A program made the position numbers and the translations under genes. From Vulcanimicrobiales bacterium (GTDB taxonomy: Bacteria; Vulcanimicrobiota; Vulcanimicrobiia; Vulcanimicrobiales; Vulcanimicrobiaceae): a DNA stretch of 64,000 nt. The stretch is taken from assembly GCA_038231455.1 (NCBI GenBank), contig JBBRLI010000007.1, positions 64,001 to 128,000 of the forward strand, read 5' to 3'. Every line of letters begins with the position of its first letter. The first letter of the stretch is position 1. This document shows, in pieces, positions 1 through 64,000 of the stretch. The notes beneath the pieces were generated by a model. It ran no database searches. It saw only the letters and a program-made list of their open reading frames with translations, and was not told where the DNA came from.

Positions 1-114
1 GCGCTGCACGCCTGGCGCCTGGGTTTTAAGCATCCCAAAACAAAAGAGATGCTGCAGTTCGAGGTGGATCCGCCGCGTGAGTATCTCGTTACGTTGGCGA
101 TGCTGCGCGCGTGA
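1..114 (+). CDS. RluA-family pseudouridine synthase, C-terminal fragment (runs off the window start)
   Basis: Frame 1 reads ALHAWRLGFKHPKTKEMLQFEVDPP...*, matching the LHA-x2-L-x-F-x-HP C-terminal motif; its stop overlaps the tgt start (GTGA). Confidence 0.75.
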   Translation, partial: ALHAWRLGFKHPKTKEMLQFEVDPPREYLVTLAMLRA

Positions 115-1217
115 GCGCGGTCGGCACCTACACGCTGCACGCAACCTCCGGCGCGGCGCGGCGCGGCACGCTCGAACTCGCTCATGGAAAGCTCGAGACG
201 CCGGCCTTCATGCCCGTCGGCACCGTCGCAACGGTCAAAGGCCTCGCACCACGCGATCTCAAGGAGATCGGCGCGCAGATCATCCTCTCCAATACGTATC
301 ACCTGTGGTTACGACCGGGGCACGACACGATCGTCGAGGCGGGCGGCCTGCACCGGTTCATGAATTGGGATCGCCCGATCCTTACCGATAGCGGCGGATT
401 TCAGGTCTTCAGCCTCGAGTCGCAGCGCAAGCTCGACGACGACGGCGTCACGTTTCGCTCGCATATCGACGGTTCGCAGCACCGCTTCACACCCGAAAAC
501 GTCGTCGCGTTCCAAGAAGATCTCGGCGTCGACGTCGCGATGGTGCTCGATGAGTGCATCAAGCTCCCCGCCACCCCCGAGGCGGTCGCCGAATCGGTTC
601 GCCGCACGACCGCGTGGGCGCGGCGGGCGGCCGCCTCCTGGCGACGCGGCAATACCGCGCTCTTTGCGATCGTGCAAGGCGGGCTTGACGAACGCGCGCG
701 CGCGCAGAGTGCCGCGGAGCTGATCGAACTCGATTTGCCCGGCTATGCCATCGGCGGACTCTCCGTTGGTGAGACGCGCGAGGAGATGGTGCGCCTCGCT
801 CGATTCAGCGCAAGCCTGCTCCCCGAGCGCAAACCACGCTATCTCATGGGCGTCGGAACGGTGCGCGATTTGCTTGCGGCTATCGACTGCGGGATCGACA
901 TGTTCGACTGCGTCTATCCGACGCGCAGCGGGCGGCACGGCCGCGCGATGACTTCGGTCGGCGAACTCAATATTCGCAATGCGGCATTCACGCGCGATTT
1001 CGGGCCGCTCGATCCGGCGTGTACGTGTGATGTCTGCACGCAGTTTTCACGAGCGTACCTATCGCATCTCTTCCGGGCAAACGAGCTACTGGGACCGCGC
1101 TTGCTTTCGTATCATAATCTCTTTGCACTCGACCACCTCATGAGCGAGGCCCGCGTGGCGATCGAGCGGAACGAGTGGCAGGCCTTTCGAGCGCGCATGG
1201 CTGAGGAAAACACGTGA
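111..1217 (+). CDS. tgt: tRNA-guanine(34) transglycosylase
   Basis: TPAFMPVGT, LTDSGGFQVFS, GGLSVGE, DMFDCVYPTR and zinc motif CTCDVC. Confidence 0.97.
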   Translation: MSAVGTYTLHATSGAARRGTLELAHGKLETPAFMPVGTVATVKGLAPRDLKEIGAQIILSNTYHLWLRPGHDTIVEAGGLHRFMNWDRPILTDSGGFQVFSLESQRKLDDDGVTFRSHIDGSQHRFTPENVVAFQEDLGVDVAMVLDECIKLPATPEAVAESVRRTTAWARRAAASWRRGNTALFAIVQGGLDERARAQSAAELIELDLPGYAIGGLSVGETREEMVRLARFSASLLPERKPRYLMGVGTVRDLLAAIDCGIDMFDCVYPTRSGRHGRAMTSVGELNIRNAAFTRDFGPLDPACTCDVCTQFSRAYLSHLFRANELLGPRLLSYHNLFALDHLMSEARVAIERNEWQAFRARMAEENT

Positions 1218-1495
1218 GATTATATGTTGGCGGGCTGCCGCGCACGGCAACCAAAGAAGAAGTCACTCGGCTGTTCCGCCAGTTCGGCGCGACTGACGAG
1301 AGCGTCGTGCTCCCGCGCGACCGCCGCACGCGCCGCCGCAAAGGCATGGCGTATATCGATTTGCCAAGCCGCGGTTCGGCCGATTCGGCGATTGAGATGT
1401 TCAATGGTTTTGAGATCGACGGCAAACCGCTAACCGTCATGCTTGCGGAAGATCGTCCGCTCAAGCGCCCGCGCCAGCGTCCCATTTCGCGGTGA
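1214..1495 (+). CDS. RRM (RNP-1) RNA-binding protein
   Basis: RNP2-like LYVGGL and RNP1-like KGMAYID; 4-nt overlaps with both neighbours. Confidence 0.85.
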   Translation: MRLYVGGLPRTATKEEVTRLFRQFGATDESVVLPRDRRTRRRKGMAYIDLPSRGSADSAIEMFNGFEIDGKPLTVMLAEDRPLKRPRQRPISR

Positions 1496-2223
1496 TTCGC
1501 CGGCTTTGGCTACTCGCCGCATTGCTTGCAATCGCGGCGCCGAGCGTTGCGCGCGCGGACTCCGTTTATGCCGGGATTACGCTCAACCCACTCTTCGGCG
1601 AGCACCAGAGCTTTAACGATAAAGTCAACCCGCCGCCGATTCCAGCGCCGCTACTCGATGTAACCGCGCGACGCGGACGCGCGGAATTCTATTTCACCGG
1701 ATTACCCGCATCGGTGAGCGTCCCGTACCAAGACGCAAAGCAGAGCCACACTTCGACGACACTCTCGATTCTCGACGGCACGGCACGCTTGTACCTCACG
1801 CGCAATTTTTCGCTTGGCATCGGCGAAACGATCTATAACCAGACCACGCACTACTCGGTATCGATTCCGGTCAGCGGCGGCGGCGAGCGTCAATATTCGA
1901 AAATCGTCGGCGCCCACTACGAACTGCACTACGTCAAACCGGCGGGGATCGGCCGAATCGAGGCATCGTTTGCGTACGCGCCGACGCTCTACGGTACGCA
2001 GACGACGACGTTCGATGTCGGTCCCGGATCGACGACCCTCTTCGACCCGGAAAAAGGCAAGCAAATCGATACGTCGGTGCGCTACGTGCGACGGCGCGGT
2101 AAGCTCGAGACGATCTACGGAATCCGCTACATCAACTTCACCGCGATTTATACGGCAAACGGCAGCCTCTCCGACCGCAACGTGGGCATCCTCCCGACTT
2201 TCGGACTGCGAACCCGCCTCTAG
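1492..2223 (+). CDS. Exported protein, probable outer-membrane beta-barrel
   Basis: Signal peptide ending ARA-D; alternating aromatic/polar beta-strand patterns; C-terminal FGLRTRL. Confidence 0.6.
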   Translation: MIRRLWLLAALLAIAAPSVARADSVYAGITLNPLFGEHQSFNDKVNPPPIPAPLLDVTARRGRAEFYFTGLPASVSVPYQDAKQSHTSTTLSILDGTARLYLTRNFSLGIGETIYNQTTHYSVSIPVSGGGERQYSKIVGAHYELHYVKPAGIGRIEASFAYAPTLYGTQTTTFDVGPGSTTLFDPEKGKQIDTSVRYVRRRGKLETIYGIRYINFTAIYTANGSLSDRNVGILPTFGLRTRL

Positions 2224-2226
2224 CCC

Positions 2227-3878
2227 ATGATTACGACCGAAGATCTCAAGACCGTCTCACTCTTTGCCGACGTCGATGCGAGGCTACTCGCGCGCATCGC
2301 ATCGCGCGTCGCCGATATCCGCGTCAAGAAAAATGAGTGGATCTTCCAAGAGAGCGATCCCGCCGCGTTCTGGGCCGTGATTGCGGGTGAAGTCGAGATG
2401 ATCAAGGTGATCGGCGGCGTGCAACGCCAGACGACGACGTTCGATCCCGGCGAATTTTTCGGCGAAGTGCCGCTGATGCTCGGCGCTGCGACCTTCTCGG
2501 GCTGCCGGGCGCTACGCGATTCGCGGCTGCTTCGACTCGATGCGAACGACTTTCACAACCTCGTGATCGAATCGCCCCAGGCAAGTGCCATTCTCGCGCA
2601 AACGCTGGTCCGGCGCGTCAACGCGATTCAGGAGATCTTCCGCGAGGCCGAGGTCACGCGGGCGACGATCGTCGGCGACCGGTACGATCTTGCCTGTCAC
2701 GACGTCCGCGACTTTCTGTATCGCAACCACATTCCGTTCGAGTGGCTCGATCCCAATAACGATGCGGATCGCACGTGTATCGCACCGGAGATTCTCGCGA
2801 GCGCGATTATCCCACGGTCATCGTCGACGATGGCTCGACACTTGTGGAACCAAGCGACCGCGACATCGCCGTTCATCTGGGTCTGCAAACCAAACCCGAT
2901 AACGAAGAGTACGACGTCGCAATTATCGGCGGTGGTCCCGCGGGACTTGCGGCGGCGGTGTACGGTGGCTCCGAGGGCTTGCGTACGATTATGATCGAGC
3001 GCGAAGCGCCGGGTGGCCAAGCGGGCACATCCTCGCGTATCGAAAACTATCTCGGATTTCCCGGCGGTATTTCGGGCGATGAGTTGGCAAATCGCGCACT
3101 CATGCAAGCAAAGCGCTTCGGCACCGAGATCCTCGTCACACGCGAAGTGCAGTCGATGGAGCGTTGCAACGAGGGCTTTTCGATTGCACTCGATGGCGGC
3201 GACATCGTGCGAACGCGCGCGATCGTCATCGCAACGGGCGTGACGTGGCGGACGCTTGAGATCGAAAATGCCGATCGCCTTGTCGGGCGGGGGGTCTACT
3301 ACGGCGCGGCGCGCACCGAGGCGCTCGGCATGCGCGGCAAAGAGATTTTTTTGATCGGCGGGGGCAACTCCGCAGGTCAAGCGGCGATGTTTTTTGCCAA
3401 CTACGCGCATTCGGTGAGGCTTCTCGTGCGGAGCGACGATCTCGCAAAGAGTATGTCGCACTATTTGATCGAGCAGCTCGGCAGCAAAGACAACGTCCAC
3501 GTCGAGGTCAGCACCCAGGTGATCGGCCTAGGTGGCGACGGTCACCTCGAATCGATCGTCACGCAAAATGGAATGCAGACCAGCTCGGCGCGGAAGGCCG
3601 ATGGGCTTTTCGTCTTCATCGGTGCAGACGCCGTCACGACGTGGCTGCCAAAAACGCTCGAACGGGACGCACGCGGCTACATCAAAACCGGTCGCGACAT
3701 CGCGGGGTGGAGCGACGAGCGGTATCCGTTTTCGCTCGAAACGAGCATCCCCGGAATCTTTGCCGCGGGAGACGTGCGCAGCAACTCGGTCAAGCGTGTT
3801 GCCTCCGGCGTCGGCGAAGGCAGTATGGTCATCGCATACGTCCATCAATATCTCGAAACGCTCCGAACACCCGCGTAA
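2227..3878 (+). pseudogene. cNMP-binding domain fused to a thioredoxin-reductase-like FAD oxidoreductase, split by one frameshift near 2800
   Basis: ORF 2227-2994 has a cNMP domain (GEFFGEVPL); ORF 2775-3878 has [31 protein letters not shown]; coding sense switches frame at ~2795-2805. Confidence 0.75.
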
Positions 3879-4014
3879 CGTTTCGATTACGATTGGGCGT
3901 CGCCAATCACACCTTCGAACCACTCCGGTTGCAAACACCCGATCGTAAGCGATCGGTAAGTGTGCTCCCGTATGCTGATGCGAGTCACACCGCGCTCATC
4001 TAGGAGAACACCCG

Positions 4015-4155
4015 ATGGAATCAACTCTCGCGCACGCCCACCCGCTCGTCAAAACCGGCCCGACCCTCGTCGCACCGCCGTGGGCCCTTGCGGCGCTGAT
4101 GTTCGTTCTGCTCGCAGGCGCGTTTGTGGGAGCGGTGCTGCTAGCTGCGCGTTAA
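4015..4155 (+). CDS. 46-aa single-TM small protein (not in ORF track)
   Basis: AGGAG at 4002-4006, ATG at 4015; MESTLAHAHPLVKTGPTLVAPPWALAALMFVLLAGAFVGAVLLAAR*. Confidence 0.55.
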   Translation: MESTLAHAHPLVKTGPTLVAPPWALAALMFVLLAGAFVGAVLLAAR

Positions 4156-6965
4156 GCGCGGCACGAACGACCCGCGTCGATCTCCCGGACGATCGCGGCG
4201 CACGAAGCGCAGATCGTCGGGTGATCGAGGTCCGCTCCAAGCGGCAGCAGCTTCCAGCAGCGCGCACACTTCTCACCGGTAGCCGGCTGCAGAATCACCG
4301 TCGACTCCGTCGACGGACTCTTCTCCAGACTTGCGACCTGCGAGACGATCAGCGCTTCGCGCAAGTTGTCACCGAGCGCAACGAGCGCATCAAAATGAGC
4401 GGGGTCGACGAATACGCGGGCGTCGGCTTCGAAGTCGCGTGGGCTCTCGCTCGATGCGACCTGCGAACGCAGATTCTTGAGCAGCGTCCACTTTGCAAGC
4501 GCATCGGCATCGATCTCGTGAACCTTCGGGAAGGCAACGTCGAAGATGCTTGCGTGATCGCCGCGCAGCGTGGCGGACAAATGCTGCCACGCTTCTTCGG
4601 CGGTGAACGAAAGCACCGGTGCGAACAGCACGCCGAGCGTCCGGAAGATTTCGAGGACCGCGCTCTGCGCACTACGCCGGCGTGAGGAGTTCGGCCCGCC
4701 CGAGTACAGCCGGTCTTTAAGCGCATCGAGGTAAAACGACGAAAGATCTTCGGAGTCGAACTTCATCAGCGCAAGATACGCATCGTGCAGACGATAGTGA
4801 CGGTAGTGGTCGACGACGTCTTTGGCGAGTGCATCGAGCGCCGCGAGCGCGAGTTTGTCGATTGGCTCCATCGCGCTGCGCGGCACGACGGCAGCCGCGT
4901 TCAGGTCGTAGAGCAAGCTCAGCATGTAGCGTAGCCGGAAGCGAAAATTCTTGTAGACGTTCGCGACATTGTCGAGCAGTTTGTCGCCCAAACGTACGTC
5001 AGCGGTATAATCGACCGATGCGACCCAGAGGCGCAGGACGTCGGCGCCGTACTTCTCCATGCCGTCTTGCGCGGCGATGTAGTTGCCCGCGGACTTGTGC
5101 ATCGCACGCCCGTCGGCATCGACGACCCAGCCCGTCGAGACGACTTCTTTATACGGCGGCGCGCCCATCGTCGCCACGGCCGTGATCAGATTCGAGCGGA
5201 ACCAGCCGCGATACTGATCGCTGCCTTCCAGATACAGGTTGGCCGGCCACGGCAGGCCGCCGTTCTTGAGCACCGCCCGGTGCGTGACGCCCGATTCGAA
5301 CCAGATATCGACGATATTCATTTCTTTCGTGAACGTCGCGTTGTGGCAGTGCGGGCACGTGAAGTCGGCCGGGATGAAAGCGGTGAGGTCTTCTTTCCAC
5401 CACATGTCCGAGGCGTTGGTGTAGGCGCTGCCGCGTTCGCGGAAGGCTTTGGCAAGATTGCGCGCGACCGCGGGATCGACGATCGAATTCTGACAGCTAT
5501 TGCAGACGAATGCCGGGATCGGCGTGCCCCACGTGCGTTGACGCGAGACACACCACTCCGGATGGTTCGCGATCATCTGTTCCATGCGGCCTTCGCCCCA
5601 CGTCGGCAACCATTTGACATCGCCGATCTTGTCTTCGATCTTGGCGCGCAACCGGTTGACGTCCATCGCGATAAACCACTGCGCGGTCGCACGAAAGACG
5701 ACCGGGTTCTTGCAGCGCCAGCAGTGCGGATAGCTGTGGTTGTATTTCTCGTGGGCGATCAAATGTCCCGAGGCGCGCAAATCATCGATGATCTGCTGCT
5801 GTGCATCGAAGATGAACAGCCCCGCATACGGTCCCGCCTCGGGCGTGAATTTGCCCGCGCCGTCGACCGGATTGAGGATCGGCAACCCGTACTGGACGCC
5901 GGTGTTGAAGTCATCGGTCCCGTGTCCGGGCGCGGTATGAACGGCGCCCGTTCCGGTTTCAAGCTCCACGTATTCGGCGCCAACGATGAGCGAATCGCGA
6001 TCGAGGAATGGATGGCGCACGCTCGTCCCCACAAGCGCTGCCCCTGCAACCGAGGCGAGTTGCTTGCCAAGATCCATTTCATGCGCGATGCGCTTGATCA
6101 GCGATGCAGCCAGGGCATCGGCGACGATCACACGTTCGTTACCGACTTCATAGAGTCCGTACGCCGCATCCGGCTTGAGCGCGATTGCGACGTTCGCGGG
6201 CAAGGTCCACGGCGTGGTGGTCCAGATCGCAACCGAGACCGGTTTGCCGTCGTCGGCTACGCCGAACTTCGCGAGCAGAGCGGCGCGCTGCGCATCGTTT
6301 GCGGTGAAGCGCACGTAGATCGAGGGCGAGACCCGGTCGGCGTACTCGATCTCCGCCTCGGCGAGCGCCGTCTCGTCATGAACGCACCACAGCGTCGAGC
6401 GCAAGCCCTTGTAGAGTTGCTTCGATTCGGCAAGGTCGGCGAGCGTCTCGACGATCGTCGCTTCGAACTCGGGGGCGATCGTCATGTACGGGCGATCGTA
6501 ATGACCGAAGACGCCCATGCGCAAGATCGTCGATCGTTGACGGTCGAGCCAATAGAGCGCACGTTCGCGACAGGCGGCGCGCAGTTCGATCGGATCGATC
6601 TTATGGAAGTCGATGCCCAGATGCTTGAGCGTTTCGCGCTCGATCGGCAAGCCGTGCATGTCCCAACCCGGGATGAAATCCGCCCAGCGTCCATCGAGGA
6701 GGTTGATCTTGATGAACGCGTCTTTGAGCACGCGGTTGAGGAAGTGCCCCATGTGCAGATCGCCGTTCGCGTACGGCGGTCCATCGTGCAGAATCCACGG
6801 CTCGTTCTTGCGATTGGCGGCAAGGCGCCGCTCGTAGGTGCCGTTCTCTTTCCACCACGCGACGCGCGTCGGCTCGCTCTTGGCCAGCCCGGCTCGCATC
6901 GGGAAATCTGTTTTCGGAAGATTGAGAGAATCGCGGTAGTCGCGCACGGTGGTTAAGTCCGACAT
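4152..6965 (-). CDS. ileS: Isoleucine--tRNA ligase (type 1)
   Basis: LHDGPPYANG, HMGH, PGWDMHGLPIE, WTTTPWT, GTGAVH, SRQRTWG, C-terminal CARC...CASC zinc finger. Confidence 0.97.
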   Translation of the reverse strand: MSDLTTVRDYRDSLNLPKTDFPMRAGLAKSEPTRVAWWKENGTYERRLAANRKNEPWILHDGPPYANGDLHMGHFLNRVLKDAFIKINLLDGRWADFIPGWDMHGLPIERETLKHLGIDFHKIDPIELRAACRERALYWLDRQRSTILRMGVFGHYDRPYMTIAPEFEATIVETLADLAESKQLYKGLRSTLWCVHDETALAEAEIEYADRVSPSIYVRFTANDAQRAALLAKFGVADDGKPVSVAIWTTTPWTLPANVAIALKPDAAYGLYEVGNERVIVADALAASLIKRIAHEMDLGKQLASVAGAALVGTSVRHPFLDRDSLIVGAEYVELETGTGAVHTAPGHGTDDFNTGVQYGLPILNPVDGAGKFTPEAGPYAGLFIFDAQQQIIDDLRASGHLIAHEKYNHSYPHCWRCKNPVVFRATAQWFIAMDVNRLRAKIEDKIGDVKWLPTWGEGRMEQMIANHPEWCVSRQRTWGTPIPAFVCNSCQNSIVDPAVARNLAKAFRERGSAYTNASDMWWKEDLTAFIPADFTCPHCHNATFTKEMNIVDIWFESGVTHRAVLKNGGLPWPANLYLEGSDQYRGWFRSNLITAVATMGAPPYKEVVSTGWVVDADGRAMHKSAGNYIAAQDGMEKYGADVLRLWVASVDYTADVRLGDKLLDNVANVYKNFRFRLRYMLSLLYDLNAAAVVPRSAMEPIDKLALAALDALAKDVVDHYRHYRLHDAYLALMKFDSEDLSSFYLDALKDRLYSGGPNSSRRRSAQSAVLEIFRTLGVLFAPVLSFTAEEAWQHLSATLRGDHASIFDVAFPKVHEIDADALAKWTLLKNLRSQVASSESPRDFEADARVFVDPAHFDALVALGDNLREALIVSQVASLEKSPSTESTVILQPATGEKCARCWKLLPLGADLDHPTICASCAAIVREIDAGRSCRA

Positions 6966-7012
6966 AGAACGCGCACATTTACGTGCGCCGGGAAGTCGGG
7001 CCTCTTGGGTCG

Positions 7013-7942
7013 CTACCCGGCTAGCGCAAGGGCCCGCGTGCGCATCAGCCGGCCGGTAATCCGGCCTTCCTCAACGACATCGATGAAGGGGCGGTCGCTC
7101 GCGCGGAACGCGGCCAGTGCTTCGAGACCCGTTGCCGTGCGCGGCAAGGTTGGGCCGGCTTCGGAGGCGAGGATCTCCGCGCCGTGCGGCTCCATCAGGT
7201 CGCCGACGGTCACGCGTTCGAGCCGTTCCACGAGCCGCGCGCCGCGGTACGCGCCCCAGCCGTTGCGGATCAGAAAGCCGCCCATGAGGACGTACCAGCC
7301 GTATTGCCACTCACGCGTGCTTGCGACCAAAACGATGCCGGTGATGACCAAACTGATCGCGAGAACCAAGCCTGCAAGCGAGGCGATCGCCGTCCCCGAG
7401 GCCTGGCTGTGACGCAGCCGCCACAGGATGGCGCGCAGCACCCGGCCGCCGTCCATCGGAAAGGCGGGGATTAAGTTAAACGCGCCGAGGCCCGCGTTTG
7501 CGATTGCGCCGTAGGCAAGGACCGTCGCGACGGATTCGCCGAACGCCCCGCGCAGGACGAGTGCGGCGCCCATCGTCGCTACATAAAACAGGCCCGCGAG
7601 CGCAAAACTCACGGCCGGACCGGCTAAGGCGACGGCGACTTCTGCTCGCGGCGTGGGCGGCTCGGTCTCGAGCGTTGCGACGCCGCCGAACATGAAGAGC
7701 GTGATCGAATGCGTGCGAACGCCGAAGCGGCGCGCGACGAGCGCATGTCCGAACTCATGGGCGATAACGCTTGCAAAGAGCAAGAGCGCGCCGATCGCCG
7801 CGAGCAACAAGCCCAAGTTGTGCGGCACATCACGTAATTCGCCGACGAGCGACGACGTGACGAGCGCATAGACGACGATCCACGAAACGTGGACATCGAC
7901 GGCGATTGCAAACAGCTTTCCGAGTCGAAGCGTTTGGCGCAT
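7013..7942 (-). CDS. Site-2 protease (M50 family) with degenerate C-terminal CBS-like region
   Basis: HEFGH, AGP and NLIPAFPMDGG motifs; multiple TM segments; start taken at MRQTLRLG. Confidence 0.9.
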   Translation of the reverse strand: MRQTLRLGKLFAIAVDVHVSWIVVYALVTSSLVGELRDVPHNLGLLLAAIGALLLFASVIAHEFGHALVARRFGVRTHSITLFMFGGVATLETEPPTPRAEVAVALAGPAVSFALAGLFYVATMGAALVLRGAFGESVATVLAYGAIANAGLGAFNLIPAFPMDGGRVLRAILWRLRHSQASGTAIASLAGLVLAISLVITGIVLVASTREWQYGWYVLMGGFLIRNGWGAYRGARLVERLERVTVGDLMEPHGAEILASEAGPTLPRTATGLEALAAFRASDRPFIDVVEEGRITGRLMRTRALALAG

Positions 7943-7985
7943 CAGTCCATTTAGTATTGCACGCGTCGTGCGCGCACGCAATCGG

Positions 7986-9089
7986 TTACGGGAGTTTTTT
8001 TACGAGTTCGTCGAGCGCGACGAAGTTGCGTTCCGCGAGCGCCGTCATTGCTGGCATTTTCGCGCTGAGATGACCGGCGACCGATGCGCGCTGGGACCAC
8101 GCATGATCGACGGCCCGCTCGATCGCTATGGGATCGGGCGTGCTCTTCGATGCGGGCACCCAAAGTGGCGGAAGCGGATAGGCAAGGTCATCGCAGAGCG
8201 CGTCGATTTTTGGATCGTAGGGGACGGCAAGAAACGGAACGCCAAGGCGCGCTGCGATGATCAGCGCGTGAAGCCGCATGCCGATCACCAGTTGCGCCGA
8301 GCCGATCACTTGCGCTGCCTGCGCGAGCGGATAGTCCGGTAAGAGCACGGGCGAGGTTCGGCAGCGCCGGATTACGACGGTCGAGGCTTCGGCATCGGCG
8401 GCACCGCCGAGCGGCAAGAACGCAACGCGCGCACCGTAGCGTTCGCCGAGGTGGTCGACGGCATTCGCGATTGCCGTCGCCGTCGCATCGCCGCCGGTCC
8501 AGCGGCGGACGGACACGACGACCAGTGGCGCGTCGCTCGGCCCTAAACCCTCGGCCGCAAGATCCAGCGGCGCAGCCCCCGGCTCGAAGAGAAAGACCGG
8601 ATCGGCCGTCCGTTCGACCTTCGTCCCCGGCAAGAGCGGCCCGAGTAGCGCGCGAGAGCGTTCGTCTCGGACCGTGGCAAGCGAGGCGCCACGGCAGAAT
8701 TCACGCACCACCGACTTGCCCCAGAAGTCGAGCGGACCGATCGATTGCGCGAAGATCATCGTGGCTTTCTTCGCGCGAATCGCCGTGCGGATGACCCCGG
8801 CATAATACAGCAAGCTCTTGAGGCTGGTCACGTTCTGCAAGAGCCCGCCGCCGCCCGAGAGCACGACGTCGGCCTTTTCGATCGCGCGGCGCACCGCGCC
8901 CAGATCCATACGCGCGGTCGCCTCGACGGAATAGGTCCGCTCCGTCTCCTCGGGCGTCGCGCTCAAGACGTCGATCGTGCAGCCCGCAAAACGCGCGCGC
9001 AACTGCGTGATGATAATCGCGAGGAGCGCCTCATCGCCCAAGTTTCCGAAGCCGTAATAGCCGGAGAGAACGATCCGCGGTTCACGCAT
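7986..9089 (-). CDS. csaB: Polysaccharide pyruvyl transferase CsaB
   Basis: SGYYGFGNLGDEA, SGGGGLLQNVTS, QSIGP, VRDERS, GMRLHALI, YDPKI. Confidence 0.9.
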   Translation of the reverse strand: MREPRIVLSGYYGFGNLGDEALLAIIITQLRARFAGCTIDVLSATPEETERTYSVEATARMDLGAVRRAIEKADVVLSGGGGLLQNVTSLKSLLYYAGVIRTAIRAKKATMIFAQSIGPLDFWGKSVVREFCRGASLATVRDERSRALLGPLLPGTKVERTADPVFLFEPGAAPLDLAAEGLGPSDAPLVVVSVRRWTGGDATATAIANAVDHLGERYGARVAFLPLGGAADAEASTVVIRRCRTSPVLLPDYPLAQAAQVIGSAQLVIGMRLHALIIAARLGVPFLAVPYDPKIDALCDDLAYPLPPLWVPASKSTPDPIAIERAVDHAWSQRASVAGHLSAKMPAMTALAERNFVALDELVKKLP

Positions 9090-11076
9090 TCGAAGCGAAA
9101 CGTGCGCGCAGCGCGCGGTAGACCACGATGGCAAGCGCGCCGATGACGACGCCGAGGACCGCGCCGTTAACGATGCGCAAGAGCGAGACGTCGAGCGCCG
9201 TGTGCAAGTGCGAGAACGTGTCGACGCAGTCGGCGAGACCCACGCCGATGCCGAGCACCAGCAACCAGCCGAACCGTTTGCGATCGATCGGCAAGAGCGC
9301 AGGCAGGAGCATCAAGAACGGAAACCCGACGAGAAATTCTTTGAAGCGCGGCCGAACCGAGAGCACCGCGGTGAGATTGGAGCGGAGCGCAAGTTCGAAC
9401 GAACTCGGAGCGATGTCACTCTGATTGCCACTGCGCACGAGCACCACGTACGCGACGCCGAGCAGGGCGGCTCCCGCGATGAGTTGATAGATGCGGATCG
9501 GAGCGTTTGCCGCTTCGCGCGGGTCGTCTAGGCGCGCATTGAAAAGCGGCGTAAGCAAATACAGCGCAAGCGCAACGATCGGCGGCAGCAAGAGCACCAG
9601 TTTGACGCCGGTGAACCGGTCGATCTCCTCCATCAAAAGCGGTGTACTGAGGAGGCCGACAATAACGAGCGCGCCGCCGAGCGTGGTGGCAACGGCCAAT
9701 CCAAGGATTCGCAAACCCGCAAGCATCGCCGCGGGCGTCGACAGGGCCGACGCACGCGAGCGGAAGATCGGCGCCGTCAGACACACGCCGGCGACGGCAA
9801 ACGCGATTCCGCCGGCGAGTGCGAGCGCCTTACGCGCGAGCATGTCGTGATGGATCGCGAGCGTGCCGCCGTAGAAGACGAGGTCAAGCGCGATGAGGGC
9901 AATTGCGAAACGCGCGCTGCCGACGCCGAAGAGCGCGCAGATCACGAGCAGGATGCCGGGCACGGCAAGCGAGGCGAGTGCGACGATTGCGGGGTTGATG
10001 CGGAAGGGCGGAATCGGCGTCGCGCGGCCGAGCGTGAAGCCGCGCGTATTCAGGCCCTCGGCGATCTGCCGAACCATCTCGACGTTGGTCGCCTCGATCG
10101 AGCGATCGCCCCAGGCGTGCGCAAAGGGCCGCAGGTAGACGACGCGCACGTTGCGTTCGCGCGCCCCGAGCAAATAGCGCGCGATGACGTTCTCGGGCTT
10201 GAGTTTATCGAGTTCGAGTTTGGCGATCGCTTGGACGCGCGTTGTTTGACCGGGAATCTTCCGCGCGAGCTCGTCGTTGCCGTCCTGAACTTGCTTTGCA
10301 TCGTAGGTCTCGATCGTACCGAAGTTCAACCGCGTGCGTTTGAACGCATCGGCCGTGCCGTCGATGGCCTTGGGAAATCCGAGCACCGCATTGCGCAACC
10401 CGAAGAAGATCACCGTGCTCACTTTGCGTTTTCCAAGGAAGGCATCGAACGTCGCATCGATTTGCGCGGCGTTGAAGCGTTCGTCGTTCTGGACGCGCGG
10501 CACAAGGAAGAACCCGAGGTGCTTCGCCAGATCCATCGTCTCGATGGGAATTCCAAGACTGACGTTCGCGAAGAAATCGGACTGCGTGCGGATCGCGACC
10601 ACGTACGGTAGTTGCGTGCGCAGCACGCGCACCGCGCGCGGTTCAAAATCGATCGCGAGATGCGCCTTGAAACGCTGCCACGTCCCGGCATTGTAGACGA
10701 CCAGATACAGCTCGTCAGGCGAGAGATGATTGCCTTTGGCAAGCGCCGCAAGGAGCGGATCACCCAGCGGTGCGAGGCGCGCCTGATCGATCAGCGCTTG
10801 GCCCGGATAGACGACGGCATTCTGCGATGCGTTAATGCTTCCGCCGAGCTGTTCTTGCACCGCAAGCGACGTCAGACCGGCGCGACGTAGCGCAACCAGG
10901 AACGCGGTTTGATCGTAGTTATACGAACGCGCAAGCGATGTAAAGTCCGTAAAGTCCATCACGATCTCGACGCGATGCGAGGCACGTTCGTAATGGAGAC
11001 GGGCGACGGCGACGTAGGCGCAGGCCAGCAGTCCGATTGCAAGGACGATGAGCCCGTTGCGCATGCGCGGATTCAC
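9082..11076 (-). CDS. DUF5693-like membrane protein (usual csaB neighbour)
   Basis: N-terminal TM, large soluble domain with ERNVRVVYLRP, multi-TM C-terminus with FTGVKL, RPRFKEFLVGFP, DTFSHLHT. Confidence 0.75.
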   Translation of the reverse strand: MNPRMRNGLIVLAIGLLACAYVAVARLHYERASHRVEIVMDFTDFTSLARSYNYDQTAFLVALRRAGLTSLAVQEQLGGSINASQNAVVYPGQALIDQARLAPLGDPLLAALAKGNHLSPDELYLVVYNAGTWQRFKAHLAIDFEPRAVRVLRTQLPYVVAIRTQSDFFANVSLGIPIETMDLAKHLGFFLVPRVQNDERFNAAQIDATFDAFLGKRKVSTVIFFGLRNAVLGFPKAIDGTADAFKRTRLNFGTIETYDAKQVQDGNDELARKIPGQTTRVQAIAKLELDKLKPENVIARYLLGARERNVRVVYLRPFAHAWGDRSIEATNVEMVRQIAEGLNTRGFTLGRATPIPPFRINPAIVALASLAVPGILLVICALFGVGSARFAIALIALDLVFYGGTLAIHHDMLARKALALAGGIAFAVAGVCLTAPIFRSRASALSTPAAMLAGLRILGLAVATTLGGALVIVGLLSTPLLMEEIDRFTGVKLVLLLPPIVALALYLLTPLFNARLDDPREAANAPIRIYQLIAGAALLGVAYVVLVRSGNQSDIAPSSFELALRSNLTAVLSVRPRFKEFLVGFPFLMLLPALLPIDRKRFGWLLVLGIGVGLADCVDTFSHLHTALDVSLLRIVNGAVLGVVIGALAIVVYRALRARFASNA

Positions 11077-11924
11077 CGGTCGACGAACTCGCGAAGAAAC
11101 GACTGGAGACGCGCGGTCACGGCGTCCGGGCGATCGAGCTGCAGGTAATGTCCTCCGGGGATCACGTCGTACACAAATTCATCCGCCAGCCGCTCACGCA
11201 GCGAGGCCACGAGTTCGGGCGAACGTGGTTTCTTGATCGCCGCACTGCCGTAGAGCAAGAGGGTCGGCGAAGAGAGTTCGCGCGCGAACGGGCGCGTCGG
11301 AAACCCGACGACGCCTTCGAATGCCTCGAAGATCATGCGCGGATATTCAATCGGAATCTGCGTGCGCTGTTGTTGCCACGCTTCCTCCATATTTGCGCGA
11401 TCTTCAAAACTTTGTTCGAAGGTCCAACGTGCGATACTTCGCGCGATGCGGCCGTCGTGCGCGAACGACCGCGCGAGCGGTCCGAGCGCAAACCGCACGA
11501 GCGGTTTGAGCGGTCCGACGTCGTGCCCGGACTTGCCGTCTTCGGGATAGACGGGATCGATCAGCCCAAGACCGGCGACGCCGGCCGCGTTCTCTGCCGC
11601 GAGGGCGAGTGCGAGCAATCCGCCCATTGAATGACCGACGATTGCGACCGGCCGACGTTCCGATGCGATGACCGAGCCAAGCGCTTCGCGAGCATCGATG
11701 AAATAATCACCGAGTCCCGCATCATCAACGCGGGCGGCCGCACCGTGCCCGCGCCCCTCCCACACATAGACACGACGCGTTGCTGCGAGGGCCTCGCGCT
11801 GGGGCGCCCACGACCAAGCGCCGCCGCCGACACCGTGGAGAAAGAGCACCGGGGTGGCTTCGGTGGACGTACCGCCGTCGTGCAAGGCACCGCCGGAGGG
11901 AAGCTGCAGTTCGGCTTGACGCAC
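11073..11924 (-). CDS. Alpha/beta hydrolase
   Basis: FLHGVGG, GRGHG, nucleophile elbow GHSMGG, C-terminal GGHY. Confidence 0.9.
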   Translation of the reverse strand: MRQAELQLPSGGALHDGGTSTEATPVLFLHGVGGGAWSWAPQREALAATRRVYVWEGRGHGAAARVDDAGLGDYFIDAREALGSVIASERRPVAIVGHSMGGLLALALAAENAAGVAGLGLIDPVYPEDGKSGHDVGPLKPLVRFALGPLARSFAHDGRIARSIARWTFEQSFEDRANMEEAWQQQRTQIPIEYPRMIFEAFEGVVGFPTRPFARELSSPTLLLYGSAAIKKPRSPELVASLRERLADEFVYDVIPGGHYLQLDRPDAVTARLQSFLREFVDR

Positions 11925-11977
11925 GAGCGCGGGGTTCGTTAGACTGTACGGACTTCACTTCACCCCGGGAATATCGC

Positions 11978-13282
11978 TTGTCGCTCTCGCAACCGGCGCG
12001 CGCGGTCGGGATCGGCCTGCTGGGATGCGGGACGGTCGGCGGCGGCGTCGCGCAGCTGCTCATCGCCAACCCCTCAGCAATTACGCGTGTCGCGGGCGCA
12101 GAATTCGTTTTGCGCCGCGTCGCCGTGCGCGATCTGCACAAGCCACGCAATGTCACACTACCGCTTGACTTGCTTACGGGCGATCCCAATTCGGTCGTGG
12201 ACGATCCCGAGATCGACCTGATCATCGAATGTATCGGTGGCGTCGGCATCGCGGGCACACTTGTCGAACGCGCACTCGAACACGGCAAGCACGTCGTGAC
12301 CGCCAATAAAGATCTCCTCGCGACCGAAGGCCCGCGCCTCGCGGCGCTCGCTGCGGCTCGCGGCGTCACGCTTCAGTATGAAGCAGCGGTGGGCGGCGCC
12401 ATTCCGATCGTGCGTGCGCTGACCGATTCGCTCGCGGGCGAAGACGTACTCGAAGTCGGCGGTGTGCTCAACGGCACGACCAACTTCATCTTGAGCGCGA
12501 TGGGTGGCGGCGCCACGTACGCGGGAGCGCTCGCGGAGGCCCAGCGCCTCGGATTTGCTGAGGCCGATCCGACAAGCGACGTCGAGGGCATCGATGCTGC
12601 GCACAAACTTGCAATCCTCGCGCAGCTCTCGTTCAAACACGCTGTCACCTCCGATCGCATTACGCGACGTGGGATTACCGGCGTCTCGCGCGATGACGTC
12701 GTCCTCGCCTCACGGCTCGGCATGCGGGTGAAACTCATCGCCTGTGCGCGCCGCAGCGGCACGATCAGCGCGTCGGTCACGCCGGCATACGTTCCGATCG
12801 GTCATCCATTTGCCGAGCCGACGGGGGCTCACAACTGCATTCGCGTGATCGGCACGTCCTCCGGTTCGCTCACCTTTGCGGGAAGCGGCGCGGGGCGCGA
12901 ACCCACCGCCTCCGCCGTCATCGGCGATGTCATCGCCGCGCTGCGGCGGCTTGCCGGCGGTATTCACGACGCGGTCAAACTCGCACCGATCGACGATGCA
13001 ATGCTGCCGCCAATCGTGCTCCCACGCATCGTACGACTCGCGTCGCTGCGCGACGTGCGCCCGGCAGTAACGGCGCTCGCGCATGCCGGGATTTCTGCGC
13101 GCGCCGCAGCGGACGTACCCGCCGTCATTACTGCTGCGCTCGCACTCGATCGCGATCCCGATCTTCACAGCGCGCTTGCGACAGACGGCTTACGCGCGGC
13201 AAGCATGCATCCGCTTTGGGAAGATGATACGCACGACGCGCCGGGCGAACGTGCCGAGCAGACCGACGCCGTTGCCGTCTAG
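11978..13282 (+). CDS. hom: Homoserine dehydrogenase
   Basis: GLLGCGTVGGG, HVVTANK, YEAAVGGAIP, LNGTTNFIL, GFAEADPTSDVEGIDAAHK, GAGREPTASAV; TTG start inferred. Confidence 0.93.
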   Translation: MSLSQPARAVGIGLLGCGTVGGGVAQLLIANPSAITRVAGAEFVLRRVAVRDLHKPRNVTLPLDLLTGDPNSVVDDPEIDLIIECIGGVGIAGTLVERALEHGKHVVTANKDLLATEGPRLAALAAARGVTLQYEAAVGGAIPIVRALTDSLAGEDVLEVGGVLNGTTNFILSAMGGGATYAGALAEAQRLGFAEADPTSDVEGIDAAHKLAILAQLSFKHAVTSDRITRRGITGVSRDDVVLASRLGMRVKLIACARRSGTISASVTPAYVPIGHPFAEPTGAHNCIRVIGTSSGSLTFAGSGAGREPTASAVIGDVIAALRRLAGGIHDAVKLAPIDDAMLPPIVLPRIVRLASLRDVRPAVTALAHAGISARAAADVPAVITAALALDRDPDLHSALATDGLRAASMHPLWEDDTHDAPGERAEQTDAVAV

Positions 13283-14336
13283 TCTAGCACCGGTTTTCGA
13301 GGGCGACGTGCGCATCGGCGCACTCACCCTCGCAAACGGCGCGTGCCTCGATGAGGTGGTGCAGCGCGTCACGCGCTACGGCGCAGAACCGCTCGCTGAT
13401 GGGAGCAACGTCGTTCTCGTGCTGCACGCGCTCACGGGTTCGAGCCGCGTCGTCGAGTGGTGGAGCGGCCTGGTCGATTCACTTGTCGATCTCGAGCGCG
13501 CGTGTTTGATTGGGATCAACGTGCTCGGCGGGTGCTACGGCTCCACCGGACCTGCCTCACTTGCGCCCGACGGCAAACGCTACGCCACGCGCTTTCCGAT
13601 CGTGACCGTCGCTGATATGGTCGACGCACAAGCGCTCGCGCTCACGGCGATTGGAATCGATCGTGCCGCGCTCATCATCGGGGGTTCGCTCGGCGGCATG
13701 CAGGCGCTCCAGTGGTCCGTGCGTTACGGCGCGCGTGTCGGCGAAGCGGTCGTCGTCGGCGCGCACGATGCGTTTTCAGCGCTCGGCATCGGTCTGAATT
13801 TTTGTGCGCGCACGGCGATCATGAACGACGCAAACTTTAATGGCGGCGCGTATGCCGAGTCGGCGCCGCTCGATGGCATGAAACTCGCGCGTATGATCGC
13901 AATGCTTTCGTACAAGAGCGACGTTCTGCTCGAGGATCGGTTTGCGAACCGGCCCAACCGCAGCGGCGGCGATCCGACGCGGTTTAGCGCAGACCGATTC
14001 GATGTCGAAGGCTATCTTGCGTATCAAGCCGATCTCTTCGCGCATCGCATGGACGCCAACGCCTATCTTGCGCTGACGCGCGCGATGGATCTTTTCGACG
14101 TGCGCGCAACCCCGATCGTGCATCCGGCACGGACGACGTTTGTCGGGATCGAAAACGATTGGCTCTTTCCGCCCACGTACGTTCGCGCTGCTGCCGATCG
14201 TCTGCGTGCGCGCGGCGTCGACGCGACCTATCTCGAACTTCCAAGCGACCACGGTCATGACGCGTTCCTTGCGGAAACGCAGGCGCTCGCCGCTCTGCTC
14301 GAACCGCATCTCGGTGCGGCACTAACCCGCCACTAG
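13272..14336 (+). CDS. metX: Homoserine O-acetyl(acyl)transferase
   Basis: HALTGS, NVLGGCYGSTGP, GGSLGGMQAL, DWLFPP, HGHDAFL; exact start uncertain. Confidence 0.9.
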   Translation: MPSSLAPVFEGDVRIGALTLANGACLDEVVQRVTRYGAEPLADGSNVVLVLHALTGSSRVVEWWSGLVDSLVDLERACLIGINVLGGCYGSTGPASLAPDGKRYATRFPIVTVADMVDAQALALTAIGIDRAALIIGGSLGGMQALQWSVRYGARVGEAVVVGAHDAFSALGIGLNFCARTAIMNDANFNGGAYAESAPLDGMKLARMIAMLSYKSDVLLEDRFANRPNRSGGDPTRFSADRFDVEGYLAYQADLFAHRMDANAYLALTRAMDLFDVRATPIVHPARTTFVGIENDWLFPPTYVRAAADRLRARGVDATYLELPSDHGHDAFLAETQALAALLEPHLGAALTRH

Positions 14337-14337
14337 A

Positions 14338-14460
14338 AACAGGAAAGCCCGCCGGGGGGCGGGCCTTGCACTGTCGTCGCGTAGCAGGTTGCCCCGCTAC
14401 CGGGTGTGGGCGACGTTCAAAATATGCGAAACGTTCGCATAGCCCACACCGCTTGCGCTT
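14338..14460 (-). ncRNA. Candidate stand-alone structured small RNA (~120 nt)
   Basis: Upstream TTGGAA-N17-TATACT; stems GGTGTGGGC/GCCCACACC, TATGCGAA/TTCGCATA, GTAGCGGG-GCAA-CCTGCTAC; terminal hairpin containing CCCCCC followed by TTTCCTGTTT. Confidence 0.55.
14344..14367. terminator. GC-rich terminator hairpin (3' end of candidate sRNA; may also terminate metX)
   Basis: aaagcccgcc-gggg-ggcgggcctt inverted repeat just after the metX stop. Confidence 0.65.
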
Positions 14461-14466
14461 TAGGCA

Positions 14467-14536
14467 AGTATAGCGGCTTCGTAGCAGCTTTCCAACCCTC
14501 AATAGTAAATTTAACGTCAGGAATTTCTGAACTTAA
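14467..14536 (-). promoter_or_regulatory. Sigma70-type promoter with upstream palindromic operator
   Basis: -35 TTGGAA (14495-14490), 17-nt spacer, -10 TATACT (14472-14467); AT-rich upstream tract; inverted repeat TTAACGTCAG-N6-CTGAACTTAA at 14511-14536. Confidence 0.6.
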
Positions 14537-14626
14537 CAACGATTCTCGGGAGCACGTCAAAATGGTAAGCCCATTCCCGCACGCCAATACGATTTACGAA
14601 GCGATCCAATTGCGCTTCGCAGAATC

Positions 14627-15406
14627 TTACGGTTCCCACTGCGGTGTGCGCTTTTCGACGAATGCATGCATGCCTTCTTGCGCGTCGTTAGCAAGCGCAT
14701 TCATACTCATCACTTCTTTTGCGTATGCGTACGCTTTGGGTTGGTCGAGGTCGACTTGCGCGTAAAATGCCGCTTTTCCGAGACCGACGACGAAGCGGCT
14801 CGCATGGGCGACGCTGGCAGCAAGCGCACGCGTCTCGGCTTCGAGAGCCTCCGGAGCGACGACGCGATTGATGAGTCCCCAGGCAGTTGCGGTTTGCGCA
14901 TCGATAAAGGCGCCGGTGAGGAGCATCTCCATCGCGCGCTTCCGTCCGATCGCGCGCGTGAGTGCCACCATCGGCGTCGTACAGAAGAGCCCGATTTTCA
15001 CTCCGGGGGTCGCGAACTTTGCGTCGCTCGAAGCAACGGCAAGATCGCACGTCGCAACGAGTTGACAACCGGCCGCCGTCGCAATGCCGGCGACCTCGGC
15101 GATCACCGGCTGCGGGATGCGTTGGATCGTCTCCATGAGCCGCACGCACACATCGAAGGTCTCGCGGTACTCCTCGACCGACCGAGCGAGCATCTCCCGA
15201 AGGTCGTGACCGGCCGAAAACGCGGGCCCAAGCCCGCTCAGAATGACAACACGCTGCGCTCGATCGCGCTCGATCTCGTTGAATGCCTCAATGAGTTCGA
15301 GCATGACGCCGAGTGAGAGCGCGTTGCGCTTTTCCGCCCGGTTCATGGTGACGCGCGTGACGCCATCCTGGGTATCGACGAGAAGGTAACGATCGGCGTT
15401 GATCAT
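14627..15406 (-). CDS. Enoyl-CoA hydratase/isomerase family protein
   Basis: KRNALS, FSAGHDL, PVIAEVAGIATAAGCQLVATCD, FATPGVKIGLFC, AMEMLLTG. Confidence 0.93.
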   Translation of the reverse strand: MINADRYLLVDTQDGVTRVTMNRAEKRNALSLGVMLELIEAFNEIERDRAQRVVILSGLGPAFSAGHDLREMLARSVEEYRETFDVCVRLMETIQRIPQPVIAEVAGIATAAGCQLVATCDLAVASSDAKFATPGVKIGLFCTTPMVALTRAIGRKRAMEMLLTGAFIDAQTATAWGLINRVVAPEALEAETRALAASVAHASRFVVGLGKAAFYAQVDLDQPKAYAYAKEVMSMNALANDAQEGMHAFVEKRTPQWEP

Positions 15407-15467
15407 CGAGATTAATTCTTTGAAGAAGAGGACGTCCCTCGGCGGTTCTCCGGCGTCACCGTAGTAC

Positions 15468-16346
15468 ATGAACGTTTCTATGACAACCAAGGATCGCGGC
15501 GTAAGCCGCGCCGGCCGGATTACCGGCATCGGCTTACTCGTCTTGCATCTGGGAGCGCTTGCCGCATTTCTTCCGCAGATGTTCTCCTGGACAGCAGTCG
15601 GCGTCGGCTTTTTGTTTTACTATCTGACGATCGCGCTTGGCGTCGGGCTTGGCTATCATCGCCTGCTGACGCATCGCTCGCTGCGCACGTCGAAGCCGAT
15701 CGAATACGGGCTCGCGATCCTCGGAGCGCTCGCGCTGCAGGGCGGCCCGATCGACTGGATCGGAACGCACCGCGCGCATCACGCGCATACCGACGCCGAC
15801 GGCGATCCGCACGACGCGAATCGCGGTATGTTTTGGAGTCACATCGCGTGGCTCTATCGCTATAATACGGCAAAACCCGTCGGCCAAAATCTGCGCCGCC
15901 TCGCACCGGATCTCGCTAGCGTGCCGTTCTACGAATTTCTCGAGAAGACGTACGTCTGGTGGACCGTGGCCCTGGGACTCGTGTTCTTTGCGATCGGGGG
16001 TTTGCCGTGGGTCGTGTGGGGCATCTTCGTGCGCATCGTCGTGACGTACCACATCACGTGGCTCGTCAATAGCGCCGCACACGAGGTCGGCTATCAAAGC
16101 TACAAAACCGGTGACAAATCAACCAACAATTGGTGGGTTGCGCTGCTGACCTGGGGCGAAGGCTGGCACAACAACCACCACGCGTTCCCGTCCTCGGCAC
16201 GACACGGTTTACGGTGGTATGAGATTGACGGCACCTGGATCACGATCAAACTGATGAAGGCGCTCAAACTCGCGCACGACATCAAGCTCCCGACGCCCGG
16301 GATGATCGCACGCATGTCGCTCGAGCCGCGCGCTGCGACGAAATAA
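15468..16346 (+). CDS. Membrane fatty-acid (delta-9-type) desaturase
   Basis: His boxes YHRLLTH, HRAHH and GEGWHNNHH. Confidence 0.93.
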   Translation: MNVSMTTKDRGVSRAGRITGIGLLVLHLGALAAFLPQMFSWTAVGVGFLFYYLTIALGVGLGYHRLLTHRSLRTSKPIEYGLAILGALALQGGPIDWIGTHRAHHAHTDADGDPHDANRGMFWSHIAWLYRYNTAKPVGQNLRRLAPDLASVPFYEFLEKTYVWWTVALGLVFFAIGGLPWVVWGIFVRIVVTYHITWLVNSAAHEVGYQSYKTGDKSTNNWWVALLTWGEGWHNNHHAFPSSARHGLRWYEIDGTWITIKLMKALKLAHDIKLPTPGMIARMSLEPRAATK

Positions 16347-16350
16347 AATT

Positions 16351-16422
16351 TGGGCGATGACGGATTCGAACCGCCGACCAACTCGGTGTAAACGAGCTGC
16401 TCTCCCGCTGAGCTAATCGCCC
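16351..16422 (-). tRNA. tRNA-Val (TAC)
   Basis: GGGCGATTAGCTCAGCGGGAGAGCAGCTCGTT-TAC-ACCGAGTTGGTCGGCGGTTCGAATCCGTCATCGCCCA cloverleaf; CCA not encoded. Confidence 0.95.
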
Positions 16423-16477
16423 CTAAGCCCCAGTGCATTCGCCGGGTCGCCGAGCGGCCCTATCTGATGACGGGCGC

Positions 16478-17371
16478 CTAGGGCGAGGGCGCGGGCAGCG
16501 GGGTCGGTTGATCGACCGGCGTCGTCCGTCCAAAATTGCCGAGGTAGAGCGACGTCTTGTGCTTGGCTTGCATCTCGATGAAGCGGAAGCTGACGTTAAG
16601 CAACGTGACTTTTTTGGAAACGACGATCGGCACATCGGCGCGCTCGGAGTCGATATACCAACCGCCATCGTACTGCGCGAACGTCAACGTCCACGGAACC
16701 GTACTTGCCGGCCCACCGGCGATCGCTCCAAGAACGCTCGCCTTGACGACGGTGTAGCGAGCGGTGTCGACCCATAAATCGCGTAAACGCAAGTGCTCGA
16801 CATCGTGCAGCGGAGCGAGTGTTAAATGGTACACCTGGTGCGCGGCAATCGTCTCGGTACCGACGTAATGGACATCGTAGTCTTTCACGACCGACCGAAC
16901 GCGGCCGATCTCACGTAACGTCGATGGCGCTTCCGTTTGCGAAGGCAGTGCCGCCATAGCTGGATTCTTCAACGCGATCGGCGCGAGCCCGTACGTCTCG
17001 TTCGGAGCGATCTGCAAGCCCAAGAACGGTTCGGGATCGCCGCGATCGTGTGCGCCGATCGGCAACCCCATAAAGTTAAACCCGAAACCCTTGGGTAAGA
17101 ACGGGTTCGCAAGTTCTTCGCGTGAAAACTTCTTGAGTTTGAGATCGGTTCCGCCATCGAGCGTCCCGTCGTAGGTCTTCGTGTACGCGTGATCCTTGAT
17201 CGTAAATTGCTGGCGGAACGCGAACGTCAGCTCGGGCGGATAGGAATAAAATCGGAAGAGCGTACGCGCGTGCGCGAAAATCAAATCGGCGTCGGGCGCC
17301 TCTTGCGCCAGCGCCGGCGTCACACCGGCGATCATGATTGCGGCGAAAGCCGCGAGAACACGAGCGATCAT
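16478..17371 (-). CDS. Exported hypothetical protein (beta-rich)
   Basis: [23 protein letters not shown] signal peptide; start overlaps the permease stop. Confidence 0.65.
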
Positions 17372-18105
17372 TCGAGCCTCATTGCACTGACTTGGCGCGT
17401 CGCAATCCATAAGAGGATGGCCATCGCGGCGAAAATGGAGAGCAGCGCCAAACCGCCAAGGGCGATCAATCCGCCCGCGCCCATGTCGGCGAACCGCGAG
17501 AAGAACGGCGCAATGACTTGGATGTTTTTTCCGATCAGTTGCGTGCCGCCGATCGCTAGCACGACAAAGGTGATATTGAGCGCGAATACGGCCGCCTTCA
17601 CCGTTGGTGCACGTAAGGCGATGATGATCTCGATCGCGCCAAGCAATCCGCCGAGCGTCAGAGCGATCGCCATGACGAGGGCTAGCTGTCCGAATGCGAT
17701 CGTCGAGGATCCCATTACACGCGAGACAATCGACGCCGTAATCGTCGTCGCGAGCATGATGCTCGCGGCGTACGCAAGACCGGCAAACCACTTTCCAAGC
17801 ACGATCTCGCTACTCCGTAGCGGCGTGACGAGGAGGGTCTCAAACGTCCCGCGTTCTTTTTCGCCGGCGAACGCATCAGCCATCGCATAAATCAAAAGAA
17901 AGATCGGCAGGGCTGCCCCGATCAATGGCCCGACGGGAGGGAGGCCGCCGCCGCGCTTTGCGCCCGAACTTCCCACATACGCGAAAAACAGCGGAAAGAC
18001 AATTCCGAAGAGCGCGATGTAGATGAGAAATTCGTACTGTCCGTAGCGGCCGGTTGCGCCGCCCGAAAACCACTCGCGCAAGTCTTTGCGCATGATTGCG
18101 ATCAT
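17368..18105 (-). CDS. ABC-2 type transporter permease
   Basis: [17 protein letters not shown]...IVLGK motif; about 6 TM segments. Confidence 0.9.
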
Positions 18106-19031
18106 GTCGTCTCCCGCACCAGGTCGAGGAACGCGCGCTCGAAACCTCCGTGGTCACGAACGATCTCGCTCACCTCAGCACCTTCGCCGACGAGTGCTCG
18201 GTTGAGCGCTGCGGAGTTGGGTTCCTCCGAGAACGTCACGAGCAGACCGCGCGGGTTCCGTTCGACCGCGCTCACGCCCGGAAGCGCACGAACGGCAACG
18301 AGGGCCGTATCGGAGACATTCGTTGCGACGACAGTGACCTCGGGCCGACTCGTCCGCTCCGCAAGTTCACGCGGCGATCCCTCGGCAACGAGTTTTCCCG
18401 CGCGAATGACGGCGACCGTGTCGCACAGCCGCTCGACTTCTTCCAAATGATGCGTCGTAAGGAAAACCGTTAGACCGTCCTCGCGAACGAGCTGCGCGAT
18501 ATCGTCGCGAAGCGCGGCGGCGGCCTGCGCGTCAAGTCCGGCAGTCGGCTCGTCCAAGAAGACGAGTTTTGGTTTCGAGAGCAGCGTCCGCGCGATGCCG
18601 AGCTTGCGACGCTCGCCGGTCGAAAGTTTGCTCACCCGGCGCTTCATCATCGCGCCGAGTCCTAACTTGTCGAGCAATGCCTTTGCGCGCTGTGTCGCAT
18701 CGTACGGCGTCATGCCATAAAACTCGCCGAAGATCTCGAGGTTGGTAAGCGCGTCGAGTTTGCCGTACACGCCCGGCGATTCGAGCAGCAGCGTTACCTC
18801 GCGACGCATCGCGCGCATCTCGCGCGGAATATCATAGCCGAGCACGCGCATCCGGCCAGACGTGGCTTTCGACAACCCGACGAGCGTCTTAATCGTCGTG
18901 GTCTTGCCGGCACCGTTGGGACCGAGGAAACCGAAGACGATCCCGCGTGGAACGCGTAGCGAAAGCCCGTCGACCGCCGTCGTCTCATCGAAGCGGCAGA
19001 CGAGATCGTCGATCTCGATCGCGTAGTCCAA
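18102..19031 (-). CDS. ABC transporter ATP-binding protein
   Basis: Walker [30 protein letters not shown]. Confidence 0.95.
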
Positions 19032-19035
19032 CGGC

Positions 19036-19500
19036 TCACCTCAAAACTTTTGCGAAGTGCCGGTACTCGAGCTCGAATCCGCGAGTTTCATAGAACGCCC
19101 GGCCTCGTTCGTTCTCGCGTACGACGTTGAGCGAGAGATAGCGTGCATCGCTCTCCCGTGCCCATTGTTCCACATATTCGAGCAGAGCCGAGCCGATGCC
19201 CTCGCCGTCGCGAACCGTTGCGATTTCTGAGAGATGCGGATACCGTTCGTTCGTAAAAAAATCGTCGTGCCACGAAACGAACGCAAATCCAAGCCGCTCG
19301 TGGCCGTTCTCCGCAATCAAGACCAGATCGCGCGGCTGCGGGTCATCGAACGCCGCTTGCAATGCGCGTTCGGTTCCGGCGATGACCTCCGTGCGCGAAC
19401 GCCACGCCGTCCCCGCATCGGCGAATCGAACGGACAAGCCGACGACGAATGCGGCGTCCTCAGATCGTGCGCGGCGAACGGTTACGTCTTGCGTCTTCAC
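19036..19500 (-). CDS. GNAT family N-acetyltransferase
   Basis: GEGIGSALL motif A; NERGRAFYETRGF. Confidence 0.85.
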   Translation of the reverse strand: MKTQDVTVRRARSEDAAFVVGLSVRFADAGTAWRSRTEVIAGTERALQAAFDDPQPRDLVLIAENGHERLGFAFVSWHDDFFTNERYPHLSEIATVRDGEGIGSALLEYVEQWARESDARYLSLNVVRENERGRAFYETRGFELEYRHFAKVLR

Positions 19501-19553
19501 CCGGTCTGCGGTTCAGCGCACAGCAGAGCTTTCCCCAGCGACCGGATGACGCG

Positions 19554-20465
19554 TTATTTACCGCTTTGCCAGACGTCGAGGATCGGCGCGACGTTCGCTG
19601 CCTGCCCGGCGTGAGCGGTTCCCTCGAGATCTTCGATCGTGCGCAGAACGTCGTAGTGCGTGATCGGCTCGTCGTACCGGCCCGGCTTGACCATCGGCCC
19701 AAGAAAGAACGTCGGGATGTGGTTGGTACGCGGCGAGCTGTCTTCGTCCCACGTGACGATCACGAGAGCATCGTGCGAATACGCCCATGAAACGAGCGGA
19801 TCGAGGTGCGCCTTGAACCAGGCGTCGCCGGACTCGATGCTCGCACTGTGCATATCGTGCACGAGGTTCGGGATGATGAATGCAACATCGGGCAGCGAAT
19901 CGTACGATCCAAGCGCCGCGTACGAAACCCACGACGTTTTGGGAATATTCGTGAAATGCGTCCACGGCGCGTGTTTGGCCGCGTATTGTCCGGCCGTACA
20001 GCCGGTGTAGCCGACCGTGGGCTGGTCCTCGGAGTACGCGCGAAACGTGCGATGCGCGGCGATGAGTTCCGATCCAAGATTCGGCGCATCGGGCGCGACG
20101 CCGACCGGCGGACAGCCATCGCCGTTCCGCGTCGTTTGTCCGGAGAAAAGCGCATAGTAATTCGGCTGACTCGGGTGCGCGAGTCCGTGCGAATTGGTGA
20201 AGATCGCGCCGCGCTGCGAGAGGACGTGGAGATACGGCGCGGAGTCTGCATCCTTGACGATTTGCTTGTACGACTTGTTCTCTTCGATGACGACGACGAT
20301 CGAGCGCGGCCGCTTCGGGAGTTTGCTATGCGCGATCGCATCGCCGACCATGGGCAGGGCCGCCGGAAGACGCGTCAACCGCGTGTTCGTGGGGCGGAGG
20401 AACCAGTAGACAATCCCCGAGATCGCCGCGAGAACGACGACGATGAGGATGGTTCGTTTGATCAA
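19554..20465 (-). CDS. Phosphoesterase / acid phosphatase (SapM-like), membrane-anchored
   Basis: VVVIEENKSY, HPSQPNYYALFSG, KHAPW, HDMH, IVTWDE, THYDVLRTIED. Confidence 0.88.
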   Translation of the reverse strand: MIKRTILIVVVLAAISGIVYWFLRPTNTRLTRLPAALPMVGDAIAHSKLPKRPRSIVVVIEENKSYKQIVKDADSAPYLHVLSQRGAIFTNSHGLAHPSQPNYYALFSGQTTRNGDGCPPVGVAPDAPNLGSELIAAHRTFRAYSEDQPTVGYTGCTAGQYAAKHAPWTHFTNIPKTSWVSYAALGSYDSLPDVAFIIPNLVHDMHSASIESGDAWFKAHLDPLVSWAYSHDALVIVTWDEDSSPRTNHIPTFFLGPMVKPGRYDEPITHYDVLRTIEDLEGTAHAGQAANVAPILDVWQSGK

Positions 20466-20582
20466 GCCGCTGCTTCCTTACTCTTCATCCTCCAGGAATA
20501 CCCCACTCTGACCACCGAGTAAACCACCCGCGCGTAAGACCAGCGCAACCAGTCACGATGCTGCAATAAGGTGGACGCAAAA

Positions 20583-20987
20583 ATGGAACTCGCACCGTAT
20601 ATTTTCTTCCACGGTCGCTGCGAAGAGGCGCTCGAATTTTATAAGGCGGCGCTTGGAGGCACGTACGAAGCAATGCGCATGGCCGACTCACCGATGGGGA
20701 AAGATCTGCCGCCCGCCGCACAGCAGAAGATTATGCATGCAACCTTCAAAGGGGCCGGTATGACGTTTATGGCCTCAGACGGGCAAGAAGAGAAGACATT
20801 CGATCCCGCCTTAGGCAACATTTCGCTCTCGGTTACGACCGCAGACGCAGCCGAAGGCGAGCGGCTCTTCACGGCCCTTGCCTCAGGCGGCACGGTGGAC
20901 ATGCCGCTGAGCGATGCGTTCTGGGGCGGCCGCTTCGGCATGGTAACCGACAAGTTTGGCACCGAGTGGATGATGTCGATTTCCTAA
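20583..20987 (+). CDS. VOC family protein (PhnB-like)
   Basis: PYIFFHGRCEEALEFY, IMHA, FWGGRFGMVTDKFGTEW. Confidence 0.9.
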   Translation: MELAPYIFFHGRCEEALEFYKAALGGTYEAMRMADSPMGKDLPPAAQQKIMHATFKGAGMTFMASDGQEEKTFDPALGNISLSVTTADAAEGERLFTALASGGTVDMPLSDAFWGGRFGMVTDKFGTEWMMSIS

Positions 20988-20998
20988 TCGACGGAATG

Positions 20999-21685
20999 TC
21001 AGGAGCCGGCAGCGACTTCCGAACCAACTCGATCGATCGTTTGCATGATATCTCTTGCCACGTAGTACTGTGTCCGATTGATATTCGTCAACGGCGTTAC
21101 TATTTCGTATTCTACGAGCTTCTATTCTACGAGCTTCAGTAGGTTTGCCGAAGCGGTCTGAGTCGATTGATTCAAGATTCGTCGCGCTATCCGCACGGAA
21201 ATGATCGGATTCGGAAAAAGGAAGTCGATAAGGCGGCGTAACGCGCCCGCAGAACGAGCTTTCGCTGCCTTTTGATAATAGAAACCACGCAAGATGTTCA
21301 GTTCGCGAACTCGGGCCGTCGCATCTCGTGCCTGCGTTGCAACGCCGCGCAAAAAAAAACAAAATCTAATCGTCCCATTTTCCATCGGCACGTACAGAAA
21401 ACATGAGATCGTTATATTGAATCCGTCGCCGTTCAAAGTACGCCGACAGAAAAAGCATGGGGGCCGATATTGCCGATTCTTTAACCAAAAATAGCGGCGG
21501 TAGTAGCCTACCTCAACGACCGTTTCCATCGAAGAATGGATGAATGGCTTCGAGAGGGCTAGCACGACCTCAGCCGTTAGGACCTTGGCGCCCAGCGACA
21601 AGAGCCTGGGGACAAATGCGAACCCGCCCTCGGAGATCGAAACGAGTTCTCCGGTCCTGCGATCGCTAAACGCCGCCACATCCAC
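20999..21685 (-). pseudogene. Decayed Fic-domain protein gene
   Basis: Alternate frame reads EAIHPFFDGNGR*GRLL (Fic motif with TGA at 21515-21513); further stops and frameshifts; lower GC than flanks. Confidence 0.8.
21108..21137. repeat. Exact 15-bp tandem duplication (TATTCTACGAGCTTC x2)
   Basis: Read directly; creates a TAG in the Fic remnant (KLVE*KLVEY). Confidence 0.9.
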
Positions 21686-21831
21686 GGTGAGCTAGACACA
21701 GGGGAGATGGCATTATCTCTACATGAAACACTGCACCTCTCGACACTCGCTCCATAGCCCTGACTCTGTGCCAAAAAAGAGGCACATGAGTCGACGTGGA
21801 GGCCCAAGAGTACGTTCTTTTTGCGGAGTTC

Positions 21832-22332
21832 TTAGCCCGGCAACTTCCACGACTGGCTGGTGGAAGCGCTGCATTTGCTCATGGTCAGTCGGTCGAGTTT
21901 CGCCGAATTCTTGACGCTCAGGCACTTGCCAGAACCCGCGACTTCACTTGAAATCGCTGCGCGAAACTGCTTCTTCACCGCATTAAAACTGAAGAATTGG
22001 TTTTTTCGGTCCGCGCAGGTCTCCGCAGCAAGTTGCGACGGGTCGGTTGCCTTAACGGCGAAGCAGACGGTCTTGTTCGCGCTGATGATCTTGTAGTAAT
22101 TCGGGCCAACGGTTTGCTCGAACCACTTTTGCGTCGCGGATCCGTTGCATTTTTTCAGCATCACGTCGGCGCGCGCTCCGCCGCCGGGGACGATATCCAA
22201 ACATTTCGAGGAGACGCGGTCGGACTGCATGGTGCCGACCGGAGAATCGAGTTTAGTTAACGTCTGCGCGCTCGCCGGGCACCCGGCAAGGAGCAGCGCG
22301 CCGAACATGAGGGATGCGATAACTTTTGACAA
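21832..22332 (-). CDS. Secreted ricin-B (beta-trefoil) lectin-like protein
   Basis: AAAGGA RBS then TTG; signal peptide; three repeats KCLDI..C..QKW / VCFAV..C..QFF / KCLSV..C..QSW. Confidence 0.75.
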   Translation of the reverse strand: MSKVIASLMFGALLLAGCPASAQTLTKLDSPVGTMQSDRVSSKCLDIVPGGGARADVMLKKCNGSATQKWFEQTVGPNYYKIISANKTVCFAVKATDPSQLAAETCADRKNQFFSFNAVKKQFRAAISSEVAGSGKCLSVKNSAKLDRLTMSKCSASTSQSWKLPG

Positions 22333-22381
22333 CGTTGAATCCTTTCCAGCGGGAGCGATCGTGGGAATCACGACCGGCGAG

Positions 22382-22406
22382 AAAAAACCTCGCCGAGGCG
22401 AGGTTT
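22382..22406 (-). terminator. Intrinsic terminator after tRNA-Glu
   Basis: Minus strand AAACCTCGC-CTCG-GCGAGGTTT-TTT. Confidence 0.8.
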
Positions 22407-22410
22407 GACT

Positions 22411-22485
22411 TGGTAGCGCCAACGGGAGTCGAACCCGTCTCTTCGCCTTGAAAGGGCAACGTCCTAACCGATAGACTATGGCGCC
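22411..22485 (-). tRNA. tRNA-Glu (TTC)
   Basis: GGCGCCATAGTCTATCGGTTAGGACGTTGCCCT-TTC-AAGGCGAAGAGACGGGTTCGACTCCCGTTGGCGCTACCA. Confidence 0.95.
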
Positions 22486-22521
22486 GTAGGGTCCAGCCGA
22501 TAGACGGCCGCACAAGGTGTG

Positions 22522-22550
22522 ATTGTTCCATAAGTGCGGGCGTCCGTCAA
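22522..22550 (-). promoter_or_regulatory. Candidate sigma70 promoter for tRNA-Glu
   Basis: TTGACG-N17-AACAAT with an extended -10 TG. Confidence 0.4.
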
Positions 22551-22567
22551 CTAAAAAAAGCGTGGTG

Positions 22568-23291
22568 TATAGCCCCCAAGTAGAGACGTCCGGTTTTGGC
22601 CCCAATAGAAATGTCCGGTTGGATGGTTCTGGAGCTCCTCACCATGAGCCGGTCCGAAACCAAGCGCCTTGAGGCAATGGCCAGCCTCAAAACCAAAGCT
22701 CTCACCCAGGTCCAAGTCGCCCTGCAGCTCCGAATCTCGGAACGCCAAGTCCGGCGACTTTGGCTCCGGTTCCAGCGCGAGGGCGCGGCCGGGATCTTTT
22801 CGCGAAAACGTGGTAGGCAAAGCAACAACCGATTGCATCCCGATATCATCGATCGGGCCGTCGCGCTCGTGGCGGATCGCTACGCCGATTTCGGTAGGCG
22901 CTGCACTCTTTGCGCGAGCGGAGAGCACGCAATCCTATTTCGATCTGATCGAGCAGTATATCTGCCTGCACGGTAAGCCACGAGCGCTCTACGTCGATAA
23001 ACTCTCGGATTTTCACACAACGCGACCAATGGAACTCAACGTCGACACGCAATTCGGACGAGCAATGCGGGAACTAGATGTCGAATTGATCTGCGCGAAT
23101 TCACCGCAGGCAAAGGGTCGCGTCGAGCGAGCTAACCGAACGTTCCAAGATCGGCTCGTAAAAGAACCGCAAGAAAGCGCCACCGCTCCCGCCAAACGCC
23201 TCGGCATACCTCAAAATCGAACGCCCGAGCCAGGCCGAAAACCGGACATTTTAACTTGGGGCGGACCGGACAGAACCGCTTGGGGGCTACA
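22568..23291 (+). mobile_element. Internally deleted ISNCY/IS1202-type insertion sequence (724 bp)
   Basis: Ends TATAGCCCCCAAG / CTTGGGGGCTACA, each with internal TGTCCGG-type repeats; flanking 16-bp direct repeat TAAAAAAAGCGTGGTG at 22552-22567 and 23292-23307; transposase fragments ISERQVRRL (HTH) and ALYVDK...SPQAKGRVER..TFQDRL in different frames. Confidence 0.88.
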
Positions 23292-23302
23292 TAAAAAAAG
23301 CG

Positions 23303-23377
23303 TGGTGGGCCCGGCTGGATTCGAACCAGCGCGCTACCAGTTATGAGCCGGCTGCTCTACCGCTGAGCTACGAGCCC
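23303..23377 (-). tRNA. tRNA with CAT anticodon, most likely tRNA-Ile2 (lysidine-modified)
   Basis: GGGCTCGTAGCTCAGCGGTAGAGCAGCCGGCT-CAT-AACTGGTAGCGCGCTGGTTCGAATCCAGCCGGGCCCACCA; G1-C72 paired and no triple G-C anticodon stem, so not the initiator. Confidence 0.85.
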
Positions 23378-23443
23378 ACGCACGCGGCGATTTCGCCACA
23401 GGCCAAGCGACCCCCGCGGGGCCGCCACGTGCGGACGGCGCGG

Positions 23444-24757
<1,314 letters not shown>

Positions 24758-25216
24758 CTAATTGCTTACCAGCCACGACTCGAGGTCGGACTTGCGCGGG
24801 AACAGTTCGTTCTTCTCGAACCAGATCGCGATTTCGCGTGCGGCGCTCTCGGGTGAGTCGCTGCCGTGCACCAGATTGCGGCCGATCGTTTGACCGTAGT
24901 CGCCGCGGATCGAACCGGGGGCCGATTTGATCGGGTTCGTCGCGCCGATCGTCGAGCGGCAGCCTTCGATCGCGTCGTTGCCTTCGACGACGAGCGCCAC
25001 GATGGGAGCCGAGGTAATATAGTCAATGAGCCCCTTGAAGAAGCCCTTACCATCGTGTTCGGCGTAGTGCTTTTTCGCACGTGCCTCATCGACCATCAGA
25101 AGTTTCATGCCGACGATTTGATAACCGCGACGCTCGAAGCGCGCGACGCATTCGCCGACAAGACCGCGCACGACGGCGTCGGCTTTCAAAAGGATGAGTG
25201 TTTGTTCGTTAGCCAT
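24758..25216 (-). CDS. ndk: Nucleoside-diphosphate kinase
   Basis: MANEQTLILLKADAV, GATNP, PGSIRGD, RNLVHGSDS. Confidence 0.95.
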   Translation of the reverse strand: MANEQTLILLKADAVVRGLVGECVARFERRGYQIVGMKLLMVDEARAKKHYAEHDGKGFFKGLIDYITSAPIVALVVEGNDAIEGCRSTIGATNPIKSAPGSIRGDYGQTIGRNLVHGSDSPESAAREIAIWFEKNELFPRKSDLESWLVSN

Positions 25217-25232
25217 AGCGGGAGGGACATAC

Positions 25233-26033
25233 GTGCCAAGTGACGCCGCCCCTCTGTCCCCACTCGACCTTGCGCTACTCGAGGCGATGACCGCAGGAAC
25301 AGCATTCGCCGACGTCCGCGTCCTCGACGAGACCGCGAGCACGAATACCGATGCGACCGCGCTCCTCGGAGAAGCGCCCGGGACGACAATCCTCGCAGAG
25401 ATGCAGACCGCCGGTATCGGTCGCACGGGGCGGACGTGGCATGCGCCGCGTTCATCGAGCCTGCTCTTTACGACGCTCTTGCCGGAGCCCATCCGCGTTC
25501 CGGATCTGTGGGCGGTGACGTTTTGGACGGCGCTTGCCGTCGCCGATGGCATCGAGCGTGCGAGCGGAATCCGGGTCGATCTCAAATGGCCGAACGACCT
25601 CTTGCTCGCAGGTCGTAAACTGTGCGGGATTTTGTGCATCTCGCGCGTCAGCGGCGAGCGGGCGTGGGTCGGCTGCGGTGTCGGCCTCAACGTCCATCGT
25701 CCCGCGGATGCGCAGTCGATTGCAGCAATCGAACCGCGGCCCGCGTTTCTCTCCGATGATGCGCCAAAGATCGACCGCTCGCGTCTGCTCGGCGAAGTGC
25801 TCCTTGCATTCGAACGTCTACTGCCGCTTCTCGGAGAGCCGGAAGCGATCGCCCGCGCCTGGGAATCCCGCGCGCAGATCGATGGCACGCCTTATCGACT
25901 CAAACTCGACCGCGACGGCTCGATCCTCGAGGGCATCGCACGCGGACTTGGCCGCGACGGTGCGCTACGCATCACGACAAGCGACGGCGGCGAGAGGGAG
26001 ACCCACCTCGCGGACGCACACGTCCTGCGCTAG
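25233..26033 (+). CDS. birA: Biotin--[acetyl-CoA carboxylase] ligase (no HTH)
   Basis: STN, QTAGIGRTGRTW, KWPNDLL, KLCGIL, GVGLNV. Confidence 0.92.
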   Translation: MPSDAAPLSPLDLALLEAMTAGTAFADVRVLDETASTNTDATALLGEAPGTTILAEMQTAGIGRTGRTWHAPRSSSLLFTTLLPEPIRVPDLWAVTFWTALAVADGIERASGIRVDLKWPNDLLLAGRKLCGILCISRVSGERAWVGCGVGLNVHRPADAQSIAAIEPRPAFLSDDAPKIDRSRLLGEVLLAFERLLPLLGEPEAIARAWESRAQIDGTPYRLKLDRDGSILEGIARGLGRDGALRITTSDGGERETHLADAHVLR

Positions 26034-26034
26034 T

Positions 26035-26250
26035 TTATTTTACGACCCCGCCGAGGGCGATGTTTGCTTTACCAAGTGCGGCGACCGCGCTTGACTCCGC
26101 ACCCCCGTCGATCGACAAACAGAGGTTTGCCGGTGTTGTGACGCTCGCGGGTTTCGGGATCATCTTCGCCGTGACGCCGGAATCTTTGAGCGCTTTGGTC
26201 GCGATCATCGTGTCGGCGTTCGATGAGAAAAAGAGTATGACATCGGGCAT
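26035..26250 (-). CDS. DUF3343-like small protein
   Basis: 71 aa; FSS..TM....LK..G....MIPKP..VT....LCL pattern. Confidence 0.55.
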   Translation of the reverse strand: MPDVILFFSSNADTMIATKALKDSGVTAKMIPKPASVTTPANLCLSIDGGAESSAVAALGKANIALGGVVK

Positions 26251-26253
26251 CGT

Positions 26254-27627
26254 CTACGCCGCGGACTTGCCACTGACGAGTTCGTCGAGACCCCGTGCGA
26301 CGTCGTTGAGTTCGTTCACCCGCGTTACCGCGTGTTGCATGCGGCCGTTCATCTCTTGCGCAAGCATGTCGATGACCACGACGTCGCCAAGAATTTCCGC
26401 GTTGAGCTCGGATGCTGCAAGCACGGTGTTTTTGACGCCGGTGTTCGTTGCGATGGTTCCCTCGGATGACATCGGTGCAGTCGTCGCGATCTGCATGAGC
26501 AATTCGCCTTGGCGCTCGACTGCGGCTTTCGTCTGCGCGACATGGTCGCCCGAAACCTCGGTCCCCACAACGATAACGGCCAGTTCTTTTGCCGACTCGC
26601 TCACTTGTTTTGAGCGTTTGATGATCGCGCGCGACACCGCCTCGACGACCGGGATCGCAAGCGCGAGTGCGATCACAAGGCCGATGAGGCCCCATAGCAG
26701 GAGCGACTGCGTCGTATGATTTTGGATGTCGTTGAACTGCGCGAGCGGCACGCCGTACCAGCGCGCGGCTACGACTTCGTTTTGATCGTTGAGAATGGGA
26801 TCGATCTGGGCAAGATACTGCACGCCGGCTTGCGTATCGACGCCACTATAGGACTTGCCGGCTTTGATCTCGGACATCCCGGTCGTCGTCGCAGAATCGA
26901 CGAGCCGCGTGCCGTTGGGACGCGAGATCGTGCTCGAAACGATCGCATTGTCGATGATGAGGGCCGATCTGCCGCCGAGCGCGCGTGAGGCCTGATCGAC
27001 GATATCGTAGTAGTGGTTGATGAGAATGCCGCCGTACACAGCACCGACGGTGCGTTCGTTCGTATCGCTGATGGGCGCTGCGGAGACGAGCGCGAGTCCT
27101 TCGGTCATCTTGCCGGTAACGGCGCCGCTTTCGTTTTTGATGTCGGCGCTAATTTGCGGCGCGAGCGCTTCGGGGGTGAGTTCGTCGAGCGAAAGGCGCG
27201 TTGCGGTGTTGACGCTCTCGCCTTGCAGCGCGCGTTTGATGTACGCGCTCTTGAGCTCGAGCCCAGCCCCGCCTCCGTTCGCGCGCGCGATAACTTTGCC
27301 GTTCCGATCGACGATGGTCAGAAACGAGAGCCCGGCGTTGCGGGCGACACTGGTGAGCGCCGTCTCGAGGGCTTTGGTCGCTTTTGCTCCGACGTTCTTG
27401 CGAATCGCTTCTTGAATCGCAACTTGCTGCGTGAGCAGGCGAACCTGATCGCGCTTCTGCTCCCAATAGCCGTTGAAGCCGAGCGACCCGCTCTGCACGT
27501 TCTTACGTCCAAGCGAACTCAAGTCGTTCGACATCGTCGAACGCGCCGCGAGCGCACTCACGATGAAGAAGACGAGGATCGCGCCGACAATTGTCCCGAT
27601 CAGTCGGGCACGCAGACCGAGCTTCAT
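26254..27627 (-). CDS. Cache-type sensor membrane protein with short cytoplasmic coiled coil and no MCP signalling tip
   Basis: TM, ~290-aa extracytoplasmic Cache-like region ([34 protein letters not shown]), TM, ~130-aa helical tail. Confidence 0.7.
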
Positions 27628-29162
27628 ACGTTGGTCCCCTCTTGGGCGGCATCGGCAATGCGGTAGCGGCCGAGTTCGCCGGTAATCACCGTTGCTTGGG
27701 CGTTCATTTCTTCAGCCGAACTCAAGATGCGCTGCGCGGCCGAGGTGACCTCAGCGTTGACGTAGCTGAGGACTTCGACCGACGAGGCGTTCTGTCCGGA
27801 GATTCCGGCGATCCCTTCGAACGCACTCGAGACTTCGTTTGAGTGTGCGGCCATCTGCTGCGTTGCCGCGAGATTGGCTGCGACCGATCGCGTGATCTCA
27901 TCGAGCGCCCGTATGACGGAAATGGAATTCTGACTCATCGAGCGCGTCACGTTCGAGATTTGCGTGATCTGATTGTTCGATTTGAGAACCGCCTCGACGA
28001 TCTCGCGTAAGGCAAGCGACGCGTTATCCGTCGATGAAACACTCTCTTCGACGCGCTCGGTGAGACGCTGCATTGCGTGGGTCACCTCGGCGATGACGCC
28101 TTGCGTCGAGCCGATGTGTCCGGCGATTTCTTTGGTAGCCGCCACGCTGCCGTCGGCAAGTTTGCGGATCTCCGATGCGACGACCGCGAATCCGCGTCCG
28201 TGTTCGCCTGCACGCGCCGCTTCGATCGCGGCGTTGAGCGCAAGCAGGTTCGTCTGTTCGGCGATCCGGTCGATCACTTTGACGATGTCGCCGATCTGCG
28301 ATGAGTTGTCGCCGAGTTGACGGATATCGCTTGCCAATTCGCCGATCGTCGCGCGGATGGTGTCGAACGAACCGACGATCGTGTGGATCGCCGAACCGCC
28401 GCGGTCGGCCGTGAGCGACGTCTCCGAACTAATCGTTAAGAGGGAATCGACTTGTTCGGCGACTTCCTCGATCGATGAGGACATCGCCGTTACCGATAGT
28501 GCCGTTTCATCGAGGGTGCGCGTCTGCTGTTCGGCCGAACCCGCAATCGTCACGATGGCGTCGGTCAAGGACGTGATTTTTGCCTGCGCGGCGGAGACGA
28601 TTGAGGATTGTTCGAGGATGCCTTCTTCGAGTTGCTGTTGGGCAACCGAACTGCCCTCGATCACCGCAAGCGAATTACCGGCCGTATCGGTGAGCTCCGA
28701 ACCTGCGACCGCGAGCCGTTCGACGTTGCCTTTCATCGCGGACAGAAAATCGCGCGTACTGAAAATCAATTTATTGAGGGCGATTCCCAGCTCCGAGAGC
28801 GGTCCGTCGGTGACCGCTAGATTCTTCGTGAAATCGCCTTGCGAGACTTCGCGAATTCCCGCAGTCAACGCCGCGATCGTCGCGCTACTTCCGGCGACCG
28901 CACCGTTTTGGCCGCGTGGCAGGGCAACGGTCTTCGTCTTGCCGAGTGCCTCGAGAGCGGGGTTCTCGCCGGAGGGGGCGGTCGCGAAGGCCGCAAGCGT
29001 GAGGGCGGGTCCGGCTAGGAGGGCGGCCACAAGCGAATACCAGAGCAAGCCCGGTATCGTCGCCATCCAGATCGCGAATCCAACGAGCAGGACGCCCACC
29101 AAGGCACTGACGATTCGCGGTGCCGCGTTCATCCGAAGGGGCGAGGGTGAAGGCCCGGTCAT
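27624..29162 (-). CDS. Methyl-accepting chemotaxis protein with no periplasmic sensor domain
   Basis: [37 protein letters not shown]; two adjacent N-terminal TMs; HAMP-like GDFT...ELGIALN. Confidence 0.93.
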
Positions 29163-29249
29163 GGCATCCCGTCTTTAAAACGATTGAAAACGCGCCGTTA
29201 GGCACGTTCGGAAGCTTTTCCTAACACTTCGGCCGTTCCGCTCCGGTTC

Positions 29250-29786
29250 TTAAGATGAACGGCCCGCTTTGCTCCGCTTCTCGCAGTGTTCGCAGAAATT
29301 CGGGTACTTGTTATCGGTGTCGTAGATCGAATTCGAGAAATACATCGCACAGCGGGCATTGAAGCAGTGCTTGAGGCCGAGCGCGTGTCCGAGTTCATGG
29401 ACCGACTCTTTGAGCAGCCGCTGGAAGAGCATGTTCTCATCCGGCGGCTCGCCGTAGAACTCAGAACGCAGGCGATGGGTCGAGACAACCGCGCAGCGCT
29501 GCGCCTCGCTCGAACTCCCAAAGATGAAGTGCTGCGAGGTCTTGTAGAGATCGTACTCGGTGATCCCCAAGACGAACTCATCGACGCGGTCGTGGACCGA
29601 CGTAAGTTTCCCGACGACCGAGCCGAAGAAAAGCTGGTTGCGCGCGCTGTTGAGGGCCGTCTTCGGAATTCGCAGCGGGACGCGAACGAGCGCCGTTGAG
29701 AGGAAGCGTTCTTCCAGACAGAGCGCAAGCCGGGTGAGCAGGGCCGGATCGATCGTATTGATCGGGACGATGCTGATCTCGCTCAC
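29250..29786 (-). CDS. Archaemetzincin (M54) zinc protease
   Basis: HELGHALGLKHCFNARCAMYFSNS...FCEHC. Confidence 0.88.
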   Translation of the reverse strand: MSEISIVPINTIDPALLTRLALCLEERFLSTALVRVPLRIPKTALNSARNQLFFGSVVGKLTSVHDRVDEFVLGITEYDLYKTSQHFIFGSSSEAQRCAVVSTHRLRSEFYGEPPDENMLFQRLLKESVHELGHALGLKHCFNARCAMYFSNSIYDTDNKYPNFCEHCEKRSKAGRSS

Positions 29787-29846
29787 GCAAATCGCGTTCG
29801 CCCGAGCGCGGAAACGGTCCTGGGGATGGATGCGCGGAACGCCCGA

Positions 29847-30212
29847 ATGATGATCCTCGGACTTGGAATCGATCTTGCTGAAGTCGAGCGCTATCGCTTC
29901 GATGAAGCCGCACGCGAACGGTTCGCGCGCAAAGTCTACACCCCCGAAGAGTGGGCTTACGCGATGCGCAAGCGCCACTGGCCCGAACGCCTCGCCGGAT
30001 TCTATGCCGCCAAAGAGGCCACGCGCAAAGCGTTCGGCCATGCGATCCCGTGGCGCTTGGTCGGCGTGACGCACGAAGCATCGGGGAAACCGACGATCGT
30101 GCTTTTGGGCAAGGCCGAACGTCTCATTGCGGCGCGCGGCGTGAAGTCGATTCACCTCACGATCACGCACACGGCACAGACGGCCGCGGCCGTCGTCGTC
30201 CTCGAAGGCTGA
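29847..30212 (+). CDS. acpS: Holo-ACP synthase
   Basis: GLGIDL, LAGFYAAKEA..KA, GKP, LTITHT. Confidence 0.92.
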   Translation: MMILGLGIDLAEVERYRFDEAARERFARKVYTPEEWAYAMRKRHWPERLAGFYAAKEATRKAFGHAIPWRLVGVTHEASGKPTIVLLGKAERLIAARGVKSIHLTITHTAQTAAAVVVLEG

Positions 30213-31741
30213 TGCGCGTTCTCGATGCCGCGCAGATGCGCGCGCTCGATGCCGCATCGGTCGCGAAGCTCGGCGAAATCGCGCTGATGCGCGCGGCCGG
30301 GGATGCGATCGCAACGGTGATCCCGCGTTACGCGCGACCGGGGACAGTAGTCGCCTTTGCCGGCGGCGGCAACAACGGCGGCGATGCATTCTCCGCGCTC
30401 GCAGCGGCCGATCTGAACATGACGCGCACGGTGTACGGCGATGCATCTGAGGCCGATTCGCCCGCGCGTAAAGACGCGATTGCCCGCGCGCGTGCGAGCG
30501 GCGTGCGAATCGAGCCGTTCCCCACCGACCCCGCGCACATCGAGGCGATCTGCCGCAAAGCGGGACTCGTCATCGACGGGCTGCTCGGCGTGAACGCGCG
30601 CGTCCCGCTCGGTGATGACATGGCGCAGATTGTCGCAGCGATCGTGCGTAGTGGCGCGCGCGTGCTCGCGTGCGATATTCCAACCGGCGTCGACCCGTCC
30701 ACGGGCGCGGTCAACGGTCCCGCGATCAAAGCCATCGCGACGATCACATTCGGCGCACCAAAGCTCGGGCTGTATCTCGATCCCGGACGCGGACACGCCG
30801 GGCATGCATATCTCGCCCGCATCGAAATGGCCGATGCCGATATTCCGCCCGGCGACCCCGTCTTCTATGCGCTCGACGATGCGGAATTCTGCGAACTCTT
30901 GCCCGTGCGCGCGGCCACGGCCGACAAACGCAGCGCGGGAGCGCCGCTCATTATTGCGGGGTCCGAGCAATTTCCCGGCGCAGCGATTCTTTGCGCGCGC
31001 GGCGCAGCTCGCGCGGGCGCGGGTTACGTGACGGTCGCAACCACGCAGGCCGCGGCTCCGGCGCTGCGTCTCCATCTCATCGAACAGGTCGTCGTGACGT
31101 ATGACGAGCGCGACCCCGACGCCGCGATCGAAACGCTCCTCGATCTTGGCAACCACTGTTCTTCGATTGCAATCGGCCCCGGCGTTGGACTGAGCGAGGG
31201 GATGGGGAAAATCGTTCGCGGCGTCATCGAAGGAACGACGCTGCCCGTCGTTGCCGATGCGAGCGCGCTTTTCCACTTGAGCAAACAACTCGACAAGCTT
31301 CGTTCGAAGCCGATCGTGATTACGCCGCACGCGGGTGAATTCGCGCGGCTCTCCGGCAAAGGCACGCTCGAAGAACGGGACCGCGTCGCGCGCATCCGCG
31401 ACTTCGTCGACGCGCACGGCGTCACGACACTCCTCAAAGGCCGCACGACACTGATCGCCGAGCGCCATGCAACGCACATCAACCCGACCGGGAGTGCCGT
31501 TCTCGCGACCGCCGGCACGGGAGACGTCTTGACCGGCGTAATCGCAACGCTGCTCTCTCAAGGTCTCTCACCACTCGATGCAGCGCGCATCGGGGCATAC
31601 TGGCACGGACGTGCCGGTCATCTCGCGCACGATGCACGACCGTACGGCGTTATTGCCGGCGACCTCCCCGACATGCTCGCCGCGGCGGCGAAAAACGCCG
31701 ATCACCGGCTCGCCGGCGACCGCATCGAACGGTTGTTTTAG
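30212..31741 (+). CDS. nnr: Bifunctional NAD(P)H-hydrate epimerase/dehydratase
   Basis: GGGNNGGD, DIPTG, GAGYV, IGPG, ITPHAGE, LATAGTGDVLTG. Confidence 0.93.
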   Translation: MRVLDAAQMRALDAASVAKLGEIALMRAAGDAIATVIPRYARPGTVVAFAGGGNNGGDAFSALAAADLNMTRTVYGDASEADSPARKDAIARARASGVRIEPFPTDPAHIEAICRKAGLVIDGLLGVNARVPLGDDMAQIVAAIVRSGARVLACDIPTGVDPSTGAVNGPAIKAIATITFGAPKLGLYLDPGRGHAGHAYLARIEMADADIPPGDPVFYALDDAEFCELLPVRAATADKRSAGAPLIIAGSEQFPGAAILCARGAARAGAGYVTVATTQAAAPALRLHLIEQVVVTYDERDPDAAIETLLDLGNHCSSIAIGPGVGLSEGMGKIVRGVIEGTTLPVVADASALFHLSKQLDKLRSKPIVITPHAGEFARLSGKGTLEERDRVARIRDFVDAHGVTTLLKGRTTLIAERHATHINPTGSAVLATAGTGDVLTGVIATLLSQGLSPLDAARIGAYWHGRAGHLAHDARPYGVIAGDLPDMLAAAAKNADHRLAGDRIERLF

Positions 31742-31747
31742 GACTCC

Positions 31748-34118
<2,371 letters not shown>

Positions 34119-34122
34119 CGTT

Positions 34123-37107
<2,985 letters not shown>

Positions 37108-37152
37108 GCCGCTCTTAGACCTCATCGAACGGGCGTTCGTTGCGCGCGACGA

Positions 37153-37377
37153 TTAGCGAGGCGGCATATGGTTGCCGAGGACGAAGCTGCCGAGCCCCGC
37201 GACCACGGCTACCGCACCGAAGATGCGGAGCATAAAGACGGCAGCGTCGCGCTGGAAGGTCTCGCTCTGCTGGCGACCCGTCGCAAAGGGCGTCCGGTCG
37301 TTGCGGATTTGGAGTACTTCGCCGACAGCGATCAAGATGAAACCGAAAACAACGATGGCGATCTGGAAAACGAACAC
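37153..37377 (-). CDS. Small two-TM membrane protein
   Basis: 74 aa, two hydrophobic segments, operon-like spacing. Confidence 0.55.
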   Translation of the reverse strand: MFVFQIAIVVFGFILIAVGEVLQIRNDRTPFATGRQQSETFQRDAAVFMLRIFGAVAVVAGLGSFVLGNHMPPR

Positions 37378-37380
37378 GTA

Positions 37381-38085
37381 TTAAACCACCCGGCGCGATG
37401 AGGCGCGCAGCTCGAGATACTCACCCACGATAACTAAGGTCGCGAAGGCGGTGACACATTGAATGATAACGGCGGATCCGACCAAGCCGATCAGCGGCGC
37501 AGCTGCGACGAGGCCGGCGAGTAAACCGACGACCAGATACACGACACCCAGTAAGATTGCGATCAAGAGCGTCGGGAAAAAGCGTTCGATCGCAATCGCA
37601 AACGACTCTTGCAGCGCACGCAGTCCCGGACGTTCTCCGACGACGGCCGAGGGCATCGTGTAGAGCGAGAGCAGATAGTACGCCAGCACCGAGATGCCGA
37701 GCGTCGGCGGTGCGAGGAAGATTGCGAGGACGCCGACGATACCGAGGCCGAGCATCGCAACGAAGACGTTCACGCCGTCACGAGCGAAGGCATCGCGCCC
37801 ATCGGCAAGCGACGTTTTTTCACGCGCCCACGCGGCGCCCGCCATGCCAGTGGTGTACGCGGTCGTCGCGATTTGCGCGACGAGCACGATGACGCCCGAG
37901 AGCAATTGAAGTCCGAGTTGGCGCACGATGCCGGGGACCGTCTCCGGGTTGTCGGCCGGAACGAGCAGCCATGAGAACATCCCCGAAACGACGCCGATGA
38001 GCAGTCCGGGAACGAGTAAGATCCAGTTGTTCGTAAGCAAATGCCACGAGCGTGAAAAGATGTGGCCGACGGGCTGCGACTGCAC
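37381..38085 (-). CDS. Multi-pass membrane protein of unknown function
   Basis: About 5-6 hydrophobic segments; G..AL..SF motif. Confidence 0.7.
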   Translation of the reverse strand: MQSQPVGHIFSRSWHLLTNNWILLVPGLLIGVVSGMFSWLLVPADNPETVPGIVRQLGLQLLSGVIVLVAQIATTAYTTGMAGAAWAREKTSLADGRDAFARDGVNVFVAMLGLGIVGVLAIFLAPPTLGISVLAYYLLSLYTMPSAVVGERPGLRALQESFAIAIERFFPTLLIAILLGVVYLVVGLLAGLVAAAPLIGLVGSAVIIQCVTAFATLVIVGEYLELRASSRRVV

Positions 38086-38112
38086 GCGAATCCCCTTTGG
38101 TCGGTAGCGCGG

Positions 38113-38871
38113 TTAGCGCGAGCGGTTCTGCTCGTGGACTTCGCGTCCTGCGGCGGGCGCGAGCGGAAGCACGCCGAGCACACCCGCGATCGTCGGCACG
38201 ATGGCATCCGGAGGCGGGGCGTTTGGGATGAGCGGAATGCGATGCACGTCCACAAGGACCGTAAAGAGGCCGAGTTCGAGCGCGCCCGCGACATCGCGGT
38301 CGTACCGGTCGCCGACCATCGCCGTGCGCTCGGGCGTGGAGCCGAGCGTCTCGCACGCAAGCGCGAAGACGCGCGGATCGGGTTTGACCATGCCCATCTC
38401 ATCGGCGATGAAGAGCGCATCGAAGAGCGGGGTGAGCCCAAGGAGCGCGATCTTCTCGTGATGCGTCTCGGCGAAACCGTTCGTGACGATCCCGAGCTTC
38501 ACACCGCGCTTCCGCAGCGCGAGGATCAGGTCCATCGAACCGGGCGAGAGTTCGAGCTCGTGCTTCCGGTATTCGGTGTACGCTGCCGCGCATTCAACCG
38601 CGAGCTCGGCGCGATCGAGTCCCGCCGCGCGGAGCGCTTCGAGCCACAGTTCGAAACGCGTATCGATCATGCGATTTGCCAGAGCGTCCGCCGAGAGCGC
38701 CTTCCAGAAATTCGACGCCTGCACGACGTACGCATCGAAGATGGTCGTGCCGTCGACCCCGTGCGCTGCGGCGACTTCCTGAGCGACGCGTCGCGCCGCA
38801 TTCTTATACGCTGCCGAATCGTCGTGGAGCGTGTCGTCCAGATCGAACAGAACGGTATCGATGATTCTCAA
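38113..38871 (-). CDS. HAD-family hydrolase
   Basis: FDLDDTL, VTNG, KPDP, MVGDRYDRDVAGA. Confidence 0.92.
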   Translation of the reverse strand: MRIIDTVLFDLDDTLHDDSAAYKNAARRVAQEVAAAHGVDGTTIFDAYVVQASNFWKALSADALANRMIDTRFELWLEALRAAGLDRAELAVECAAAYTEYRKHELELSPGSMDLILALRKRGVKLGIVTNGFAETHHEKIALLGLTPLFDALFIADEMGMVKPDPRVFALACETLGSTPERTAMVGDRYDRDVAGALELGLFTVLVDVHRIPLIPNAPPPDAIVPTIAGVLGVLPLAPAAGREVHEQNRSR

Positions 38872-41306
38872 AAGGTTACCCGAAACGAGCGCAGCCCGAA
38901 GGCCGGAAGCGTGAAGTGTAAGGATTCGTCGACGAGTCGGACGTCGCCCGCGACCGACCGTTCGACGGCATCGACTGAATACACGGCGCGCGCGCGGCCG
39001 CCGCTGCGCAGTTCGACCGGGCGCGTTTGGCCATTGCATTCGCGCACGCGCACGATGACGCCGTCGCCGTCCTCGGCCGGCTTTGCCGCGACAATGAGGA
39101 CGGCCGGGTCATCGCAGCTGAAGAGCCGTACGCGTGGCGCATGCGCGTAGTCAAGCCACGCCTGCTCGAGTCCCGAGATCGTCACGCCATCGGTCGGCAC
39201 GAGCGCGTAGGAAATGTGCTGTTCGCCGCGATCGGCGTGCGGCGAGGGCCAGTTGGTCGAGCGCAACAGCGAATGACCGAGCGCAATACCGGGTTCGAGG
39301 CCGCGTGCCGACCAGCCGTACGAGTCGGTGACGAACTGCGCGAATCCAAAACCCGCCGTCTCCAGCGCTGCATAGCGGTGTCCGGGCGCTTCGAATTTTG
39401 CGCGCTCGGCAGCGGTCTGCGGATACGCGCTGCGAACGACCGTCCCGTGCGGCGCACCGTAGCGCACGTCGCGCGCGTCCGTTGCGATCCAATGTTCGTT
39501 CCGCAGCAGCACGTGCTCGGCGTTCCAAGCAATTGCAAGCTCCACGCGCAGCCACGGTTCGTCGGCTGCAAGCCAGAGGCGCATCGCAATCGGCGAATCG
39601 CCGCATCGCAGACGCACGACGAGCGCCTCATCTTCGACCGTCGCACCCTCACACCGAATACGGACCTGTTTACGCGTATAGGTGCGGTCGATATTCCAGG
39701 CATCCCATTTCTTGGGTTTATCGACATAGGCGCGCAAGCCGTTGATCACGCTTGCAACGTTCGGCCCGCTCGCCGTACCAAAATCGATAATCGTCCCGTC
39801 GCGCCGGATACGCGTGCGCACGTAGTCGTTTGCAAGATCGAACTCTTCGCCGTCGGCGCGCGGTGTGACGAGTCGCGCCGCGGGCGGATGCAGCTTCACC
39901 CGCGGCAAGATCGACTGCGCGCTCTCGAGTGTGCGCGCGGCGATTCGCTCGGCTTTGTCGTAATCTTCGTGGACCTCGGAATACACTTTGGCGATCGCCG
40001 TTCCGGTGATGACGTCGTGAAACTGATTGCGCAGCACGATCGTCCACGCGCGCTTCAAATCTTCGCGCAAGGTCGCGATCACCGTCGATGGCGCGCGAAC
40101 GGCAACGCACCAGGCTGCCGCTTCTTCTGCAGCTTCGAGCGCTCGTTCGAGCCCGGCGTTTCGTACCTTGAGCGCGCGGTGCGTCGTGAAGACGCCGCGA
40201 TGATATTCGAGATAGAGTTCCCCCGTGTGCGAAGGAAGCTCGTGCGTTGCGATCTCGTCGAGCCAAGCCCCAACGCTGGTCCAACGTACGTGTCCGGCGA
40301 GCGTGGCAAGATCGGCGTCGCGCGCTCCGCCTCCGCCATCGCCAAAACCGAGCACGAAGAGTTCGTCCCGCGTCCGACTCGCCGCGACGCGTTTTCGATC
40401 GATGCCGCCGTCGTACGAGGCAAGGAGCGCTGCGACGACGCGGCTTCCATCGGGTCCGTGCCAAGCAAACTGCGGATACGGAAAGACGGTCGTGTCGTTC
40501 CACATGAGTTTCGTCGTTGCGAAGCGGTGAATACCGGCGTGCGCGGCAAGCGTCGGAAATGTCGCGCAAAAGCCGAATGAATCCGGCAACCACGCAACGG
40601 TCGGCGTGAGCCCGAGCGCGCTTTGCGCGTACCGAATGCCATGTAAGAATTGTCGGAGCAGCGATTCGCCTGAGGGGATGTTGCAATCCGATTCGACCCA
40701 CAGCGCAGCGACGCTCGCGTCGATTCCGCCGCGCTCGATTGCACCCCGCACGCGCTCGAACAACGCGGGTTCGCTTTTTTCGAGGTACGCGTAGAGTTGC
40801 GGTTGCGACTGGGCAAAGACGTAGCCGCCGTCGATCTGACGCAGCGCCGTCGCAAGCGTGCGCGCGATCTTGCGTTTGGTCTCGGAAAACGTCCACAGCC
40901 ACGCGACGTCAAGATGCGCGTGACCGACCGCGGGCAGACCCTCGACGCCCTTCGGCACGGTACCGGCCATCGCGTTTGGCACGGATAGCTCGAGTTCCAG
41001 CGGTGGCGTTTGTTCGGCGCGCGCGAGCATCCAGCGCCACGCGATACCATCACCCGCCGGCAGGCCCGATGTCGGCAGCGACCGTTCTTCCACCGCGATA
41101 TCGAGCGCGCACGAACCGCGCGGCGGGGTCACGGTACACGTCTGATGTTCGCGATCGAACGCGCACACGACAACATCATCGATGCGCAAGAGTGCGCCCG
41201 TGCGGGTCGCATACGTGAGCGCGACGGGCGAGCCGTCAAAATCCGCGCGGCCGCGCAAACGCGCGACGCCCTCACGCGAATCAACGCGCTCGAGTGTCAC
41301 GCGCAC
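38868..41306 (-). CDS. Alpha-mannosidase (GH38)
   Basis: GHAHLDVAWLW, SGESLLRQ, WLPDSFG, GDGGGG, GELYLEYHRG, NQFHD. Confidence 0.92.
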   Translation of the reverse strand: MRVTLERVDSREGVARLRGRADFDGSPVALTYATRTGALLRIDDVVVCAFDREHQTCTVTPPRGSCALDIAVEERSLPTSGLPAGDGIAWRWMLARAEQTPPLELELSVPNAMAGTVPKGVEGLPAVGHAHLDVAWLWTFSETKRKIARTLATALRQIDGGYVFAQSQPQLYAYLEKSEPALFERVRGAIERGGIDASVAALWVESDCNIPSGESLLRQFLHGIRYAQSALGLTPTVAWLPDSFGFCATFPTLAAHAGIHRFATTKLMWNDTTVFPYPQFAWHGPDGSRVVAALLASYDGGIDRKRVAASRTRDELFVLGFGDGGGGARDADLATLAGHVRWTSVGAWLDEIATHELPSHTGELYLEYHRGVFTTHRALKVRNAGLERALEAAEEAAAWCVAVRAPSTVIATLREDLKRAWTIVLRNQFHDVITGTAIAKVYSEVHEDYDKAERIAARTLESAQSILPRVKLHPPAARLVTPRADGEEFDLANDYVRTRIRRDGTIIDFGTASGPNVASVINGLRAYVDKPKKWDAWNIDRTYTRKQVRIRCEGATVEDEALVVRLRCGDSPIAMRLWLAADEPWLRVELAIAWNAEHVLLRNEHWIATDARDVRYGAPHGTVVRSAYPQTAAERAKFEAPGHRYAALETAGFGFAQFVTDSYGWSARGLEPGIALGHSLLRSTNWPSPHADRGEQHISYALVPTDGVTISGLEQAWLDYAHAPRVRLFSCDDPAVLIVAAKPAEDGDGVIVRVRECNGQTRPVELRSGGRARAVYSVDAVERSVAGDVRLVDESLHFTLPAFGLRSFRVTF

Positions 41307-41311
41307 GGAAG

Positions 41312-41725
41312 CTAGAACGTCTTTTCGATCGTGCTATTGGCGCGCGCGCAATCATTGCGCGCTTGATCGCTCGAAATCAGTTGCATACCCAGGGGAAGCG
41401 GGAGCGCACGCTCTTCATGTGGCCGATCGACCGTGAAGGCGACGTCGAGCGTTCCGCCGGCCGGCAGCGCGGGCACAATCTGCGTTCCGACTTTGATGCG
41501 ATTGCGCAGCAGGACGACCGACTGTTTCACATCGGCTACTTGATCGCGCTGACCGACATTGGTGAGGGTCCCCGTGACGATGATGTGATCGGCTTTGCCG
41601 CGTTCGGCGATCACCTTGATGCGCAAGTTTCCAAGCGACGCATCGGCGGCCGGGCAAGGCGACGGCGGCGGCGCCGGCGCGGGGCTGGCCAAGAAGAGTG
41701 CGAGGGCGAGCAGAAGATGGTTCAC
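41312..41725 (-). CDS. Exported Ig-like (CARDB-like) hypothetical protein
   Basis: Short signal peptide, Pro-rich linker, LTNVG...LPAGG pattern, two Cys. Confidence 0.55.
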   Translation of the reverse strand: MNHLLLALALFLASPAPAPPPSPCPAADASLGNLRIKVIAERGKADHIIVTGTLTNVGQRDQVADVKQSVVLLRNRIKVGTQIVPALPAGGTLDVAFTVDRPHEERALPLPLGMQLISSDQARNDCARANSTIEKTF

Positions 41726-41727
41726 GT

Positions 41728-42636
41728 TTAGCGTAACCGCGGCGGCGTCGCGAACGATGCATGCCGCGCGAACCATTCGCGGATCACCCCGATCGTCTCG
41801 AGCGGGCGTTCGCGCTGGACGAAATGTCCGCACCCGGAAAACGTCGCGCGGCGATACGGCCCGCGAAAGAAGGCGTCTTTGTTCTGGGTCGTTTCCGGGA
41901 GGGTGGCCCCGTCTTCATCGCCGTGCAGAACGAGCGTTGCGACATCGAGCGGCGGCAAGCCATCAAGATAGGAGCGGTCGAGCGCGTAACGCGTGTGACC
42001 GGGGACAAAGCCCCAGCGTTGCCGGTACGAATGGACGACGATCTTCACAAATTCGGGATTGTCGAAGGCGGCGGCGGTCCGCTCGTATTCTTCGGCCGTG
42101 AATGCCCAACTCGGCGACCACAATTTCCAGAGCGATTCGCAAAACGCGTAACGATCGTTCTCTAGCGCTTCGACGCCGCGGTCCGTGCCGAAATACCACT
42201 GGTACCAGTAGGCCCGATTTTGCTCGGGCGATAGCCGCTGATCGGCAAGATTCGTACCGTAGCCAACGGCGATCGCGACCATCGAGGCGATGCGATGCGG
42301 CTCGAGCGCGGCGGCAACGTAGGCGGCGCGTGCGCCCCAATCGTGGCCGACCAGCGCAAAGCGCTCGACCCCGACGGCATCGGCGAATTCGAGGATGTCG
42401 CGGCCGAGCGCCGCTGTCTCACCGGTCGTATGCCAGGCGTCGCGGATTTTCGTTTCGCCAAAACCGCGGACCGATGGCACGAAAACACGCATCCCATCGG
42501 CGGCCAACGCTTCGGCTAAATGATCCCACGTGCGAATGCTATCGGGGAAGCCGTGGACGAGAACGACCGGCGGTCCATGACGAGGACCGCGCACTTCATA
42601 GGCGATCTCGAGAACCGGGGTGACGGCGTAGGGCAT
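41728..42636 (-). CDS. Alpha/beta hydrolase (epoxide hydrolase-like)
   Basis: HGFPD, RGFG, GHDWGA, CGHFVQRE. Confidence 0.92.
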   Translation of the reverse strand: MPYAVTPVLEIAYEVRGPRHGPPVVLVHGFPDSIRTWDHLAEALAADGMRVFVPSVRGFGETKIRDAWHTTGETAALGRDILEFADAVGVERFALVGHDWGARAAYVAAALEPHRIASMVAIAVGYGTNLADQRLSPEQNRAYWYQWYFGTDRGVEALENDRYAFCESLWKLWSPSWAFTAEEYERTAAAFDNPEFVKIVVHSYRQRWGFVPGHTRYALDRSYLDGLPPLDVATLVLHGDEDGATLPETTQNKDAFFRGPYRRATFSGCGHFVQRERPLETIGVIREWFARHASFATPPRLR

Positions 42637-42672
42637 ACGACGTCGTTCGTCAGTGCTTGCTTACTTCCGGCC

Positions 42673-42858
42673 CTATGCCGAGGCGTCGACGGCTGGGGGT
42701 AAGTTAATGTCGATGGGCGCGGCAACCGGCTGAGCAAATTGTTCGACGGCGGTTGGCGGTGCCGACGCGTCGGCGTCGGCGGGGGCGGACGACGGCGGGA
42801 GCGGCGTGCTCTGCACGACCGCGGTATCGATAGGTCCGGAGACCGGTCCGACGCTCAT
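42673..42858 (-). CDS. Small Pro/Ala-rich acidic protein (61 aa)
   Basis: Start overlaps the upstream stop (TGATG); low complexity; no Lys or Arg. Confidence 0.45.
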   Translation of the reverse strand: MSVGPVSGPIDTAVVQSTPLPPSSAPADADASAPPTAVEQFAQPVAAPIDINLPPAVDASA

Positions 42859-43121
42859 CAGGCAAGACCCGTGAACGCGGCTGGGACCGAACTTGCAAAG
42901 AGTGTCTGCGAGGAAGATTGCCCGGCTGTTGTCCCGACAGCGGTCGAATTGGCGCCTTCGCCGATTTCGTCTGTGCCCTGGTCGGCGCCGGCTTCTTCGG
43001 ATGAATTGGCCACGTTCGAAATCGAGGGGTTGGACGGTGGCGGAGCCGTCGAGACCGGGGTCGTCGATGTCGTCTCGGGCGGGACATAGGCCGCGGGGGC
43101 GGCCGGGGCGATCGTGCTCAA
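42858..43121 (-). CDS. Small Ser/Thr/Ala-rich acidic protein (87 aa)
   Basis: GAGGAG RBS before TTG; upstream TTGCTC-N17-TAAGAT (43180-43152). Confidence 0.5.
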   Translation of the reverse strand: MSTIAPAAPAAYVPPETTSTTPVSTAPPPSNPSISNVANSSEEAGADQGTDEIGEGANSTAVGTTAGQSSSQTLFASSVPAAFTGLA

Positions 43122-43227
43122 AACAGACTCCTCGAAGTGACGTGTCCCATCATCTTACTTGCCTGCCAACCCAAGAGCAAGCGCCCGCCGTCACACCGTG
43201 TTGCCCGGCCTACCCCCGGCGAACACG

Positions 43228-45273
43228 TTAGGTGCCGACGAGTTCGCGCAGAGCGTGGCTGAGAATCTTTGGGGCTTTGCCTTGGAAGAGCAGGCTCTCA
43301 TTGCCGCCGATTTGCTTGCGCAGTTCGACGAGTTCGTCGCGCAGCGCGGCAGCTTTTTCGAACTCCAGGTTGCCGGCGAACTCGCGCATTTTTTTCTCGA
43401 TCTCCGCCGCCATTGCCATTGCGACATCGCGCGGAATTTTCTCCGCGCGTAGCGCTTGGGCATCGGTTCCGGGCGCACCGACGAGCGCGAGAATGTCGCG
43501 TACTTCTTTGCGCACGGATTTCGGTTCGATTCCATGCTCGAGGTTGTAGGCGACTTGCGTCTCGCGACGGCGTTTGGTTTCGCCCAGAGCCCGCGCCATT
43601 GATTCGGTGATGACGTCGGCATACATGATCACTTTGCCCTCGACGTTGCGCGCGGCGCGCCCGATCGTTTGGATGAGCGAGGTGCCCGAGCGCAGGTAGC
43701 CTTCTTTATCGGCATCGAGAATGCCGACGAGAGAGACTTCGGGAAGATCGAGCCCTTCGCGTAAGAGATTGATGCCCACGAGCACGTCGAACTCGCCTTT
43801 GCGCAGGTCGCGCAGAATCGCGATGCGCTCGAGTGTCTCGACTTCGCTATGCAAATAGCGCACTTTGATGCCGTTTTCGAGCAGATAGTCGGTGAGGTCT
43901 TCGGCCATTTTTTTTGTGAGCGTCGTAACGAGCACGCGTTCGTCTTTTTCGGTGCGCTTGCGAATCTCGTCCATCAAATCGTCGACCTGATGGCGCGTCG
44001 GCCGCACCTCGACTTCGGGATCGACCAGACCCGTCGGACGGATCACCATCTCGACGACTTGCGCCGACTTGCCAAGTTCGTACGTTGCCGGTGTCGCCGA
44101 GACGTAAACGATCTGCTTGATGTGTTTGTCGAATTCTTCAAAGGTCAGCGGACGATTGTCGAGTGCGGAAGGCAAGCGGAAACCGTGTTCGACAAGTGAT
44201 TCTTTGCGCGAGCGATCGCCGCCGTACATGCCGTGCACTTGCGGGATCGACACGTGCGACTCGTCGACGAAAATCAGCCAATCATCCTGCGGGAAGAAGT
44301 CGAGCAGACACCAGGGAGTCGAACCCGATTCGCGACCGGCCAAGTGACGCGAATAATTCTCGACGCCGTTGCAGTAGCCGACTTCGCGCAGCATGTCCAA
44401 ATCGTAGCGCGTGCGCTGCTCGAGGCGCTGCGCTTCGAGCAATTTGCCTTCGCGCTTGAAAAATGCCAATCGTTCTTGAAGTTCTTCTTCGATCGCGATG
44501 ATCGCACGACCGAGCTTCTCTTCGGGCGTGATGTAATGTTTGGCCGGAAAAATTTTTAGCTCGGCTTTTGACTCGACGTATTCACCCGTAAGAATGTTGA
44601 CGACGTTGATCGCCTCGACCTCATCGCCAAAAAACTCGATCCGGTGAACGAGTTCGTCTTCAACACCGACATATTCGAGCGTATCGCCGCGCACACGGAA
44701 CGTCCCGCGAACCAAATTCAGATCGTTGCGACGGTATTGCATGCCAACAAGCTTGCGCAAAAAATCATCGCGATCGACCCGATCGCCAACTTTGATGTCC
44801 GCGGAAAGCTCCATGTAGTCGGCGGGCGAGCCCAAACCGTAAATACACGAAACAGAAGCTACGATTAGCGTATCTTTACGTGTAAGCAGTGACTGCGTCG
44901 CCGAATGCCGCAAACGCTCGACCTCATCATTGATCGAACTATCCTTAGCGATATACGTATCGGTATGCGCGATATACGCCTCAGGCTGATAGTAGTCGAA
45001 GTACGAAACAAAATACTCAACCGCATTATTCGGAAAAAACTCCCGAAACTCAGCACACAGCTGCGCAGCCAGCGTCTTGTTATGGCAAAGCACAAGCGTC
45101 GGCTTCTGAACCGACTCAACGACCTTGGCCATCGCCATCGTCTTGCCCGAGCCCGAAACGCCAAGCAACGTCTGTGCACGGAGCCCACGTTTGATTCCGT
45201 CGGCAAGGGCGGCGGTCGCCTTGGGCTGATCGCCCGCCAGCTCGTAAGGCGATTCCAATTTAAATTGCGGCAT
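43228..45273 (-). CDS. uvrB: Excinuclease ABC subunit B
   Basis: [56 protein letters not shown]-terminal UVR domain. Confidence 0.98.
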
Positions 45274-45400
45274 GGAACCGTTCTAACACGCCGCGCAGCC
45301 ACCATGGTGGCACGCGCAACGATTACTCTACGACAACGATGCAAGGCGCGCCCACGGGGAATCGCGCCCAGCCACCCTGTTCAGGCGCGCCAAGACCCGG

Positions 45401-45426
45401 GGGCCCCGCGCCGCAGGCGTGGGGGG
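45401..45426. repeat. GC-rich REP-like hairpin
   Basis: CCCCGCGCC-GCA-GGCGTGGGG imperfect palindrome in the uvrB-prs intergenic region. Confidence 0.45.
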
Positions 45427-45460
45427 CGCGGAGCGGAGCGCAGCGCCTTCAAACCCGCAC

Positions 45461-45570
45461 GCCACGAACTCTGCCCTCAGGCAAGCAACCGGCAAGCCAC
45501 AAGCTCCGCCCTCAGGCCAGCAACCGGCATGCCACACAACCACGCCCTCAGGCCAGAACCGACAAGCCAC
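45461..45570. repeat. Three imperfect 35-bp tandem repeats
   Basis: Units at 45461, 45496 and 45531, each GCCAC...GCCCTCAGGC(A/C)AG(C)AACCG(G/A)CA; partial fourth GCCAC. Confidence 0.85.
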
Positions 45571-45716
45571 CATCAAACCCACCGGCGCGGCAAAGCCGCT
45601 AGCATACGCGATGCGGCAAAGCCCAGGAGCAAAGCCACAAAGCAACCACGTTTACAGGCCACCACGCCTGAAACTAGAAGCTATCGGGCCCTGCGCCTTT
45701 CCCGGAGAATCCGTCT

Positions 45717-46781
45717 TTGATCCAAGCGCCGCTTCTCTTTAGCGGGAACTCGAATCGCGAGCTCGCCGAAGAGATCGTCAAAAAAATGCAGGGCCGCGTC
45801 GGCTCCGCCCTCGTGGACCGTTTCAAAAACGAAGAATGCCGGATCGAGATTCGCGAAAACGTTCGTGGCGCCGAGGTTTTCGTTCTGCAATCGATCTGCA
45901 CGTCGCCGGGCGGAATGAGCGTCAACGACTCGCTCATGGAACTGCTGCTCATGATCGATGCCCTGCGCCGCGCCTCGGCGAACCGCATCACCGCGGTCGT
46001 CCCATATTACGGATACGCAAAGCAAGACAAGAAGACCAAAGGCCGCGAGCCCATCTCCGCTAAGCTGGTCGCGAACATGCTCGAGACCGCCGGCTGCGAG
46101 CGCCTGGTCACCCTCGACCTCCACGCCGCGCAAATCCAGGGCTTCTTTAATATCCCAGTCGACAACCTGATGGCCGCCCCGACGCTCTGTAACTACCTCA
46201 AACACAACAATTTACAGGGCGATTCGATCGTCGTCGTGTCCCCGGATGCCGGCGGCGTGCCGCGGGCGGAACTCTTCGCAAAACGGCTCAAATCGCAGGT
46301 CGCGGTCATTATGAAGCGCCGCCCGGAGCCCGATGTCTCCGAGGTCACTCACATCGTTGGCGATGTAAGCGGTAAGATCGCGGTTGTCGTGGATGATATG
46401 ATATCGACCGGTGGGACGCTGGTCAAAGCGGCCGAGGCCCTCATCGCGCGCGGCGCGACCAAAGTCTACACGCTCGCCACGCACGGCATCTTTGCCGGCG
46501 AGGCGATCAAGCAGCTCCAGAACTCGCCGATCGAAAAGGTCATCGTCACCAATACCATTGCGCGGGGCTCCTGGCTCGCCGATGGCGGCGATACCGCCTC
46601 CAAAATCGAAGTGCTCTCGATCGCTCAGATCCTCGCTGATGCGATCAAACGGATCACCACGAACCGCTCGGTCTCCGAGCTGTTCATGCCGGACGAACTC
46701 GAGGACGACGGTTCGGCCCACCCTAGCGACGCGTCGCACGCCCCCGAAGCGGCGGCGCTCGAACCGATCGCCATCAGCTAA
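45717..46781 (+). CDS. prs: Ribose-phosphate pyrophosphokinase
   Basis: ENVRG, PYYGYAKQDKK, DLHAAQIQGFF, VSPDAGG, DDMISTGGT. Confidence 0.97.
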   Translation: MIQAPLLFSGNSNRELAEEIVKKMQGRVGSALVDRFKNEECRIEIRENVRGAEVFVLQSICTSPGGMSVNDSLMELLLMIDALRRASANRITAVVPYYGYAKQDKKTKGREPISAKLVANMLETAGCERLVTLDLHAAQIQGFFNIPVDNLMAAPTLCNYLKHNNLQGDSIVVVSPDAGGVPRAELFAKRLKSQVAVIMKRRPEPDVSEVTHIVGDVSGKIAVVVDDMISTGGTLVKAAEALIARGATKVYTLATHGIFAGEAIKQLQNSPIEKVIVTNTIARGSWLADGGDTASKIEVLSIAQILADAIKRITTNRSVSELFMPDELEDDGSAHPSDASHAPEAAALEPIAIS

Positions 46782-46795
46782 AACGAAAGATTATC

Positions 46796-47428
46796 GTGTC
46801 GAAATCCACCACACTCACCAAAGTTGAACTTGCTTCACGCCCGAATACCGGAACGACCGGATCCAAAGCCGCCCGCCACGCCGGGATGATCCCCGCCGTT
46901 GTCTACGGTCACGGCGATCCGCTCTCGGTCTCCGTGCCGGTGAAGATCCTCGACGAACTGCTCGCGGCCGGTGCGAACCACTTGCTCGATGCCAAGATCG
47001 ACGGCAAAGCCGATACCGTGATGCTGCGCGGCGTTGCCCGCCATCCGGTCACGCATCGCCCGATCCATGCCGACTTCCAGCGCATGTCGCGCACGGAAAG
47101 CGTCCGCAACAAGATCGCCGTTCACACCAGCGGCACAGCCGCCGGCGTGAAAGACGGCGGCGGCGTCATGGACGTTGTGGCCCACGAGATCGACATCAGC
47201 GGCCCCGCCTCGGACTTCCCCGAGTATGTGACGGTCGATGTGAGTTCGCTTGGCATCCACGGCCACATCACCGCCAAGGACGTCCCGCTGCCGAAGGGCT
47301 TCACGCTCCACACGCCGCCGGACCAGACGATCGTCACGATCTCGGCGCCGCGTACCGTGGTCGAACCGACCGTTGCGGCCGAAGCGCCGGTCGCCGCGGC
47401 AGAACCCGCAGCAGCGCCCGCCACCTAG
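46796..47428 (+). CDS. rplY: 50S ribosomal protein L25 / Ctc
   Basis: IPAVVYG, HPV..RPIHADF, GVKDGG, VDVSSL. Confidence 0.93.
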   Translation: MSKSTTLTKVELASRPNTGTTGSKAARHAGMIPAVVYGHGDPLSVSVPVKILDELLAAGANHLLDAKIDGKADTVMLRGVARHPVTHRPIHADFQRMSRTESVRNKIAVHTSGTAAGVKDGGGVMDVVAHEIDISGPASDFPEYVTVDVSSLGIHGHITAKDVPLPKGFTLHTPPDQTIVTISAPRTVVEPTVAAEAPVAAAEPAAAPAT

Positions 47429-47431
47429 GCT

Positions 47432-48046
47432 CTGCGCCTCATCGCGGGCCTGGGAAATCCGGGCAAGCAGTACGCGCGAACGCGCCACAACATCGGATTC
47501 ATCGTCCTGGACGAACTCGCGCGGCGCTGGAACGCGCCCGCGTGGAAGAAAAAGGACGGCGCGTTCCAGTCGCTGGTGCGCGAAAAAAACGCGATCCTCA
47601 TCGAGCCGCAGACGTTTATGAATGCGAGTGGCGAGCCGATGCGGATCGCCGCGTCCTTTTATAAGATCGAAGCACCCGACGTCCTCGTCGTGGTCGACGA
47701 TCTCGATTTACCATTCGGACGCCTACGGGTTCGCGTGAACGGCAGCGCCGGCGGACACAACGGCCTCAAGTCCATCATCGCGCACTTCGGCCCCGATTTT
47801 CCGCGCCTCCGCATCGGGATCGGACGCGGGCGAAACGGCGCCGAGGCGATCGACCAGGTCCTCGGCACGTTCGACGCTGACGAAGAGCGCGACATGGACA
47901 AGATCGTTGATGCGTGCATCGAAACGATCGAAATGTGGCTGGCCGGGAACCGGAGTGCAGCGATGAATTTTGCTAACCCGTGGAGCGCGAATCCGCCCCC
48001 GAAGCCTCCCAAAGCTGAAGATCCGGCGGTTCGTGCCGAACAGTAA
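47432..48046 (+). CDS. pth: Peptidyl-tRNA hydrolase (probable CTG start)
   Basis: CTG followed by RLIAGLGNPGKQYARTRHNIGF, then PQTFMNASG, DDLDL, GGHNGLKS, RLRIGIGR; the ORF track truncates it to 47576. Confidence 0.93.
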   Translation: MRLIAGLGNPGKQYARTRHNIGFIVLDELARRWNAPAWKKKDGAFQSLVREKNAILIEPQTFMNASGEPMRIAASFYKIEAPDVLVVVDDLDLPFGRLRVRVNGSAGGHNGLKSIIAHFGPDFPRLRIGIGRGRNGAEAIDQVLGTFDADEERDMDKIVDACIETIEMWLAGNRSAAMNFANPWSANPPPKPPKAEDPAVRAEQ

Positions 48047-48050
48047 CCAA

Positions 48051-48722
48051 ATGCCTTTGAACGACTTCGCCGGACGCACGATGGTGGTTCGCATCGATGA
48101 GGGAACCCTCACCGCCGGCGGCTCGACGTTCCTGAGCGATCTTGCGTTCTTGGTCGAGCGTCAAGTCTCGCCGATCGTCGTCGCTCCCTCGAGTGACGTA
48201 GCGCGCGCCGTGGTGCGTACGATGAACCGCACGGGCGATACGGCCGTCGGTCTCTCGGGCGCGGATGCGGGCCTCGTGCCCTCGGCGGGCGGCGGCGGGA
48301 TCGGTGCGATCCAATCGCGGCTGCTGCTGACGCTCGCAAGCGCCGGGTACATCCCCGTCATCGAGCCGACGGCGTTTGGACTCTTCGGAGGCGATATCGC
48401 GGTGAACGCGGACGATCTGGCCGGGGCGATCGCCTCGGCAACCGAAGCCGCGCGGGCGATCTTCTTTCACGATGCCGGCGGGATCGCCGATGGCGAACGG
48501 CTCATCGATGAGCTGACCCCCGCCGAAGCCCTCACCTTGAGCGAGAACGAAACGCTCGATCCGGACCTGCGAGCAGCCGTGCGTGCGGCGGCTCTGGGCG
48601 TGCGCGGCGGCGTCCGCGCGGCACAAATCGTCGATGGGCGGATTGCCCACGCCGCAATTGTGGAATTCCTTACGGCAAGGCACTTGGGAACCCAAGTCGC
48701 CGGCACCGTCTTCCTGAGGTAA
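48051..48722 (+). CDS. Degenerate acetylglutamate-kinase-like (amino-acid kinase fold) protein
   Basis: Keeps AVGLSGADA, GYIPVI, VNAD, AQIVDGRIAHA...GT; lacks KxGG, HGGG and GGMxxK. Confidence 0.7.
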   Translation: MPLNDFAGRTMVVRIDEGTLTAGGSTFLSDLAFLVERQVSPIVVAPSSDVARAVVRTMNRTGDTAVGLSGADAGLVPSAGGGGIGAIQSRLLLTLASAGYIPVIEPTAFGLFGGDIAVNADDLAGAIASATEAARAIFFHDAGGIADGERLIDELTPAEALTLSENETLDPDLRAAVRAAALGVRGGVRAAQIVDGRIAHAAIVEFLTARHLGTQVAGTVFLR

Positions 48723-48726
48723 TTCC

Positions 48727-49506
48727 ATGCTCCAGTTCCGCCGACTCGCCGGCGCGGCCGCCGCCGCTCTCTTGATGTGCGCGCCGCTTGTCGCACGGGC
48801 CGATGATGGGCTCACCTCCAGCGGCTCGATCGTGATCCAAGCCGTGCTCTCCGGTCAGAAAATCAACGTTGGAAGCCCGATTGCGCTGTTGCGTTCGGGC
48901 TCGAGTTATCGTTTGGACGTCACGCAACTCGCGCCGGTCGGCGTCGACCCGACTGTGGCCGCGTTCCTTGCAGGCGCCCTACCGATTCATTCGTTCACGT
49001 TCATGTATGACGGAGCGACCGGCACCACGAGCGCGTACTCGAACGACAACCACACGTACTATCAGGAAACAAAGAAAGCATCCGGCACGACCGCTACCCC
49101 CGCACCCGCCGCACCGACAAACGGCGGCGATCCGCTCTCGCTCATCGCAATGTACGGCCGCATGCTGCGCGATGACAAAACGTTTTCGGCGACGCTGGAT
49201 CTTGCCGGGCACGGCACGACCAACGGCCATCCCGCAACGAACGTGAACTTCGAATTCAAACAGCAGAAAACGGCCGGTGCGTTACAAGACTACCGCGCGC
49301 ATCTCGCTCTCGCCGACGATCTCGACGGCTTTCCCATACAAATCGCGCTCGATTCGGTCGGCGTAAAATCGTCCGACTTCGCCGGTGCCTTGCGTCTGGA
49401 TCTGACCAACGTGCAGCGTGCGGCTCCGCCGAGCGGTTCGTTTGCGATTCCAAGCGGATTCACGCGCGTGACGAGCCTCCAAGAAATTCTTCGTCCCGCT
49501 CACTAA
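48727..49506 (+). CDS. Exported hypothetical protein
   Basis: Signal peptide ARA-DD; beta-rich; C-terminal FAIPSGFTRV motif. Confidence 0.7.
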   Translation: MLQFRRLAGAAAAALLMCAPLVARADDGLTSSGSIVIQAVLSGQKINVGSPIALLRSGSSYRLDVTQLAPVGVDPTVAAFLAGALPIHSFTFMYDGATGTTSAYSNDNHTYYQETKKASGTTATPAPAAPTNGGDPLSLIAMYGRMLRDDKTFSATLDLAGHGTTNGHPATNVNFEFKQQKTAGALQDYRAHLALADDLDGFPIQIALDSVGVKSSDFAGALRLDLTNVQRAAPPSGSFAIPSGFTRVTSLQEILRPAH

Positions 49507-50747
49507 CGGCACGGGTCGGGTACGCCTTGTAAGGCCGCGATACGCGTGCCGTACGATGGGCGCGCGCCAAAATATATCCGTGCGGAACGCGGGAAACACA
49601 ACTGCCGCGCACCGTCATCGACGATCCGCACGAGCGCTCGTATGCCGCCGGCGCGATCGTGCGTCAGCGCGAGCGCGGCAATGTCGGCGCGCGTCGTCAC
49701 CTCACGCGAATATGCATTATAGACCGGATAGAGCGCAAGACAGAACACACCAAGAAACGCGGCGACAAGCGAGAGCCGGACGAGCGGATCGTCGTCGCGT
49801 CGGAATCCGATGCGGTCGCTTGCAAGAACCGCGAGTGCCGCCGCAACGGCAAGCAAAAACGTGCCGATGCACGTGCGCCGAAACGAATCCGCGGCCTCCG
49901 AGAGACTCTCGGCGATCAAATAGGCGATTTCATCGTCGCTCGCAACGGAGAGCAGCGAATCGGGCAACAGCACGCGCGTCGTCGGACCGAGGCCCTCGAC
50001 GGCCGGTTCGTCGATCGTACGGCGCTGCGCGCTTGCCGTAACGACGATCGGTGTCGTGGTTTTCATCGTGGCTTCGATCGCGACGATACGCGCCCGAAGC
50101 GTGCGCGTTTGCAGCGCGCGTTCCGGTCCGAAAAACGGATCGAGGACGACTGGCCGCATCGCAGCGCCGAGCGATGCGAGGACAAAGAGACCGAAAAAGA
50201 CCGCGACATACCACAGATGCGTTCGATCGACGAGTGCGAGCACGATCGCGACGAGCAATCCGACAACGATCATTCCGACGATCGTTCCGACGGAAAAATC
50301 GATCAGCCACGAGCCGATGTGCTGCTCCGTCAGGCCGACGTTGAACAGCAGACGATAGGACGCAAATGAAAACGGTAGCCCCGCAAGCGCTCCCGTCAGC
50401 GCCAACAGTGCGCCGAAGAACAAGCGCTGGAGCGCAAGCATTCGCGTTCGGCGGCGCAGCCAATTGCGAATCCGCGCGGCATTCCCCGAACGCCACAGCC
50501 ACGCAAAAGCAAGCACTTGCGCGATCGCCCATGCGAAAAAGAGCGGCCGCCGGATCCCGGTAATCGCGCGCGCTGCATGCTGACGGTTCACGTTCACAAG
50601 ATGCACGACGCTCTGCGTGAGCAGCGTACGGTCGCTCATCGCCGAGACGTGGTGGTCGATCGCAACCGGCGTCGCCGCAAGCGTAGGAGCCGCTCCGAAC
50701 AAGAGAAGAAAAAGCACCGTTAGCCAGGCGCAGGTGCGCCCGACCAA
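49503..50747 (-). CDS. M48 (Ste24-like) membrane peptidase homologue lacking HExxH
   Basis: Ste24-like TM layout, GLGPTTRVLLPDSLL...EIAYLIAESLSE, YSREVTTRAD, RPSYGTRI; start uncertain. Confidence 0.7.
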   Translation of the reverse strand: MVGRTCAWLTVLFLLLFGAAPTLAATPVAIDHHVSAMSDRTLLTQSVVHLVNVNRQHAARAITGIRRPLFFAWAIAQVLAFAWLWRSGNAARIRNWLRRRTRMLALQRLFFGALLALTGALAGLPFSFASYRLLFNVGLTEQHIGSWLIDFSVGTIVGMIVVGLLVAIVLALVDRTHLWYVAVFFGLFVLASLGAAMRPVVLDPFFGPERALQTRTLRARIVAIEATMKTTTPIVVTASAQRRTIDEPAVEGLGPTTRVLLPDSLLSVASDDEIAYLIAESLSEAADSFRRTCIGTFLLAVAAALAVLASDRIGFRRDDDPLVRLSLVAAFLGVFCLALYPVYNAYSREVTTRADIAALALTHDRAGGIRALVRIVDDGARQLCFPRSARIYFGARPSYGTRIAALQGVPDPCR

Positions 50748-50763
50748 CCGTGCTTTTGTGGAC

Positions 50764-51267
50764 CTAACCGAGTTTACGCAGTTCGTCGAAAATCTGCTCT
50801 TCGTCGGGTTGCTCAGCGATGTCGTGGACATCGATGTAGCGGATGATACCTTGTTTGTCGATGATGAAGATCGCCCGTTCCGACATGCCTTCGGCACGCA
50901 GGACGCCGTATTTCTTTGCGACTTCGCCATGCGGCCAGAAATCGCTCAGTAACGGATAGGTGATCTCTCCGAGGGTTTTCGCCCACGCGCGATTCGCGTG
51001 CTGGCTGTCGATCGAGATGCCCACAACTTGGGCATCATAGCCTTCGAAACGTTCGAGGTTCTCCTCGTACGAAGGCATTTGGCTGGCTCAAACGGCGGTA
51101 AATGCGAACGGGTAAAACGCGAGGACGACGTTTTTGCCTTTGAGGCTCGAGAGCTTCCACTTGTCTTGCGAGTTGTGGCTGCCAAGCTCGATCTCCGGCG
51201 CAACGTCACCGATCTTGAGCGTTGACGTCGAATTTGAAGTCGACGCGCGCCCTTTGGTGATGGCCAT
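50764..51267 (-). CDS. Peroxiredoxin (AhpE/BCP-like), predicted selenoprotein (U60)
   Basis: AGGAG RBS; LKIGDVAPEIEL...VVLAFYPFAFTAV-TGA(51090-51088)-ASQM...VVGISID...YPLLSDFWPHG...ERAIFIID continues in frame. Confidence 0.88.
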
Positions 51268-51386
51268 TCTAGTGAGATTCTCCTGGGTTCGGTCAGAGTG
51301 GGAATATCCCGACTCGCCTCATTGTTCGCAAATCCCCAGAGATGATGCTGGGAATCGCGTATGCGGCGGTCGGAATGCTTTTGGTG

Positions 51387-52055
51387 TTACGCGATCGTTC
51401 GAATCGAACCGGGTTCGATCGGATCGAGGACGGCGTTGAGCGCGGCGAGGAGTGTTTTGCGCTGCTCGGTCACATCGTTTGGCCCGCCCATCGGCGTCCC
51501 GATGCTGTGGTGGATCGGGTGAACGGCGCGCGGCGGACGCGCCGACGCCGTTTGCGCCGGTTCGACGGTGATGAGGATCGTCGGAATTCCGGCGGCTTCG
51601 ATGGCTCGTTGGACATGCACGACCGTGCGATGACAGAGCGGTCAACCGCCGGTCAAGAGGACGAGATCCGTCGCGCTTCGTTCGATCTTCTTGGCGATTT
51701 CGGGACCGGTTTCGTCGAGCACTTGTTTCATCTTGAGCGTGTAGCCCATCATGCCGAAGAACTCGGTGTTCAGCCCTTTGATCGTCCCGTCGGCGACGAG
51801 TTCGCGCAGACGTTCGATCGGGAAGACCACATTGATATCCCGATCCGCTGCCGTGTGATCGTAGTGCGTGTGGGTTACCATCAGGTCGGCGACGCTTGTA
51901 TCAGATGGAATGACGCGATACGAGCCGTCACCGTCCACGTTATACGGTTCTTGCGTCTTGAGATGCACACCGGCCGTCGACACGAGAGCGATCGTCGTGT
52001 CGCTCAGGTCGCGTTCAAACGGCGTATAGGGGATGGCGCGGCGGGCGAGTTCCAT
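51387..52055 (-). CDS. PrdB/GrdB-family reductase selenoprotein (U138, UxxC)
   Basis: IALVSTAGVH...HTHYD..DRDINVVFPIERLREL...DLVLLTGG-TGA(51644-51642)-PLCHRTVVHVQRAIEAAGIPT...PPRA continues in frame. Confidence 0.88.
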
Positions 52056-52059
52056 ACGG

Positions 52060-52680
52060 CTACATCGGACCCGGCGAAGGCGAGGAGCGTTGCAGCTCGG
52101 ACGGAGTTGGTTCCGACGCGGGCTGCATTGCAGGTTCCGCGCCTGCGAGGTTTCCGACAGCGGCGCTCGGAACGGCTTTCCAAACCGCCTCGGCCGTCGG
52201 CGGCAGTTTATCCATCCGCTTGACAAACGCGGCGATCTGCCAGCGCTGCGTGTCGTCGAGCGTTTTTGAGAATGCGGGCATCGCAGTGAAGCGGATGCCG
52301 TGCGTCACCTTGAAGTACGTCACGTTTTCCGGATCGTCAACAACGCTGCCGTCTTTCGTCGCGAGCATCGGCGATTCGACCGCGAAGCCTTGCGCGAGCA
52401 GCGACGGTTTGCCGTTTTCTGCGCCGTGACAGACGGCGCAATTTGCGCCGTAGAGTTTGACACCCGCGACGAGATCCGCATCCGTCGGTTTGAGCGGGCT
52501 CGCGAGCCCGGCGGCATCGCGATTGATCGACTTGTGCAGGCTTCGCACCGCAAGATTTTTTTCGAGGGCACCCGGCGGCACGTCGGCGCGCGCCGGAACG
52601 TAACCGTTTGAAGCGGCATAGTAGCCGCCGGCGACAAGCGCGATGATCGCAACGAAGAAGCCGAAGAAGAAATTACGCAT
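52060..52680 (-). CDS. Membrane-anchored monoheme cytochrome c
   Basis: N-terminal TM, CAVCH heme motif, GIRFTAMPAF axial Met. Confidence 0.88.
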   Translation of the reverse strand: MRNFFFGFFVAIIALVAGGYYAASNGYVPARADVPPGALEKNLAVRSLHKSINRDAAGLASPLKPTDADLVAGVKLYGANCAVCHGAENGKPSLLAQGFAVESPMLATKDGSVVDDPENVTYFKVTHGIRFTAMPAFSKTLDDTQRWQIAAFVKRMDKLPPTAEAVWKAVPSAAVGNLAGAEPAMQPASEPTPSELQRSSPSPGPM

Positions 52681-53526
52681 TTACGATGTTGCCGCCGTTT
52701 GGTGATCTGCAATGATTTCGGTACTCGAGCGTTCCGGGCCGTTTTCGTCGATCGTCGCGCGCCGTTTTGCAGCGATGGGATTTGCAACGAGGATGTAGCG
52801 CGGGCATTCGGGACCGTTGGGTTCATTACAGTACCCGCGAACGCAACTCGCACCCGCGCGAATAAACAACGTCGGAGCCGCTTTTTTCGCAAGTCGCAAC
52901 ATCGCAAAGCCGAGTTCGCGAATCTCCCACTGCGCGTTATTGCACGTGCGCAGCGTGAAGAAGTCCAGCAGCGCGCGAGCATTTGCCGTAATGACGATCT
53001 GCGTCTCGGCTGCGTTCGGAAGCGCAAACCGGGCGTCTTCCGGCGGCGTCCCCGCCGCGAGCGCTTCCTGGTAAAAATCGGCGATCTGCGCCATGAGCAC
53101 GTCGTACTTCGCCTTGATTTCCGGCCGCGCCGCAATCGAGGGGGGCGTGATGAAATCGAACTGGCCTTTGACCTTAATGTAACGCTGGCTCTTCTGCTCG
53201 TACGACATGTGCCGGTGCCGGACCAGTTGGTGGGTGAGTGCCCGCGAGACACCGGCGACGCCGAAGGTGAACATCGTATGCTCGAACGTCGAGAGATGGC
53301 CCGCGTCCCGAACGCGTGAGACCATTTTTTTGACTTCGTCGTCGGTCCAGTTCTCGTCGATCGATTCGATATCGCGCGGGCTATAGCAGTTTCGAGCTGC
53401 CGTCGCGACGGCTTTTTCGGGTTCGGGGCTATGCGAGAGCAGGACGACTTTGAGCGCCAAGCGATCCTCCGGCCGGACTTTGAGAAGCGAAGTGGATTCG
53501 CCCGGCGACGGCCCATTCTTCTTCAT
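52681..53526 (-). CDS. thyX: FAD-dependent thymidylate synthase
   Basis: GHLSTFEH, SRALTHQLVRHRHMSYEQKSQRY, EDARFALP, AQWEIR. Confidence 0.95.
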   Translation of the reverse strand: MKKNGPSPGESTSLLKVRPEDRLALKVVLLSHSPEPEKAVATAARNCYSPRDIESIDENWTDDEVKKMVSRVRDAGHLSTFEHTMFTFGVAGVSRALTHQLVRHRHMSYEQKSQRYIKVKGQFDFITPPSIAARPEIKAKYDVLMAQIADFYQEALAAGTPPEDARFALPNAAETQIVITANARALLDFFTLRTCNNAQWEIRELGFAMLRLAKKAAPTLFIRAGASCVRGYCNEPNGPECPRYILVANPIAAKRRATIDENGPERSSTEIIADHQTAATS

Positions 53527-53640
53527 GGAGCCGCGGCGCGGAAAGCGTAATCTTTACGGCCCGCCCCTAGCACCCTAGTGTGCCTTTGGTTACAATTTTG
53601 AAAGAAACGGGGCGGTCTGCCCGGTTTTTTTGGGGGATTC

Positions 53641-54981
53641 ATGGTACGCCGTACTAGCGCGCTGGTGTTTCTTTTTCTCCTCGCCGGATGTTCCGGCGGG
53701 GGCGGCGGCGCTGCGTCAACATATGTACCCGCGCCGGTCGCGCCTCCAATTGCGCCCCCGCGCACGCTCCAGTCGACGTTCAAACACGTCATCATGATCG
53801 TTCAAGAAAACCGCTCGGTCGACAACCTCTTTAATGGCTTCCCGGGCGCGGATACCGTCCCGTACGGCATCAACCACACGGGCGCCAAAGTCCCGCTCGT
53901 GCCGATCGGGCTTGGCGCCGGCGGCGATGTCGACCACAGCCATCGCGGTTGGCTCCGACAGTACAACAAAGGCAAGATGAACGGCTTCGATGCGACGACG
54001 AGCGGCACGTTCTTCCCGAACGTCCCCGAACATCCGGCCCCCGCGTATGGCATGGTTCCCCGAAGCGAATCGGCGCCGTACTGGGACATGGCCTCGCAAT
54101 ACACGTTTTCCGATCGATTCTTCCAAAGCAACAGTGGACCGAGCTTCCCCGCGCATTTGTATTTGATCGCCGGCGGATCGAAACTGGTCGCCGAAAACCC
54201 GACCGACTCCAAATGGAACTGCAATTCGACTGCAGGCGCAACGGCCGACGTGTTGGACTCGGTGAATACCGAGCTGTATACCGGCGCGACCAAACCGTGT
54301 AGCGAGGCGCAAACGCTCGGTGACGAACTCGATACCGCCAATCTTTCCTGGCGTTATTACGCGCCGACCAGCGATGCGACGTCCACCGGCGGAATCTGGT
54401 CGGCTTATGCCAGTATTCCGCACATTCGCTTCGGCGCCGATTGGGCGAGGAACGTCATCACCCCGGAAACGACCGTTCTCGACGATATCGCTGCAAAACG
54501 TCTCCCGACCGTCAGTTGGGTCGTGCCGAATTTTTCGAACAGCGATCATGCGGGCTTCGGCAGTTCGACCGGACCCGATTGGGTCGCAGCGGTCGTCAAC
54601 GCCGTTGGGACGAGCGCGTACTGGCAAGATACGGCGATCTTCGTCACCTGGGATGACTGGGGCGGCTGGTACGATCACGTGGCCCCGCCGCAGCTCGACT
54701 CGATGGGACTTGGCTTCCGCGTACCGATGATTGCGATCTCCGCCTATTCGCGCGCCCAATACGTCTCGCACACGCAGTACGAATTCGGAAGCCTCCTACG
54801 CTTTATTGAGGAAGACTTCCATCTGCCGACGCTCAGTAGTTCCGATGCGCGCGCCGCGACGCCGATCGAGCTCTTCAATTTCGCTGCGCCGGCGCGCGCT
54901 TTCGTCCCGATTGCAACGACGCATTCCGCGCAGTACTTCCGGCGCGAACAGGCCCGCGTAAATCGCGCGCCCGACGACTAA
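53641..54981 (+). CDS. Phosphoesterase / phospholipase C-family lipoprotein (copy 1)
   Basis: Lipobox LAGC; QENRSVDNLF, GPSFPAH, SDH, TWDDWGGWYDHV, GFRVP. Confidence 0.9.
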   Translation: MVRRTSALVFLFLLAGCSGGGGGAASTYVPAPVAPPIAPPRTLQSTFKHVIMIVQENRSVDNLFNGFPGADTVPYGINHTGAKVPLVPIGLGAGGDVDHSHRGWLRQYNKGKMNGFDATTSGTFFPNVPEHPAPAYGMVPRSESAPYWDMASQYTFSDRFFQSNSGPSFPAHLYLIAGGSKLVAENPTDSKWNCNSTAGATADVLDSVNTELYTGATKPCSEAQTLGDELDTANLSWRYYAPTSDATSTGGIWSAYASIPHIRFGADWARNVITPETTVLDDIAAKRLPTVSWVVPNFSNSDHAGFGSSTGPDWVAAVVNAVGTSAYWQDTAIFVTWDDWGGWYDHVAPPQLDSMGLGFRVPMIAISAYSRAQYVSHTQYEFGSLLRFIEEDFHLPTLSSSDARAATPIELFNFAAPARAFVPIATTHSAQYFRREQARVNRAPDD

Positions 54982-55065
54982 AAATAAAGAAGAAGGTACA
55001 ATGGGATTAGAGGTCTCTTAAACCTTCTAGCCCCTTTCTGGTTGGCGTGATACAACCAAGCCCTG

Positions 55066-56406
55066 ATGAAACGGACGGGACGGTTTATCTTTCTCCTCAC
55101 CGCAACGACGGCGGTGATGTCCGCCTGTGGCGGTGGCGGCGGCTCGACTTCGCCGATGTCGCTGCCCAGTGTGATGCCGAGCACACCGGCGCGTCCACCC
55201 GTATCAGCAAGCTCCGTTATCAAACATGTCGTTATCATCGTGCAAGAAAATCGTTCGTTCGATAACCTCTTCAACGGATTTCCGGGAGCCGATACGGCGC
55301 AAGGCGGCACGACGTCGACCGGCGCGTACATTCCGCTCGCGACGGTCGGCCTCGAAGACGGCGCCGATCCCAATCATCGCCGGTCGGATTTCGTTAATTC
55401 GTTTGATGGCGGCAAGATGGACGGCTTCGATAAAGTCGGCGTCTTCGGACCGTCGCGACCCTCCACGTACGTCTACGCAAAAGTGCCGCAAAGCGAAGTT
55501 CAACCGTATTGGGATTACGCGAAGAATTACGGTATCGCGGACCGGATGTTCCAATCATCGACGAGCGCGAGTTTCACGCAACATCAATATCTGATTGCCG
55601 GCCAATCCGCTGGGTTGACCGATGTTCCCTCGGCATTGCCTTGGGGATGCGACGCACCGGCCGGCACGACGACCGTCACCATCAACCCCGACGGATCGCT
55701 CGGCACCGGACCCTTTCCGTGCTTCTCGTATAAGACGATCGCCGACTCCCTCGATGCCAAAGGCATCTCCTGGGGCTATTATGCACCGGCGGTTAGCAGC
55801 GGCGATGTCGCCGGAAATATCTGGAGTGCGTTCGATGCGATTTCACCGGTGCGCTTCGGCGCCGACTGGACGCGCAACATCCATTCACCCGAAACGAACG
55901 TCCTGGGCGATATCACCGGCGGAACGTTGCCGAGCGTTTCGATCGTCATACCGGATTCCGCGAATTCGGATCACGCGCGCTTTAGCGCCGTAAACGGCCC
56001 GGCTTGGGTAAGTTCGATCGTGAGTGCGGTCGGCAATTCGAAATACTGGAACGATACGGCGATCTTCGTAACGTGGGACGACTGGGGCGGCTGGTACGAT
56101 CACGTTCCGCCGATTGCGATCGATGCGGAGGGACCGGGAATGCGCGTCCCGCTTCTGGCGATCTCGCCGTATGCAAAACACGGCTATATCTCGCACACGA
56201 TTTACGAAACGGCCAGCCTCACGCGCTTCGTTGAAGATGTCTTCGGCCTGGGAAATATGGGCCAGCGCGATGCAACCGCGCACAGTCCTGTCGATATGTT
56301 CGACTTCACGCAGACGGTGAAGCCGCTCGCTGCGGTTCGCACGACGAAGTCTATTCGCGACTTCCAGATGCAGCGTCCCTCCGGACTCGCACCCGACACG
56401 GACTAA
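55066..56406 (+). CDS. Phosphoesterase / phospholipase C-family lipoprotein (copy 2)
   Basis: Lipobox MSAC; QENRSFDNLF, SASFTQH, SDH, TWDDWGGWYDHV, GMRVP. Confidence 0.9.
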   Translation: MKRTGRFIFLLTATTAVMSACGGGGGSTSPMSLPSVMPSTPARPPVSASSVIKHVVIIVQENRSFDNLFNGFPGADTAQGGTTSTGAYIPLATVGLEDGADPNHRRSDFVNSFDGGKMDGFDKVGVFGPSRPSTYVYAKVPQSEVQPYWDYAKNYGIADRMFQSSTSASFTQHQYLIAGQSAGLTDVPSALPWGCDAPAGTTTVTINPDGSLGTGPFPCFSYKTIADSLDAKGISWGYYAPAVSSGDVAGNIWSAFDAISPVRFGADWTRNIHSPETNVLGDITGGTLPSVSIVIPDSANSDHARFSAVNGPAWVSSIVSAVGNSKYWNDTAIFVTWDDWGGWYDHVPPIAIDAEGPGMRVPLLAISPYAKHGYISHTIYETASLTRFVEDVFGLGNMGQRDATAHSPVDMFDFTQTVKPLAAVRTTKSIRDFQMQRPSGLAPDTD

Positions 56407-57743
56407 CCGGACGGTTTTGGTGGCAGCGTGCGCGCCGGGTTACCGACGACACGCTCGCCGTTTGCGACATCGCGAATAACAACGGCGCCAGCGCCGGTCA
56501 TGCCGCCATCGCCGATCGATACCGGCGCGACGAGCGATGAATTACTGCCGATGAACGCATCCGCACCGATCTCGGTGCGGTGCTTGTTTTTTCCATCGTA
56601 ATTGCACGTGATCGTTCCCGCTCCGATATTTGCGCGCTCGCCGACCGCGGCGTCGCCGAGGTAGGCGAGATGTCCGGCTTTGGCACCCGCGTGCATCGCG
56701 GTCTTTTTTAACTCGACGAAGTTGCCGATATGGACGCCTGCACCGATATCGTTCCCCCCGCGCAAGTGCGCGAAGGGTCCGATCGTCGTACGCGCGCCGA
56801 TCGTGGTTTCCGTCACGACGCTCTCGGTGATCCGCACGCTCTCCGCGATCTTCGACCAGGCGATTCGCGTGTTGGGTCCGATACTCGAACCGGCGCCGAT
56901 CGTTGTTTCGCCGCCGATCGTCGTGTTCGGAAAGATCGTCGTGTCGGCGCCAATCGTGAGATCCGGTTCTAAATACGTCGTCGCCGGATCGACGATCGTC
57001 ACACCGGCGCGCATGTGACCCTCGCACAGGCGGGCATTGAGGATCGCGCGTGCGGCAGCGAGTTCGACGCGGTCGTTGATGCCGAGCACGAGCCGGTGAT
57101 CGGCGGCAACAACCGGCACGACCCGCTCGCCACGGCCGAGCAGCAGCTCGACGGTATCGGTAAGATAGAGTTCTCTTTGCGCGTTGTCATCGCGCAGTTC
57201 GCCGATGACGGCGCGAAGTTTCGCCTCATCATAGGCATAGATACCGGCGTTCATCTCATCCAGAATCAGCTCGTCCGGCGTGCAGTCGCGCGCCTCGACG
57301 ATTTTGGCGACGCCGCCGCCGCTGCGCACGATCCGACCAAAATTCGAGGGGAGCGGCATGTGCGCGGTGACGAGTGCCAACGCTGCGCCGTCGTCGATTG
57401 CCGCGATGACCGAACGAAACGTCGGCGGATCGATGAGCGGCATATCGCCGTATGCGACGACGATGCTCCCACTGGATTTTTCGAGCGCCGCAAGTCCGAC
57501 TTGCACCGCGTGACCGGTACCGTGCTGCGGCTCTTGCAGAACGCCGCGAACGCCGAGGGCGGCAAGTGCCGGCTCGACTTCGCGATTCGTGACGACGACG
57601 ATATCGTCGACCCCGGCTTCGCGGAGCGCGCGCAACGTGTACCACAGCATCGGTCGCCCGCAGATTCCGTGCATCACCTTCGGCAGAGCACTTTTCATCC
57701 GCGTACCTTTGCCCGCAGCGAGCACGATCGCGCGTACGCTCAT
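56403..57743 (-). CDS. glmU: Bifunctional UDP-GlcNAc pyrophosphorylase / GlcN-1-P acetyltransferase
   Basis: LAAGKGTRMKS, GTGHAV, ELYLTD, GPFAHLR, GNFVE, GAGTITCNYDG. Confidence 0.97.
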   Translation of the reverse strand: MSVRAIVLAAGKGTRMKSALPKVMHGICGRPMLWYTLRALREAGVDDIVVVTNREVEPALAALGVRGVLQEPQHGTGHAVQVGLAALEKSSGSIVVAYGDMPLIDPPTFRSVIAAIDDGAALALVTAHMPLPSNFGRIVRSGGGVAKIVEARDCTPDELILDEMNAGIYAYDEAKLRAVIGELRDDNAQRELYLTDTVELLLGRGERVVPVVAADHRLVLGINDRVELAAARAILNARLCEGHMRAGVTIVDPATTYLEPDLTIGADTTIFPNTTIGGETTIGAGSSIGPNTRIAWSKIAESVRITESVVTETTIGARTTIGPFAHLRGGNDIGAGVHIGNFVELKKTAMHAGAKAGHLAYLGDAAVGERANIGAGTITCNYDGKNKHRTEIGADAFIGSNSSLVAPVSIGDGGMTGAGAVVIRDVANGERVVGNPARTLPPKPSG

Positions 57744-59218
57744 GCGAGCGCCTCCGCATGCGCGGCGAAGAACGCCTCGATCCGGCCGAGCGTGATCTTG
57801 GGACCTAAAAGCTCGATCGTCTCGAAGATTCCGGCCGATACGGCAACCCCGGTAACGGCGACGCGCAGGGGACCGATCATATCGCCGGCTTTGGTATTGT
57901 GCGCGGCTGCAGCGGCGCGGATCGCTGCTTCGAGATCAACGCGATTCCACGCGCCGGTATAGGCCCCAAGAGCATCGCCGACTTCGCGCAGTCGCGAGCG
58001 CGACTCAGACGTGCCGACGCGCTTCGCAACGGCTTCGTGCTGCCAGCCGATATTCGTCTCGGTTGTGAAGAAATAGTGCGAGGCCGCGGTGATTTCTGCA
58101 ATCGTTTTCGCCCGCTCGCGCAAGAGTTCGCAGACACCCGCTACGTGTGCCCGGTCCGTGCGAAGCCTTGCAGCATCCGGTGCGTCCGCCAAAAGCGCTG
58201 TGACTTCATCCACAAGCACATCGATCGGAGCGGTTTTAAGATACTCGCCGTTCATCCACGTCAGCTTAACCGTATCGAAGACGGCGCCGTGTTTCTGGAC
58301 GCGATCGAATTCGAAGAGTTCGACCATCTGATCGAGGGTCAGGAGCTCGCGATCCTCACCCGGCGACCAGCCGAGCAGTGCGAGAAAGTTGACGAGCCCC
58401 TGCGGAAGATAACCGAGCTTACGGTATTCGAACACGGCCGTGGCGCCGTCGCGCTTGGAGAGCTTCTTGCGCTCCGCATTCAGAATAATCGGCAAATGCG
58501 CGAAGTTCGGGATCGGAAGCCCGAGAGTCCGGTACAGCACGATTTGCTTTGGCGTATTCGCAAGGTGTTCTTCGCCGCGAATCACATGTGTGATCTGCAT
58601 TGCCGCGTCGTCGACAACGTTGGTGAAGTTGTAGAGCGGGTCGCCACCGGCTTTGGTGATGATGAAATCTTCGACTTCGCCCGGCGGAAAGGCGACGTCG
58701 CCGCGAATGAGATCGTGCACGTGATGCGTGGCCGTTTGATCCACCCGCATGCGCATGGCAGGCGATGTATCGAGGGACGATGTTTTCGAGGCGACTTCGG
58801 CAGCCGAAAGTTGGCTGCACGGGCAGCGTTTCGAGGTCTTCGGATCTTCCGGTTCGTCGTCGCTCGTCTCGTAATTTTCATCGATTCGCGTGCCGCAGAA
58901 ACAGGGATAGGTCGCTCCGAGCGCTGCGAGTTTCTCCGCTGCTTCTCGATAGAGATGCAGTCGCTCGCGCTGTGAATACGGCCCGAAGGGTCCGCCTTTG
59001 GTCGGACCTTCATCGTGTTCGAGACCGAGCCACGAAAGCGCGCGGAAGATCTCTTCGCGATACTCTGGTCGCTCGCGCGCGACGTCGGTGTCCTCAACGC
59101 GCAGAACGAACGTGCCGCCGTGTCGACGCGCGTAGAGCCAGTTGAAGAGCGCGGTGCGTGCACCGCCCACGTGAAGAAACCCCGTCGGTGACGGGGCGAA
59201 GCGAACGCGAACTGCCAT
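57740..59218 (-). CDS. gltX: Glutamate--tRNA ligase
   Basis: RFAPSPTGFLHVGG, THVIRGEEH, KLSKRDG, LALLGWS. Confidence 0.97.
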   Translation of the reverse strand: MAVRVRFAPSPTGFLHVGGARTALFNWLYARRHGGTFVLRVEDTDVARERPEYREEIFRALSWLGLEHDEGPTKGGPFGPYSQRERLHLYREAAEKLAALGATYPCFCGTRIDENYETSDDEPEDPKTSKRCPCSQLSAAEVASKTSSLDTSPAMRMRVDQTATHHVHDLIRGDVAFPPGEVEDFIITKAGGDPLYNFTNVVDDAAMQITHVIRGEEHLANTPKQIVLYRTLGLPIPNFAHLPIILNAERKKLSKRDGATAVFEYRKLGYLPQGLVNFLALLGWSPGEDRELLTLDQMVELFEFDRVQKHGAVFDTVKLTWMNGEYLKTAPIDVLVDEVTALLADAPDAARLRTDRAHVAGVCELLRERAKTIAEITAASHYFFTTETNIGWQHEAVAKRVGTSESRSRLREVGDALGAYTGAWNRVDLEAAIRAAAAAHNTKAGDMIGPLRVAVTGVAVSAGIFETIELLGPKITLGRIEAFFAAHAEALA

Positions 59219-59222
59219 CAGT

Positions 59223-59639
59223 TTAGCCGACCAGCTCGCGGCGCTTGCCGCATTCACGCTCGACGAACGTGATGATCTGCGAGAGCGGAGCCCCTGGCGT
59301 AAAAATCTCGCGAACGCCAAGCGCCTTGAGTTCGGCTGCATCGTCCGCCGGGATCGTCCCCCCGCCGAAGAACACGATGTCGGAGGCGCCTTGCGCTTTG
59401 AGCTGCTCGACGATGAGTGGGAAGAGCGTCATGTGCGCGCCCGAGAGAATCGAGAGCCCGATCCCGTCGGCGTCTTCTTGGATCGCCGTTTGCACGATTT
59501 GCTCGGGTGTTTGGAAGAGGCCGGTATAAATCACTTCCATGCCCGCGTCGCGCAGCGCCCGCGCGATGACTTTCGCACCGCGGTCGTGGCCGTCGAGACC
59601 GGCTTTGGCGACGATGATACGCAGCGGTCGGTCGGCCAC
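59223..59639 (-). CDS. Cobalamin-binding small subunit of an acyl-CoA mutase (IcmB-like)
   Basis: GLDGHDRGAKVIARALRDAGMEVIYTG, SILSGAH, GGGTIP. Confidence 0.93.
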   Translation of the reverse strand: MADRPLRIIVAKAGLDGHDRGAKVIARALRDAGMEVIYTGLFQTPEQIVQTAIQEDADGIGLSILSGAHMTLFPLIVEQLKAQGASDIVFFGGGTIPADDAAELKALGVREIFTPGAPLSQIITFVERECGKRRELVG

Positions 59640-59761
59640 TAGCGTCCGTCCTCACGCGCGCGGCTGAGTTCGAGCGCCTCGCGCAGCTTCGCGCGAACGA
59701 CTAAGAGCGTTCGGCGGACGTCGCGTGTGCGACGCTCGGTATCTTTGCGGCGTTTTCCCAT
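59639..59761 (-). CDS. 40-aa basic small ORF between the mutase subunits
   Basis: MGKRRKDTERRTRDVRRTLLVVRAKLREALELSRAREDGR*; starts 5 nt after the large-subunit stop; TAG overlaps the next GTG. Confidence 0.4.
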   Translation of the reverse strand: MGKRRKDTERRTRDVRRTLLVVRAKLREALELSRAREDGR

Positions 59762-59766
59762 AGCGA

Positions 59767-61470
59767 TTAAAATGCTGCTCTCTCCGTGTAGCGTCCGTAG
59801 ACTTCGACCATCGCATCGACGATCTCGCCTTCGGTCGCAAGGGCCTTGACTGCCGCGATGATGCGCGGCATGACGTTGTCCGATTCGTCGCGGCAGGCAC
59901 GCGTGAGTGCGCCCAGTGCCTCGGCGACGGCCGTGCCGTCGCGCGAGTCGCGTACCGACTGCACGGCGCGCGCTTGACCCTCTTCGATCTCGCGGCCGAT
60001 CTTCAGCAGGTCCATCGTCGCCTGCGACTCTTCTTTTTCGAACGCGTTGACGCCCACGATCACGCGGTCTTTGGTCTCGAGCGAGCGTTGGTAGCGATAC
60101 GATGCATCGGCGATTTCGCGCTGGAAGAAACCGGCTTCGATCGCTTCGATCACGCCGCCGAACTCCGCGATCTGGTCGAAGTACGCTTGCGCGCCGCGTT
60201 CCATCTCATCGGTGAGCGCTTCAATGAAGTACGAGCCACCGAGTGGATCGACGACGTTTGTGACGTTGGTCTCGTAGGCGAGGACCTGCTGCGTGCGAAG
60301 CGCGATCTCGACCGATTTTTCGCTCGGCAGTGCGAGCACTTCGTCCATGGAATTCGTGTGCAACGACTGCGTGCCGCCGAGCACCGCGGCCATCGCTTCG
60401 AACGCGACGCGTACGATATTATTTTCGGGCTGCTGAGCGGTTGCGCTGCAGCCGGCAGTCTGCGTGTGAAAGCGCAGCTGCCACGATTTGGGATCTTTTG
60501 CACCGTAGACGTCGCGCATGCGGCGGGCGTAGATGCGACGAGCGGCGCGAAACTTGCAGATCTCCTCGAAGAAATCGATATGCGAATTGAAGAAAAACGA
60601 GAGGCGCGGCGCAAACGAGTCGATATCCATGCCGGCCTTCATCGCCGCCTCGACGTACGCGAAGCCGTCGGCGAGTGTGAAGGCGAGTTCTTGCACGGCC
60701 GTCGAGCCGGCTTCGCGGATATGGTAACCGGAGATCGAGATGGTGTTCCACAGGGGCATCTCATCGCGACAGAACTTCATCATGTCGACGATCACGCGCA
60801 CGTGCGGACGCGGCGGAAAGATCCACTCTTTCTGTGCGATATACTCTTTGAGGATGTCGGCCTGCAGCGTGCCGCCGAGTTTGACGCGCGGGATGCCTTT
60901 GTTTTCCGCCGCGACGATGTACTGCGCGAGCGCAATTGCGGCCGGGCCATTGATCGTCATCGACGTCGTAATCGTGCCCATGTCGATTCCCTCAAAGAGA
61001 ATCTCCATATCCCGGACCGAGTCGATCGCTACGCCGCACTTGCCAACTTCGCCGCGCGACTTCGGGGCGTCCGAATCGTAGCCCATGAGCGTGGGCATGT
61101 CGAAGGCAACCGAGAGCCCCGCTTGTCCTTGCGAGAGCAAAAAGTGGTAGCGTTCGTTCGTCTGACGCGCATTACCAAAGCCGGCGAATTGGCGCATCGT
61201 CCAGAGCCGGTCGCGATACATGTTGGCGTGGATGCCGCGCGTATACGGAAATTCGCCGGGGGTCGAGAGATCGCGTGCAACGTCGAGGTGCGCGACATCG
61301 CTTGGGCCGTACAGGGGTTTGAGCGGCAGATCGGAGATCGTGCGGTCGCCGGCACCCGATCCCGGACCCGTGCGGCCTTTGGACTTGGCCGACCGGTCTT
61401 TCCAGAGCGCTTGCTGCTCGACGAACTCCGGCGTCTCGGCGGGTCCAAGACCCGAAGGACGCTCGATCAT
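59767..61470 (-). CDS. Acyl-CoA mutase large subunit with isobutyryl-CoA mutase (IcmA)-type residues
   Basis: PGEFPYTRG, WTMRQFAGF, QADILKEYIAQKEW, ISGYHIREAG, QSLHTN, DPLGGS. Confidence 0.9.
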   Translation of the reverse strand: MIERPSGLGPAETPEFVEQQALWKDRSAKSKGRTGPGSGAGDRTISDLPLKPLYGPSDVAHLDVARDLSTPGEFPYTRGIHANMYRDRLWTMRQFAGFGNARQTNERYHFLLSQGQAGLSVAFDMPTLMGYDSDAPKSRGEVGKCGVAIDSVRDMEILFEGIDMGTITTSMTINGPAAIALAQYIVAAENKGIPRVKLGGTLQADILKEYIAQKEWIFPPRPHVRVIVDMMKFCRDEMPLWNTISISGYHIREAGSTAVQELAFTLADGFAYVEAAMKAGMDIDSFAPRLSFFFNSHIDFFEEICKFRAARRIYARRMRDVYGAKDPKSWQLRFHTQTAGCSATAQQPENNIVRVAFEAMAAVLGGTQSLHTNSMDEVLALPSEKSVEIALRTQQVLAYETNVTNVVDPLGGSYFIEALTDEMERGAQAYFDQIAEFGGVIEAIEAGFFQREIADASYRYQRSLETKDRVIVGVNAFEKEESQATMDLLKIGREIEEGQARAVQSVRDSRDGTAVAEALGALTRACRDESDNVMPRIIAAVKALATEGEIVDAMVEVYGRYTERAAF

Positions 61471-61575
61471 TTTAGCCACGGAAACCCCCAAGAAATCGAA
61501 AGCCCACATCGTTTCGACTGCCACCCCCGCTTTCCCTAAAAGGAGGCCATGTGCGACCTACTTTGCCTCGCAGAG

Positions 61576-62373
61576 CTATCGTTGGAGAAACGCCTCGACG
61601 GATTTGATGAAGCGCTCGAACGCCGTCCGCTGGAGGCTGTGGCCTTCGCCTTCGAACACTTCGATTGCAACGTTCGGGCCGCCGCGTTCCCGAACGAACG
61701 CCGCATCCGGTACGGCAACAACGGAGTCGACTTGATCTGCGAGCAGCAGCAAGAGGGGCAGCGGATAGTCGACCAGGTCGGGCCGCAAATCCCAATCGCC
61801 ATGGTCGACGCGATTGATCGCGCCGAGCTCGACGATCGGCTCGATCGACATGTTGCGCATCGCGTGGATCTTCGCGTCGATCTCGATCGGCGCGAGCGAT
61901 TTATAGAAGTCGCGAATCTTCGCCTCGCGATCGGCGATCGGCAAATCGAATACTGCGCGCAGATCGTCGACGAAATCACCGTACCACGTTCCCGGCGCCT
62001 GATGGATCATTGGATCGATCGCGATCACGCGCTGGGCGTCGATGCGCTTGCCGCCGCGTAACGCGACGGCGCCGCCCCATGAGTGTCCAAAAAAGCCCGC
62101 GATCGGTTCGCCGATCGTGCCTGCGACGGTTTCGAGATCGAGCAGACTTCGTTCGAGCGCCATCGGACCGCGGACATGCGCCGAATCGCCGTGCCCGCGC
62201 TGATCGTACGCGAACACGCGGTGCGTCGGCGCGAAGTGCAGCGCCATACGCTCCCACGACTTGCGCGAACTCGTAATGCCGTGGACGCCAAGCAATACCG
62301 GGCCGCGCGTCCCCCACTGTTCGAGTGTCGTTGCGGCGCCGTCATCAAAAGCAACGATCCGTTCGACGCTCAC
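61576..62373 (-). CDS. Alpha/beta hydrolase
   Basis: HGITSS, DQRGHGDS, GHSWGG, EGHS. Confidence 0.9.
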   Translation of the reverse strand: MSVERIVAFDDGAATTLEQWGTRGPVLLGVHGITSSRKSWERMALHFAPTHRVFAYDQRGHGDSAHVRGPMALERSLLDLETVAGTIGEPIAGFFGHSWGGAVALRGGKRIDAQRVIAIDPMIHQAPGTWYGDFVDDLRAVFDLPIADREAKIRDFYKSLAPIEIDAKIHAMRNMSIEPIVELGAINRVDHGDWDLRPDLVDYPLPLLLLLADQVDSVVAVPDAAFVRERGGPNVAIEVFEGEGHSLQRTAFERFIKSVEAFLQR

Positions 62374-63251
62374 ACCGGTCGCCGATCTTTGAACGTCAAT
62401 TCCGAGACGCCGCTCTTATCGAGTTCGCCGAGGCCGGCACTCACCATGGCGCTATATTGCGCGAGCGTAGCCGACGCGAGCGGCAACTCGAGTCCCTCGT
62501 CGTGCGCGAGCGCGAGTGCGATGCCGGAATCCTTTGCCGCATGCGCCGCCATGAAATACGCTTCGTGATCGCGTGCCTGCATGTCGGCACCGTCGGTTTC
62601 GAGCACGCGCGAATTCGCGCCGGTCTGCGAAAAGATCTCGCGTAGTAGCGTCAGATCGAGACCGAGCGCATCGCCCAGAGCGAGCGCTTCGGCAAGGCCG
62701 GCGGTATTGATATTCATGAGCATGTTGACGAGCGCTTTAACCTGCGCCGCCGACCCTGGACCACCGACGTATTTGAGGGCTTTACTCAATTTTTCGAGCA
62801 TCGGTCGCACGGTGAGGAACGCCGTCTCATCGCCCGCACAGATCAGGTAGAGCGAGCCGTCGCGCGCTTGCGGAATGGAACTTGCCATGCACGCTTCCAC
62901 GCTCGCCGATCCGTGCGATTTGGTCAGCGCGTGAACGTCGACGTGGACCGACGGCGTGATCGTCGCGCAGTTGATGTACATCTTCCCGGGAGCGAGCAGC
63001 GTGTCGCCGGACGTGCTGAAGATCGTTCGCATCGCAGCATCATCCGTTACGACCGTCACGATCGCGTCGCTCAGTGCCGCGACTTCGGCCAGCGTTGCGG
63101 GCGCTTGTGCGCCGAGTTCTTGCGCGAGCGCTTCGGCGCGAACGCGGTCGACGTCGTAAACCGCGGTCACGGTGTAGTCGACGTCTTTCAAGCGGCGCGC
63201 TATATTGGCGCCCATACGCCCCACGCCGACGACGGCGACAGTGGTACTCAT
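62370..63251 (-). CDS. NAD(P)-dependent beta-hydroxyacid dehydrogenase (3-hydroxyisobutyrate dehydrogenase family)
   Basis: VVGVGRMG, GSAAQVKALVN, AEAL..G, AAKD. Confidence 0.85.
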   Translation of the reverse strand: MSTTVAVVGVGRMGANIARRLKDVDYTVTAVYDVDRVRAEALAQELGAQAPATLAEVAALSDAIVTVVTDDAAMRTIFSTSGDTLLAPGKMYINCATITPSVHVDVHALTKSHGSASVEACMASSIPQARDGSLYLICAGDETAFLTVRPMLEKLSKALKYVGGPGSAAQVKALVNMLMNINTAGLAEALALGDALGLDLTLLREIFSQTGANSRVLETDGADMQARDHEAYFMAAHAAKDSGIALALAHDEGLELPLASATLAQYSAMVSAGLGELDKSGVSELTFKDRRPV

Positions 63252-63268
63252 CGGTGTATCTCCATAAA

Positions 63269-64000
63269 CTAAAGGCCTTTGACGGTGGCGCGGACATCCG
63301 AGCGCGAGCGCGCGTGCCCGCCTCGTTCGACGCCGCCAGAAATCCCGTAGAACGCAAGAATGGTTTCAGCCGCCGCATACGGATCGCCGCCCGGTTCGAG
63401 CGCGGCGATTTGTTCTTCGAGTTTGCGTTCGAGCGTGCCGAGCGCGAGCTGACGCACTTGATGATCGAACGCCGCGCGTCGCTTCACGGCGATCTCGCCC
63501 GTCGATTTGAGATACGCGTCGTGCGCGAGGATCGCATCCCAGAGTTCGGCGATGCCTTTGCCTTCGAGCGCCTGGGTGAGCACGAGTTCGGGATTCCAGC
63601 CGTGGAAATGCAACATCTCCATCATCGAGCGAATCTCGCGCTGCAACTGAAGCGCCATCGGATGATCGGCTTTGTTAACGACAAAAATATCGGCAACTTC
63701 AAGAATACCGGCTTTGAGGACTTGCACCGAATCGCCGCTGCCGGGCTGCAATGCGACGAGTGTGGTATCCGCGACTTCGGCGATTTCGATCTCCGACTGA
63801 CCGACGCCGACCGTTTCCACGATCACGACGTCTTTGCCGAAGGCGTCCATCAACGTCACGGCATCGGCGGTCGCGCCGGAGAGGCCGCCGAGATGGCCGC
63901 GCGAGGCCATCGAACGAATGAAAACGTCGGGATCGACGAAGTGCTCGGTGAGGCGAATGCGGTCGCCGAGGAGCGCGCCGTGCGAGAACGGCGAACTCGG
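63269..64000 (-). CDS. meaB: MeaB/MMAA GTPase chaperone of B12 mutases (5' part outside the window)
   Basis: GALLGDRIR, FIRSMASRG, ETVGVGQSE, KAGILE, VVNKAD. Confidence 0.93.
   Translation of the reverse strand, partial: PSSPFSHGALLGDRIRLTEHFVDPDVFIRSMASRGHLGGLSGATADAVTLMDAFGKDVVIVETVGVGQSEIEIAEVADTTLVALQPGSGDSVQVLKAGILEVADIFVVNKADHPMALQLQREIRSMMEMLHFHGWNPELVLTQALEGKGIAELWDAILAHDAYLKSTGEIAVKRRAAFDHQVRQLALGTLERKLEEQIAALEPGGDPYAAAETILAFYGISGGVERGGHARSRSDVRATVKGL

Follow-up and report, generated by a model that had tools for sequence, protein, structure and literature searches.

The locus analyzed here is best read as a two-gene selenoprotein pair, encoding a PrdB-like protein and a peroxiredoxin, and not as a five-gene module. 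By analogy with AhpD and AhpF, which serve AhpC, we propose with a probability of roughly 0.5 that the PrdB-like protein would act as the dedicated reductant of this 1-Sec/1-Cys peroxiredoxin. The two genes lie within a run of five co-oriented genes on the minus strand at positions 49503–53526 of the window, the whole stretch of 64,000 nucleotides that was analyzed, and all five had originally been predicted to form a selenium redox module. The features of the locus are as follows:

52681–53526, minus strand: thyX, 281 aa (PF02511, E 7e-66; TIGR02170, 182.1 bits versus a cut-off of 87.9)
52060–52680, minus strand: mono-heme, membrane-anchored cytochrome c, 206 aa (PF13442, E 1.3e-12; PF00034)
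51387–52055, minus strand: PrdB-like selenoprotein gene, 222 aa, core of the pair, with U138 in G-G-U-P-L-C-H-R
51642–51644, minus strand: in-frame TGA, the Sec138 codon of the PrdB-like gene (translated with TGA as U)
51614–51632, minus strand: hairpin proposed as the SECIS of the PrdB-like gene, with stem CAU(C)GCAC/GUGCAUG and apical loop GGUC
50764–51267, minus strand: peroxiredoxin selenoprotein gene, AhpE-type as judged from its sequence, 167 aa, core of the pair, with U60 in P-F-A-F-T-A-V-U
51088–51090, minus strand: in-frame TGA, the Sec60 codon of the peroxiredoxin gene, at the peroxidatic position
51040–51076, minus strand: candidate SECIS structure of the peroxiredoxin gene, outer stem GCCUUCG/CGAAGGC, inner hairpin CGAGG-AGAA-CCUCG
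50719–50748, minus strand: terminator-like hairpin of 13 pairs plus T-run, directly 3' of the peroxiredoxin stop and extending into the 5' end of the M48-like frame
49503–50744, minus strand: M48-like membrane protein that has lost its metalloprotease motif (PF01435, E 4e-10; PF16491, E 6e-9)

The coordinates confirm the common orientation of the five genes and the tight spacings that had been described for them: the cytochrome c ATG comes immediately after the stop codon of thyX (0 nt), and the cytochrome c stop codon TAG is separated from the PrdB-like ATG by the 4 nt CCGT. A further 119 nt lie between the PrdB-like and peroxiredoxin genes. The terminator-like hairpin is a pattern match only, as 12 such sites were observed versus 5.6 ± 2.4 in shuffles.

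Two consecutive genes carry an in-frame TGA at a redox-active position, as originally noted (U138 and U60), and both are genuine selenocysteine genes. Of 80 loci that encode a related PrdB-like protein, 40 specify position 138 by TGA and the other 40 by a Cys codon; of the 69 loci usable for the peroxiredoxin, 22 have TGA and 47 have Cys at the peroxidatic position. Comparison with homologues revealed that the reading frame is kept on both sides of the TGA in both genes, and the PrdB-like orthologues contain one TGA each. A check for the selenocysteine machinery found all four components in the window's genome: selA, selB, a selD that itself contains one TGA and hence Sec, and a tRNA-Sec scoring 71.6 bits versus a gathering score of 47. 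In the PrdB-like gene, the candidate SECIS hairpin starts 10 nt after the UGA and belongs to the MFE fold. A similar hairpin, its 3' arm differing by lineage, is seen in related Sec forms of this gene; a search for an alignment-wide consensus found none, and the folding energy of the hairpin does not differ between Sec and Cys forms (p 0.75). For the candidate in the peroxiredoxin gene, the fold z-score is −2.58, with 5 of 200 shuffles folding equally well, and three of the five pairs in the outer stem show compensatory changes on both sides among 21 Sec-type genes.

The peroxiredoxin matches PF00578 with an E-value of 1e-34 and has U60 in place of Cys, with no Cys in the rest of the protein; in its Cys-type homologues, the aligned region contains a single Cys, which aligns to U60. 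Its best relative of solved structure is M. tuberculosis AhpE, Rv2238c (E 4e-28, residues 15–161). Indeed, the top six solved-structure rows are all Rv2238c/MT2298 (E 4e-28 to 1e-27), followed in seventh place by an unnamed "AhpC/TSA family protein" (E 5.6e-27). The AhpE subfamily has the motif PxAF(T/S)xxC (PMC5302317), which in the window's protein reads P-F-A-F-T-A-V-U60, Sec replacing Cys. Both this motif (P-x-A-F-T-x-x-C/U) and SDFWPHG are common to the window's protein and Rv2238c, and a resolving Cys is absent from both; by these sequence features the peroxiredoxin is AhpE-type and of the 1-Cys/1-Sec class. Unlike Rv2238c, it uses Sec as the peroxidatic residue and is encoded next to a PrdB-like gene. 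PrxU of Eubacterium acidaminophilum (NF040737) is another peroxiredoxin whose peroxidatic residue is Sec. However, PrxU is a longer protein, and the window's peroxiredoxin matches positions 28–173 of the 233-position model with 74.1 bits, under the cut-off of 270.

The PrdB-like protein belongs to the GRDB superfamily (PF07355, E 6e-11, 42.6 bits versus a gathering score of 22), the match extending over model positions 214–345 of 347, toward the C-terminus. In its AF2 model (pLDDT 94.9), the 222 residues form a single Rossmann-like domain, in which U138 of the redox motif U138-P-L-C141-H-R (UxxC) is located at a helix N-cap following a beta strand. Across 87 sequences, C141 and H142 never vary, and position 138 holds Sec or Cys apart from two database rows reading W, where TGA was possibly translated as Trp. 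Beyond the UxxC motif, many polar residues are conserved and common to true PrdB, namely D43, Y65-D66, D73-N75, R84, and R176. These would seem to exceed the needs of a simple disulfide carrier and could indicate a small-molecule site, an observation that counts against a reductant role. A fusion of peroxiredoxin and PrdB-like protein was sought and not found, the only longer match being a 394-aa protein with PF07355 alone.

The predicted pairing of the PrdB-like gene with a Sec-peroxiredoxin is borne out by gene neighborhoods in the 80-locus sample. An AhpE-like peroxiredoxin, 46–96% identical to the window's, is encoded within 5 kb of the PrdB-like gene at 70 loci; the other 10 have none within this distance, which counts against a reductant role. 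At 57 of the 80 loci the two genes are at most 350 nt apart, 47 of them co-directional and 10 convergent, with the peroxiredoxin gene upstream in 36 cases and downstream in 11. Going by record titles, the loci stem from Vulcanimicrobiota/Eremiobacterota, Ktedonobacteria, Acidobacteriota, Bacillales, and Methylomirabilota, at least five phyla; 56 are from Ktedonobacteria/Chloroflexota and 11 from Vulcanimicrobiota, and since the loci are interrelated, these counts do not represent independent events. Clustering of all flanking ORFs yielded no third gene family common across phyla. Among 41 relatives, a PrdB-like orthologue is present in 8 genomes, invariably adjoining the peroxiredoxin gene. 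A peroxiredoxin orthologue is present in 12, four of which (G008, G011, G014, and G018) have no close PrdB-like gene; this too counts against a dedicated reductant, as the peroxiredoxin can evidently work without the PrdB-like protein. Where a PrdB-like gene has no peroxiredoxin gene within 5 kb, a peroxiredoxin is encoded elsewhere in four of five genomes.

A role in peroxide or thiol redox chemistry, as suggested at the outset, is judged the most likely one. Having no second Cys, the peroxiredoxin requires an external resolving partner; AhpE is recycled by mycoredoxin-1/mycothiol. In the proposed mechanism, Sec60 would reduce a hydroperoxide and be converted to a selenenic acid, leaving an oxidized peroxiredoxin that could not recycle itself. 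The U138-x-x-C141 motif at the helix N-terminus of the PrdB-like protein would then attack the oxidized Sec60, and Cys141 would resolve the mixed Se–Se or Se–S bond, so that the PrdB-like protein would depart as an internal selenenylsulfide, to be re-reduced presumably by the general cellular thiol system. No dedicated reductase gene is linked to the pair. The direct electron transfer between the two proteins and the way it runs are inferred, as are the peroxide substrate and the donor upstream. Such an arrangement would resemble AhpC with AhpD or AhpF and the selenoprotein operons listed in the available text of PMC13188914 (Prx + SelW-like; Prx-like + AhpD-like), in which a peroxiredoxin gene likewise stands beside a small CxxC/CxxU-type partner gene and the partner depends on the peroxiredoxin, not the reverse. 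In contrast to the thioredoxin, AhpD, or flavoprotein folds of those systems, the partner in the window has the Rossmann-like fold of the PrdB/GrdB family. The PrdB-like/peroxiredoxin pair is absent from the operon list in that text, and we found no description of the pairing in the literature.

Alternatively, the PrdB-like protein could be a stand-alone reductase of a small molecule, acting through Sec138 and Cys141 in the manner of C–N cleavage by PrdB, with the peroxiredoxin as a protective companion or a redox partner in the opposite direction. We regard this as unlikely, albeit the strongest of the alternatives. PrdB is the 26-kDa selenoprotein subunit of clostridial D-proline reductase (Kabisch et al. 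1999, as cited in the available text of PMC13188914). The PrdB family TIGR04483 is the best family match of the window's protein, which is 41–47% identical to true PrdB over residues 10–218, nearly the full length, shares its fold family PF07355, has Sec at the same position, and has U-x-x-C-H-R and many polar residues in common with it. However, the TIGR04483 score of 196.8 bits is under the cut-off of 300, while true PrdB genes adjoining prdA score 323–428 bits; the motifs read UPLCH and MMGYT versus UGTCH and FMGGGG in PrdB; and the gene is linked to a peroxiredoxin gene instead of prdA/prdC. In a phylogenetic tree, the peroxiredoxin-linked proteins and true PrdB fall on opposite sides of one branch, albeit with moderate support (78/88, 70/74) and a poorly resolved backbone. 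Moreover, a search for the pyruvoyl subunit PrdA/GrdE (PF09338) gave no match in the window's genome (G000, 93.7% complete) or in any of five other pair-carrying genomes (0/6 overall), whereas 53 of the 151 genomes in a Bacillota-phylum sample, the positive control, scored above the cut-off. The PrdB-like gene is therefore an orphan, as had been predicted. Also arguing against this alternative are the lack of any transporter or catabolic gene kept near the pair and the presence of Ktedonobacter and Bacillales, which we take to be aerobes, among the carriers.

Less probable still is a peroxide relay or sensor analogous to Orp1–Yap1-type relays, in which the peroxiredoxin would serve as a receptor and hand oxidizing equivalents to the PrdB-like protein, whose oxidized form would be regulatory or protective. 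The same linkage evidence applies here, and the occurrence of the peroxiredoxin without the PrdB-like protein, not the reverse, is as compatible with a downstream target as with a reductant. Speaking against a relay, the domain search and the model revealed no DNA-binding or signaling domain in the PrdB-like protein, and no regulator gene is kept nearby.

The remaining three genes appear to have little to do with the pair. That all five act together as a selenium redox module, for instance in removing peroxide arising from the reduced flavin of ThyX, is suggested by the spacings in the window, by the identical gene order in sister genome G001, and by thyX adjoining the peroxiredoxin locus in a number of the family's genera, also where the PrdB-like gene is missing: in two relatives, thyX directly adjoins the peroxiredoxin gene with no PrdB-like gene in between. 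We nevertheless consider this very improbable, and only the PrdB-like/peroxiredoxin core of the original module is retained. Across the 80 loci, thyX stands beside the pair in 6 and a cytochrome c homologue in 2, all in the window's own order; an M48 gene does so in 9 with the window's protein as query or in 10 with a sister-family query, again in this order, and is absent from 69 of 69 loci outside it. No thyA was detected in the window's genome, and thyX, as the only thymidylate synthase gene detected, is therefore a housekeeping gene. Embedded in the local synteny glmU-thyX-...-pth-prs, it is a family-level syntenic neighbor, whose place is occupied by a GGDEF protein in the sister family. 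The cytochrome c, a genus-level neighbor outside the conserved pair, has an N-terminal hydrophobic helix and a C-A-V-C-H heme motif (PF13442, 48.3 bits versus 27), and its heme domain would sit outside the membrane. The M48-like gene neighbors the peroxiredoxin gene only within this order. The degeneracy noted originally is confirmed, with ESLSE standing in place of HExxH and, at the third ligand, Thr instead of Glu in the window's protein and Ala in that of the sister genome. Sister-family proteins and the one at locus L059 retain an intact zinc motif. Across the family, the active site has decayed to differing degrees.

That two unrelated redox selenoprotein genes merely travel together is hardly credible, for although shared ancestry within the 56 Ktedonobacteria/Chloroflexota and 11 Vulcanimicrobiota loci inflates the counts, their proximity outlasts changes in order and strand in at least five phyla, and no other flanking family is common to the loci.

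If the reductant reading holds, it may extend well beyond this locus. We tentatively suggest, with rather more doubt than for the reductant role in this pair, that stand-alone PrdB-family proteins could be widespread, unrecognized peroxiredoxin reductants that recycle AhpE-type 1-Cys/1-Sec peroxiredoxins in bacteria lacking mycothiol. Such a role would account for the fact that "proline reductase PrdB" is one of the most numerous selenoproteins in metagenomes of oxic ocean and soil, with numbers approximately equal to those of Sec-peroxiredoxin. It would also point to descent of the B subunits of anaerobic Stickland reductases from a simple selenol/thiol redox carrier, or to common ancestry with one. 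Existing catalogues list both families as selenoproteins. The catalogued UxxC family "Proline reductase PrdB," abundant in oxic samples, is by its description probably of the same stand-alone PF07355 UxxC kind; the available text of the metagenomic catalogues (PMC1088965, PMC2398784) describes it by its proline-reductase function and makes no mention of a peroxiredoxin partner. According to the same texts, 43 "Prx (TxxU)" and 42 "PrdB (UxxC)" selenoprotein genes were found in the Sargasso Sea metagenome (Zhang & Gladyshev 2005, PMC1088965), and 253 and 235, respectively, in the GOS metagenomes (Zhang & Gladyshev 2008, PMC2398784). We count these near-equal numbers in aerobic ocean metagenomes, as given there, in favor of the reductant reading.

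Five genes lie on the reverse strand between positions 49503 and 53526 of the window, and the original prediction had taken all of them as one selenium redox module:

52681-53526, minus strand: thyX (PF02511, E 7e-66; TIGR02170, 182 bits against a cut-off of 87.9)
52060-52680, minus strand: membrane-anchored, mono-haem cytochrome c (PF13442, E 1.3e-12; CAVCH motif)
51387-52055, minus strand: PrdB-like gene, 222 aa (Pfam GRDB match)
51642-51644, minus strand: in-frame TGA of the PrdB-like gene (residue 138), its sole in-frame TGA
50764-51267, minus strand: peroxiredoxin (Prx) gene, 167 aa (AhpE-like)
51088-51090, minus strand: in-frame TGA of the Prx gene (residue 60), its sole in-frame TGA
50719-50748, minus strand: 13-pair hairpin with a T-run (pattern match), directly 3' of the Prx stop and overlapping the likely TTG start of the M48-like gene
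49503-50744, minus strand: M48-like membrane protein

The predicted gaps of 0 nt between thyX and the cytochrome c gene and of 4 nt between the latter and the PrdB-like gene are exact, and 119 nt separate the PrdB-like and Prx genes. From its sequence, the hairpin at 50719-50748 could terminate or attenuate transcription between this pair and the M48-like gene; a sigma-70 promoter scan returned 0 sites.

Scanning one genome per species yielded at least 534 relatives of PrdB-like, and neighbours were counted at the best 80 loci, which according to their record titles come from Vulcanimicrobiota/Eremiobacterota, Ktedonobacteria, Acidobacteriota, Bacillales, and Methylomirabilota. At 70 of these 80, a Prx 46–96% identical to that of the window is encoded within 5 kb of the PrdB-like gene. 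The distance is at most 350 nt at 57 of the 80, with the Prx gene upstream on the same strand in 36 cases, downstream on the same strand in 11, and convergent in 10. Among 41 relatives of the window's genome, close orthologues of PrdB-like, each with one TGA, are present in eight genomes from two families of one order, and the Prx gene follows directly in all eight. The remaining three genes are rare beside the pair: thyX was found there at 6 and a cytochrome c gene at 2 of the 80 loci, and M48 at 9 (10 with a sister-family query), all of them at the 11 loci that belong to the window's order and none at the other 69. Clustering of all 2369 flanking ORFs gave no third family common to several phyla; the third-largest cluster appears, judged by the coordinates of one example, to consist of antisense shadow ORFs of PrdB-like. 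The sister family has a GGDEF protein in the place of thyX. In the window's genome, thyX lies within a conserved glmU ... pth-ctc-prs neighbourhood and is the only thymidylate synthase found, thyA being absent in a search whose control matched 10 of 14 genomes; it is therefore a housekeeping gene. Because thyX, the cytochrome c gene and the decayed M48 gene are local neighbours, the original prediction was wrong in its extent. Its core stands: PrdB-like is an orphan selenoprotein that goes with a Sec-peroxiredoxin, and the two probably serve peroxide defence.

The selenocysteine reading of the two TGA codons finds its machinery in the genome, which has adjacent selA and selB, selD, and a tRNA-Sec at 71.6 bits (gathering score 47). 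The selD gene, at positions 149899-150819 of the same contig and about 22 kb past the window's end, has one in-frame TGA and encodes a Sec-containing selenophosphate synthetase. At the best 80 of the at least 534 related loci, residue 138 of PrdB-like is encoded by TGA as often as by a Cys codon (40 loci each); among the 69 Prx genes usable there, residue 60 has TGA in 22 and a Cys codon in 47. The reading frame is kept on both sides of the TGA in both genes. Both residues are Sec in Vulcanimicrobiota, Bacillales, and most Acidobacteriota; in Ktedonobacteria, both are Cys at 30 loci, and a Sec PrdB-like accompanies a Cys Prx at 17. The reverse state, Cys in PrdB-like and Sec in Prx, was seen at one locus. 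Gene callers truncate both proteins at the UGA, and the database holds many 137-aa fragments.

A two-tier stem-loop (fold z −2.58) lies 3' of the Prx UGA, and three of its five outer-stem pairs are preserved by double changes across 21 Sec-type genes. The hairpin with a GGUC apical loop 3' of the PrdB-like UGA is, from its sequence, likely the SECIS of this gene; related Sec PrdB-like genes have a hairpin at the equivalent place, with lineage-specific 3' arms. RNAalifold yielded a 3-pair stem for the PrdB-like gene and no alignment-wide consensus SECIS. Folding energies of its Sec and Cys forms in Ktedonobacteria did not differ (means −10.1 versus −10.4 kcal/mol, p 0.75), and an Rfam scan of positions 49000-54000 returned no SECIS family, with two rows at chance level (E 0.29 and 0.87).

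The six best solved relatives of Prx are all entries for M. tuberculosis Rv2238c (E 4e-28). The AhpE motif, which the accessible part of one report gives as PxAF(T/S)xxC (PMC5302317), reads P-F-A-F-T-A-V-U in Prx, with Sec in place of Cys. Since Sec60 is accompanied by no Cys, Prx belongs to the 1-Sec type and depends on a thiol or selenol from another molecule for resolution. At one related locus (contig C188 of genome G023, covered by loci L043 and L058), the Prx orthologue is split between two overlapping frames that cover residues 1-70 and 53-167, at about 4002-4501 in L043; this is a frameshift, an assembly error or a pseudogene.

The best NCBIfam match of the PrdB-like protein is PrdB, at 196.8 bits and under the cut-off of 300. 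With the same model, scores are 323-428 bits for true PrdB genes adjoining prdA and 85-106 bits for GrdB-type genes. PrdB-like is 41–47% identical to true PrdB and 28–30% identical to GrdB; its redox motif reads U-P-L-C-H-R, whereas that of PrdB reads U-G-T-C-H-R and that of GrdB U-G-T-C-T-R-C. A maximum-likelihood tree was built from 53 rows, two of which (L050 and L052) are from genomes marked unpublished. In it, a moderately supported branch (78/88 and 70/74) separates the Prx-linked proteins from true PrdB, and GrdB is distant (100/100). Annotation of the family reads throughout "D-proline reductase PrdB" or "glycine/sarcosine/betaine reductase selenoprotein B family". The window is C7:64001-128000 of an assembly of 3.71 Mb and 93.7% completeness. 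A search of this genome for PF09338, the family of the pyruvoyl partners PrdA and GrdE, gave no match, in agreement with the predicted orphan status, and there was none in five further pair-carrying genomes (Ktedonobacter racemifer, Neobacillus drentensis, Ammoniphilus resinae, a Pyrinomonadaceae MAG, and Dictyobacter kobayashii). The search works: applied to 151 genomes sampled from the Neobacillus phylum, it gave above-cut-off matches in 53. Because the pyruvoyl subunit is missing from them, the annotated reductase function is probably wrong in carriers such as Ktedonobacter and Bacillales.

An AlphaFold2 model of PrdB-like built with 87 sequences has high confidence (pLDDT 94.9); in it, U138 is the N-cap residue of helix 139-154, immediately after strand 131-135. 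A helix N-cap following a strand is where a redox-active CxxC pair usually lies. A PDB search with the family's sequence profile gave no real relative, its sole row being a designed repeat protein (E 8e-4), and Foldseek with the model returned nothing at E <= 0.001. VIA-align gave generic Rossmann-like or periplasmic-binding-like rows at Z <= 9.0 and no specific fold relative. Two more PrdB-family genes, each with one in-frame TGA and neither adjoining a Prx gene, are present in the window's genome on contigs C14 (68629-69276, minus strand) and C6 (32539-33120, plus strand), at loci L048 and L049; their products are 36% and 33% identical, respectively, to the window's PrdB-like. The C14 paralogue is preceded by two small ORFs of 99 and 80 aa with no family, and a relative of it in a genome marked unpublished (G020) has a similar small upstream ORF. 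RND efflux genes precede the C6 paralogue, and EamA and MFS transporter genes follow it.

The distribution of the two genes gives their association a direction. Of the 41 relatives, 12 have a Prx orthologue, and 8 of these 12 have a PrdB-like orthologue as well. In G011 and G014, which represent two genera of the window's family, thyX is directly followed by a Sec-Prx gene with no PrdB-like gene between them (loci L149 on G011:C28 and L150 on G014:C4), so PrdB-like was either lost from or inserted into a thyX–Prx neighbourhood. G014 also has a long ORF at the M48 position after Prx. Four of the five genomes whose PrdB-like has no Prx within 5 kb encode one elsewhere. Taken together, the nesting, the thyX–Prx loci and these distant Prx genes indicate that PrdB-like accompanies Prx, while Prx can do without PrdB-like. 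AhpC shows the same pattern of dependence with AhpF or AhpD.

We favor PrdB-like as the dedicated reductant of Prx, a reading to which we give about even odds. In a cycle inferred from these gene-level facts, Sec60 of Prx would reduce a hydroperoxide and become a selenenic acid, and Sec138 of PrdB-like would attack the oxidized Sec60. Cys141 of PrdB-like would then resolve the mixed bond, leaving an internal selenenylsulfide for a general thiol system to reduce. The pair would represent a known arrangement, a peroxiredoxin with a dedicated redox partner, and the new element would be a partner with the PrdB-family fold. Three observations count against the reductant reading. Four relatives have Prx without the partner, and a fusion search, a point of little weight, found no Prx fusion, its single longer protein (394 aa) containing PF07355 only. 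Many polar residues conserved in PrdB-like are, moreover, common to true PrdB, for which reason the protein may instead hold a small-molecule site.

In the accessible parts of two surveys of oxic ocean samples, "Proline reductase PrdB" (UxxC) and "Prx" (TxxU) are among the most abundant selenoproteins and occur in near-equal numbers, with 42 PrdB and 43 Prx genes in the Sargasso Sea (PMC1088965) and 235 and 253, respectively, in GOS (PMC2398784); both catalogues describe the PrdB family by its proline-reductase function. The selenoprotein operons listed in the accessible part of a 2026 review are grdA-grdB, prdB-prdC, frhA-frhD-hdrA, Prx with SelW-like, Prx-like with AhpD-like, SAO, and Tso, and the list there does not include Prx with PrdB-like (PMC13188914). 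A full-text literature search found no description of the pair in the main text of the papers available to it. If PrdB-like does recycle an AhpE-type Prx, a new fold would join the short list of peroxiredoxin reductants, the reduction of 1-Cys AhpE-like enzymes in bacteria other than Actinobacteria would have a concrete and testable explanation, and "PrdB" counts in selenoproteome surveys would mean something different.

Divergent from thyX are two tandem 446-aa phosphoesterase-family genes on the plus strand (53641-54981 and 55066-56406) with lipoprotein-like N-termini (…LAGCSGGGGG and …MSACGGGGG); the first, the only one submitted to the Pfam scan, is of the acid phosphatase/phospholipase C type (PF04185, E 7e-55). 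Convergent with the M48-like gene is that of a 259-aa protein with a signal-peptide-like start (48727-49506, plus strand), which has no match in Pfam or NCBIfam; several relatives have a homologue at the same place, 84% identical in G001 and 34–42% in others. Loci L056, L058, L059, and L063 carry record titles of Rhodospirillales, Armatimonadota or Dormiibacterota. They are 67–75% identical to and syntenic with Vulcanimicrobiota loci, at odds with those titles, and by the kinship table two of the four MAGs, apparently G023 and G027, belong to the family or order of the window's genome; the titles are probably mislabelled. Across loci L053-L063, the HExxH motif of the M48-like protein reads HEMGH or HEIGH in the sister family, HELAH in L059, REFGH in L055, L056, and L058, HEIAQ in L057, and ESLSE in the window. 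The zinc motif has thus been lost stepwise across the family with retention of the membrane protein, which looks like a pseudo-protease in the making.
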